DNA of 64,000 nt from Pristiophorus japonicus (Eukaryota), in assembly GCF_044704955.1 (NCBI RefSeq), contig NC_091981.1:178002001-178066000 (forward strand). The letters are read 5' to 3'. The notes below the pieces were generated by a model that ran no database searches, was not told the origin of the DNA, and worked only from the letters and a program-made list of their open reading frames with translations. A program made the translations under genes and the position numbers. Positions within the stretch are counted from its first letter, which is position 1, and each line of letters starts with the position of its first letter. Of this stretch, positions 1 to 64,000 are shown piece by piece.

Positions 1-250
1 AAATACATAAACAAGGTTCAAGTCTTAACTTAAAAACAACAGATAATCGCTTAGCAACAGGGAGATTGTATATAGTGCAAAGATCTATACCTTCCGTAGG
101 AAACCAAGACATTAGCATTTCTAAGCATTTCTCTGATCCGAAGAGACTTTCCGTCTGCAATTCGAACATCAGAGTTTAAACAGCATTTTTTCCCGTCACA
201 GTTTTAATCGCATAACCATATACATTTTTAGGCATCCCTGATTTCTAACA

Positions 251-982
251 GATGATCCGTTGAACGTGGAGGCTGGTGGGGTGAAAGGTGAGGACAAGAG
301 GAACCCTATCGTGGTTCTGGATGGGAGGGGAAGGGGTGAGATCAGAAGTGCGGGAAATAGAGCAGGCACGGTCGAGGGCCAAAATCAAACACGGTAGAGG
401 GGAATCCTCGGTTGAGGAAAAAGGAAGACGTATCGGAAGCACTAGTATGGAAGGTGGCATTGTCGGAACTGATACGGTAGAGTTGGAGAAACTGGGAGAA
501 TGGAATAGGGTCCTTACAGGAAGCGGTGAGGGGATGTGTAGTCCAGGTAGCTGTGTGAGTCAGTGGGCTTATAGTGGATACTGGTCGATAGCCTATCCCC
601 AGAAATGGAGACGGATAAGTCGAGGAAAGGAAGGGAAGAGTTGGAGATGGACCATGTGAAGGTGAGGGAAGGGTGGAAATTGGAAGCAAAGTAAATGAAA
701 TGTTTTAGTTCAAGCCGCGAGCAGGAAAAGGCACCGATACAGTCATCAATGTACTGGAAAAAAAGGTGACGCAGGGGACCTGAGTAGGATTGGAACAAAG
801 AATATTCCACATAGCCCACGAAAAGGTAGGCATAGCTAGGACCCATGCGGGTTCCCATAACAACACCTTTAATTTGAAGGAAGTGAGTGGAGTTGAAGGA
901 GAAGTTGTTCAATGTGAGAACAAGTTCAGCCAGGTGGAGGAGGATGGTGGTGGATGGGGACTGGCTGGGCCTCTGCTCAAGG
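251..982 (-). mobile_element. Penelope-like retroelement fragment (RT region, frameshifted)
   Basis: Minus-strand ORFs give the PLE RT motifs FLQIKGVVMGTRMGPSYA, FFQYIDDCIG and PFLDLSVSISGDRLSTSIHYKPTDSHSYLDY. Closely similar to about 5521-6255. Confidence 0.85.
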
Positions 983-3900
983 CTTCTGTTCTTTCTCTCT
1001 CTTTATTTCTCCTTCTGTACCTGATTTGATTTTGAATTCCTTGCGCTGTTAATTTCACAATGCTTCAACCTGATTGGTTAAGGAGGTACACATAAGGCCC
1101 ATCGTGCTGTGCCGGCTCTTTGAAAGAGCTATCATTTTTGGCAGTACAAGTTCCAAAAGACATTCAGGACTAAAAAGGATTAATCTGTGCTATTTCATTT
1201 CAGTGATGTGTGGCAGTGGTAAAACACTGGCCTTTCCCTGTTTACTCGGGTCCCAGATACCTTGTAGAGGGTGCCACACCATTTCCATCTGCCACATCCA
1301 GCAACAGTGCAGCCCAAAATATTGTTGACATTAAATGGGCCTGGACAAGTCTAACTAACAGTGCCCTGCCACAGGAACGTTTAGGCCAATGTTTGCAAAA
1401 CTATCTTGCAAGTTTCATATCAAGACATCAATTTTACATGAGGGTCTTGAAGTTCGACATTTTAGATTGTTACATCAGTACTACTGTGACAAACTACAGA
1501 GCTTGTGCTAATTGGGAACGCAACTAAAGTTCTCGCAGTCTCTGTTGTGATTAAAGGAAAGATATTGGAAAAGTATTTTTCCAGTTACACGAATTTTAGA
1601 ATTAATATATAAAATGTTAATGCACATTATATATTACTGCAGTATTTTAATTCCTAAGGATTTATATGCTGTATAACATAATAGTTTCTTAATTGAGCGA
1701 ATGGATGGGATTTGTAAATTAACTGCATGCTGCAACAAGCTTGAAATGCCTGGCCCCACATATCCCTGGATTTGGAAATGGGGAGTGAGGGTGAACACAA
1801 AGTTGGAATTGGAACTATTGATATATTTTAAACCAACGTTAAAAAAACATGTGATTATATTTGATAGGAAGTTTTATGGTCTGCCATGGTGTAGGTGGTT
1901 CAGAAATAATGAAAACTATAGGCCCCAGGTTTCTTCAAAACATCTTTCTTTGATATCCAGAATCACATTTTCACCTGCCAGTGCTGAATTCTTTTAAAAC
2001 ACAGTTTCACCTTAATCTCTGTTCAAGCTGAGCTCGCACGAATGACATTGAATCACTAGGATGGTTTCATCAGTGCGATATGTAAAACATTCCAGGGGTA
2101 TTGTTTAAAACTTTATCAGTTCGCTGGATGTGATAGGTCAATCTAATTTCCATACTGATGCCCTGTGACATGCAAAGCACTCTATGAACCTACATGCTTG
2201 CTATTCTTTCCCTAGACAGCCCTGATTGCAGCTACCCTGACACAGTACTGGGGACTAACTATGCAAATTAAGTAGTTCAGTTCATTGAAAAGCTACACGT
2301 TGCGCTGAGGTGTTTCCAGTGGAAAATGTGATTGAATGGAGCTTTTTTTTTCAACAGGGAACTTAAGTGTTGGTATATAGTAACGGTAATAAAATCTAGT
2401 GGAAGTAACAGCCAAGGGCACTTTCCATGTCGTGTCACCACTGCTGTGGTCACATCCTGCAAGTGCCACAATGTTTTTTTTGCTCTGAACAAGTCTAGCA
2501 CTGGGCAGACAACAGGAACTTGCAGTTATCTCTCCCTCCTCTTCAAAACCCACCACCCTGCCTACTCACTGTCTACCAGCACGGGGCCCATCCAACGTCT
2601 TCCACTATGACTCACCTTTAACCTATTAAGAAAGAATCTAAACCTGTTGGCACGGATGAAAAATCCAGACACACACATGTCTAAGTTAGATTGTAAGGTA
2701 TAATTTCAGTATCTCCATATCTCAGTCACGATTGCAATCTCTGCTGTTAATTAGGGGTCTTCCCCAAAGCTTAGCACTTCTACAGGCTAGTACATTTGAA
2801 TCCTCTGAGGACTGCTGACAGCTGCAGCACAATTTTTTTTCCAGTCTGACATTTTGTTTTAAATTTATTAAATGATAAGATGGATTAAGGAATCATCATG
2901 GCTCCATATTTTCTTCTAATTCTGAAATTAGCATTAAGAATCGTTTTTTGCACACAAGAGACATTTTCAGTCATTTTACTTTGTATTTGACATACTTTAG
3001 AAAAGAAAGGTTTATGTTATTTTTGAACTTAATGCATTTTAATTTTTTCCGCTTTTCTCCTGACAGGGCTGACACATGGAAGCTGTATCAGTTCTACTGT
3101 CACTCAGGTACCTCAGTAAAGTAGACATTCTTCATGAGTAAACCTAGAGAGTGGTAGACTATCCAACTGTGGAGTGCATCACATGCAGACTACAAATCAA
3201 ACCTTGACTTTCTTGTTTGTACGGTTCAGTACTGCTTATCCACCGAGCTATCAGCCTTCCTCCCGCCCCCCCTCCCCCCCTTCAAATGAGCTAAACTTAT
3301 TACATATTTAAATATGGTTCTTATTTTACTTTACATCCTATCTCAAACATTCCTGATTGTTTTTTCTATTAGCATTCTTTTAGGTAAGGGAATGTTTGTG
3401 ATTGTCACCAGCTTATGATGTTAATTTTCCCCTCCCCCAAGTTTCCCTCTTTGTGTGGCCACCACAGCAAGTCTGGCAACACTGAGGCTGATCGTGGTGA
3501 CAATACAGCTGCCATAATAAGAAGAATAAGCGGACGGTCTAAGATCCAGACATCTCCATGAATATTGACAATGAGCCTCAAGGGGATGGACAAGAAGGAC
3601 AGATGGATTTGGTTTTTCCTTATTCAAAGAAGGAACATTCCACACTTGTGGAGAAATAAAAGTAGATCATGGAAAGCTAATTTGATAACAGCAAGGCTGT
3701 GGAGAGGTTATTGTATTACCCATACAGATTGCTATATTTGCATTATGTATTTAGAAATTCATAATGATGTAAATCTAAGGCAAAGATGTCTGTCCCTTGC
3801 CATTCGTTTCTGACTAGCATAAATTTCGACACCAGTTGCAATCTATAACTGATTATAAAGGGGTTCTTGCTCAATGGACAAATGTCCACACAAAATGCTG

Positions 3901-4044
3901 CACTAAATTATATAGGCCAAGAAGGTTCCATATTTGAACTCTGTTGTGTACTGAATCAGCTGGAACAGCAATACTGTTGCTCCAATCAGTCTTAGTGTCC
4001 CAAAGCTAAGGAAAAGGAATAAAATACAACTTTTTAAAATGCAA

Positions 4045-4270
4045 TATTCTGGCCAATATTTATCCTTCAACCAGCATCTACAAACAGATTATTTGGTCAT
4101 TATCACAATGCTGTTCGTGGGAGCTTGCTGTGCGCAGATTGGCTGCCACGTTTCCTACATTACAACAGTGGCGACACTTCAAAAGTACTTAATTGGCTGT
4201 AAAGTGCTTTGGGACATCCTGAGATCATGAAAAGTGCTATATAAATGCAGGTCTTTCTTTCTTTCTTTAC
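4045..4270 (+). mobile_element. 3' part of a Deu-domain SINE
   Basis: ctggccaatatttatcc...gtaaagtgctttgggacatcctgag...gtgctatataaatgcagg(tctt)n matches the 3' half of the SINE at 40325-41080. Confidence 0.7.
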
Positions 4271-4621
4271 TCCTGATTGCTACCAGTGAACCCTGTAAGA
4301 AAGAGCATTGGGCAGGGTCAGGTTCTGGCTGCTTCCGTCTTCCCACAGTCAAAAAGGTTTCAGCACTCAGCTCACACAAAGAATAGCCACTTGAACAAGG
4401 TACCAGCTGTCACCCATGGAGCAAACTACAGCCGGAATTTTACCAGCCCCGTGAGTGCGTGTTTGAAGGCGGGCCTGATGTCTAAGTGGCCGTGATTGAC
4501 AGCTGGGTGGAAGTCCGCTCTAAACCCGCCTCCTTGTGAATTTCTCAAGTGCCGCCTCTGCCTGCGGATTGCAGACCTGGCATGAAGCAACGTCTCGGAC
4601 AATTGAGGTAGTTAAGAGAGA

Positions 4622-4666
4622 AACAGAGTTAACATTTCAGGTCGATGGCCCTTCGTCAGAACTGGC
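4622..4666 (-). ncRNA. Minimal hammerhead ribozyme motif in the PLE terminal repeat
   Basis: Minus strand reads ccagtt-CTGACGA-agggccatcgacct-GAAA-tgttaactctg, i.e. the CUGANGA/GAAA core with a short stem II. PLE terminal repeats are known to carry minimal HHRs. Confidence 0.65.
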
Positions 4667-7600
4667 AATAGTTCAAAATGTAACAGATTCTTAAGGAAGT
4701 GTTGGGGCCCTGAAAGGGGGAAGTAGGTGGAATGAACAAAAGGGAAGGTCTGTGATAGGGTGGAAGGCAGAAGAGATTTGAGAGACAAAAGGGACGATGG
4801 GCCAAATTGAGATGGTAATAGCACAAGTTAGGAAACAAAAGATGAGTCTAGATAGGGTGTGAATGGCAGAATAATTACCAGTTGCCATGGGAAACAGAGA
4901 GAAACAAAATAAAAATAAAAAAGGTGGGGGGGGGGAAGTTTTTGTAAAAAAAGGGGAGGAAAGGGAACAAAATGTGGGCAGGGGTTATGATCTGAAATTG
5001 TTAAATTCGATGTTGATTCCAGAAGGCTCTAAAGTGCCTAAATGAAAGATGAGGTGCTGTTCCTCGAGCTTGCGTTGAGCTTCATTGGAACAGTGTAGGA
5101 GGCTGAGGGTTGAGAGATCAGAGTGGGAGTGGAGCGGAGAATTAAAGTGACAGGCGACAGGAAGCTCGGGGTCACGTTTACGGACTGAACGGAGGTGTTC
5201 TGCAAAGCAGCCACCCAACCTGCGTTTGGTCTCCCCAATGAAGAGGAGACCACATCGTGAGCAGCGAATACAGTATACTAAATTGAAAGAAGTACAAGTA
5301 AATCGCTGTTTCACCTGGACAGAGTGTTTGAGGCCCTGGACAGTGGGAAGGGAGGAGGTAAAAGGGCAGGTGTTGCATCTCCTGCATTTGCACAGGAAGG
5401 TGCTGTAGGAAGGGGAGGGGGTGCTGGGGGTGGCTGCGGAATGGACCAGGGTGCCGCGGAGGGAGCGGTTCCTTCAGAAAGCTGAAAGAGGAGTGGTGGG
5501 ATCACGCTGGAGGTGGCGGAGGATGATCCGTTGAACGTGGAGGCTGGTGGGGTGAAAGGTGAGGACAAGGGGAACCCTGTCATGGTTCTGAGAGGGAGTG
5601 GAAGGAGTGAGAGCAGAGGTGCGGGAAATAGAACGGACACGGTAGAGGGCCATGTTAACCACGGCGGAGGGCAATCCTCGGTTGAGGAAAAAGGAAGACA
5701 TGTCAGAGCACTAGTGTGGAAGGTGGTGTCATCAGAGCAGATGCGACACAGACGGAGAAACTGGGAGAATAGAATGGAGTCCTTGCAGGATGCGGGGTGG
5801 GTGGAAGTGTTGTCCAGGTAGCTGTGGGAGTCAGTGGGCTTATAGTGAATGTTTGTCAATAGTCTATCCGCAGAAATGGAGACAGAGAAGTTAAGGGAGA
5901 GAAGGGAAGAGTCGGAGATGGACCAGTTAAAGGTGAGGGAAGGGTGGAAATTGGATGCAAAGTGGATTACATTTTCTCGTTCAGGGCGAGAGCAGGAAAC
6001 GGCACCAATACAGTCATCAATGTACTGGAAAAAGAGGTAAGGGAGGGGCCCCGAGTAGGATTGGAACAAAGAATGTTCCACATATCCCACGAAAAGGCAG
6101 GCATAGCTAGGACCCATATGGATTGCCATAGCAACACCTTTAATTTGGAGGAAGTGAGTGGAGCTAAAGGACAAGTTGTTCAATGTGAGAACAAGTTCAG
6201 CCACGGAGAGGAGAGTGGTGGTGGATGGGGACTGGTTGGGCCTCTGCTCGAGGAAGAAGCAGAGCGCCCTCAGGCCACCCTGATGGGGGATGGAAGTGTA
6301 GAGGGATTGGACGTCCATAGTGCAAATGAGACAGTTGGGGCCAGAAAATTCAAAACTGTTAATGTGGCAGAGGAGTCGTGGATGTAGGTGGGAAGAGAGT
6401 GGACAATGAGAGAAAAAATAGAGTCGAGATAGGAAGAAATAAGTTCCGTGGGGCAAGAACTGACTGAAATGATGGGTCTACCTGGGCAGTCCTGTTTGTG
6501 GATCTTGGGAAGGAGGTAGAAGCAGACTGTACGGGGTTGGGGAACTATGAGGTTGGTGGCTGTGGAGGGAAGATCTCCAGAGGAGATCAGGTCAGTGACA
6601 GTCTTGGAAACGATGGTTTGATGTTCGGTAGTGGGCTCATGTTCCAGGGGGAGGTAGGAGGAGGTGTCAGAGAGTTGACGATCAGCCTCTGCAAGGTAGA
6701 GGTCGATTCGCTAAACAACAACAGCGTCACCCTTGTCAGTAGGATTAATGACAAAGTTGGGGTTGGGTCTGAGCGAGCAGTGTGCTGCAAGTTCAGAGAG
6801 AGGTCGGTTGGAGTGAGTGAGGGGAGCAGAGAGATTGAGACGGCCGATGTCCCATCGGCAGTTTGCAATGAAGAGGTCTAGAGAGAGTAAGAGGCCAGAG
6901 GGAGGGGTCCAGGTAGAGTGAGAATTCTGAAAATGGGAGAAAGGGTCAGCTGTGCAGGGGAAAGACTCCCGGCTGAAGAAATGGGCATGGAGGCGAAGGC
7001 AGTGGAAAAAGAGCTCAGCATTGTGCCGAGGTCAAAATTCATTGAGGTGGGGGTGTAAGGGGTTGAAGCTCAGGCCTTTGCTGAGGACTGATCGTTTGGG
7101 ATCAGAGAGGGGAAGGTCAGAGGGGATAGTGAAAACACGGCAGGGGATGAGATTGGAAGGAATGGGATACAGAGGGAAGTGAAGTGGAAGAAGGTTCCAG
7201 AAGGGCGTTGGGGTCCAAGAGTTGTTGGAGCTTACATTCCTTTACACCTGAAAGGAAGGAATAAAGTTTTTGTTAAAGCACCAGATAAGGTGAAGGGTGA
7301 AATGGAATTGCAGCTCAGGACAGTTTAGAGATAGAGTGAGTCAGTGCTGCTGAAGAGAGAGGTCGAGAGTGTGCATGTGGCAGCACATAGCATTGAGTGT
7401 GGATCCCAGGATGCAGCGAGAGCAGTGGTTTGTGGAACGCTGAATATCACGGATTTACAAAAACTGTCCCCCACCCCCTTTTTTATTTTAATTTTATTTC
7501 TCTCTGTTTCCCATGGCAGTTGGTAATTATTCCACCATTCACACTCTATCACACTCATCATTTGTTTCCTAACTTGTGCTATTACCATCTCAATTTGGCC

Positions 7601-7701
7601 CATCATCTCTTTTGTCTCTCAAATCTCTTCTGCCTTTCACCCTATCACAGACCTTCTCATTTGTTCTATCCATCCCCTACACTGTTACATTTCGAACTAT
7701 T

Positions 7702-7748
7702 GCCAGTTCTGACGAAGGGTCATCAATCTGAAATATTAACTCTGTTTC
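7702..7748 (+). ncRNA. Minimal hammerhead ribozyme motif in the inverted PLE terminal repeat
   Basis: CTGACGA at 7709-7715, then agggtcatcaatct, then GAAA at 7730-7733, then tattaactctg. Confidence 0.6.
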
Positions 7749-9466
7749 TCTCTCCACAGATGCTGCCTGACCCACTGAGATTTCCAGCATTTTCTGTTTT
7801 TATTTCAGATTCCAGTATCTGCAGTATTTTGCTTTTGTTGAGGTAGTTATGAAGCTGCTTAAAGCTATTTAAGCAGCATTTTTCCAGGTTCTAACCATTT
7901 TACCAAGTTTTTTACGAGGTTCCCCTTCCTCGGGGAACATGTCAGGTAAGTATGTCAGCTTCTCAACAACTCTGGATTGATTTACTAGTTAACAGCTGCA
8001 GAAGTGGTATAAAAGCTACCATTTCACAGCTGTTCAATTTCCATTCTTAGAAGCTGGAACCTTCAGGATTTGGAATACACTTTTCAGCTTTATGGAGGTT
8101 TGAAGTGTTTGCAGTGAACTCTCTATCCAGTGTCACCTCCTTGGAACAACCTATCTCACCACTGACAGATCGCTTCTGTCTTCTCAACTTCAGCTGTCAT
8201 CTATTCCACCAGCATCGGTGCCCTTGAAAAAATCTCACCTTGGTCTTCAGAATCCCTTCACGATCAGCCCCAACACCAACATCACCAGGCACACCATCAC
8301 CACCAGGCACACCAGCAACATCAACAATAGCAACCTTCTCTGCAATCACAGGACACAGGGCATCAGCACTTGACCACATTGCTTCCAGGGACACCAGGGA
8401 TGGCCTCACCATGGCCAGATTTACTTCACTTGACGCTTTGCACCCTGGCTGACACATGATGCACCAGGTTGCACCACCCCACACCAGCATCATAAAGCAT
8501 CCCTACAATGCTCAAGCCATTCCTTTCAGACTCGTCACCTTTGGGGGGAGGGGGTTTACTGTTATGTCTCAACATTCATTGAAACTCACTAAGCCACTTC
8601 CAAAGGTGCACACAGATCTGTCCAAGAGGACAAAGTGTTGAAAATAAAGATTTCAATGTTTGACAATGCATTAGCAGAAACTTTACATCAGCATTGGCAA
8701 TAACATCCACGTGCCTACCCTTGTGTGTTGTTAGTTGGTATGATTGGACAAAGATGAGGGTGAGTATGGGGGTGGCTAGTGAAATGGGGATGTGATAATG
8801 TAGATAGAGACAGAGGGATTGGTGAGGTGCAAGGTAAGTTGGTGTGAGTAAGGATGTGCAGGGGTAGGGTAGGGAAGGCAGAGTGATGGGGATGTGATGA
8901 GTGACACAGCAGCAACATTTTGTGATCTACTAAGATCATTGAAAGGTTTGCGCCACTACAGCCAGCTCCTCCTGACGACATTCCTGCTTGTGCCCTCCTG
9001 TACAATGTGCAACCAGGCTGCGTTGGTGTCCTGGGGAGGTCTCTTCCGCCCATGGGAAGGGAAGAAAACCTCCCTGCATGCTGTGACTCCCTCCATAAGC
9101 ATATAGAGGGAGTCATGGGAGAGCCTGGATGCAGCCCTACACTATTGTGCAATGCTTGTCGGTGTTTGCAACACCTCAATGCCGCAGATCACTGACAGCA
9201 CAACTGTCAAAATGTATGTGGTCATGATCCCTTTAAGAAAGCAGACGGATGACATGTCATCAGATGACGTCATCAGACCTGCTTTCTTTTAATTGGCTGG
9301 AAACCTTGCAGGGTGGGCTTAACAAGCCCAATCTAGGGAAAGTCATGGGGGAAGCTAACATGGATCCAGGAGCAGGGCTGTGGCCCGCCTCGGACATCAC
9401 CCGCCTCTCTCCCAGCTCGGTAGAAAAAATCGAACCTGACCTGTGTGAGTCAGCAGCTTGTGGATT

Positions 9467-10705
9467 CTGGAATAAAAAACTAGTATCAGTAATAGTGACC
9501 ATGATTCATAAAACCCATTTGGTTCACTAATGTCCTTTAGGGAAAGGAATCTGCACTTCTTACCTGGTCTGGTCTATATGGACTCCAGGCCCACAGCAAT
9601 GTGGTTGACTCTTAACTGGCCTCTGAAATGGCCTAGCAAGCCATTCAGTTGTATCAAACCGCTACAAAAAACAGTAAGAATAAAACTGGACAGACCACCT
9701 GGCATCGACCTAGTACAAGGGAAATGGCTGTGGTTGTTGGAGGCCAATCATCTCAGCCCCAGGACATCGCTGCAGGAGTTCCTCAGGCCCAACCATCTTC
9801 AGCTGCATCATCAATGACCTTCCCTCCATTCTGAGGTCAGAAGTGGGGATGTTCGCTGATGATTGCACAGTATTCAGTTCTATTTGCAACACCTCAGATA
9901 ATGGAGCAGTCCATGCCCGCATGCAGCACGACCTGGACAGCATTCAGGCTTGGGCTGATAAGTGGCAAGTAACATTTGCACCACACAAGTGTCAGTCAAG
10001 GACTATCTCCAACAAGATTCTAACCACCACCCCTTGCCATTCAACAGCATTACCATCGCTGAATCCCCGATCATCAACATCCTGATTGATCAGCCACATA
10101 AATACTGTAGCTACAAGAGCAGGTCAGAGGCTGGGTATTCTGTGGCAAATGTCTCACCTCCTGACTCCCCGATGCTTTTCCACCATCTACAAGGCACAAG
10201 TCATGAGTGTGATGGAATACTCTCCACTTGCCTGGATGAGTGCAGTTCCAACAACACTCAACGCCATTCAGGACAAAACAGCCCACTTGATTGGCACCCC
10301 ATCCACCACCTTAAGTATTCACTTCCTCCACCACCACCCCACCGTGGCTGCAGTGTGTATCATCTACAAGATGCACTGCAGCAACGAGCCAAGGCTTCTT
10401 CGATAGCACCTCCCAAACCCGTGACCTCTACCACCTAGAAGAACAAGGGCAGCAGGGGCCTGGGAACACCATCACCTCCAGGTTGCCCTCCAAGTCACGC
10501 CTGTCTTGGAAATATATCGCCATTGCTTCATCGTTGCTTGGGTCAAAATCCTGGAACTCTCTCTCTAACAGCACAATGGGAGTACCTTCACCACACAGAC
10601 TGCAGCAGTTCAAGAAGGCAGCTCACCACCACCTCCTCAATGGCAATTAAGGATGGGCAATAAATGCTGGCCTTGCCAACAATGCCCACATCCCAGGAAT
10701 GAATA
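9467..10705 (+). mobile_element. Internally deleted CR1-like LINE (5' non-coding part joined to the RT C-terminus and 3' tail)
   Basis: RT motifs MFADDCTVF, IQAWADKWQVTFAPHKCQ and IYKAQVMSVMEYSPLAW. The 3' tail is shared with the SINE at 16151-16525. Confidence 0.75.
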
Positions 10706-10949
10706 ATTATTTTCTCGTCAGAAGCCTCTTTAACCTTCTCATTTGTTATGAAAAAAGACTTAACTTCTCAAGTCTCTCTCTCTTCGTAACCCCTTACCCC
10801 TGGTAACAGCCTAGTGAATCTTTGCTGCCCCTTTTCAATTGATTTTATATCCTTCCTATAACGAATGTGTCCAAAACTGTACACAATAGGTCTTGTATAA
10901 ATTCCTGGGTTTTAATGCTTAGTTGTTTTTGGATGATAATAGTAGTATC

Positions 10950-13900
10950 AGTACTAAAACATCTTGAATGAGATGGATGCAGTAATTGTATCAATTAAAT
11001 ATGTGATTAAAACCAAGACTACTGGAGATTTAAAATTTGAATCACAAGACATAGCGAGGGGGGTAAAAAGGGCGGGGGGCTTTGCGGTACTGATTAAAGA
11101 AACTATTACAGTGGTGAGGAGGGATGATATGTTAGAGGGATCATCAAATGAGGCCATATGGGTCAAATTAAAAAATAAAAAAGGGGCTATCACACTGCTG
11201 GGCATGTATTATAGACCCACAAACAGTGGGAGGGAGATAGAGGAGCAAATATGTAGGCAAATTGCTGCGAAGTCTAAAAACCATAGGGTAGTAATAGTAG
11301 GGGATTTTAACTATCCAAATATTGATTGGAACAAATTTAGTGTGAAGGGTATAGAGGGTGTGGAATTCTTGAAATGCATTCAAGAGAATTTTTTTAGTCG
11401 GTATGTAGCAAGCCCAACTCAAGAGGGGGCGGTCTTGGATTTAGTTTTGGGGAATGAAACTGGGCAGGTTGAAAGGGTATTAGTGGGAGAGCACTTGGGT
11501 GCTAGTGGATTCAGATTCAAGTTGGTTATGGATAAGGACAAGAATAGGCCTGGAATAAAAGTTCTGAATTAGGGAAAAGCTAATTTTGTTAAGTTAAGGA
11601 GTGATTTGACCATAGTGGACTGGAAACAGCTACTTGAAGGTAAATCAGTGTTGGAACAGTGGAAGGCATTCAAGGAGGAGATCCGGCAGGCTCAGGCCAA
11701 ACATGTGCCCTTAAAGAAAAAGGCTGGGAAAAATATTTCTAGAGCCCCCTGGATGTCTAAGGACTTACAGCGGAGGATTAAGAAAAAAAGGGATACTTAT
11801 GTCATATACCAACGGCTAAATACTTTAGAATCTTTAGAGGAATATAGAAAGTTAAGAGACAAAATTAAAAAGGACATTAAGAATGCTAAGAGAGAGCATG
11901 AGAAATTCTTGGCCAGTAAAATTAAGGAAAACCCCAAGATGTTCTATAAATATATTAAGAGTAAGAGGGTAACTAAAGAAAGGGTAGGGCCTATTAGATA
12001 CCATGAGGGTAATCTTTGTGTGGAGGCGGAAGATGTTGGGAAGGTTCTTTATGAATACTTTGCATCTGTTTTCACAAAGGAAAGGGGCAATGCAGATACT
12101 GCTATCGAGGAGGAGTGTGATATTCTGGGTGAAATAAATAAAGTGAGAGAGGAAGTATTAAGGGATTTAGCAGCTTTGAAAGTAGATAACTCCCCAGGCC
12201 TGGATGAAATGCATCCCAGGCTGTTGAGCGAAGTAAAGGAGGAAATAATAGAGGCCTTGACCATCATTTTCCAGTCCTCTTTGGATCTGGGCATGGTGCC
12301 GGAGGATTGGAGGACTGCTAATGTAGTACCCTTGTTTAAGAAGGGAAAAAGGGATAGGCCGAGTAATTACAGGCCGGTCAGCCTAACCTCAGTGGTGGGA
12401 AAATTATTGGAAAAAATCCTGAAAGAAAGGATAAATCTGCATTTGGAAAGCCAAAGATTAATTAGGGGCAGTCAGCACGGATTTGTTAAGGGAAGATCGT
12501 GTTTGTCTAATCTGATTGAATATTTTGAGGAGATAACTAAGAGGGTCGATGAGGGTAGTGCGTACGATGTAGTATATATGGACCTTAACAAGGCTTTTGA
12601 TAAGGTCCCACATGGTAGACTGGTCATGAAGGTTAAAGCCCATGGGATACAGAGCAAAGTAGCAAATTGGATCCAAAATTGGTCTGGAGGTAGGAAGCAA
12701 AGGGTAATGATAGATGGATGTTTCTGTGACTGGAAGGATGTTTCCAATGGGGTTCCCACAGGGCTCAGTACTGGGTCCCTTGCTTTTTGTGGTATATATC
12801 AACGATTTAGATTTGAATATAGGGAGTATGATTAAGAAGTTTGCAGACGACACTAAAATTGGCTATCTGGTTGATAATAAAGAGGAAGGTCATGAGCTGC
12901 AGTAGGATATCAATCTACTGGTCAGATGGGCAGAGTAGTGGCAAATGGAATTTAATTTAGAGAAGTGTGAGGTGATGCACTTTGGGAGGGCTAATAAGGA
13001 AAGGCGGTAGGCCATTTAATAGTGTAGATGAACAAAGGGATCTTGGAGTGCTTGCCCCTGAAAGTAGCAAGCCAGGTGGATAAGATGGTTAAGAAGGCAT
13101 ATAGAATGCTTGCCTTTATTGGCCGAGGCATAGAATATAATAACAGGGAGGTTATGCTTAAATTGTATAATACTTTGGTTAGGCCACAGCTGGAGTACTG
13201 CATGCAGTTCTGATCACCATATTATAGGAAGGACGTGATTGCACGAGAGAGGGTGCAGAAGAGATTTACTAGGATGCTGCCTGGAATGGAGAATCTTAGT
13301 TATGAGGATAGATTGGATAGGCTGGGTTTGTTCTCGTTGGAACAGAGGAGGTTGAGAGGAGACCTCATCGAGGTGTACAAAATAAGGAGGGGCCTGGACA
13401 TAGTGGATAATAAGTGTCTATTTCCATTGGTGGAGGGGTCTATTACGAGGAGGCATAGTTTTAAGGTGGTTGGTGGAAGGTTTAGAGGAGATTTAAGGGG
13501 GGCTTCTTTATGCAGAGGGTTCTGGGGATCTGGAACTCGCTGCCTGGAAGAGTGGTGAATGCAGAAACCCTCATCACTTTTAAGAGATGGTTAGATGAGC
13601 ACTTAAAGTGCAGTAACCTAGAGCTGGTAATTGGGATTAGACTGGATGACCTTTTGTTGGACGGCACAGATATAATGATAAGTATTGCAGGGAATAGAAT
13701 ACGGCCAGGGTGATTTCCTGGACTAGTGTCGATTGCCTGGATGGGTCGGAGAGGAATTTTCCCAGAATTTTTCTCCCTAAATTGGCCTGGGTTTTTATCT
13801 GGTTTTTGCCTCTCCCAGGAGATCACTTGGCTCCAGTAGGGATGGAGTGTAGATGTTTTTCAGTATAAGGAGTGTCGCAGTTGTGTGAGGCGGACTGGTT

Positions 13901-14061
13901 GGTCTGGGTGCTCTTTGCCTTTCCGTCATTGTTCATAGGTTTATATGTAACCTTTAGGGCTGCTGACCAAGGGCCGTGCGGCTCTTTGTCAGCTGGCGCG
14001 GACACAATGGGCCGAAATGGCCTACTTCTGCGCTGTAAATTTCTATGTTTCTATGTTTCTA
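10950..14061 (+). mobile_element. CR1 LINE, most of ORF2 (APE + RT) with stops and frameshifts, long 3' UTR
   Basis: APE motifs GMYYRP, VGDFNYP and VLDLVLGNE; RT motifs [38 protein letters not shown] and KFADDTK. Ends in (tttctatg)n. It interrupts an older minus-strand CR1 relic (about 10710-10900 and 14065-14270). Confidence 0.9.
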
Positions 14062-16150
14062 ATTGCGATTATTTTTTTTAATTGGTTGACAGCCCTAATT
14101 TATTTCCTGTCTCTATTTTAAGTTCCAAAATGTATTGCATTATATTTTACGGATCAAACTGCACCAGCCATGTATCTGCCCATCCGGCCATCATATCTAT
14201 ATCCTCTTGCAGTCCATCTTAACCCTGGTCACAATTTATCACACCCAATTTTGTGTCAGTGGCAAAATTCATTGTGGGTCAAATGTTATTTTCTTAGGAA
14301 CTATTTTACCTTTTATTTTATTCAATTTTATTTACTGTGTGAGTTGTTGTCTCTCTACATGTCAGAAGGAGGTAAATAAAATAATGAATGAAAATTCATA
14401 TCAGTTCAGAAACCTGGATGTTCATTTACTATTGATGTTTCGATCTCAATGGCTCGGGCATAGCTGGAGTACCTGTAATTAATTTTGCGTCTAAAGTGCT
14501 TCACCTGAAAATAAATATGAAATGGAAAGCAACAGACGGAAAGACCACAGCCTAATATTATTAATTTTCAGAACTGCCATAAGCTTTCCACATGAGCTCT
14601 GTCAAACAAAGGCCAAGTTACCCCAGGCTGGTCTGCTAGCAGTTAGTTAACAGCATTATTGGCAGCAGCCTGGCAAAATGTCACCTCTCCTCCTCATAGT
14701 CAGACAAAGAAGGGGGAGAGTGGAAGTACACAAAAAAATTTATTATTGTAAAGTTGCAAACTTTCTGTAAAAAGAAAATATTGCACAATGGAAAACATGA
14801 GAGATTTGCTACAGTAATTTTTAACATAATAACCTTCCCATAAATTTGGATTTGCTTGCCACAAACAAACCTAAGTATCATACAGTGGAACCCACTGGTG
14901 TTTATATGCTCCAGCTTGTCTATTTTTACTTGTCAAAATTTACAAAAAGCTAATGGGTAAACTCCACTTTATGGACTATTGTATAAAATACAGACAGTTC
15001 ATGGTTAATTTGATTTCCCATAATGGAACATAAGACTGTGGCTACAAGGAGAAATGATGCATCTCATTTCCACATTTCTGAGATTGGGGGTAAATATTTC
15101 CAGATTCTAGAATAATGTGGTGACAGTTAAAGCATTTCCTTTCCATCTTGGAAGTATGTTTTCCCCCATTTTCTAATTTTAGTAAAAAACGATATTCAAT
15201 TATTAAAGCAAGTTGACATGCTTTATACCCACATCTACTTTTCATTAAAACTGCGAGCATAGGAAAATAGCCATTTATTATAGGTTTGAAACTCAATTCT
15301 GGTGCCTTTTATTTTATGGAGGGGAGGTGGGTTTTGTGCTAATTAAAGTGATAGCTGGGGAATGGAATACTTTTTCCAATTTTCTTAACCAGTGTCAGTC
15401 AGCCTGAAAAATCTCCCCAGTCAAGAAAACACACTCGGATGCAGAGCTTGCCTGAGATTTGGGATTAAGGTACATGTTGGAGTAGAATACTCCACATCTG
15501 GTTACACCATACATAATTGGTTTGAGGGTGCCAAAGCTCATTTTACTTAGGACTCGTACAGCCAGCAAACAGATTTCATCCCATCAGTGTGGGTTAGAAT
15601 GAAATGTAGGTCACTGAGGTGAAAGGGCATAGTGCTCACCCAGTACATCATGCAGACTCCCAAAGCCTTTTCTTCTTTGCACTGGTTTGTTTTGCATTTT
15701 TGAGGAGCAGGAGAAAGGAGAGGAGAGGAAAACAAGAGAAGAGAGAGGTGAAAGAAAGTGATTGGCCAATTCCAAACAGTTCCTAAGCAATTGTTAGTGG
15801 CAACCATGATTATAGTCTGTTGTTTTAATTCCTGGTGTGAATGTAGTAGAGCAGTATTTAGTTTGTGGCTATACAGCCTATAGCATCAATATTCCACATG
15901 TATAAAATGATTACAGTCTTAAGAGAGCACAATGTTGCAGAATCTGATTTGAGGACATAAATAAACTTCTTACCATGAGTTTCATAGCCTTCTGGAAGAG
16001 AAACTAAAAAAGAGCTTCCTGCAAGGAATGTTAAGGAGATGACTACCCTTGTCAAATCAGTTCTTTAAATACGCATAGTCATAACAGGGATTGCACAACT
16101 GTAGAATAAAGGAAGATGGTAAGTTCCAAATGCTTGTTTATGAGAAGAAG

Positions 16151-16525
16151 GGAATGGCAGCTTGGTGGTTATGTTATTGAACTAGTAATCCAGAGACCTA
16201 GACTAATGATCTGGAGACATGAGTTCAAATCCCACAGCAGCTGGGGAATTTAAATTCAAATAATTAAATAAATCTGGAATAAAAAGCTTGTTGCAGTAAT
16301 GTAAAAACCCCATCTGGTTCACTAATGTCCTTTAGGGAAGGAAATCTGCCATCCTTACCCAGTCTGGCCTACATGTGACCCCAGACCCACAACAATGTGC
16401 TTGAAATGGCCTATCAGTTGTATTCAAGAAAGGCAGCTCACCACCACTTCTTGAGGGCAATTTGGGATTGGCAATAAAAGTTGGCCTTGCTGGTGATGCC
16501 CACATCCTGTGAATGAATAAAAAAA
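16151..16525 (+). mobile_element. tRNA-headed SINE with CR1-like tail
   Basis: A-box-like tggtggttatg and B-box gagttcaaatccc. The body matches 9467-9660, the tail matches about 10608-10705, and it ends in an A-rich run. Confidence 0.75.
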
Positions 16526-18486
16526 GGATAAACTGGTCAAACTCTAGTTTAAGGGTCTTGATGATTATGAAAAGCTGTTCTAATTCACTCTTTTCTGTGA
16601 GATAGCTTACATTTAGCAGGGGACTTGAACATACTTTAATAAATTAACTATCAATCTTTCACACTTGCGCTGATACGAACAATTTAGAAGGCAGCTCTAC
16701 TGAGATGTTTTAAACTGCTGTTTTTTACAAGATTGGGACAAAATTATTATTTGAATGAGAAAATTTGACCTCGGTGGAAATAATATGTGCATTAAAATGA
16801 CAAGAGAAGCCACCTCATTAACACTCCCTGTAGGAAATCGGCTATCAGTCTCTCTTCCAGGATGAAATGAAACTCATCAGTTTAATGACCAAGCATTTGA
16901 ATCCGAGTGAAATGCAATTTGTGCAGGTCTGTTTCATAGCTTTGTATCATTAGAGGCTGATAAAATGGGACTATATATACAAAAACTGTACACAACACAT
17001 GAAGGATATCACATGGGTTGAAGTCTGACACAGGAGGAACACAGTTTTAATGGGCGAAAACCATGAGACCAAAGGGCAGTTTATAAACCGCATCTGAACC
17101 CTAAGGTTGCATCAATGAAACTGTTCAACCTGCATCACTCTTCAAGTGGCATTCGGAAATGATTTTATTTTAGTTTCAGTGATTAATTCTCAAATGAAGG
17201 CTGATGGCAGATGCCATGCAAGCAGCAGCAAACTGCAGGTCTGGACATCAAAATCAAGTATTTGAACTGGAGTGAGAATCATGCTTTATTTATAGCAGAC
17301 CAGCATATCATACACGTTAGATTAAAGCTTTGTAGCCATGTCTTTTTCCAATACAGCCCTAGAATTCGCCAACAAAATAAGCTTTTTTTTATACAAGGGC
17401 TCCATAAAGAAGTTGTGGTATTCAAGAGATGTTGGTCATCTGCTACAAAAGGAAGACATTCTAAAACTTACTAACCCCTCTTTTAAAAACCATTTAGAAA
17501 ATTCTAAACTACCCAAAAACACACCTCAAAATGTCCTAACAATGTAGCTGTTCTTTCCATGGACATCTTGTCCATTTCCAGCATTTTCTGTCTTTACTTA
17601 TGGGGAAATTTTCCAAGACTCCATTGGTGGCACATAGCCTCAAGGGCAGTGGTCAGGAAATTAGGCCCTCAGCTATACTTCCCACTGTGTCTGATTTCCC
17701 AATCATCGATTACTTTGCACTTGCATGAACTCCTTATTACATTTTACTCTATGTATTATGTTTTGCTGGGTCGTCATCAATGTTTGATTCCACCAACAAT
17801 ACACGCATTATTTTTGGTGGCTTTGACTTTGCGGCTTACACTGGGGTAATGATGGGTATTCCTTTGAGGTTCTGATTGCACTGCATAACTTGAGATGAGG
17901 AAGATGGGTTTGTGAGCTGCTGTGACAAAAATATACTTCTGTTTGTATGAAGTTTTAATTTCCATTGCTAAAAACAGCATGTAAGGTGTTAATATTCATG
18001 ATAACACTATGGAGGTGAAATTTGATAAGGCACAAAAACGGGCGCGGGTACCGCAATATGAGATATGCCCACAGCTGCCAATTTGTTGCTGTCTGCTAAT
18101 TAACATGATAGGAGCGCATAGCCTAGCGATGAACACACTGCAGACTGGCAGTGCACTCAGCAAGGGGCCGAAGTTTGCATAGCTGGAGTGAAGCTAGCTT
18201 TATTTAAAGCTAGCCTGCTGCTTTTCAAGGCAGTCTCCAGCTCTTAAAGCTGAATTGCCTTCTGCACATAAAAGATGGGAAAAGTACTTCAGTATTAACA
18301 CAAGTGGCTCAACAGGCCAGGGAAAGGGCACCCAGGGTCTTAGAATGGTTACAGCACAGAAGGAGACCATTTGGCCCATCAAGCCTGTGCCGGCTCTCTG
18401 CAACAGCACTTCAGCTAATCCCACTCACCTGCCCTTCCCCCGTAGCCCTGCAGCACTCCAGCTCTGTGCAGAGAGTCAACACTACA

Positions 18487-19015
18487 TTATCATCATAGGC
18501 AGGCCCTCAAAATCGAGGAAGACTTGCTTCCACTCTAAAAGTGAGTTCTCAGGTGGTTGTACAGACCAATGTGCGAATTATAGTCTCTGTCACAGATGGG
18601 GCAGACAGTGGTTGAAGGAACCGAGACTTTGCTTCGACGTGAGTGTCCTCAATTCCATCCCACAGCATGCTACCAGCCACCATCTCAGCAAAACCCCAGC
18701 CCTGCACGAGGTAGAAAAGGCCACCCATCAACTCAAGAACAACAAGGCATCAGGAGCAGATGGAATCCCTGCCAAGGCACTAAAGTATGATGGAGAAGCA
18801 CTATTATCATGAATGCATGATCTCAGCTCTCTTATCTGGAAGGAGGAGAGCATGCCAAGAGATCTCAGAGATGCCGTAATCGTGACCATCTTCAAAAAAG
18901 GAGACAAGTCCGACTGCGGTAACTACAGAGGAATCTCCCTGCTGTCGGCCACTGGAAAAGTCATTGCAAGAATCCTCCTCAATCATCTTCTCCCTGTGGT
19001 TGAAGAGCTCCTCCC
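18487..19015. mobile_element. RTE-clade LINE fragment with 5' inversion
   Basis: About 18487-18620 is the RTE 3' tail in minus orientation, starting with (cat)n. About 18620-19015 is RT in plus orientation: LKNNKASGADGIP, DAVIVTIFKKGDKSDCGNYRGISLLS. Confidence 0.75.
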
Positions 19016-19039
19016 AACACCACAAGAGAGGTTCTCTTC

Positions 19040-20830
19040 CCACGAGGGCCAGAAGGCCCTCCAGAAAGAAGGATATGGGATCAGATCGCCCAGGTGCGGT
19101 CATTACCAGCAGTGCCGCCCCCCCCAGGACCTGTCTCCAGTGCCCGAATACATTTCATGGCCTCAGACAAGTGATCAAGTTCAGTGAATACATCTTCAAG
19201 ATCTGACTCCTATTCACTGCACCACACACTGTCACCGACCCCCCCCCCCCCACTCACCTACCAACAATCTCTACCAAACATGAGGCACACCTCACATTCC
19301 TAGCTTCATCTCAGCCGCTTGGAGGAGACAGTGCTGGCCATTCTTGGTAGGGGCATGGCTGAGCCCTTGGCCAGTGGCAGGGCTGAAAGAATACAAGATG
19401 TTGGCGTCCTCATGTTATCCTCCTTTTCACATCCCACTTCGCCCTCATCTCACAATTTCTTCTGATTTATAACCTGAACATGTAAGCATGCACCTCTTGC
19501 TCCTCCCCTCACCATAACCCTACCCTTGTGCCTTCCTAATTTCAGACACCCAAGAAATCCAGCCTGCTCAGCCAATGATTGGCCACGAAGAGGGAGAGGA
19601 GTGATGAAGGAGAAGAAACACCATCACTCGATTTCACACTCGTACTGCCTGCTTATTATAATAATTGTTATGTGCAGCAGGATCTGCACATGGTGAGACA
19701 CCGGGCACAAATGCGTTGGAGCCAGGACAGGAGGAAAGGTTAGCGCAGGTGCTAGCTTGCTGGAGGGTGAGGTCGCACACTCGTTTTGCTGCAGAGGACT
19801 CAGATGAGGACTTCGATGGGCCAGGCCACAGAAGGCAGCTGATGGGTGTACACACCCAGATGTTTGGTGCACTGGAAAGCCTGCCGGAAAGTCCGCGCTG
19901 AATATCAAGGAGCATGGAGAAGTCCAGCACCAATTTGGCACAGGGCTTTGCGCAGAGATTGGAGCCCATCCTTTCCAACATGGAATGGGTAGCTACCTCC
20001 ATCAACACATCTGTTGAGCCAACCATGATGCAGCACCTGATGGCCGTTGTCTCAGCTTCCATTGCAGCAGAAGAGTATCCACCCAATGTCTGAATGCTGC
20101 AGTGGAAGCTCAGACTGCTGCCATCATGGCTCTCGATGCCAGTGTGCAAAGGGGCCTCCAGGACATCACAGCACTATAGCAATCTGTGTTCCGGCAGATC
20201 TGCTCCTTAATGACCCTCTGCGGATATAGCCTCTGATGAGAGCCCTTACGCACCCCCTCCTTCCTCTTCAAGTAGCTTGTCCTGTTCTGTGTGGCCTCTG
20301 CTCATACTTCCAGTCATGCGCATGGCCAAGAGGAAGCCCTACTAGACCACCCATGTCTATAAGCAACTGGTTTGTGCACAAGCCTTTAAGTCACCACTAA
20401 AGTACTTCCGCACCAGCCAGACCACTCCCTGCAGACTATTGAAACTTTGAACAAGTATGGAAAAGCACCCAAAATGTGTAAAATTGCAGTAACACCCGGA
20501 AGAAATAATCCAGCAACCTATAGTTAATGATCCCTTTACATAGTGTTGGTGGGGGTGGGGGGTCCTTCGTGCCATTGAATGCGTGTTAAGTTGTTGGAGG
20601 TTAAGAGAGGGTGTCGGCCAGAGCGTGGATCTCCAAAATGGCAGTGCTGGCGTCAAATCAATGTTGCATGCTGACTGACGTCATGATCTGCCTACTCTGC
20701 ATACTGCCGGTGGTTGTTGGTGCATGTGCTAACCCCTTTACAAATATGTTGGCCAAAAAACGGTGCTACAGAGCCACATTTCATCACTCCCATCTTGTGA
20801 AGCAATGGCCTATTTAGGCTGAAGGCCACA
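19040..20830. mobile_element. Decayed Harbinger-type transposon remnant
   Basis: Plus-strand Myb/SANT-like remnant (WDQIA..., RTCLQCPNTFHGLRQVIK) near 19060-19185. A minus-strand segment near 20210-20356 resembles the basic N-terminus of a Harbinger transposase. Confidence 0.45.
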
Positions 20831-22319
20831 CTCCAGTAAATGTACAGGTGCTAGCTGCATGGATGGAGCTTGCTAACCAAGTTAATGCAGTCATCCAGCT
20901 CCCTCATACTTGGCTGCAAATGAGAAAGGCATTTGTTGGTATCAGGAGCAAGGAGAAAGTGAATGTACTCCCTGTGTTCAAAGTTCTTGTGGAGCCCATG
21001 GCACCAAATTAAATTGTCTATGTTGCACCAACTCTAGTTGAAACTCTCAATCACTCAGTTGAAATTCTCAATCTTTTACTTTTTCCTCTGTTGCCAAATA
21101 AGATAACGAATTATTTCTTTAATTCTTTCTGAACTCAGGATTATTTTATCACTCTTTGTTACTGTTCAAATGTTAAACTTTTAAGTTGTCTTCAGTCTAT
21201 GATTGTTGTCCAGATCCCAGTAAACTTCTCCCACCCTCATGCTTTTTTTTAATACTTTAGATTCAGCGTCACCAGCCATCCATAAGCCACTGGTCAGAAG
21301 CAGACCTTGCGTCCCCTTTAATTCAGGCAGCACCCTTTCTGCCCAATATCTAGGTAAATGGTAGCAATACCCTGAAATCAAAACAGTAACCTTTACTCAA
21401 TATACCAGCTACTGGGCTGTATCACATGCCACTACATGATTCTGCACTCAGAAAGTGGACTGGATCAACTCTCTTACCTGAGGGTCTTTGTCATTCAGGC
21501 ACGGGACCAACAAGTGGTTTTATTTATTTAAGACAGATGATTGAACAGTAAACTGTATAACACCATGAAACATACCTCATTTTACCCTCATGAATATGTA
21601 AAGTAATGCATATACCACTTACTTTCTAAATATAAGCTGTAGGATCCGGTCCTCCTTCCCAACGGCAAAAATTGGACTATTGAATATAAAAACGCAGAAC
21701 TGCGTTACAGCATGCAAAAAGAGCTGGGCAGGAAAGAGTTAATTCTTACATTTACAGCCAAACCATCAGACATCATGAAGGACAGGATATCTGCCATCGA
21801 GCTGAATCACCAGACAATGGCAGCCAAAGAGAGACATTCACACCTTCAATGGTTTCCTGCCTGAAAAGATACAGGAACATTTATATATTCATTTACCATA
21901 AGGGGTTACATTGTTTAAAGAACGTACCCTGGACTGTGGCTCCAGAAAGGCTGGTGTCAAGGTAGGCCTAGACAATGGACCGGACCCTGAGCCACGCAGA
22001 TATGAATACTAATAGAAAACTAACCTTGTAAAGGATCTCATAACTATCATGAACAATGACTCCAGATGGGAAACAATTAGCCATCAAGAGTTCACATTTG
22101 ATGCGGCCATCATATTCAATCTGTTCCAAGATGCAGCCATCATATTCATTTGATGCGGTCATCATGTTAAATCTGTTCTAAGATTGCAAGTGGGTTTTTG
22201 GGATAAAGAAGACCCATTGTCAAAGGCCAGCAGCAGCAGAATACTTTGCTTGAAAGAAAGTGCTATTGCCTGAGGCTTTGCCTGAAAGAAAGTGCTGCCT
22301 CTTTTCATGCATTGCTTTC

Positions 22320-22362
22320 TCGCTTCTCGGCCTTTTGGCTAAGATTGAGTGTAGTATCTGTT
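22320..22362 (+). ncRNA. U2 snRNA 5' fragment (nt 2-44), embedded in the Tx1 5' UTR; not a U2 gene
   Basis: TCGCTTCTCGGCCTTTTGGCTAAGATTGAGTGTAGTATCTGTT versus vertebrate U2 TCGCTTCTCGGCCTTTTGGCTAAGATCAAGTGTAGTATCTGTT is 41/43 identical. It includes stem-loop I and the branch-point recognition sequence GTAGTA. Confidence 0.9.
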
Positions 22363-22604
22363 GATTGGGCATTTATATGCAAATTGACTGATTTGCAGAA
22401 ATTTGGTTTTTCTAGTTTTGCTGGCTCTGGCCTTTGGCTTGAGCCAAGCGCCAATTGGAGAGAAGAGGAAAATCTGCATGTTGACCGACCATTCGGCGGG
22501 CCTGCAGGCCTGTCAGGGGGCGGGCCTCAAGCCCCGGACTGGCGCAACGACAGATTGAGGACTTTGGCCAAAATACACATCGAAAGGAGGAATCTGCAAC
22601 CCGG

Positions 22605-24193
22605 ATGGCGGCCAACTGAGCGGCGAACCAGGGTGTCAGAAACACCATCCGAGTGACGGTAAAGAAAGTGGATGGACAGACAACCATCAACCGGGACCTG
22701 TTCGTGAAGAAAATCCTGCTGGGAACATGTGGCATGAAAGTCGCCGACATCTTCGCCTTCCGAAGAGAGGTTATTTCGATGTGACCTTCAGAACCGTCGC
22801 CCTCTGCCTGAAGTTCCTCAAGGGTTTGAAGGAGGCCAGTGAACCGCTGCATTCAGTGCTAACTTGGGAGCCACTCTTCACCCTCCCATCGCAGAGAAGA
22901 CGCACTATCACAGTGCAGATGTACAACCCCCACTTCCCGGTCATTGATGTGCTGACTTTCCTCGACAGGTATGTCGATGGGGCAGGAAACAGCAGCGATG
23001 TGAAAGACTTGCACGGGATATGGACCAGAAAACGCCAGATCCAGATCACCATGAAGGTGGACGCCAGCGGAACCATCCTGCACCTCCCCTCCAGCTTTGC
23101 CATCGGAGGAAGTCGGGGCTACATGGTGTACGCTGGCCAACCCAACGTGTGCCGCACCTGTGGGAAGGCAGGCCATGTGGCAGCAAGCTGCAAAACTCTC
23201 ATCTGCCGAAACTGCAACAACCAAGGCCACCAGACAAAGGACTGTAAGGAGACCAAGTGCTGCAACCTCTGTGGTCTGGCTGGGCACCTTTACAAAAACT
23301 GCCCCAAACGCAACTTCAGCTATGCGCAGGCAGCAAAGAACATTGCACCAGAGGAGGAGGAAGCTGAGGAACACAACGCTCCAGAGGAGAGCCACACCCT
23401 CCACCCGACCAACGCCCCCATGAACTCGGAACAAGTCGGCGAGGAAGAGAAGCCTGGCACGGTGAGCTGCGAGACACCAGCAGCCAGCAGCGAACCTCTC
23501 CCCCAGCGCAACGAGTCCAGCAACGAGGAGACAGCAGACGATGAAGCGGGATGGAAGACCATCAAGAAAAAGGCCCGCAAGCGTAAGGACAACAGGCGAG
23601 CAAGGGCCCCTGCGGAAACAACAGGGAAGAGGCGACTACATACCTCGTCAGACAGCAGCGGCGGCAGCTCGTCTGATGAGGAAAGGCGAGATAAAGCCTC
23701 TCACCACCGACACCAAAGCAAGAGGCAACACGCCAACCCACAGCCACAGGCGACCGGGAGCAGTGAAGCGACCAACACAGCCCTGCTCCAGGAACCCGCG
23801 AGCAGCGAAGCGCCCAGCGCACATGAGCTCCGGAACACCGAGAGCGAACCAGCGACCAACGCAGACCAGCTCCGGGAGAACGGGAGCAGCGAAGTGCCCA
23901 GCACACCCCACCTCCAAAATACCGGGAGCGACACAGCGATCGAAGCACACCAGCTCGAGAACGCTGTGACTTATGAAAAGAGGGAACCACCAACACCAGG
24001 CGAGGACAGTGGAGAGGACATATCGGACTTTATCGCAACACTAGAGCATTCCCCTGGTCGAAACACTCCCACGGCAGAGGATGACGAGCACACCAGCCCA
24101 GGTGAAGTAGACTTTTATTGTAATCGCCTATATATTCCGGAACCGGCCACTAGGCAGACCTCAGACTTAAAGGACGATTTACTTGAAGTGTAA
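22605..24193 (+). pseudogene. Tx1 ORF1 (ZCCHC3-like gag/zinc-knuckle protein), disrupted
   Basis: ATG at 22605 gives MAAN*AANQGVRNTIRVTVKK...DIFAF. A frameshift near 22770 leads into PKRGYFDVTF...CRTCGKAGHVAASC, CRNCNNQGHQTKDC, CNLCGLAGHLYKNC. TAA at 24191-24193. Confidence 0.85.
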
Positions 24194-27100
24194 TGTTTGT
24201 AACTGTAAACAGTAACGTTAAAATGGATTTAAAAATTGCTACTATTAACGTGCGTAGCGTAAAATCTACTACGCGATGTGTTTCCACCTTGGGGTACCTC
24301 GCCAAGGTCAAAGCGGACCTGCTTTTCTTGCAGGAGTGCGGTCTGCCGTACTTTAGCAGTTACCGGCAGTGGTCACGATGGTGGACCTATGGACCATCCA
24401 TATGGTCAGGAGGCAACGACAGCCGGGCTTCCGGCCTGGGCATTCTGCTGCGGGGAGGCCACTTCACCATCACCGAAGTTAAGGAGGTGGTGGGCGGCCG
24501 CCTCCTCGTAGCAGACATAATGTACAAAAACTCCCCTCTCAGGTTAATTAATGTTTACGCCCCAGTTCACAAGAACGAGAGGCTGGCCCTTTTCCAGCAG
24601 CTCCCAATGCTACTGGCAACATCCAGGCCGGTCATTCTGTGCGGTGACTTCAACTGCATCATCGATGCGGCTGGACGATCCAGCAGAGCCGACGGCAAAC
24701 TGGACGCCACGTCCAAACTCCTGATGGATGCGGTAAAAGATGCCAAGCTGTGCGACGTCTTCAGCAACCCTGCAGACGGAGCACCGCTCAGATACACCTG
24801 GTCGAGACCAGACGGGTCCGCCCGTCCCAGAATAGACTTCCTGTTTGTGTCCCACACGCTCAAGGTCAGATCCACCGACGTCACGCCGGTGTTCTTCTCT
24901 GACCACTGCCTCCTACTGGCCGACTGTCGCCCACAGGAAAACCAGAAAGTTGGCAGAGGGATATGGAAGCTGAACGTGAAACTGTTGACTCTGGAAAACG
25001 TTGAGGAACTCAAGAGGGATTACAAAGGTTGGAGAACCGTAAAACCCCTCTGCAATTCCCCGATGCACTGGTGGGAAACAATCAAGACGAACATCAAGAG
25101 GTTCTTCATCCTCAAAGGTCTTCAGCAGGCGAGAGGGAGACAGAGGGAATTGTCCCAACTCCAGACGAATATGCAAAACCTGCTCCTGCTTCAGTCGATG
25201 GGGGTCGACGTCGGGGAGGAACTCGAAGAGGTGAAGGGCCAGCAAGCCTCGCTCTTTGCCTCAGAGTCCTCCAAGATCACCTTCCGCTCCAGAGTCCGCT
25301 CCGTCGAGCAGGACGAGACGTGTTCGCGTTTCTTCTTCCAAAAGGTACACAGGGGGAGCTCTGTGATCACCAGCCTAAAGGAAGAAGACGGTTCTGTGAC
25401 GTCTTCGCAGCCTGACATGCAGAGGATCAGCAAATCCTTCTATGCCAGGCTGTACAACGTCAAGCCCACAGACCGCGCGGCCTCCCATTCTTTCCTGTCG
25501 TCTATTTCGGAGGTCTTAGAAGACAGCAAGCGGGAGAGTCTGGACCACCCGCTAACTCTGACCGAGCTGACAAAGGCCGTCCGGTCCTTCGAGACGAATA
25601 AAACTCCCGGAAGCGACAGCTTACCGGTCGAGTTGTACTCGGCTCTGTGGGACTGGATAGGCCCAGACCTGCTGGAAGTATACGGAGGTATGCTTCTGGC
25701 CGGCAGCATGTCAGAATCGATGAGGAAAGGCATCATCACCCTCATCTACAAGCAGAAGGGGGAGAGGGAGGAAATCAAAAACTGACGGCCCATTTCGCTG
25801 CTCAATGTGGACTACAAGATCCTGTCAAAGGTCATCGCCAACAGGGTCAAGTCTGCTCTTGAGCTGGTGATTCACCCGGACCAGACCTGCGCTGTCCCTG
25901 GCAGGAAGATCTCTGATAGCCTCGCGCTACTCAGGGATACGATTGTCTACGTGCGGGACAGGAGGGTGGACACCTGCTTAATCAGCTTAGACCAGGAGAA
26001 AGCCTTTGACAGGATATCGCACACGTATCTGATGGACGTGCTCTCCAAAATGGGGTTTGGGGAGGGTATCCGAAATTGGGTCAAACTGCTCTACACAGAC
26101 ATCAGTAGTGCAGTCCTAATCAACGGGTGGGAAACTCAAAGCTTTCCAATCAGATCTGGAGTCAGGCAAGGCTGCCCTCTCTCGGCTGTCTTGTTTGTGT
26201 GTTGTATCGAGCCCTTTGCCGAGTCCATCAGGAAGGATGCGGGCACTGGAGGGGTGACGATCCCAGGCAGCGGAGGTGCTCAGGTCAAGACCTCCCTATA
26301 CATGGACAACGTCGCCGTTTTTTGCTCGGATCCGCAGTCGGTCCGCAGATTGCTCACAATCTGCGACCAGTTTGAACTGGCCTCGGGAGCAAAGGTCAAT
26401 CGCAGCAAGAGCGAGGCTATGCTCTTTGGCAACTGGACCAACTGAGCCTTCATTCCCTTCACCGTCAAGCCAGATTTCCTGAAGGTGTTGGGAATATGGT
26501 TTGGAGTGGATGGGGCGTGCGCCAAAAACTAGGACGAGCGTATCGCCAAGGTCAAACAAAAACTGGGATGGTGGAAGATGCGCTTCCTCTCCATGGCAGG
26601 AAAGAACCTGGTCATCAGGAGTGAGGTGCTCTCGGGATTGCTGCACGTGGCACAGGTCTGGCCCATCCCTCGCTCCTGTGCCGCGGCAGTCACTCGGGCT
26701 TTCTTCCACTTTGTCTGGAGGTCCAAAATGGACCGTATCCGCAGAGACACAATGTACAAATCTCTGGACAGTGGAGGAAAGGACGCCCCGAACGTGGCCC
26801 TCATCCTGATGGCCACCTTTGTGTGCGGCTGCATCAAGCTGTGCACAGACCCCCAGTACGAAAACACCAAGTGTCACTACGTGCTGAGGTTCTACCTGTC
26901 CCCGGTGTTGCGAAGGATGGGTCTGGCCACGCTGCCGCGAAACGCCCCCATCAGTTGGACCATGCCTGTCCACCTGTCCTTTGTGGAGAAGTTTTTCACA
27001 AAAAACCCCTTTGACCACAAGGCCATAAAACAGTGGTCAGCACGTAAGGTCCTGGACGCCCTACGAAAGGAAAGGGTAGACCCTGTCGGGTGGTTCCCTG

Positions 27101-27627
27101 AGCGGACTGTCGAACTTATTTGGCAGAACGTCTCATCACCAGAGCTTTCACACAAGCACCAAGACGTAGCTTGGTTGGTGGTGAGGAGGGCCTTACCTGT
27201 CAGAGCGTTCATGCACAGCCGACATATCATCAATATGGCACGCTGCCCCCGAGTCGGCTGCGGGGCGGATGAGACTGTCACCCATCTCTTTCAGGATTGC
27301 GCCTTCACAAGGCAGGTTTGGAAAGAGGTGCAGTGGTTGCTGTCGAGGTTCATCCCAAGCAGCTCCGTAACACAGGACTCTGTGCTCTACGGGCTGTTCC
27401 CAGGGACACACACCGAGACAGACATCACCTGCTGCTGGAGGGCCATCAACTCGGTCAAAGACGCTCTTTGGTCTTGCCGAAACTTGCTGGTTCTCCAGAG
27501 CAAGGAGATGTTCACGTCTGCGTGTTGCAGACTGGCGCAATCCAAGATCCAGGATTACGGGCTGAGGGACGCACTTAAAATTGGTGCAGTCGCCGCAAAG
27601 GCACGGTGGGGAAGGGCCACAGTTTAA
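24193..27627 (+). pseudogene. Tx1 ORF2 (APE endonuclease, RT, C-terminal zinc finger) with three in-frame stops
   Basis: Motifs KIATINVR, LFLQE, GDFNC, RIDF, SDHC, KN*RPISLLNVDYKILSK, LDQEKAFD, GVRQGCPLS, LYMDN and CPRVGC...ETVTHLFQDC. Stops fall at 25783, 26443 and 26530, all in one frame. Alternative start at 24223. Confidence 0.9.
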
Positions 27628-28519
27628 AGCCCTTCTGCCACGGAAAACCCGGGGACAGGAATCAGTACAAAACCCCCCTCGGGCTGTATTTGTAATTTAT
27701 TTTTTGTGTACATGGAGCACCATGATCTGTAAACACCTATGTAGTGCCATGTACAATGCAAGGTCTGTTGCGAAATGCTTGTTGAAAAGAAAAAAAAAAT
27801 GGAAATGTACCGTCACCCATTCCGTGTACTGTATAGTGACACATGAAATGTAATTTGTTTGCATGTACTACAAGGTATCCCGCATTGGACCGAGTTGCAC
27901 TTGAACTGGAAAACAAGGAAATGTAACGAACGGAACTGCCGTCAGCACCCAAATAATAGTGTATGGGAATGCTGACCGCAGCTAAAAGTATTGAAATGCC
28001 TTTGAATGTACTGTACAGATTTTTTTTATGAATAAAGTATATTTTGAAATATTTTTTAAAAAGCAGCAGAACACAGCAGTACAGAAGCAGACAGCCAGCC
28101 AGTCTTCGGGACACCAGCTGCAACCAAGAAAAGGGCGTATAATCGATTTCAGAATTGGTGATTGTATGTTTGTTCCAGCCAAATCATAGAAGGGTTTTGT
28201 GATTGGGTTTGGGTAACTTTATATGTAACAGTCAAGTTGCGTACGAGTTTAATTTTGTCAAGTTGTGCCGATGCAAATTACCTTTTCGTAAGGGTTTGTT
28301 AGTCCCACATAGCTCGTAGTGATTTATACTAGGGAGGTAGTGTGTGTACGTTCAATAAAACGTCCAAATCTTGGTTGAGCCAAAACTCTGTGCCATGTGT
28401 AATTTTGTTCTTATAAAACCTGATGTCAAGAACTGTGTAACGGGGGACTAGGCATGTCGTAACCCTTACCAGGCTTTAAACAGAAGTTGTATAGCCTCAA
28501 TTTGGTTTAGCTTCCATAC

Positions 28520-28680
28520 TAGTACAGCTCCAACAGTGCATCTTGTAGATGGCACACACTGCAGCCACGGTGCGCCGCTGGTGGAGGGAGTGAATGTTTA
28601 AGGTGATGGATGGGGTGCCAATCAAGCGGGTTGCTTTGGCCTGGATGGTGCCAAGCTTTGAGTGTTGTTGGAGCTGCACA
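28520..28680 (-). mobile_element. Short CR1-like LINE fragment, same family as 9467-10705
   Basis: IQAKATRLIGTPSITLNIHSLHQRRTVAAVCAIYKMHC matches the ORF at 10086-10406. Confidence 0.7.
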
Positions 28681-30528
28681 CAGAGGCTGGTCGAAGGGGA
28701 CTATAATCAATTAATCACCCTGTACCTCTCAAAGGTCTCAGACACAGCTGTCGATCAAACCCACTACACCAAGATTTTTCAAATGGAAGGCATCTATGTC
28801 AAGGTAGGATTTCTGTCAGCCACTTATGCATCCTGAGCCTGGGAGACTTTACAGGGTCTGTTAAAAGTTGCTGCTGTGACCTGAGCACAGCAACAGTCAG
28901 AGCAATCACGCAAGCCCCTTTCAAAAAAAAAGAGGGCTCCTCCAGAGGCACCTGAACATTGGATTTCAGGGCCTAACAGGGAGGCTTGGATCCTGCATTC
29001 AGCCTGAGTGGATGGCAGGAAACAAATTGTAATCCCATTTGTATGTGCCATATATGTACTGGCATATTTTATTCCATCAGCCCACTGTCTGTAAAAGGGG
29101 AGAGTGGAATCAGGACATGGTGATACGTGTCCGTAAACAAATTTCTAACCCCATCTGTCCCAGATCCATTTGAAGACCAGCAGGATAAGGCCGGAAAGCC
29201 TACGGCAACAGGTGCATCCCACGAGGTGGAAAAAAAACAATTTAAAGAAAATCACAGCTTTAATGAAGAGACCCACCCAAAACATTGACCGTCCTCTTCC
29301 AGATGCTATGTATTTCCAGTATTTTGTGTTTTTACTTGAATCCCAGTGTTCACATTTCTTTTCATGTGGGAAGCTTCCATTGCAGTAACAGATTAATAAT
29401 CTCTCATCATCCTGGAATGTCACTGACTGACAATTATATTTTTGATCTTAAAAGGCCAGATCCAAAACGAACTTCCAGTTTTTCAGTCTAACATTCAAAG
29501 GAAGAACCAAGCACAAATTAAAACATCATTTAGGATAGTTTGATGACTTTTAAGACAACCCCTAAAGATGGCAATTATTCAATAATGATGTGCCATTTCC
29601 CTATGGGTCAGCAGTTCCCACAGGCACCATTAAAGACAGCAATTATTAATACCTCATAAGTTGGAGGTTTCACCTACCCATTGTCAAACCTTTAAAGGCA
29701 TTTCCATTTTCTGTACATGATCTTTTATAAATAAAAATTAATTTTCTTTTCAGAAAGCCAGTGGCTGTGAACCCATCGACATGGCTGAAAACCCAATGAT
29801 ATAGCAAGTTCTTTCTTGAAGTGGTTTCAGATAAGCATGTTAGGTAGTGAAGTAAAAATCTTGGGAACCAACTGATCAAAAAAGTATTATTGAAAGAAAA
29901 GGCAAAGTTAGTGGCACCTCTGGATTATTTATTTTTGAAAAATGTGCAGGAAAAGATATGTTGGTGCAACTATATTTGTAGTTAAATGATTTGAGGCAAT
30001 TATGCTTAGAACTGGATATATTTGAACTAACAGCAAGCTGCAGGTCTCCAATGTATTAATTTGTTTCAGAAAAATGTAATCTGATTAGTTTTTTTTTTTA
30101 AAAAGTGTTTCTACCACAAATTTGCAAGCATCTAGCAAGAAATGTATAGAGCACTAGTGATTTACCAGTGGTAGTGCCAGCTTCTGGTATGTTAGTGGTG
30201 AAAATGAAAGGTGCTGGTGTAGACAAAGTATTGGATTCTGCTCAACTGTTTGGTAAAATGCAAACAGCTATTATAGGATTACATACATGAATTAAGGCAG
30301 AGCAAATCAGCTAGATCCAATTAAAAATGTGTTTTCAACTGAAGCAGTTGTGTTTTCCAGTGCAGTAGATCTACCACAGTTCTTGTGGGTCCCCTAAAAT
30401 GGATATTCCTGGCCACTAACCCAAGCAAATCCCAGCAGTCACATGTTTGTTTGCAGGCTGAATTAAAAAAATGGCTTTAAAGCATTTTGTAATGGTTACA
30501 GTGTTATTACTAAGTTAGGAGGCATAAT

Positions 30529-31540
30529 GAGCCCAAGTTTCCACAAGAAAAAAAACGGGCGTCCCTCCGAGCTGGGCGTCCGTTTTTCGCGCCTAAAAAA
30601 AATCCTTGGTATTCTCCACCTACTTACAGGTCCTCTGGCCCTCGGCGCAGCCAGCACGAGCTGTGGGGGGGGCGGAGCCAGGTCCCTGCGCTGAAAACAG
30701 TGCCGGGACCTCTGCACATGCGCGCTACAGTCGGCACGCAAGTGCAGTAGCTCCAGGCGCCGAACTGTGTGGGAGGGGCCCGAAGCACGCAGCCCCTAGC
30801 CCTGGCTGAATGGCCTCACTGGGGCTGCATGGATAAGGTTCCTCCCACGGCCAGCTCCCCCCCCCCCCCGGACCCGACTCCCGGACTGGATCCGATCTCT
30901 CCCTTCCCCACCCCCCTTCTCTCTCTCTCTCTCTCTCTCTTCCCTTCCCCCCCCCCCTCCCTCTCTTCCCTTCCCCCCCCCGCCCGCCCCCCCCCCCTCC
31001 CTCCCTCCCCCCCCCCCCTCCCTCCCTCCCCCCCCCCCCCCCCTCAGCGGCACGAACGGCTGCAGAATTCTCCCTGGCTGAAGCACTTTCACACAGGTAG
31101 GAAGATGGTTTATTTAATCTTTTCTTGGCTTATAAATGTTTATTCAGGTTGGATTTATTTGTATAATATTTGTAGAAGTAGAAATAAGGATTTATTGTCA
31201 AATTTAATGAGTTCCCTTCCCCCCCTCGTTCTGGACGCCTAATTTGTAACCTGCGCCTGATTTTTTAAATGTGTAGAACAGGTTTTTTCAGTTCTACAAA
31301 AATCTTCACTTGCTCCATTCTAAGTTAGTTTGGAGTACATTTTCACTGTGGAAACTTTCAAATCAGGCGTCAGTGGCCGGACACACCCCCTTTTGAAGAA
31401 AAAATTCTGTTCCAAAGTAGAACTGTTCTACCTGACTAGAACTGCAGAAAAAAAAGTGGAGAATTGCAATTTCTAAAATAGTCCATTCTCCACCAGTTGC
31501 TCCTAAAAATCAGGTGCGAATCATGTAGAAACTTGGGCCC
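30529..31540. mobile_element. Non-autonomous Harbinger-type element (MITE-like)
   Basis: Left end GAGCCCAAGTTTCCACAAGA versus reverse-complemented right end GGGCCCAAGTTTCTACATGA is 17/20 identical. 3-bp TSD AAT at 30526-30528 and 31541-31543. Internal C-rich low-complexity tract. Confidence 0.8.
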
Positions 31541-31544
31541 AATA

Positions 31545-32330
31545 AGTGGTGTAGCAGGCAGTTATAAAGGGACTGAGTGAATGGACAAAACTATGGCAGA
31601 TGGAGTTCAATGTGGGGAAGTAAGATCATCCACTTTGGATCAAAGACAAATCAACATATTTTTTTAAATGGTGAGAGACTAGGAGCTGTGGAGGTGCAAA
31701 GGGTTTTAGGTGTCCATGTACACAAATCACAAAGTTAGTGCACAGGTTCAAAAAGGCTAATGTAAAATTAGCCTTTTACATTAGCCTTTTTCTCAAGGGG
31801 GCTGGAATACAAGTGAGCAAGTGATACTTCAGTTTTACATCTGTAGTACTGTGTTCAGTTTTCAGGAAATATATATTGGCCTTGGAAGGGATAGTGCACA
31901 TTCACCATAATGATTTAAAAGGGTTAAATTATGAGGACAGGGTCCATGAACATAGCCTGTAATCCCTCAAATTTAGACTGTTGAGGGTGATCCAACTGAG
32001 GTTTAAAATGATGGGTAGATATAGAAAAACTATTTCCTCTGGTGGGAGTATCCAGAACAGGGGGCATAACCTTAAAATTAGAGTAAGGCCCTTTAAGAGA
32101 CAAATCAGGAAGCACTTTTTCCCCACAAAACAGTAGTGGAAATCTGGAATCTCTCTCCCACAAAAGGCAGGGTCAATTTAAATTTTTAAGACTAAAATCA
32201 ATAGATTTGTGTTAGGGAAGTGTAGAGAGACATGGAGGAAAGGCAAGTAAATGGAATTGAGGCACAGATCAGCCATGATCTAGTAAGTGTGGAACAGGCC
32301 CGAGGAGCAGTATGGCCTGTTTTTTGTGCT
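31545..32330 (+). mobile_element. Degraded CR1 3' fragment
   Basis: tggcagatggagttcaatgtggggaag and a tail resembling gatcagccatgatc...gaacaggcccgaggagcagtatggcct. Confidence 0.6.
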
Positions 32331-32821
32331 CAACAGGGGGCGGTTAGTACTAGGGAATGGAAAACTTTCCATTTTAGACATCATGTCAGAATTAAGCACT
32401 CCCAGGTCAAATACAGGACTTCTAAAAGAGTAAAGTGCTCTCTACACTGCCCCAACAACATGCCTCAGCCTGAAGATTCCTTACTGCCACATAGGAAACC
32501 AACAGTCAATAGACAAGGAGATATTTTTCACCCCATCAATATAGACTGAATTTGAACCTAGGTCTCATAGGTGAAGTATCAGTGTCTAGCCCACTGTGTC
32601 ACCCAGTTCAAAGAGTACTTTTTAAAACAGGAATCTTATCAAAAGGAGGTGCAGTGTGATAATTGAGTTATTCAGCAGTGTTAAAAATGTGCATTTATTT
32701 GATGCCTTATAATGTCTCAGAACATTCCAAAGTGCTTCACATACAATGATTTGTAGAGTGAATTATGTAGGTAAAATTGTTTTGTTTATGCTGAAAAAAC
32801 AACATAGAAATAAGTAATACT

Positions 32822-32827
32822 TTTATT
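32822..32827 (-). promoter_or_regulatory. Probable SEC61B polyadenylation signal
   Basis: AATAAA on the minus strand about 265 nt after the SEC61B stop codon. Confidence 0.5.
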
Positions 32828-33091
32828 GCAGAACAATAGTGAGCTGTTTTACAAAAAAAAGGTAGGAAAGAAACTTCCAACAAAGATTTCAGAAATCCAA
32901 CAGAGACAACACTTCTTATGAAAATTAGGAAAAGGTGCTACACCAAGTCCTATAGAGATGATCTTCGCTTTAATCCATGAGTGGAAAGTGAGGTTTAATG
33001 TGTCAGAATTCAGTTCCCATAAAAATAGACATTTGGTCCAGGATGAATGAATACATTAAGTTGAAAGGAGGGAAAGTTGCTGATGTTTGGT

Positions 33092-33406
<315 letters not shown>

Positions 33407-34351
33407 TCATCTTGGGCAGGATTGTGTGCCCAGAACTACACAGCACGCACCATTCTGCCCATTAGTCACTTTAAATATCTCTCATTTTAATAGACTTAAA
33501 AAATCTACATAATACAACATATCTAAATAATTTCAAACCTAAATGAAGAATATCAGAAAAAAATTGTGCTCCTACAATTATAACCTGGGCACATTTTAGA
33601 TTGGAAAACTAAATTTCCTCACAGCTTTGCTTTCACTTCTCCCTCCACCAGTGAAGTTAAAGCTAAATGTACCGATCTATGTTGCCCTCAACAGGCACTG
33701 ACGCCCAGAGCAGTTTTTTATCTTAATCAAATTCTGACGCAAGCTTCAGGCTATCCAGATTCCCACCCCCCCCCCCCCCAAAAAAAAAAAGAGTAGATTC
33801 AATTACAACTTAATAATACAGGACAGTTATCACAACATTGCATATTCTGAATTTTGCTCATGAGCAGAAAATCCCATTCACATTCTAACCACAAACAAAA
33901 TTGTCCACAGCCGATTCTTACTCCGTTTATGGGGAGATTGAATTTAAACAGATATTACATTAATTGTGCAAATCCAGAACATCCCTCTTACTGGATCCTA
34001 GTGGTTCCCTAGTTCAGAACCAGCATTTTCCAATATTTACAAGAGTTCTATATGAAGTGCAATTAATTTTTAGAAAATGGGAAAAAGCAGCAACAAACTC
34101 GAGGGCATGTACAGCAATTATAAGTAACAAGCTTCTGATTTACAACCTAGCAAAACAAAGCAAAGCAAAACACACACAGCATAACCACGCTTCCGTTTTG
34201 TTATTGTCCATTTACTCTGATCTTCCCTTCTAGAGAGGGGCTCAACTCAGGCATAAAATGAACAAACTTCATGCTAAGCTGCCTTTAAAATAGTTGAACA
34301 CGAAAGCCTCCCTCTGCCCTAAAATATTAAATACTGGTATCTAGAATCCTT

Positions 34352-34930
34352 GAGCTGGAATTTGGTGAGCATTTCCGCCGGGTTTTTTGGCGGCATTCTT
34401 CGTTTCAGCAGAAAACCACCACCCGGCGGGAATTTCATTGAAGTGTTCTGCAGCCGGTTTTGAAATACTGCTGGGGAGTGGACCACCGGCGTGCACCGCC
34501 GGAAAATCTGCTACCGCCCAAGTTTTGGTCACAGCGGTGACCCATAGGCGAGGAGAAAAAAAAAACACCCACGAGAAACCAGCCGGAGCTGGATGGTAGG
34601 TATGAAATCCTGCAAACGATAAGTAAAGTCTTAAAACAAATTCTTTTGCAGCGATTCAGTGGAAAAGGGTCGTGAGAATAATTTCCAATTTTTAAATTTT
34701 GTTTTATTGAAAAATATTGTGTGTTTTCCCCCCTCCCTAGGCCCAACTTGCAGCGTCGGTCGAAATTTAACAAGGCTCGCGTTTCCTGCCGAGAATCCGC
34801 GTACAACGCTGATTTTTCCCGCCGGGCGTAATTTTTTCCATTTTATCAATCTCTCGCCGGCGTTAATTTAATAATCTTAGCGGTTTTTTGGGTGACAATC
34901 TGGCAGTGGCAGATTATCAAATTCTAGCCC
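34352..34930. mobile_element. Harbinger-like MITE
   Basis: Imperfect TIRs GAGCTGGAATTTGGT / GGGCTAGAATTTGAT (reverse complement) and a CpG-rich body. No clear TSD. Confidence 0.5.
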
Positions 34931-36214
34931 ATAGAATCTGACAGCATAGGAGGCCATTTGGCCCATCGTGCCTATGCCAATTCTTTGAAAGAGTTATCAA
35001 ATTAGTCCCATTCCTCTGCTTTTTCCCCATAGCCCTGCAATTTTTCTCCTTCAAGTATTTATCTAATTCCCAATTTATCCAATCTAATTGGCTATTAATG
35101 CCACACACAGTACAAATTGGACTGGGACAGAGAGCAGTGAAACAGAGATCAGACCATCGTCAACACAATATTACTTCTATTGATCTGGGCAAGAAGAATT
35201 TGCAGGAGACATTTAAAAACTCTCGTACATGACAGCCAGCTCAGAATTATGAAGATATTATAAAAGAAAATTGATTTATATAAAAAGCTCAGCTATATTA
35301 AAACAAATAGCCTGTATACTTACATTTTGGATAAATCAAAGAGAAATAGTTTAATTAAGGTGGAATTCATTGGACTTTTTTTTACTTTCAAACCATTTAC
35401 TTAAATTGAACTTTCTTTTTAGAGTTAGGGACTAAAAATATTCTGGCTTTTAAAATAAAGGCAGTCACAGTCTTGACTATTGAATTTCCCCCCCCCCAAA
35501 ATCCTTAAAAGTCTGAGCTCATCTGTCTCATTGCAGTTATTGGATGAAGAATGGACTTTGACATAAAGCTCTGGTTTCATTTCCCATGTGTACAATGAGC
35601 ACAAGGTATTGAAAGCCCCAGATCAATGTGTGCATATACGTTGAAACACAGTCAAAGCTGATAAACTCATCTACCACTGACATACATAACCAAGGTACTA
35701 TTTGACCTTCAAAGAAATATGGGTGAAAATACCAGAGTGACACCCTATATTACCCTAAACGGCAATACCCTAACCAAATTTAAAAGATGAAGCATGGAAA
35801 GAAAAAGGGTTGAGGATGAACAAATGTTGTTACTCCTTAAAAGAGGAACATTAATGTAGCAGCTGAGTGCATCATTAAAAACATACTTGCAAGATGAAAT
35901 TCCCACCTTCATTCATTTTAGCCAAAAAGATTGAAGTAAAAAGCAATGAATATCGCATCTACCCCCCGCCCCCCACCAAGTCCTGAAGACAGACAGCTAT
36001 TTTGAAAAGGTTTATTGTTGAAGAACTTATATTACAATAAGACTTTGAAGATCTTCTCTGTTATAGCCTCAATGTGGGAACATCCCCACTTACTGATGCA
36101 GTCTGATGATAGGCAAGGGAGCCTAATGAAGCATGTACACAATCACAGGGTACAACTCCCGTGAGCTGCACAGAAGCCCTTCAATACACGATGCTGATAA
36201 CACACACATAATGC

Positions 36215-36842
36215 ACCCCTAAACGGTTTCCTTTAACCTACTTCCACATTTGTTATATCACCCGTCTCCATCCCCTGCCTCAGCTCTTCAGCTGCTGACA
36301 GCCTCATCCATGCCTTTGTTACCTCTAGACTGGACTACTCCAATGCTCTCCTAGCCGGCCTCCCACCTTCCATCCTCCGTAAACTTAATCTAATCCAAAA
36401 CAGTACTGCCCGTATCCTAACCTGCACCAAAACCCAATCACCCACTGACCTACAGTGGCTCCCGGTCCAGCAACACCTCAATTAAAATACTCATCCATGT
36501 GTTCAAATCCCTCCACCCCAATCTCTATAATCTCCTCCAGCCCTACAACCCGCACGCCACAGTTTTCTAATTCTGGCCTCTTGCGAATCCCCAATTTTTA
36601 AAATCGGTAAACCATTGGTGGCCGTACCTTCAGCTGCCTAGGCCCTAAGCTCAGGAATTCTCTCCCTGTTCGCGCCTCTCTCCTTCAAGTCGCTCCTTAA
36701 AATCTACTTGTTCAACCAAACTTTGGGTCACCTGTCCTAATATCTCTGGTTCGTGTCAAATTTTGTCTGAGAATGCTCCTGTGAAGCACCTTGGGATGTC
36801 TTTACTACATTAAACGCACTATATAAATATAAATTATTGTTG
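36215..36842 (+). mobile_element. L2-clade LINE 3' fragment
   Basis: ctcatccatgcctttgttacctctagactggactactccaatgctctcctagccggcctc translates to LIHAFVTSRLDYSNALLAGL. L2-type tail gtgaagcaccttgggatg...ctatataaat. Confidence 0.8.
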
Positions 36843-39800
36843 AAGTAGAGTCAGTTATCAGATTTAATCAATTAAAACCTGATAAAAAAGACTATACGCA
36901 CTCTCCTCGTACCTGTGGTTGCCAAATATAGGCAAGGAAAATAGCTCCGATCACCCTGAGCAGAAAGCTACACATCCTAGTCAAGTTGCTCTAAAGTTAC
37001 AACATAGTTACAGATAAGTTAGCTACAGAAATCTGGTACGAAGTTAAAATCATCTAAACCCTAGTTATGTGAAACCTTTTCCCTTCTTCTCCCAGTCTCT
37101 GCAGCACTGACTAAGTTTCACAGTCAATAACTGGCCTTTAACCACGTCAAGCTTTACTTAAAGCATTGAACTGTTTAACAAGAAAAGAAATTTCACTCAA
37201 ACTATAAAATTGGGAAAGCCATATTTACCGAGGGCTACTTCTCTCCAATCTAGCCCTCAGTACTTACTGATAACATATGCGAGACGGAGTAGAGAGTTAA
37301 TGGAGGCCAATAAATAAATACAATACTTCCATCATCAGTTATTATTGTCAAATAAATTTAGTGTAAAGTGCAGTCATGCTTTCTGGTACAAATCAGTAGT
37401 GGTGGCCTTGGTTTGGCTCTGTAGAAGTCAGGTGAATTTTGTCCAGTTAACACAGTTGATGTGGACACATGTCATTTAGTTTTCTTGATTGTCTTGAATT
37501 CTCATTTATGTAGCCCAACTCCCTAAAGAAATGGCATAGGATGTGATTTAATCAGCTTATCATTGTGCATCTTATCTCACTGTAGAGAACCTAAGGTAGG
37601 CATCGCGTAGGAGATAATTTATTTTAAAAAAGAGATAAAAAGACCAAATTTAAAAGGTCACTAAATGTGGGAGTCAAGAGACAGTTATTGTTTTTTCTGT
37701 TCATCAAAAAGGCTGTATTCTAAATTTCAGCTTGCACAGCATCCTATTTTTCATCCTTTGAAACTCACGAGACTGCATTTAGGTTACTGCCCCAATCACA
37801 ACCTGCTGCATGGTTACAAAGTTCAGAATGCAAAATAATAACTCCATTTATTTGTAATTATTCTGCAATTTAGTTGTCAAACTAAAAAAGGTAGATTGCT
37901 TACGCAACTCTATTTTACATACATTTCATCCTGCAATGCTGATCATTTAATCATAAATTAATTCAACCTGTATAATATATCCATTCAGTATTGTGTATGG
38001 TAAACTTGCAACAATGCACTAGATCAATCAACAGGGCCAACAGGATGTTAAAAGCAGGATCTTGACTGATGCACCTCTAACCAGCAAACTTAAATATTCT
38101 GCCACATTGAACCATCTTGAAGAACGAGACATTCAACAAAAATCAATAGAATATTCAGTGCTCAAAATAACTGCTTGGCACTGCTTTACATAAATGTGAA
38201 ATTTCATTCCTCACAAAGCGAGAGAGGAATTGGTCACCTCGTTTAAAACTGGTTCTACCTTTACTTTCAAACAATTCTTTTTTAAACTAACAATACCAAT
38301 GGACCCACAAATCTCACCCATTATGTTTTCAAAGGAGAGTATTATTTTACACTAAGCTAGCACCACTGTATAACAAGTTGTATTATGTGATTTGATTTGC
38401 TATACGTTTCTACACAAGGGACGCAAGGCAATTATTAAAGATAACAAGTCACCCTGTGCTGCCCTCAACAACATCTCACTCAAAAGGAGCAAAGACTTGA
38501 AATGACCAGCTGTTTTTTTTTAAAGTTGGTAATGGCATGGAGGTGTTCAATGCAGGAAAGAACAATTTTAAATTGTAAAGGAATACTTGTGGAATTAGTC
38601 AACAAAAGCTGGTACTTGTACTATCCTAGATACACATGAAAACCCAAAATCAACAAGCTACTTGAAGTATCAGAGAAAGAAACAAAAAGAAAAAAACCCT
38701 AAAAATTCAAGATAGAAAGAGAGGTCAGTCAACAATTGTAAAGAGAACAGCAAAATCTGAGTATTACAGATAAATGTTTTTTAAAAAGTGTCTCACTCCA
38801 AGATTCCTTTCTTTTAAAAAAAAAGTTGCAAGAATTAAATCTAGATTTGTTTGCCTCTCTTTTTAAAAAAAAAGATTGCTTAAACAGTCAAATTTTGAGG
38901 ATACCAAGGTATTTATTTACCTTGAAAGGTTACGGTTTCTGACTTTGCAAGGGAACTGAAGTAACTTAAACAGCTCCAGAATTGTACATTCTTCCCAGGG
39001 AAATAAGGTTACACCACATCACAACATTCTTGTATATTCCTTTATACTGAACTGTATGGTAGGGTATTTTTTTTTAAAGTGTAAACAGAGCAGGTTTACT
39101 GTGAATCTTTGTTTTTATTTTCCAGAAGCTGGGGCTTTAATGCTAATGCCATTATAATGTTCCTCCTGTGCTATCCCAAGCTAAAACACCTTGCAATAAT
39201 TTTAATAATGTATTACAACCAATTAAAATGTGTCTCATCCTTCCCATTTACACCACAGTTACAGTTTCACTCTTTGGTTTACAGAAAGACATCCCGTGCA
39301 GTTATGCACTTTGTTTGCAGTAAAAGCTCCCAACTCCAGCAGCCTTTTAATGTCAACCACAAGAACTTCCAATTTGTAAGCCAGAATAAGATTGCTATAT
39401 ACACGAGTCATACCAGGGGATTAAATGGCGAGGGGATGAAGCTTGTTAAGCATGTAACATTTAGTATATAAACAAGGGCGGGCAGGCACAGGGGAAAGAG
39501 CGAGCAAGCAAACAAGTGTAAACATTGATAATTAAAATCCAATTAAACAGCAGTGCATTGGCAATTATAAATATAAGAATGCAGAGGAAGGATTATTGGA
39601 CTAATCAAGAGGAAGCTCAAGGATAATTCATTTGATAACCTAATAAACAGCAGTCAATACTCCTTCAGATATGGATAAGTGAGAGTTATTGCATACGAAA
39701 CTTATGTATCCTATTGAATGGCACTGAGTTAGACAAAAGTGAAGCTGAAAGAGTTGTAGGAGCTGATATGGCACTTAATAGCGATCGACAAAGCAAATAA

Positions 39801-40324
39801 AATACTGAATTATACTACTAACTCAGTAAAGTAGGACATCATTTAAAAACTAGTGTGCTTTGGTCAGTCCACATTTTCAGCGCTGTGTCCAGTTTTGGCT
39901 GCTGAGACACAACTACGGTCATTGAGAGCTTCCAACATTTTGTTTTCATTTAAAACATTTCAAGTCCAGGAGGTGCTGCGGAGAAGAGACCCAAGATAGA
40001 TCCATGAAAGAACAGAATTCTAAGAAAAGACTGGAAAAGCTTGGGCTTTTCAACTCTCAAAATAAGCAACTGAGGGGGGACCTTGGGAGGTACAGAATAT
40101 GATGAACAATATATAAAAAAGGTAAACCTAGTACTACTTCAAGGTAACCCAACAGCAGGACAAGGGGCTACAGATGCCAAGAAGTTGTCCTTCATTTCCA
40201 GGTAGGGTAGTGGAAGCACAAACCTGAAGATCACTTACAACAATTGGATTCTGACAGAAGGTTTTCTGATATGGATGAGCCAAGAAGGCAGAATGTTTTC
40301 CTCATCCATAATTATCCTGTGATT

Positions 40325-41080
40325 AGCCGTGTCGGCCATGGTTCAGTTGGTAGCACCCTTGCCCGAGTCAGAAGGTTGTGGGTTCAAGTCCCACTCCAGG
40401 AGACTTTAGCACAAAAATCTAGGCTGACACTCCAGTGCAGTATTGAGGGAGTGCTGCACTGCTGCAGATGCTGTCTTTTTGATGAGACATTAAACCGAGG
40501 CCCCATTTCCTTTCTCAGGTGGACGTAAAAGATCCCATGGCACTATTTCGAAGAGAGGGGAGTTATCCCCGGTGTCCTGGCCAATATTTATCACAAAGAG
40601 ATTATTTGGTCATTATCACATTGCTATTTGTTAAGTGCAAATTGGCTGCCACTTTTCCTACATCATCATATGCAGTCCCTCGAAATCGAGGAAGACTTGC
40701 TTCCGCTCTAAAAGAGAGTTCTTAGGTGGCTGTACAGTCCAATACAAGAACCACAATCCCCGTCACAGGTGGGACAGATAGTCGTTGAGAAAGGGTGGGC
40801 AGGACTGGTTTGCCGCACGCTCTTTCCGCTGCCTGGGCTTGATTTCTGCATGCTCTCGGCGATGAGACTCGAGGTGCTCAGCGCCCTCCCAGATGAACCA
40901 GGTGTCGGTGGGGATGCTGCACTTTATCAGGGAGGCTTTGAGGGTGTCCTTGTAATGTTTCCTCTGCCCACCTTTGGCTCGCTTGCCATGCAACAGTGAC
41001 TACACTTCAAAAGTATTTAATTGGCTGTAAAGCTCTTTGGGACGTCATGAGGTCATGAAAAGCGCTATACACATGCAAGT
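40325..41080 (+). mobile_element. tRNA-headed Deu-domain SINE (SacSINE1/AmnSINE1-like), interrupted by an RTE tail
   Basis: A/B boxes (tggttcagttggtagc; gggttcaagtccc), Deu core gatgagacattaaaccgaggcccc...gtaaaagatcccatggcactatttcgaagag, and an L2-like tail. Confidence 0.8.
40663..40990 (-). mobile_element. RTE-clade LINE 3' end nested in the SINE
   Basis: HGKRAKGGQRKHYKDTLKASLIKCSIPTDTW and a (cat)n tail. Confidence 0.8.
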
Positions 41081-42464
41081 GTGTGTGTGATTTTTAAAAA
41101 AAAGTTGCATTAGCAGTTTGAGAGCACAGGCTCTGCAGTACCAGAGGCAAACCCTTGCAAATTTACTTGCACAGCGAAATCATGAGATAAATGTACAGGG
41201 ACAATGCACTTCAGATAACAAAGAGTGGGTGGATCTAAAAAGTAACTATTCACTATTGCTTCTCTTTGATCTTGTGCTTGTGTGTTTCTATTCCAATTAC
41301 AAACTCGAGTATCATTAGATTTTATGCGTTCTAAGCTGACGGTTTAATGCTGTAACTAAGTTGTTTATATATACACAAACAAAATATACTCCTGCAGATT
41401 TCGGTTTGATCTGACATTTACTACATTTTAATTATGGCATTCTCTGCAGTCTCCTATTGGAGGCTACTCTAGAGCAGTATGTGCAGATATCAACAGGTCA
41501 CACTTTTAACTAAGGACCATAAGCCATTATCTCATCAATATATCCAATGGGACTCAAGAACTTCAATTCACCCCCTCTTCGTGCACTGTAAAGTACTATT
41601 ACATGCAAGAAAGTCAATATATCCCTCTACTTTCTAAATGAAACATTTCACGTAAGTGACTAAACTTCAATTACAGCAACCTCGAGTAGTTCTTCCTCAC
41701 AAAAAGGGGGAAACAATGGGCACAGGACAGATCTGTTGGGAATAGCATTATCAGAAAGAGTTTTTCTTTATAGCTAGTGACCATGACTACAGGCTACACT
41801 GTTCACCATCCTCTTCCAATTATTTAAAGAAAACAAAAATATCAAATCGTTACCAATAAAGACATATCTTGGCTACTTCCCACTGCAAACACTTTTGACT
41901 TCACTTTGGAACATCAAGACCGGAATTTGATTTTGCTCAGTAGAAAAACTACCAGGTGGGCCTATTGTGTTTCACTAAAGCACCAGAGATTATCAGAGGT
42001 CTTGGACCTACCGAAAAAGCAGCTCAGCTCAGAATGTGTTTGTTTTAAAGAGAAAAAGGAGGGGATCTTCATTTTCTAATGAAGGTAAAATATGCAGAAC
42101 AAGGCATAAATCTGGTGAGTTACTGTACAATACAGCACTAGCATAAACACAACAGTGAGGGGAATCTGAATGAACACTAGTGAAATTCACTCATTAACCT
42201 GAGTGCCTTTAGCATCAATGGGTATATTAATGCAGCTCCGTCATACCATCAGGTTCAGGAATTATTCAAAGCCAGTACACGCAATGATGTCATCAGCAAT
42301 CACTGTTTAATAAACAATCAAAAAAATGGAGTGTGAAATGTGAAGGATGTTATAGGGATTAGGATATTAATAACACACATTGACCGATTTTACAGTAATG
42401 CAATCACACATAGCTAGAAGAATGAAAATTGTGCTGTGATTCAGTGTCCATAGGGTGCACTTAC

Positions 42465-42566
42465 ACTTTAAGCCCAGGAGAATCCTCCGTGTAGAAGCGC
42501 CACATACCCCCAGTGCCCGTCGAGGTGGTTCGACCAGCACGGCTCACTGCACTACTGGTAGCTTTC
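42465..42566 (-). CDS. SEC61B: Sec61 translocon subunit beta, coding exon 3
   Basis: ctcacag| (R)[33 protein letters not shown](V) |gtaagt; 102 nt, with phases compatible with exons 2 and 4. Confidence 0.97.
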
Positions 42567-43624
42567 CTGTGAGGGAGGGGGAAAACAGACATTAGCTGCA
42601 TTTCATACTATAAACCCCTTACTATGCACTGCAATCAGGGACAGTATTTTGTTAGCAGGAACCTCCTTTTACCCAAGATTATAATAATTTTAAACAGATC
42701 CAATTAAAATCATTTCTGGCAGTAGAAGGTGAATTTCCTTACTGGGTGTTCAGAATCCTTATCTTCACAAACTGTCTTTTTCTTAAAACTTTTCTCCCCA
42801 ACCCAAATAGTACAGTAGAAAATGTAAAAACACATACATGGAATATTCCTTCACCCCCTAACAAGTAGCCCCCGTTTCTGGATAAAAATAAAGCTCTACT
42901 CAAAACACTATTTTAAGAACAGAGGTTGGCACTAAAGCTCAAGACTCTTAAAAGCTAAAAGTTTGCAAGTGCAAGAACAGATGACAATGCTGAACAGCCG
43001 TGCTCTCACATGCAGTGCAGTGGAGCCAGATGGGGTATATTTGAATGGGGCTTCATTCTATTCCCATCTTGGACATGGAGAATGTGGCACCTGGGTAGTT
43101 TCGTCACTTTCCGTCATGTAGGGTCAAATGGGGCAAGTGCAGTCCCGTCCAGGCCACCCACTCGACTGCAGGTATTTGGCGAAGCTAATGAAGAAATGGG
43201 GATTAAAAATATAAAAAGAAACCAGGTTTTGGGGGGGGGGGGGGCACCACCCAAATATCCTCATTAAAACTCAGTTTTATAATGAAAAATAAAAATTTAT
43301 GGGCAGATCGTGTGACAAGTTTGCTATTTCAAGATGACATTAGGGACCGACATTTTTAGACAAAATGATGTAGCAGGTCAACAATATTAAGCAGTTTAAG
43401 ACCTAGGAATAGACCGCTGGGTATTGGATAGAAGGCAATATTGAGGGTCCTAGTGGTTTAGAACAATCATCTTAACACAGCCTTGAAAACACTCCCTGTT
43501 GTCTTATTTATAATATACCTTTTTAATGTGTGTGAATGTAAATTTTAATCTGTATTTTTCTCTTTTTAAAAACTTGAATTCTCAGCAAGATAGATTCACA
43601 TATTTTATGAAACTGTATATTTCC

Positions 43625-43972
43625 ACATGCATGTGTGGCAGCCATTGTATACTGTGATTGGCCCAGGGGCAGGACAGGCCAGCCCACATTGCAATATGTG
43701 TGCGCACTTGGTCCGTGCAGTAGAGCTGGTCTCCAGTCGTCTTGGGTAATCCTTGCCACTGGACCAAGACCTAGCTCTGTCAAGCCCATGTGGTGGCTGG
43801 TGTGCAATGGCCATCACACGTTAAAAAAATCCACGCACCGGCATCTTCCACCCTTCAGGATTTAGTTTGGGACCTGGAATATTTGGTCCTTCACTGAAAC
43901 ACCTGTGAACTCATCCCTTTTTGGCGTGAAAGCAAGTCATCCTCAATACGAGGGACCGCCCATGATGATGAT
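43625..43972 (+). mobile_element. Short non-autonomous RTE-related element (bipartite/SINE-like)
   Basis: Ends ...aagcaagtcatcctcaatacgagggaccgcccatgatgatgat, the same 3' end as the RTE tails, but has no coding remnant. Its 3' part recurs inverted at about 49369-49477. Confidence 0.6.
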
Positions 43973-43989
43973 AACATTTTGACTGTATG

Positions 43990-44350
43990 ATGTTTGCAGA
44001 TGGATGACATTGATAGGTCCAGGTTTCTGTGACTGCTTACTCTGGGAGTAATGTGGGTCACAGGGTTGAGGCAGCTGGTTTTGTCTGGTTTCCAGAGGTC
44101 AATTAGGCCTGGGGACCAAGGAGTGGGAAAGACCCTGCATACTGGTGGTCATGTTGGTTGAAGTCATTCCCCTACTACACCCAGATCCAAATAATTGTGG
44201 CCTGGTCGCTAGCTTCCAAGTAAAGGTCATGGCGGGAATGGAGATCGGGACCTCCCCATCAACACTGTACAGCTTACCATTCACAACATACCAAAGCAAA
44301 CCAAAAACACCCCATTGCCACTGCAGCCCTCTCAATCTGGAGGGAGGATT
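43990..44350 (-). mobile_element. Old LINE APE endonuclease remnant
   Basis: Minus strand shows an NDFNQH (GDFN-like) motif; heavily degraded. Confidence 0.35.
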
Positions 44351-44593
44351 GTGCCTTGGACGATCCCACTGGGTCGAATACCTACCTCCTCAATCCCAGG
44401 AAGATTTACTTCAGCGATATTCACAGCCTGGTGTCGCAAAGGGATCACCAGGTTAGTTCAGATCCTCTAGGGAGGGCCTGGTTATCCCTTTCCATCACCT
44501 AACAGGCAAATTCCTCCATTCCCAGCATGACAAAGACCACTATCAGCAGATGAAGCACCATCTCCAGAACCCTGCAATACTTTGCAGACATAA

Positions 44594-45299
44594 TGCCTTG
44601 AAATTGCCTCCTCTTTTGGTGTGTGCAATGTGCGCACGCATCCAAAGAGGCCCCACAAGTGCCGGTTCTCGGCACGCGATGCGCATGCGCCAAGAACTGG
44701 CACTTGCGATCTGTTAAAATGTCTTTTGACAGTTCCAACGCATCCCCAGGAGAAGGACAGTCGTGGGCTTTTTGTCCCAACTCCTGCCCAGCGAATGTCC
44801 TTCAAACTCTTGCGCCTGAGAAAAGCAGGCATATAGCCTGCTTTTACCAGCATGAGAGTTTTAAAAGATAGAAAAATAAAATTAATAATTTTATTAAAAA
44901 TCCTGTCCATTAAGGTAAGTTTATTTTTCCCCCTATTAAAACATTAAAAAAAATACTGTCTAAAACATTTAATTAAATTCAATTGAAATTAATTTAAAAT
45001 ATGTGAAGTGTTTTTCTTATTTATTTAAAATAGTGTGTTTTTGGGGTTATCCCTATTCATAGAAATAGTGATCAGCAATACAGTGAATGGGAATACTCCA
45101 TTTTAAATGGTGGTCTGGCCCACGTGATCCCAGGCTGCATATACTCTCCTGGAATACGTGGGCTCCTACGCTAGACTGCGAATGGAGGCCTTGGAGCACA
45201 AGTCTACATTCCTCCGGGACCATCGGTACTTTCGTTTAAAAAAAAAAGTTAGTCGGAGGCATCCGCCCGCAGGAAGCCTCTGACTGCAATTTCTGGGCC
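44594..45299. mobile_element. Harbinger-like MITE
   Basis: Imperfect TIRs TGCCTTGAAATTGC / GGCCCAGAAATTGC (reverse complement), CpG-rich subtermini and an AT-rich core. Confidence 0.5.
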
Positions 45300-46020
45300 A
45301 TTGAGTGTCAACCACCCAGGACTCATCCTCCTTTCTCCAACAGTCACTTGCATCAGGATTTGCTGCTGTTCAGTAATTTACACCAAGAACATGTGGAAGT
45401 GCAGTGACTAAATAGCACACAACATATTTAAACTCTGTCTAATGTGGCATGCATTTATCAAGCATATAAAATTTGCACGAATAGCTTGCCAAAATGCTGC
45501 TGCATCAATTGATTTGCGCACCTGTGTTTCAGACAACATTGGAAGAAACTAAGAAAAAAAATAGTCTGCACGATGTGAAGCTCCCTGTAATGTGACAGGC
45601 ATTCCAAGAGTCCTGTGAATCTAAACTAATCTTGTATCACCTGCACACATTCCGCTGGGGTACAATAACGCAATCCCTATTCAAAGTTCGCTACTGATAC
45701 AAACAGAAAAGTTTGATTACATTGTTGTCATAAGGTGTTCAGGCTTTAGATCAGCAAGTAATAAAAGATGAAGCTCAAATTACCAATTTCCATCAATTTT
45801 GTATTTTGGAATTGTTTGCACAGTGCAAAATCTATTATGAGCAATTATTAAACTGAAGAGAGTGACAGACAGCACAGTGCTTTTTCTTGCAGCATAGCAT
45901 AGTGGAGGGCCACAGATATGATACTAAACTCCCAAGCACAGGCAAGGCATCATTTTTTTGGAAGTGGGGAGGGGGGGGTGAGGAAAGGGTGGTAAAAAAA
46001 AGAGATAAAGATAGGAGGCC

Positions 46021-48154
46021 AAGTTAAGAGGCAAAATTAAAAAGGATATTAGGAATGTTAACAGAGAACACGAGAAATTCTTGGCCAGTAAAATTAAGGA
46101 AAACCCCAAGATGTTCGATAAATATATTAAGAGTAAGAGTAACTAAAGAAAGGGTAGGGCCTATTAGAGATCATGAGGGTAATCTTTGCGTGGAGGTAGA
46201 AGATGTTGGGAGGGTTCTTAACGAATACTTTGCATCTGTTTTCACAAAGGAAAGGGGCAATGCAGATACTGCTATCGAGGAGGAGTGTGATGTTCTGGAT
46301 GAAATAAATATAGAGAGAGAGGAAATATTAAGGGATTTAGCAGCTTTGAAAGTAGATAAGTCCCCAGGCCCGGATGAAATGCATCCAAGGCTGTTGAGCG
46401 AAGTAAAAGGAAGAAATAGCAGAGGCCTTGACCATTATTTTCCAGTCCTCTTTGGATCTGGGCATGGTGCCGGAGAATTGGAGGACCGCTAATGTAGTAC
46501 CCTTGTTTAAGGGGGGGGAAGAAAGGGATAGGCCAATTACAGGCCGGTCAGCCTAACCTCAGTGGTGGGAAAATTATTGGAAAAAAATCCTGAAAGACAG
46601 GATAAATCTGCATTTGGAAAGGCAAGGATAAATTAGGGATAGTCAGCACAGATTTGTTAAGGGAAGATCGTGTCTGACTAACCTGATCGAATTTTGTGAG
46701 GAGGTAACCAAGAGGGTCAATAGATGGACTTTAGTAAAGCTTTTGATAAGGTCCCACATGGTAGACTGGTCATGAAGGTTAAAGCCCATGGGATACAGGG
46801 CAAAGTGTCAAGTTGGATTCAAAATTGGCTTGGAGGTAGGAAGCAAAGGGTAATGATTGATGGATGTTTTTGTGACTGGAAGGATGTTTCCAGTGGGGTT
46901 CTGCAGGGCTCAGTACTGGGTCCCTTGCTTTTTGTGGTATACATCAATGATCTAGATTTGAATATAGGGAGTATGATTAAGAAGTTTGCAGACAACACTA
47001 AAATTGGCTGTGTGGTTGATAATGAAGAGGAAAGTCATGAGCTGCAGAAGGATATCAATCTACTGGTCTGGTGGACAGAGCAGTGACAAATGGAATTTAA
47101 TTCAGAGAAGTATGAGGTGATGCACTTTGGGAGGGCCAATAAGGAAAGGGTATACACATTAAGTGGTAGGCCACTTAATAGTGTAGATGAACAAAGGGAC
47201 CTTGGAGTGCTTGTCCACAAATCCCTGAAAGTAGCAGGCCAGGTGGATAAGGTGGTTAAGAAGGCATACGGAATGCTTGCTTTTATTGGCCAAGGCATAG
47301 AATACAAGAGCAGGGAGGTTATGCTTAAATTGTATACTATTTTGGTTAGGCCACAGCTGGAGTATTGCGTGCAGGTCTGGTCGCCGTATTATAGGAAGGA
47401 CGTGATTGCACTAGAGGAGGATGCAGAGGAGATTTACTAGGATACTGCCTGGAATAGAGAATCTTAGTTATGAGGACAGAGTGGGTTTGTTCTCATTGGA
47501 ACAGAGGAGGTTGAGGGGAGACCTCACTGAAGTGTACAAAATATTGAGGGGCCTGGACATAGTGGATAGTAAGGGTCTATTACAAGGGGGCATAGTTTTA
47601 AGGTGGTTGGTTGAAGGTTTAGAGGGGATTAGAGGGGGTGCTTCTTTATGCAGAGGGTTGTGGGGATCTGGAACTCGCTGCCTGGAAGAGTGGTGGATGC
47701 AGAAACCCTCACCACTTTTAAGAGATGGTTGGATGGGCACTTAAAGTGCAGTAACCTGCAGGGTTACGGACCTAGAGCTAGTAGCCGGGATTAAACTGGA
47801 TGACCTTTTGTTGGACGGAGCAGATATAATGGTAAGTACTGCAGGGAATAGAATACATCTAGCGTGATCTCCTGGACTAGTTTCGATCGCCTGGATGGGT
47901 CAGAGAGGAATTTTCCCAGATTTTTTCTCCCTAAATTGGCCTGGGTTTTTAAAATCTGATTTTTGCCTCTCCCAGGAGATCACATGGCTCCAGTTGGAGT
48001 GGAGTATAGAATGTTTTAGTATAAGGGGTGTCGCAATTTTGGTGAGGCGGATTGGTTGGGCTGGGTGCTCTTTGCCTTTCCGTCATTGTTCATAAGTTTA
48101 TATGTAACCTTTAGGGCTGCTGACCAAGGGCCGTGTGGTTCTGTGTCAGCCTGC
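46021..48154 (+). mobile_element. 5'-truncated CR1 LINE, same subfamily as 10950-14061
   Basis: Nearly colinear with about 11849-14061, including the long 3' UTR. RT motifs MDFSKAFDKVPH and QGSVLGPLLF. Confidence 0.9.
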
Positions 48155-49294
48155 ATGGACAGGATGGGCCAGAATGGCCGCCTTCTGCGCTGTAAATTTC
48201 TATAATGTTTCTAAGTCACTGCCAAGCAACTCAAACACCTCCTAGTGGCTAAGAGCAGTATTGGTGATGGTGGTGCATCACCTCCCAGCCCAGCCAGCAG
48301 TTGGTACATGGCCAAGCAAGGCAGACTGAGGAGGGGGAAGGGTGTTGAGAAAGACTAAATTCCTGAAAGGGATACATATACTTGGAGAAAAAAAAATGCC
48401 AGCTTCATATTTCCAGAGTTCAATACAAATTCTAATAGTGTTCACATTGTGCACTAAAATTGAGAATGGATATTCAACTAATTGAAGTCAGTTTTCAGTA
48501 GCTCTTTGCTCTTTTCAAGGGAGTGGAAATTGTCTGCAGGTATAAATTGAAGCCTGAGGCTTCTTCCTATTATGAAGCACGTTAACTGAATTAATACGGC
48601 CTGTATTGGAGGACCAAACAGCAAACGTAGTGAGTAAATGGTGTCAGAAATGACCAAGAGTTACAATACCCAACATTGCAGGGCTTTATTACATACTATG
48701 GGGCATTTCTGTAATTCAAAGTACAATGGCTTGCTTGACTTGTAGCTAGAAATTAATATTTGTTTTATTGAATCTTTGAGCAGATTTTTTTTTAAATAAA
48801 AGGACTGACGAGACCAAAATGTGTTTTTTTAAAAAATATAATTATATTTGTGCCAAATTTTGACATTGAAGCCTCTACAAGACAAGGAGTTCACCGAAAA
48901 ATGCCTGGTTTTCAAAATTAAAATATGTAATTTCTGACAATGCAATTTTGTTAACAGCAATGAAAAAAAAGCTAATCACAATGTACAATATTAATGATCC
49001 TTTAACACTTCAAGCAGCTAACTAACCACTTGTTGAAACTTGTTAATCCAACCATTGAGTGAACTACTTGTGGTTAAAACAACTAAAGATCAACAAAGCA
49101 AAGCACGACTCAATGATAAGTGCCTATAAATCACTGGAAAACTCTGATGCAGTAACGTAACTGTGTTGTTGGATTCCCAGTGCCTGGGCTAATACAGCTA
49201 TAACTTGAGTCGTATGCCTCTTATGGCCTCCACATATACAAACAGATAATACATCCATATTCTCAGATCAGAAAACTCCTATGCTCTATTTACT

Positions 49295-49870
49295 TATGTT
49301 CTTATGTTCTAAGAACTAGGAACAGGAGTAGGCCATACGACCCATCGAGCCTACTCCGCCATTCAATATCGGCAGTCCCTCGAAGCGAGGATGACTTGCT
49401 TCCACGCCAAAAAGGGATGAGTTCACAGGTGTTTCAATGAAGGACCTAATATTCCAGATCCTGAACTACATCTTATAAGATCATGGCTGATCTGATCATG
49501 GATTCAGCTCTACTTCCCTGCCCGCTCCCCATAACCCCTTATCGTTTAAGAAACTGTCTATTTCTGTCTTAAATTTATTCAATGTCTCAGCTTCCACAGC
49601 TCTCTGAGGCAGCAAATTCCACAGATTTACAACGCGAAGAAATTTCTCCTCATCTGTGTCTTAAATGGGCGGTCCCTTATTCTAACATCATGCCTTCTGG
49701 TTCTAGTCTGCCCATCAGTGGAAACATCCTCTCTGCATCCAGCTTGTCAAGCCCCCTCAATCTTATACGTTTCGATAAGATCACCTCTCATTCTTCTGAA
49801 TTCCAGTGAGTAGAGGCCCAACCTACTCAACCTTTCCTCATAAGTCAACTCCCTCATCTCCGGAATCAGC
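49295..49870 (-). mobile_element. CR1 3' end (minus) with a nested RTE-related tail at about 49369-49477
   Basis: aggagtaggccatacgacccatcgagcctactccgccattcaata|...|agatcatggctgatctg is the reverse complement of the CR1 tail. Confidence 0.75.
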
Positions 49871-50574
49871 TCTATGATCATTAAGTTTCCCCCTCATTAA
49901 GCTCATTAAATGCTGGGCTGAGCTGAAGTAAAATAATCACTTTTTGATTTCACTGTGTAGTTCGAAATGCTACACAAGTTCATTGTTAAGGATTTTTAAT
50001 AAGTATAAATTAGGCCTTTTCTTCTCAGAAATGTGCACGAATCACCAATTAGTATTTTCTCTAGACTACTTTTTACTTGTATGAAAATTTTCATCAAAAT
50101 TAAGAGGGAGGAAGTTCAGGTCCATCTGCGAGGGATGAGAAACATTGAAAAGATTTGCAAACTTTTCAATGGTTCTAAAGTTTGATTTTACAGACAGACA
50201 TTCTACAATTTGTATTTTATCCAACTAAATATTAACATATCACAAGTTGCACAATTTCAAACATTTATAAGTATTCCAAAAAAATCATGCACTAATTTCA
50301 AAAAAACAATATCGGCATTTATTGATATATCAATGTTTTCTCTATTTCACAGTATCGTCCTCTACAAGTCAACATTTTATATAAATTGATTTTCCTCAAA
50401 GCTAAAATGCTTTAACACAACATACTAATGTTCTTACACTTCTATCAAAGAACTGGTTTAGCTATTCAGATCACTTTAATTGTTAAACAGTAATGCATTT
50501 AGTTCCAACTGTATAACACACCAGTAAATCAAGTTCCACATAACTGTCACAATTCACTAACTTTTCTATAATAT

Positions 50575-52018
50575 GGACTGGAGGGCAGTAAATGTAACAA
50601 CACTTTTTTTTTTAAAAAGGAGGGAGAGAAAACAGGGAATTATAGACCGGTTAGCTTGACATCAATAGTGGGGAAAATGTTGGAATCAATTATTAAAGAT
50701 GAAATAGCAGCGCATTTGGAAAGCAGTGACAGGATCGGTCCAAGTCAGCATGGATTTATGAAAGGGAAATCATGCTTGACAAATCTTCTGGAATTTTTTG
50801 AGGATGTAACGAGTAGAGTGGGACAAGGGAGAACCAGTGGATGTGGTGTATTTGGACTTTCAAAAGGCTTTTGACAAGGTCCCACACAAGAGATTGGTGT
50901 GCAAAATTAAAGCACATGGTATTGGGGGTAATGTATTGACATGGATAGAGAACTGGTTGGCAGACAGGAAGCAGAGTGTCGGGATAAACGGGTCCTTTTC
51001 AGAATGGCAGGCAGTGACTAGTGGGGTGCCGCAGGGACCACAGCTATTTGCAATATACATCAATGATTTTAGATGAAGGAATTGAGTGTAATATCTCCAA
51101 GTTTGCAGATGACACTAAACTGGGTGGCGGTGAGATGTGAGGAGGATGCTTAAAGGCTGCAGGATTACTTGGACAGGTTAGGTGAGTGGGCAAATGCATG
51201 GCAGATGCAGTATAATGTGGATAAATGTGAGGTTATTCACTCGGGGGCAAAAATACGAAGGCAGAATATTATCTGAATGGCGGCAGATTAGGAAAAGGGG
51301 AGGTGCAACGAGACCTGGGTGTCATGGTTCATCAGTCATTGAAAGCGGTCATGCAGGTACAGCAGGCGGTGAAGGTGGTAAATGGCATGTTGGCCTTCAT
51401 AGCTAGGGGATTTGAGTATAGGAGCAGGGAGGTCTTACTGCAGTTGTACAGAGCCTTGGTGAGGCCTCACCTGGAATATTGTTCAGTTTTGGTCTCCTAA
51501 TCTGAGGAAGGACATTCTTGCTATGGAGGGAGTGCAGCGAAGGTTCACCAGACTGATTCCCGGGATGGTAGGACTGACATATGAGGAGAGACTGGATCGA
51601 CTGGGCCTGTATTCACTGGAATTTTGAAGGATGAGAGGGGATCTCATAGAAAAATATAAAATTCTGACGGGACTGGACAGGTTAGATGCAGGAAGAATGT
51701 TCCCGATGTTGGGGAAGTCCAGAACCAGGGATCACAGTCTAAGGATAAGGGGTAAGCCATTTAGGACCAAGATGAGGAGAAACTTCTTCACTCAGAGTTG
51801 TTAACCTGTGGAATTCTCTACTCCAGAGAGTTGTTGATGCCAGTTCATTGGATATATTTAAAAGGGAGTTAGATATGGCCCTTACGGCTAAAGGGATCAA
51901 GAGGTATGGAGAGAAAGCAGGAAATGGGTACTGAGGTGAATGATCAGCCATGATCTTGTTGAATGGTGGTGCAGGCTCGAGGGTCCGAATGGCCTACTCC
52001 TGCACCTATTTTCTATGA
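50575..52018 (+). mobile_element. 5'-truncated CR1 LINE
   Basis: NYRPVSLTSIVGKMLE, QHGFMKGKSCLTNLLEFF, DVVYLDFQKAFDKVPH; CR1 tail ggcctactcctgcacctattttctatg. Confidence 0.9.
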
Positions 52019-53335
52019 ATCCAACCTGACTCCAACATACACATGATCTTAATAAGTTCAATGCACATCGTTGTGTCCAATAGCCCACCTCATGTATACA
52101 TACTAAAAAGCTCAAAGTAGCAACTGCTTTCTAAACAGGAAGAGTCCACAAATCTACTTTTTTTGTTTTTCCTAAAAGCGGTGTGGTTCCACAGATGCCA
52201 GCAAAACTCCATCACTGAGCGCAAATATACATTCTTCACATGTGAGCCTACATAATGATTTGTCAGCAGACTGTGGTGTGCCATAAGCAAACCCAACCTT
52301 TCCTTCATCAGATGTCCACATGCATAATTTCCGCTCGACTTACATGATGGCAATCATAAATGGAACCCCTGATTTTTTACCCACTTCTCTGGCACGCAGG
52401 TAGAAGCCAATTGTACCACCCCAACTGCTGAAACTGCTTCACTTAGCACAGCCCAAGACTCAAACCAAAGATCTTCTGCTCTGCGTGGCTTACTACTACG
52501 TTGAACAATGTTTTTATACCTTATGCAATTAGGGAACCTAATACTTTCATATAAAAACATTTGGTCTCCTCATTTCACATAACTAGTAAAAGAGAAACAT
52601 ATTCCACACTGCCATCAAGTATATTAATTTTAGCCCCTACTTCTCACTGTCATAAGAGGAAATAGTAATTGCTCATTACAATAATATTTATTCAAACCAA
52701 ACACTAAACTACATCAGATCGAACGAAGTTACACCCAAAACATTAATTTTGTTCCTTTTTCCAGATGCTGCCTGCCCTGTTCATTTCCCATATTTTTCTG
52801 TTGCTACATTGTTGATATCTTTCCGTTAATTTTGTCTTGCAAAAAGGCAATTGCAATCACAACGCAAGAAAAAAAATCTAAATTATCAGTAACATAATTA
52901 ACAATCACTTGCATGCAAGAGATGACTTTGAAGTTAAACTTTACTTTATAATACTCAACCTAATGATCTCCTAACCCCACATTTGCATTAAAATTAGTAA
53001 AATAAAAAAATGGGTGAAATGTACTGCAATTCAAGTACAGTAGATTGTGCAGATTATTTTGTACTTGTTTGGCTCAACCATAACTCTCGACCTTCAAAGG
53101 GTTTAAAGGCCATCTTTTAACAGGCATTGCCTTGCTCAGCGAAATGAGCAGTTGTTAATTGCTGAGAATAACCCAAGCTATATTACCAGTAGTAATCATA
53201 TTATCAATGTAAAGATCTAACTGTATCCAACTTGCAGTCCCGTATCATGTTGGATATTACAAAGAACAAATGCCAGGCAACAATGCCTCCAAGTACTACA
53301 TCACTTTGATGTGGTGCCTGCTCCAAATTATTTAC

Positions 53336-53439
53336 CTCTGTCTTACTGTGGATCCACCACCAGCAGCTCGGGGTGCCACAGCTTTACTGGGCGATCGGCT
53401 AGAGGCACCGACATTTGTTGCACTTGCAGCAGGTCCAGG
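53336..53439 (-). CDS. SEC61B: Sec61 translocon subunit beta, coding exon 2
   Basis: ctttttag| [34 protein letters not shown](R) |gtaaat; 104 nt. Confidence 0.95.
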
Positions 53440-53765
53440 CTAAAAAGGGCAAAACAAGATATTAGCACAAAGGGAATAAAATGCTCTTTTCATACATTAT
53501 AAGCAGTAAACATCACAGAAACCCAAAGTATGAAGCACAACCTACCAATACCACAGATAAAAGTGCACATCCAAAGTATTATCAATTGGGACTGATCATT
53601 TTGGTTCCAAAAGTACATTGAATTTGAGCAATATATTACACACACAGGACATGATATCAGTACAGGAGTTGTGAATGAAATGGTTTCTTGATTTTGGGTC
53701 TTAAAAGAAAACAGTAATGAAACAAAATGGGGTAACTACCATCACCATAAAGTAGGATAAAGAAA

Positions 53766-54074
53766 CAAAGGGGCATAGTTTCAGAATAAGGGGTCACCCA
53801 TTTAAAATGGAAATTAGGAGAATTGTTTTCTCTCAGGAGGGTCATGAATTTTTGGAATTTTCTACCCCAGGGAGTTGTTGAGGCTGGGTCTTTGAATATA
53901 TTTAAGGTGGAGATAGACAGATTTTTGAATTATAAGGCAGTCAAGGGTTATGGGGAGCGGGTAGGAAAGTGGAGATGAGGCCAGGATCAGATCAGCCATG
54001 ATCTTATAGAATGGCGGAGCAGGCTCGAGGAGGGGCCAACTGGCCTACTCCTGCTCAGATTTCTTATGTTATGT
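53766..54074 (+). mobile_element. CR1 3' tail fragment
   Basis: gggcatagtttcagaataaggggtcacccatttaaaatgg...gatcagccatgatc...ggcctactcctgctc. Confidence 0.75.
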
Positions 54075-54075
54075 A

Positions 54076-56190
54076 AAAAAAGGGAGGCTTATGACAGATA
54101 CCGAGGTCTCAATACTGCAGAAAGCCAAGAGGAGTATAGGAAATGCAGGGGTGACATTAAGAAGGAAATTAGGAAAGCAAAGAAAGAGCATGAAAAAAAT
54201 TTTGGTAAATAAAATCAAGGAAAACCCAAACATGTTTTATAAATACATTAAGAGCAAGAGGATAACTAAAGATAGGGTAGGGCCTATTAGAGACCATAAA
54301 GGTAATGTGTGTGTGAAGGCGGAAGATGTGGGTATGGTTCTTAATGAATACTTTGCATCTGTTTTCACAAGAGAGGGGCAATGCAGACACTGCAATCAGG
54401 GAGGAGTGTGAAATATTAGTTGAAATAAACAGAGAGAGAGACGAAGTATTAAGGGGTTTAGCAGCTTTGAAAGTGGATAAATCCCCAGAACCAGATAAAA
54501 TGTATCCCCCAGGCTGTTAAAAGAAGCACAAGAGGAAATAGCAGAGGCCCTGACCATCATTTTCCAATCCTCTCTGGCTACAGGTGTGGTGCCGGAGGAT
54601 TGCTAACATTGTATCTTTGTTTACAAGGGAAAAAGTTACAGGCCGGTCAGCCGAACCCCGGTGGTGGAAAATTTATTGGAGAAAATTCTGAATGACAGGA
54701 TAAATCTTAATTTGGAAAGACCTGGATTAATCAAGGACAGTCAGCATGGATTTGTTATGGGGTGGTTGCATCTGACTAACTTGATTAAATTTTGAGGGGA
54801 GGTAACAAGGAGGGTCGATGATGCTAGTGCATTTGATGTAGTAAATATGGATTTTTGATACGGTCCCATATGGTCACGAAAGTAAAAGTCCATGGGATCC
54901 AAGGCAAAGTGGTAGGTTGGATCCAAAATTGGCTTAGAGGCAAGAAGCAAAGGGTAATGGTTGATGGGCGTTTTTGTGACTAGAAGAACATTTCCATGGG
55001 ATTCTGGAGGGCTCAGTACTAGATCCCTTGCTTTTTGTGATATATATCAATGATTTAGACTTGAATGTAGGGGATATAATTAAGAAGTTTGCAGATGATA
55101 CAAAAATTGACTGTGAATTACCAAAAATTGATAATGAAGAAAAAAGCTGTAGAATGCAGGAAGATATCAATAAAATGGTCAGGTGGGCAGAACAGTGGCA
55201 AATGGAATTCAATCTGGAGAAGTGTGAGGCAAGGGTCATGGAGAAGTGTAGAGAAACAAAGGGACCTTGCAATGCATGCCCACAGATCCCTGACGGTAAC
55301 AGGCCAGGTAGATAATTATCATCATCATAGGCAGTCCCTCAAAATCGAGGAAGACTTGCTTCCACTCAAAAAGTGAGCTCTCAGGTGACTGAACAGTCCA
55401 ATATAAAAATGACAGTCTCTGTCACAAGTGGGACAGTCATTGGAGAAAAGAGCGAGTGTGGAGTTTGGTTTGCCGCACGTTCCATCTGCTGCCTGCGCTT
55501 CTGCATGCTCTTGGCAACAAGACTCAAGGTTCTCAGTGCCCTCCCGGATGCTCTTCCTCCAATTAGGGTGGTCTTTGGCCAGGAATTCCCAGGTGTCGAT
55601 GGGGAAATTGCACTTTATCAAGGAGGTTTTGAGGGTTGATAAAGTGGTTAAGGCGGCATATGGAATATTTGCCTTTATTAGCCGAGGCATAGAATACAAG
55701 AGCAAGGAGGTTATGCTTGAACTGTTTAAAACACTAGTTAGGCCACAGCTAGAGTACTGTATGTAGTTCTGGTCACATTACAAGATGTGACTACACTAGA
55801 GAGGGTACAGAGGAGATTTACGACTATGTTGTCTGGACTGGAGAATTTTAGTTATGAGGAAAGATTGGATAGGCTGAGTTTGTTTTCTTTGGAACAGAGG
55901 AGATTGAAGGGAAACCTTAATGAGGTGTATAAAATTATGAGGGGCCCAAATAGATTGGATAGGAAGGATCTATTTTCCTTAGCAGAGGGGATCAACAATC
56001 AGGGGGCATAGATTTAAAGTAATTGGTAGGAAGTTTAGAGAGGATTTGAGGGGAAATGGTTTCACCCAGAGGATGGTGGGGGTCTGGAACTCACTGTCTG
56101 AAAGGGTGGTAGAGCAGAAACCGTCACCACATTTAAAAAGTACCTGGATGTGCACTTGAAGTGCTGTAACCTACAAGGCAACAGACTAAA
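54076..56190 (+). mobile_element. CR1 LINE A (5'-truncated; its tail resumes at 59471-59576), with an RTE tail nested at about 55316-55633
   Basis: KIKENPNMFYKYIKSKR, LLFVIYINDLD, KFADDTK and LERVQRRFT. Confidence 0.85.
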
Positions 56191-59100
56191 CTAATTAATG
56201 GGGGCGGTGGGGAGGAGAAAGAGGATTCAGGCGAGCGAAAATTTAAAAAGTCAACTAATAAGGAGAAGGCAATGGAGCAGGGCAGCACTGGGGGAAATGA
56301 AAACCAGAGCATGACAGGAAGGAAGGGACACAATGTATAAACATCAAGGTGAATCAGAAAGTAGGATCAACGCAGGAAAAAAAGATGGTTGGAAAAAATA
56401 AATTTAAAAGCTATATTAATCTGAATGCACATAGCATTCGTAACAAAATAGATGAGTTGACGTCACAAATAGATGAAAATGGGTATGATCTGATAGCCAC
56501 TAGAGATGTGGTTGCTAGGTGACCTGGACTGGGAACTAAATATTCAGGGATATTTGACAATTTGGAAGGACAGACAGAAAGGAAAAGGAGGTGGGGCAGC
56601 ACTGTTAATAAAGGATAAGATCAGTGTGTTAGTGAGAAACGCTATTAGCTCAGAAGATCAAGATGTTGAATCAGTTTGGGTGGAGATAAGGAATAATAAG
56701 GGGGAAAAGTCACTGGTGGCTGTAGTCTATAGGCCCCCTAATAGTAGCTACACTGTTGGACAAAGTATAAATCAAGAAATAATGGAGGCTTGTAAAAAAG
56801 GGATGGCAATAATCATGGGCAATTTTAACCTTCATATTGATTGGACAAAGCAAGTTGACAAGGGTAGCCTTGAGGAAGAGTTCAGAGTGTATCCAGGATA
56901 GTTTCCTTGAACAGTACATTGCGGAACCAACCAGGGAGCAGGCTCTCTTAGATCTGGTACTGTGTAATGAGACAGGATTAATAAACGATCTCCTAGTAAA
57001 GGATCCTCTAGGAATGAGTTACCATAACATGGTTGAATTTCAAATTCAGTTGGAGGGTGAGAAAGTTGGATCTCAAACCAGAATCCTAAGCTTAAATAAA
57101 AGGAAACTACAAAGGTATGAAGGCAGAGTTGGTTAAAGTGGACTGGGAAAATAGATTAAGGTATGGGACAGTTGATGAGCAGTGGCAGACATTTAAGGAG
57201 ATATTTCAGAACTCTCAACAAAAATATATCCCAATGGAGAAGGAAAGACTAAGAAGGGATAACCATCCATGGCTAACTAAGGAAATAAGGGATGGTATCA
57301 AATTGAAAACAATGGCATACAATGTGGCCAAGACCAGTGAGAGGCCTGAGGATTGGGAAACTTTTAAAGGCCAGCAAAGAACGACTAAAAAAATGATAAA
57401 GAGAGGGAAGATAGATTAGGTATGAAATATAAAAACAGATAGTAAGAGTTTCTACAAGTACATAAAAAAGGAAGAGTGGCTAAAGTAAATGTTGGTCCTC
57501 TAGAGGATGAGACTGGGGAATTAATAATGGAGAACAGGGAAATGGCAGAGACGTTGAACAAATATTTTGTATCGGTCTTCACAGTAAAAGATACTAAAAA
57601 ACATTCCAATAGCGGATAATCAAGGGGCTATAGGGAGGAACTTAATACAACCATCACTAAAGTAGTAGTACTCAGTAAAATAATGACTAAAGGCGGACAA
57701 GTTTCCTGGACCTGATGGCTTACATCCTAGGGTCTTAAAAGTGGCTGCAGAGATAGTGGATGCATTGGTTGTGATCTACCAAAATTCGCTGGATTCTGGG
57801 GCGGTCCCAGCAGATTGGAAAACCGCAAATGTAATGCCCCTATTTAAAAAAAGGAGGCAGACAAAAGGCAGGAAACTATGGACCAGTTAGCCTAATATCT
57901 GTCGTGGGAAAATGCTGGAGTCTATTATTAAGGAAGCAGTAGCGGAGCATTTGGAAAAGCATACTTCAATTAAGCAGAGTCAGTATGATTTTATGAAAGG
58001 GAAATCTTGTTTGACAAATTTGCTGGAGTTCTTTGAGGATGTAATGAGCAGAGTGGATAAGGAGGAACCAGTGGATGTGGTGTATTTGGATTCCTTAAGG
58101 CATTCAATAAGGTTACTGCACAAGATAAAAGTGGACGGGGTTGGGGGTAATATATTGGCATGGATAGAGGATTGGCTAACTAACAGAAAACAGAGTATCG
58201 GGATAAATGGGTAATTTTCCGGTTGGCAAACACTAACTAGTGGGGTGCCGCAGGGATCGGTGCTGGGGCCTCAACTATTTACAATCTATATTAATGACTT
58301 GGATGAAGGGACTGAGTGTAATGTTGCCAAGTTTGCTGATGATACAAAGATGGGTTGGGAAAGTAAATTGTGAGAACACAAAAAATCTGCAAAGGGCGAT
58401 CGACAGGCTAAGTGAGTGGGCAAAAATTTGGCAGATAGAGTCATCATCATAGGCAGTCCCTTGAAATCGAGTAAGACTTGCTTCCACTCAAAGTGAGTTC
58501 TTAGGTGACTGAACAATCCAATATGGGAATTAGTCTCGGTCACAGGTGGGACAGACAGTCATTGAAGGAAAGGGTGGGTAAAGAGTCTGGTTTGCCACAC
58601 GCTCCTTCCGCTTGCTTTCTGCATGCTCTCGGCGACGAGACTCGAGGTGCTCAGCGTCGAGACGTCAAGTCTTGGCAGATAGAGGATAATGCGGGAAAAT
58701 GAGGTTATCCACTTTGGCAGAAAAAATAGAAAAGCAAATTATAATTTAAATGGAGAAAAATTGCAAAGAGCTACAGTACAGAGGGACCTGGGGGTCCCTG
58801 TGCATGAAACACAAAAAGTGAGTATGCAGGTACAGCAAGTAATCAAGAAGGCAAATGGAATGTTGGCCTTATTGCAAGGGGAAAGAGAGTGTAAAAGCAG
58901 AGAAGTCCTGCTACAACTGTACAGGGTATTGGTAAGGCCATACCTGGAGTACTGCATACAGTTTTGGTCTCCATATTTAAAGGAAGGATATACTTGCATT
59001 GGAGGCTGTTAAGAGAAGGTTCACTAGGGTGATTCTGGAGATGAGGGGGTTGACTTATGAAGATAGGTTGAGCCTATACTCATTGGAGTTAAGAAGAATG

Positions 59101-59470
59101 AGAGGTGATCTTATCGAAACATATAAGATAATGAGGGGGCTCGACAAGGTGGATGCAGAGAGGATATTTCCACTCATCGGGGAAACTAAAATTAGGCGAC
59201 ATAGTCTTCGAATAAGGGGCCACCCATTTAAAATTGAGATAAGGAATTTCTTCTCTGAGGGTTGTAAATCTACAGAATTCTCTGCCCTGGAGCGCAATAG
59301 ATCATTGAACATATTTAAGGCGGCAATAGACAGATTTTTGAGCGATGAGAATAAAGGGTTGGGGAGAACAGGGAAGTGGAGTTGAGTCTATGATCAGATC
59401 AGCCATAATCTTATTAAATGGGCAGGCTCGAGGGGCCAAGTGGCCTACTCCTGTTCCTATTTCTTATGTT
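56191..59470 (+). mobile_element. CR1 LINE B (APE + RT, disrupted) nested in the 3' UTR of CR1 A; RTE tail nested at 58441-58671
   Basis: VESVWVEIRNNKG, VVYRPPN, GNFNLH, LLDLVLCNE, MKGKSCLTNLLEFF and a CR1 tail. The RTE insert is flanked by TSD TTGGCAGATAGAG (58428-58440 and 58672-58684). Confidence 0.85.
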
Positions 59471-60573
59471 GACGAAGAGCTGGAAAGTGGGATTAGGCTG
59501 GATAGCTGTCAGCCGGCGTGGATACGATAGGCCAAAATGGCCTCCATCCATGCTGTAAATTTCTAATGATTCTAAGTAGTCACTATTATATGTCAACTAA
59601 TTTCTGACAAACAATGAACGATAGGACAATCTGTTTATGGTGGTGTTGCGAGTGTAAGGAATGTGGACAATGATGCCCCAGCTCTTCAAATAGTGCTGTG
59701 GGGTGTTTGAAGATGTCTCAATGAATCATCTGAAAGATAGCATGTCTAATAATGTAGCACCCCTTCAGTACTGCACTGAAATATCAGCCTAGATTATGTA
59801 CTCAAGACTATAGTAGAGCAAAACTGAGTCAAGTGTCCCTCTCCTGTATGCTTTCAAATAAATCATCCAATTCATTATTTGGCAAACTTGGGAATCTATC
59901 ACATGCAAATTATGGAGCTCAAAACAAGATTCAGACTTCTCTCCATCTCACATCTGTCTCTCTCCCTATCCGACCTTTTTATTTCCATAACTCTGTGAAG
60001 GTAACAAAAGCAGAGAATTTCACTGTTATAAATAGCTACAAACAAAATAGCATTTTCCAAACACAAAATTCTGATAATTCAAATAACCACAACCACATTT
60101 ACAATAATAAAATCATACTATATTGTTCAATATGTTGTAAGCCCGTTTCACCTCAAGGAGTATTCAAACAAAAAAAGTCGCACTGCAGAATATATAGTGT
60201 ACTATAAACAAATATAACCTATTTTGGTTATTGCTGACGTGGCTTTATTGCAACCCCGAAATCTTATGATGAGTTCAAACAAACAAACTGAAATGCCAGC
60301 TGGAGCGTGCAGGTTTATCCCATGCATAACAAACGGGGGGGGGGGGGGAATCATTCCATCCTGGAAGATACACAATTAAGTTGAAATATTGAATTTGCAG
60401 CAGTCAGACACTGAAGGCCTTGATGCGGCTGCCAGGTCTCCATTGGTTTGTACTAGTCTCTAAATTGCCAGCCGGCCTCGCCCTCCCCTCCCCTCCCTGG
60501 AACTGTGTCCCATTGCGAGCGAGTTGTCCCTGGAGGTTCCCGCGCGGTGGAACACCAGGGACAGGGCCGTTAC

Positions 60574-60576
60574 CAT
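60574..60576 (-). CDS. SEC61B: Sec61 translocon subunit beta, exon 1 coding part (ATG only)
   Basis: Minus strand gctaacATG|gtaacgg inside the CpG island. It supplies the Met for the phase-0 exon 2 (MPGP...). Total protein is 98 aa. Confidence 0.85.
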
Positions 60577-61022
60577 GTTAGCGCCGTTGTTCTGTCAAGC
60601 CTCAGTCCTTCACTCTCTCACTCCCCAGGTCCGCCGCCCGACAGCTGAACAACGATTGCCTGCTGCTGACCAGCCCTAATGTAGCCACGACACACAACTC
60701 AGGACCCCTCCGACAGCGTTGCGCCCTTACGCCGCCTGGCAGAAATCAACAACAAAACACCAAGAAATAGTCAAGCATTGTAAAAAAAAAAATCCGCACC
60801 CCGTTAAATTTTTAACGGTGATCGCATATATTTTTCTCAAGCTGCTATCATGCACACAATTAGAGGGATTTTGCACTCAGGCCCCGCTGAGGGCAGCCTG
60901 ACCGGGTGGCGATGACGCGCCACTGTGTTGGTGCCGGGGCTCCGGTGAGTGTGGGCCGCGCTCTCTAACCGGCCGGGACACGGTCCGTGGTGCGGAGTGG
61001 CCTGAGCGCGGCGGCAGCAATA
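60577..61022. promoter_or_regulatory. Shared bidirectional promoter and 5' UTRs of SEC61B and ALG2 (CpG island)
   Basis: Divergent start codons are 446 bp apart, with high CpG density from about 60470 into ALG2. Confidence 0.75.
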
Positions 61023-62231
61023 ATGGTGAAGGTGGTGTTCCTACACCCGGATTTGGGGATCGGCGGCGCCGAGCGGCTGGTGTTGGACGCGGCGGCAGCG
61101 CTGCGCAGGCGCGGTTGCCAGGTGCAGATCTGGACAGCTCACCACGACCCCGCGCGCTGCTTCGCCGAGAGCCGCGAGCCGGGCCTGGGCGTGCGCAGTG
61201 TGGGCGGCTGGCTGCCGCGCGCCGTGCTGGGCCGCGGCCTGGCCTTGTGCGCCTACCTGCGCATGTTGTACGTCGCCTGCTACCTGGTCTTCCTCAGCGG
61301 CGAGGAGTTCGACGTGGTGTTCTGCGACCAGGTCTCGGCCTGCATCCCCGTGTTCAAGTTGTGCCGCAGAGCCAAGCGGGTGCTGTTCTACTGCCACTTC
61401 CCCGACCAGCTGCTCACCCACAGGCTGACGGCCGTCAAGCGGCTGTACCGGCTGCCCATTGACTGGCTGGAGGAGTACACGACCGGCCTGGCCGATCTGG
61501 TCGTGGTCAACAGCAAGTTCACGGCCGGCGTCTTCAAGCGGACTTTCAAGTCCTTGTCCCACCTGGAGCCTGATGTTCTTTATCCGTCTCTCAACTTCAC
61601 CGCCTTCGACAGCGAGCCCGCGGGCGGCAGTGACTCGGTCCCGCCCGGCAAGAAGTTTGTCTTTCTGTCCATCAACCGATTCGAGAGGAAGAAGAATCTG
61701 CCCCTGGCGCTGGAGGCTTTGCACGACCTCCGCGGCCGGCTGGCCTGTGCGGACTGGGAGCAGGTCCACCTGGTCATGGCCGGAGGCTACGACGAAAGGG
61801 TGGTGGAGAATGTCGAGCATTACAGGGAGCTGGAGGAGATGGCGAGCCGACTGCAGCTGTCCGACACCGTGACTTTTGTCAGGTCATTCACGGACCAGCA
61901 GAAGATTTCCCTGCTCCGCCGGAGTGGCTGCGTGTTGTACACACCGAGCAACGAACACTTCGGGATCGTGCCCTTGGAGGCCATGTACACCCGTTGTCCG
62001 GTCATCGCCGTGAATTCAGGCGGACCTCTCGAGTCCGTGGTCGACCGAGTCACCGGGTTTCTTAGGCAGCCGTCGCCAGACTCTTTCGGTGAAGCCATGG
62101 AGACAATTGTCAGGAATCCCGATTTACGGGCAAAAATGGGAGACGCTGGAAGAAGTCGAGTTCTTCGAACATTTTCTACAGATGCCTTTGAAGAACAGTT
62201 ATATCAGTATATATGCAAATTAACACAATGA
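61023..62231 (+). CDS. ALG2: Alpha-1,3/1,6-mannosyltransferase ALG2 (GT4 family), single ORF of 402 aa
   Basis: MVKVVFLHPDLGIGGAERLVLDAA, DQVSACIP, FYCHFPDQLL, FLSINRFERKKNL, MAGGYD and LYTPSNEHFGIVPLEAM (EX7E motif). Adjacent to SEC61B as in human. Confidence 0.97.
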   Translation: MVKVVFLHPDLGIGGAERLVLDAAAALRRRGCQVQIWTAHHDPARCFAESREPGLGVRSVGGWLPRAVLGRGLALCAYLRMLYVACYLVFLSGEEFDVVFCDQVSACIPVFKLCRRAKRVLFYCHFPDQLLTHRLTAVKRLYRLPIDWLEEYTTGLADLVVVNSKFTAGVFKRTFKSLSHLEPDVLYPSLNFTAFDSEPAGGSDSVPPGKKFVFLSINRFERKKNLPLALEALHDLRGRLACADWEQVHLVMAGGYDERVVENVEHYRELEEMASRLQLSDTVTFVRSFTDQQKISLLRRSGCVLYTPSNEHFGIVPLEAMYTRCPVIAVNSGGPLESVVDRVTGFLRQPSPDSFGEAMETIVRNPDLRAKMGDAGRSRVLRTFSTDAFEEQLYQYICKLTQ

Positions 62232-62389
62232 AAATCACTACAGTGTAGAATAACAGCGGGAATGTTAACTGCCGATTTTTTTGTACAATACAACGTGAAA
62301 TCTGACAACGTGACTGCGGAAAAAACATAGTTTTTAATTGTTTTCTATATTTACGAATATAGATAGGTACATGTAAATTACTGTCTTGC

Positions 62390-62520
62390 ATGGAAGGATG
62401 TTGTATGGGAAGGTACCAGGAAAAGGGAAGTTGGGATCAGGAAGAATGAACCAGAGTGTCACAGGAAATGGTCCCTCTGGAAAGTGGAGGTGAGGGAAGG
62501 TGGAGATGTGCCTCCTGGTT
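62390..62520 (-). mobile_element. Degraded Penelope-like fragment downstream of ALG2
   Basis: Resembles about 5390-5490 (ggaaggtgctgtaggaagg...gaccagggtgccgcggagggagcggttcc). Confidence 0.4.
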
Positions 62521-64000
62521 TACTCGTGTTGTAAGTGGCAAAAATGTTGGCAAATTATCTGGAAAGATGAGAATTCTTAATGCAAACATTTAAGATTTCA
62601 ATACAAATAGTAAACAAGAAATTTTCTGAGATGTTTTGTAAGCTGAAGAATTCCATGGACATGCAGTAGTGTGATATTTTTGTCAGTACTTGTCTTGAAA
62701 TGTGTCAACTGTACTGTTATACAAAACCTGTCATTACTTTAAAGCATAGGAACAATCACAAGTGCTTCAATTCTTACTTAAGCTACAATTTCTGTCTTAC
62801 AATCGTGAACTCACTTTAAAAAAAACATGGATTCAACCAGATGCCACTGTTTATTTTGGCTGAGTTAGAAGCACGCCTGTTGAGAATTCATCCAACTTTA
62901 ATGAATTTTTCTAGGAATAAGTTGGGTTAGTGCCAGACCATAGCAAAGTCACTCTTCCTTAACCCAGCAGAGGTGCTATTATTGTTTTCCACTCAATGAA
63001 TCTTTGTGGCTTATTCAATTATATGTTATTCAACACTATTATAATTATCTCATCTAAATTCTTACATTTGTTGAGGTGACTGGCTCCCAGCTGTTCTTGT
63101 TGAACATCCTTGACCAACCTTTGCCTTCATTGTTGTCAATCAAGCAAACCTGTTAATTTTAAAGATTCACTTACATTCAATGGTAGGCACCACAGTTCTG
63201 TTGGTGTATTAATGCAAGGCCCCCGAAAGGGGCAAAAAATCCCCAGAATGTTGATGGATGTATGGAACCTTCCAACTGTTGGCAAAATAAAACTTCTACT
63301 GCCTAAGAAGTAGAGAAGCTTCAATATTTTATTAGTCTTGGCAATAGGAATGTCATTTAAAATTAAACTCAACATAAAACTATCACTATCCTCTCTTGTA
63401 AACCTACCTAGCATAATTAAACAGGGTGAAATCTGATTTGTAGCTGCGATCCATCTATATCCCAGTCATTGACACCAATTTGTGCTGGGCTCTTGACTGT
63501 AAAGTGCATTATGGGCGGTCAAAGAAATCTTCCTGGATTTTGTGAAAGTTACCCACCTTCTAAGGGTATGCACCCTCATCTTTTCCCTTGGTACATATCT
63601 CACCTGGGTTCTGGGCCTTTGTCATTGAAAGGACAGGAACGTGGGCTGTTTACAAAACTCCACCAATATCCACCTTAACTGGCTGCCAGGAGGCATGCAA
63701 CAGCAACCTGGTGATGCACTCACATCCACATTCCCTTCCCTGGGGCACTCTCCACTCACAATAGCACAGATCAGAAACTGAGTGGAATGAGGGAATCAAA
63801 CTGAATTCTCCATTCCCTAACAATGAGCATTAATTCTCAAAATCACCTACTTATGTACATATCTGGCAGGCATTTTTGGAATATTGTAGAATTAAAGAAG
63901 AACCATAGAAGTTTATAGCACAAAATTAAGCTATTAGCCTCATCATGAATGAGTGCTGGATCTTTTTGAGAGAAATCCAAAACTAATCCCACTGCACCAC

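What the first reader, a model, noticed from the sequence alone, without database searches (positions are those of the whole stretch)
22242..28061. Tx1 LINE carrying a U2 snRNA 5' segment inside its own 5' UTR, at a non-U2 site
Seen: the 10-bp TSD AGCAGCAGAA brackets the element. U2 nt 2-44 (41/43 identical, with stem-loop I and branch-point recognition GTAGTA) starts 78 nt inside the left TSD, in sense orientation. The 3' flank is not the rest of U2 (no CTTATCAGTTTAATATCTG). Established: Keno (Tx1 clade) inserts into U2 genes near this position, and crocodilian SINEU elements have U1/U2-derived heads. Inference: the U2 piece travels as part of this LINE family and is not a target remnant at this locus. 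It could be a relic of U2 targeting by a lineage that has relaxed its specificity, a homology arm for 5' integration, or an snRNA-mimic module affecting the element's RNA. I cannot tell whether this family is already catalogued.
Basis: partly seen in the sequence, partly recalled or inferred. Interest (0 to 1): 0.8.

Follow-up and report, generated by a model that had tools for sequence, protein, structure and literature searches.

The report
U2-targeting LINE with two captured leaders
A dead copy of a jumping gene that inserts into U2 spliceosomal RNA genes carries two pieces of host DNA at its front, the start of U2 and a piece of a tRNA-gene array, probably picked up one after the other by using host promoters.

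Summary
In detail: a 10-bp TSD, and U2 nt 2-44 at 41/43, starting 78 nt inside the element. The element is a broken copy of a Keno-type Tx1 LINE. Near-identical sisters with open ORFs (88% identical to it) sit in this genome's U2 gene array at the published Keno site, directly behind the native U2 upstream sequence. Their marked U2 1-44 head also occurs at non-U2 sites, so the head travels with the RNA. The 78-nt leader is new: it is the spacer of a 1.24-kb tRNA-gene tandem array (50/52 identical, plus a partial second copy). Leader-bearing copies pile up at one start, and the family also inserts just downstream of it. Best reading: two nested 5' transductions, first from the U2 promoter and then from a start site in the tRNA-array spacer, in a family that mostly inserts off target (27 of 2,149 tails at the U2 site). 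Transcription was not shown. U2-headed Tx1 families are published (crocodilians), and this scan noted one in another cartilaginous fish. New variant of a known kind.

The parts
22232..22241 (+). Left target-site duplication AGCAGCAGAA
   Evidence: identical to 28062-28071
22242..22264 (+). Partial extra copy of the tRNA-array spacer (spacer +10..+32); same junction as sister copy L002
   Evidence: 20/23 ungapped; BLAST +12..+32 at 95%; L002 = L159
22265..22316 (+). Leader: spacer +1..+52 of the 1.24-kb tRNA-Arg/Met/Ala tandem array on C1; +1 is where leader-bearing copies pile up
   Evidence: 50/52 identical; array; start positions
22320..22362 (+). U2 snRNA nt 2-44 head, i.e. U2 up to the Keno site plus the duplicated nt 38/39-44
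   Evidence: 41/43; Rfam; array junctions
22363..22477 (+). LINE's own 5' UTR, with a reverse CCAAT (22364-22368) and an octamer ATGCAAAT (22377-22384); motif names recalled, function untested
   Evidence: sequence; shared by both subfamilies
22478..24193 (+). ORF1 (ZCCHC3-type RNA-binding domain, CCHC knuckles), frameshifted near 22760
24223..27627 (+). ORF2 (APE endonuclease, RT, zf-RVT) with in-frame stops; 91% amino-acid identity to the open ORF2 of a U2-resident copy
27628..28061 (+). 3' UTR, AATAAA at 28031-28036 and a short A/T tail
   Evidence: shared 3' end
28062..28071 (+). Right target-site duplication AGCAGCAGAA

Best explanation
This is a dead copy of a Keno-type Tx1 LINE whose 5' end records two nested 5' transductions. 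Step 1 (insertion shown, transcription inferred): copies insert at U2 nt 38/39 with a 6-7-nt duplication, so they lie behind U2 1-44 and the U2 promoter. The co-transcript starts at U2 +1 and the head is reverse-transcribed with the element. Step 2 (sequence origin shown, mechanism inferred): a U2-headed copy inserted about 62 or 73 nt downstream of a transcription start in the spacer of a tRNA-gene tandem array, and read-through from that start added the spacer leader. A descendant inserted again at about +32 of the spacer, which gave the duplicated leader of the window copy. Most progeny land off target. The head rebuilds the U2 target, so new copies insert into the heads of old ones.
For: In 130 kb of the C19 U2 array there are 17 element starts. 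11 follow native U2 upstream sequence plus U2 1-44, 5 follow poly(A)+CCTGTT, and 1 follows a truncated end. 10 copies end in poly(A) plus U2 from nt 38, which matches the published Keno 3' target TCTGTTCTTATCAGTTTAAT. 13 of 16 tested have both ORFs open. The array head carries 2 changes from U2. That marked head is in 10 of the first 30 of 127 junction matches, none with U2 upstream sequence nearby; by eye 8 begin at +4 or later (L162 at +3/+4), one at -1/+1, and one is ambiguous (+3, or -7 with a gap). L072 has genuine U2 1-53, 35 nt of filler, and then the marked head from -1/+1. The leader equals the array spacer at 50/52. Of 31 leader-bearing heads among 50 examined, 9 start exactly at +1, 16 start later, 5 extend by 1-4 nt and 1 by a short match to -19. 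Family copies sit in the spacer itself: L079 with a TSD near +43..+55, and L245/L186 at +36, against about 0.01 expected in a 30-nt window. A paralogous array unit supplies a second leader type (L137, L139). 27 of 2,149 exact tails are at the U2 or head site, against about 1 expected.
Against: No RNA evidence was obtained for either start site. No U2-headed copy with native array sequence upstream was found (0 exact matches), so the postulated source copy in the tRNA array is missing from this assembly or has diverged. In-array insertions number only 2 loci, both 5'-truncated; the other 3 of the 5 matches are ambiguous. 14 of the 27 U2-site tails are in one array and may have been amplified by unequal crossover. 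The 19-mer tail may be shared with related families. Leader junction types are intermingled in the tree (48 of 58 copies used, midpoint root, weak internal support), so the number of independent captures is uncertain. The 30 copies were selected by similarity to the leader.
Confidence: 0.72

Rival explanations
1. Template switching: the RT jumps from the LINE RNA to free U2 snRNA or to a spacer-derived RNA, as proposed for SINEU heads and L1-snRNA chimeras. The heads were then fixed in source copies without promoter capture.
For: Kojima proposes this for SINEU (PMC4494074). Head-to-tail chains of U2-headed SINE, SINE and LINE occur here (L140, L145, L161). The spacer/U2 junction has AGGC microhomology.
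Against: The U2 piece ends exactly at the Keno-site duplication (nt 44) in 24 of 30 heads, and the same junction exists in U2 genes with native upstream sequence. The marked head differs from 64 genuine U2 target stretches counted in the other array loci held, so it did not come from free U2. The family inserts in the spacer at the junction positions.
Confidence: 0.15
2. Autonomous 5' end: after one capture, the leader plus the downstream CCAAT/octamer acts as an internal promoter or RNA-processing signal. Dispersed leader-bearing copies then propagate without any host promoter, which explains their spread.
For: No source copy was found in the array. The 5' boundary at +1 is sharp. CCAAT and octamer motifs lie just 3' of the head.
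Against: Leaderless marked-head copies have the same motifs yet start at the U2 start. The window and L002 leaders track the present array sequence, which suggests renewed capture. Rfam found only tRNA matches in two array loci, no ribozyme.
Confidence: 0.1
3. The U2 head is a selected snRNA-mimic module that acts on the element's RNA (splicing, export or stability).
For: The head is retained in 24 of 30 copies and covers stem-loop I and the branch-point region.
Against: The youngest, ORF-intact copies have the branch-point recognition hexamer changed. Some leader-bearing copies keep only nt 36-44 (L137, L139, L141) or have lost part of it (L247, L248). Its length is fully explained by the target geometry.
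Confidence: 0.03

Closest known systems
Keno (Tx1 clade, U2 snRNA gene-specific; Kojima and Fujiwara 2004, not read; described in PMC4494074, PMC4640811, PMC6136364)
   Same: APE-type two-ORF LINE; the 3' flank in U2 genes is the published Keno target; tandem insertion at the site.
   Different: Only about 1% of exact tails are at the U2 site. Dispersed copies carry U2 1-44, and the window's subfamily also carries a tRNA-array spacer leader.
Crocodilian Tx1-Mar families with snRNA heads (Tx1-11_Crp with a U2 head; Tx1-2_Crp, Tx1-2B_Crp and Tx1-4_AMi with U1 heads) and SINEU (PMC4494074)
   Same: Keno-related Tx1 LINEs with an snRNA-derived 5' segment outside snRNA genes; recurrent 5' additions; the author suggests transcription from flanking target sequence.
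   Different: Those families target Mariner-N4_AMi and the origin of the head was left to template switching. Here ORF-intact copies still sit in U2 genes, the head can be traced to them, and the outer leader comes from a tRNA array.
R2 (rDNA co-transcription) and SVA-MAST2 5' transduction (as summarised in the PMC4494074 discussion)
   Same: Use of a host promoter and carriage of upstream host sequence.
   Different: A different clade or element class; here two successive host starts are recorded in one 5' end.
Dewa (tRNA tandem-array spacer-specific LINE of teleosts; recalled, seen only in search listings)
   Same: Insertion into a tRNA-array spacer.
   Different: Here it is a weak, spread-out preference (+36 to +73) in a U2-targeting family; relationship to Dewa not tested.
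Weakly specific Utopia families of reptiles (PMC4640811 section 8)
   Same: Same U2 site, with mostly off-target insertion.
   Different: Utopia has a restriction-like endonuclease; this element has an APE.

Membership tests
Tx1-clade LINE | ORF1 with CCHC knuckles; ORF2 with APE, RT and C-terminal zinc motif; poly(A) tail and TSD | tested here: met
Tx1-clade LINE | RT groups with Tx1-clade references | tested here: inconclusive
   Named hits include 'transposon TX1 149 kDa protein' entries at 41-47% over the RT region; no labelled tree was built
Keno | Insertion at U2 nt 38/39 with 3' flank TCTGTTCTTATCAGTTTAAT | tested here: met
   Met for the family: 10 copies in the C19 array, L072 and C14; target as quoted in PMC6136364. 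Not true of the window copy itself
Keno | APE-type, not restriction-like, endonuclease | tested here: met
   PF03372; distinction from Utopia
Keno | Strict specificity for U2 genes | tested here: not met
   27 of 2,149 exact tails; 10 of 100 listed array-type tails; 0 of 30 read and 0 of 100 listed 7-T-type tails
Keno | Phylogenetic clustering with named Keno elements | tested here: inconclusive
   BAD04856 (Takifugu) is 51% identical over the RT region and 39% over ORF2. That it is the fugu Keno is only an inference from accession neighbourhood. Repbase was not available
Tx1-Mar | Preference for Mariner-N4_AMi-like transposons | not tested
   No Mariner reference was held and the flanks were not classified
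SINEU | Short non-coding retroposon with an snRNA head | tested here: not met
   5.8-kb two-ORF LINE; a separate SINEU-like element exists in this genome

The most novel reading that the evidence does not exclude
A Keno lineage hops between host promoters and is caught in a target switch. From U2 genes it moved to an unannotated transcription start in a tRNA-array spacer of roughly 1,900 units. Each captured leader then acts as a homology arm that favours re-insertion at the place it came from, while the endonuclease loop next to the active site changed in step: 5 of the 10 majority differences in the endonuclease fall in 5 consecutive residues. This would be a readable intermediate in how Tx1 elements change targets and how snRNA-headed retroposons get transcribed.
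Probability: 0.3. Interest if true: 0.72.

Novelty: new variant of a known kind. Interest (0 to 1): 0.5.

Why it matters
How snRNA-headed retroposons are transcribed without an internal promoter is named as an open question in PMC4494074. This genome holds ORF-intact source-like copies behind the U2 promoter, a marked head that can be traced to dispersed progeny, and a second captured leader from a different multicopy locus. That makes promoter borrowing and head-assisted targeting directly testable. It also points to a possible unannotated start site in a large tRNA array. The U2 head on its own is not new.

Tried and rejected
1) Leader as U2-gene 5' flank: considered because of the shared AGGCT. 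Dropped once the leader matched the tRNA-array spacer at 50/52; only a 4-5-nt microhomology remains. 2) A second degenerate U2 copy near 22421-22453: 220 of 2,000 shuffles score as high, so rejected. 3) Ribozyme in the leader: no such Rfam match at E up to 1 in two array loci. 4) Source copy with array upstream sequence plus U2 head: 0 exact matches. 5) RNA runs for the array unit: none was listed; this is no evidence either way, and no reads were laid. 6) Empty-site test: no second copy of the left flank among the window and 248 loci. 7) Naming the closest fish proteins as Keno: not confirmed. 8) Tree of 5' bodies: separates U2-resident and marked-head copies from leader-bearing ones (support 1.0) but gives no order of events and does not resolve junction types; 10 of 58 copies were left out for aligning under 900 nt in one piece. 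9) Literature: searches found no paper on a U2-headed Tx1 family with a tRNA-spacer leader. The library lacks most subscription journals, and Repbase and Dfam were not available.

Full report
Observation. The window lies at G000:C5:178,002,001-178,066,000 in a 5.9-Gb genome; I take it for a cartilaginous fish from recall of its repeats, not from any call. The TSD (22232-22241 and 28062-28071) and the U2 piece (22320-22362, 41/43 to the genome's own U2 gene) are as described. The body has the Tx1-type layout and is dead: ORF1 is frameshifted near 22760 and ORF2 has stops.

The head is a family trait. A search with the 5' 239 nt gave 592 candidates; 40 were scored and all 40 span the U2 piece. 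That set is biased towards the query. A less biased exact 27-mer at the head/body junction gave 127 matches. Of the first 30 by position, 24 carry at least 26 nt of U2, 3 follow a poly(A) directly, and 3 have another leader with only U2 36-44. Of 20 long stretches fetched, 13 held full-length copies; 8 of these have clear adjacent TSDs of different sequence, 2 are doubtful and 3 show none. Ten such copies are 89-94% identical to each other over 45 pairs.

The family is Keno-type. The genome has U2 genes in a 765-bp tandem array and in larger repeats. In 130 kb of the C19 array there are 17 element starts: 11 behind native U2 upstream sequence plus U2 1-44, 5 behind poly(A)+CCTGTT, and 1 behind a truncated end. 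Ten end in poly(A) plus U2 from nt 38. The published Keno 3' target is TCTGTTCTTATCAGTTTAAT (PMC6136364, passages), and Utopia shares that flank, starting at nt 39 (PMC4640811, section 6). 13 of 16 tested copies have ORF1 (581-584 codons, stop to stop) and ORF2 (1,147) open; ten compared are 98.3-99.9% identical to one another and about 88% to the window. U2 1-44 is therefore exactly what lies upstream of a Keno insertion with a 6-7-nt duplication.

The head moves through the RNA. The array head differs from U2 at two positions, while 64 genuine target stretches were counted in seven other array loci. The marked head is in 10 of the 30 unbiased copies; none of the 15 copies tested, these 10 included, has U2 upstream sequence within 800 nt. 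They begin at or after the U2 start, one at -1/+1 and one ambiguous. In L072 a genuine U2 1-53, 35 nt of filler and then the marked head from -1/+1 precede an ORF-intact body, and U2 resumes at nt 38. This is what a co-transcript from the U2 promoter predicts. Transcription itself is inferred.

Specificity is weak. 27 of 2,149 exact 19-mer tails are followed by poly(A) and the U2 or head site, against about 1 by chance; 14 of the 27 are in the one C19 array. For the array-type tail, 10 of 100 listed (105 in all) are at the site (coordinates compared by eye). For a tail like the window's (7-T form taken from sister loci; the window has 8 T and is not counted) there are 176 matches: 0 of 30 read and 0 of 100 listed are at the site. 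Against a clean split, a truncated copy with a 7-T tail does sit at a U2 nt-38 site in the C9 repeats.

The leader. A 21-mer of the leader has 1,961 exact matches; 99 of the 100 listed form a run with 1,240-bp spacing on C1. The unit holds tRNA-Arg(ACG), tRNA-Met(CAT) (one copy read as Leu) and tRNA-Ala(TGC). Window 22265-22316 equals spacer +1..+52 (50/52) and 22242-22264 equals +10..+32 (20/23). Of 50 distinct heads examined (one more had no anchor), 31 carry spacer sequence: 9 start at +1, 16 later, 5 extend by 1-4 nt (2 of them because of the duplicated leader) and 1 by a short match lying in an unrelated flank. Common junctions to U2 are at +62, through AGGC microhomology, and at +73; the +49 to +52 forms, the window's included, may be deletions of these. 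A paralogous array unit supplies a second leader. The family inserts in this spacer: L079 has array sequence on both sides and a TSD near +43..+55, and two truncated copies sit at +36 between the two unit types (L245, L186). Three further matches are followed by the leader of another copy and are ambiguous. The 240 nt upstream of +1 has CpG o/e 0.81 against 0.41 for the window and is visibly conserved between the two unit types, which is compatible with a promoter but does not show one. No U2-headed copy with the array's upstream sequence was found.

Mechanism. Shown: the origin of both 5' pieces, insertion at the U2 site, insertion in the spacer, carriage of the marked head, and insertion into heads of earlier copies. 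Inferred: initiation at U2 +1 and at spacer +1; the order U2 head first and spacer second (from the nesting; the midpoint-rooted tree of 48 of 58 copies gives no order); and any homology-arm role. Between an intact U2-resident ORF2 and 18 leader-type copies, 10 of 233 endonuclease positions differ by majority, 5 of them in residues 126-130 just after the NVYA motif. That this loop contacts DNA is recalled from L1 endonuclease work and was not tested.

What is known. PMC4494074 (main text read, parts 1-4 of 5; figures and supplements not seen, and these may show whether Tx1-11_Crp has an outer leader) reports Keno-related crocodilian Tx1 families with U1 or U2 heads and recurrent 5' additions, and leaves their transcription open. 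PMC4640811 (sections 6 and 8 and passages) reports weak U2 specificity for reptile Utopia. PMC6136364, PMC4746887, PMC4889948, PMC2684134 and PMC5381603 were seen as passages only. Kojima and Fujiwara 2004 was not seen. The searches found no report of a tRNA-spacer leader. Earlier notes of this scan describe a U2-headed Keno-like LINE in another cartilaginous fish (e1-7789567) and a U2-headed chimera carrying a tRNA array (e1-8025441); neither was checked here.

Verdict. The feature is real. It works like Keno, meets Keno's site and endonuclease criteria at family level and fails strict specificity, so it is best called a relaxed Keno-type family. The U2 head is known in kind; the traceable two-step capture is the new part. 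Interest 0.5.

Noticed in passing
C19 array (L167-L179), L180-L183, L107-L129: A U2-derived short retroposon of about 340 nt (U2 1-28, unique middle, U2 153-186, a second U2 7-29-like piece, poly(A)) sits at the same U2 nt-38 site and in dispersed chains. It is SINEU-like and probably mobilised by this LINE; PMC4494074 found SINEU only in crocodilians.
   Followed up: partly
L089, L244, L130-L136: A second U2-derived short element: near-full U2 with a small internal deletion, a repeat of U2 7-38, a tail and poly(A). It is itself a target for the LINE and the SINE.
   Followed up: partly
G000:C19:69.62-69.72 Mb: Part of the U2 array is saturated: only one undisrupted U2 target in 130 kb, whereas contigs C1003, C1832 and C1868 hold mostly intact U2 genes.
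   Followed up: partly
G000:C1 from 475.6 Mb (L186-L214): A tRNA-Arg/Met/Ala array with a 1.24-kb unit and roughly 1,900 units by inference; several tRNA copies look degenerate; a diverged paralogous unit lies next to it (L245).
   Followed up: partly
L140, L145, L156, L158, L161, L162: Head-to-tail chains of U2-headed SINE(s) followed by the LINE, most units starting at U2 +1 to +12; suggests RT jumping between U2-headed RNAs.
   Followed up: no
L223, L226, L230, L240; L010, L011: 4 of 30 tails are followed within 200 nt by other family sequence, and some heads abut ORF2 sequence: frequent self-insertion or inversion.
   Followed up: no
window 11984-12808, 18645-19013, 50602-51070: Other degraded RT-like fragments, 21-31% identical to this ORF2.
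   Followed up: no
window 21800-22241 and 28072-28500: The flanks look like one interrupted LTR-like sequence (impression from reading, not tested).
   Followed up: no
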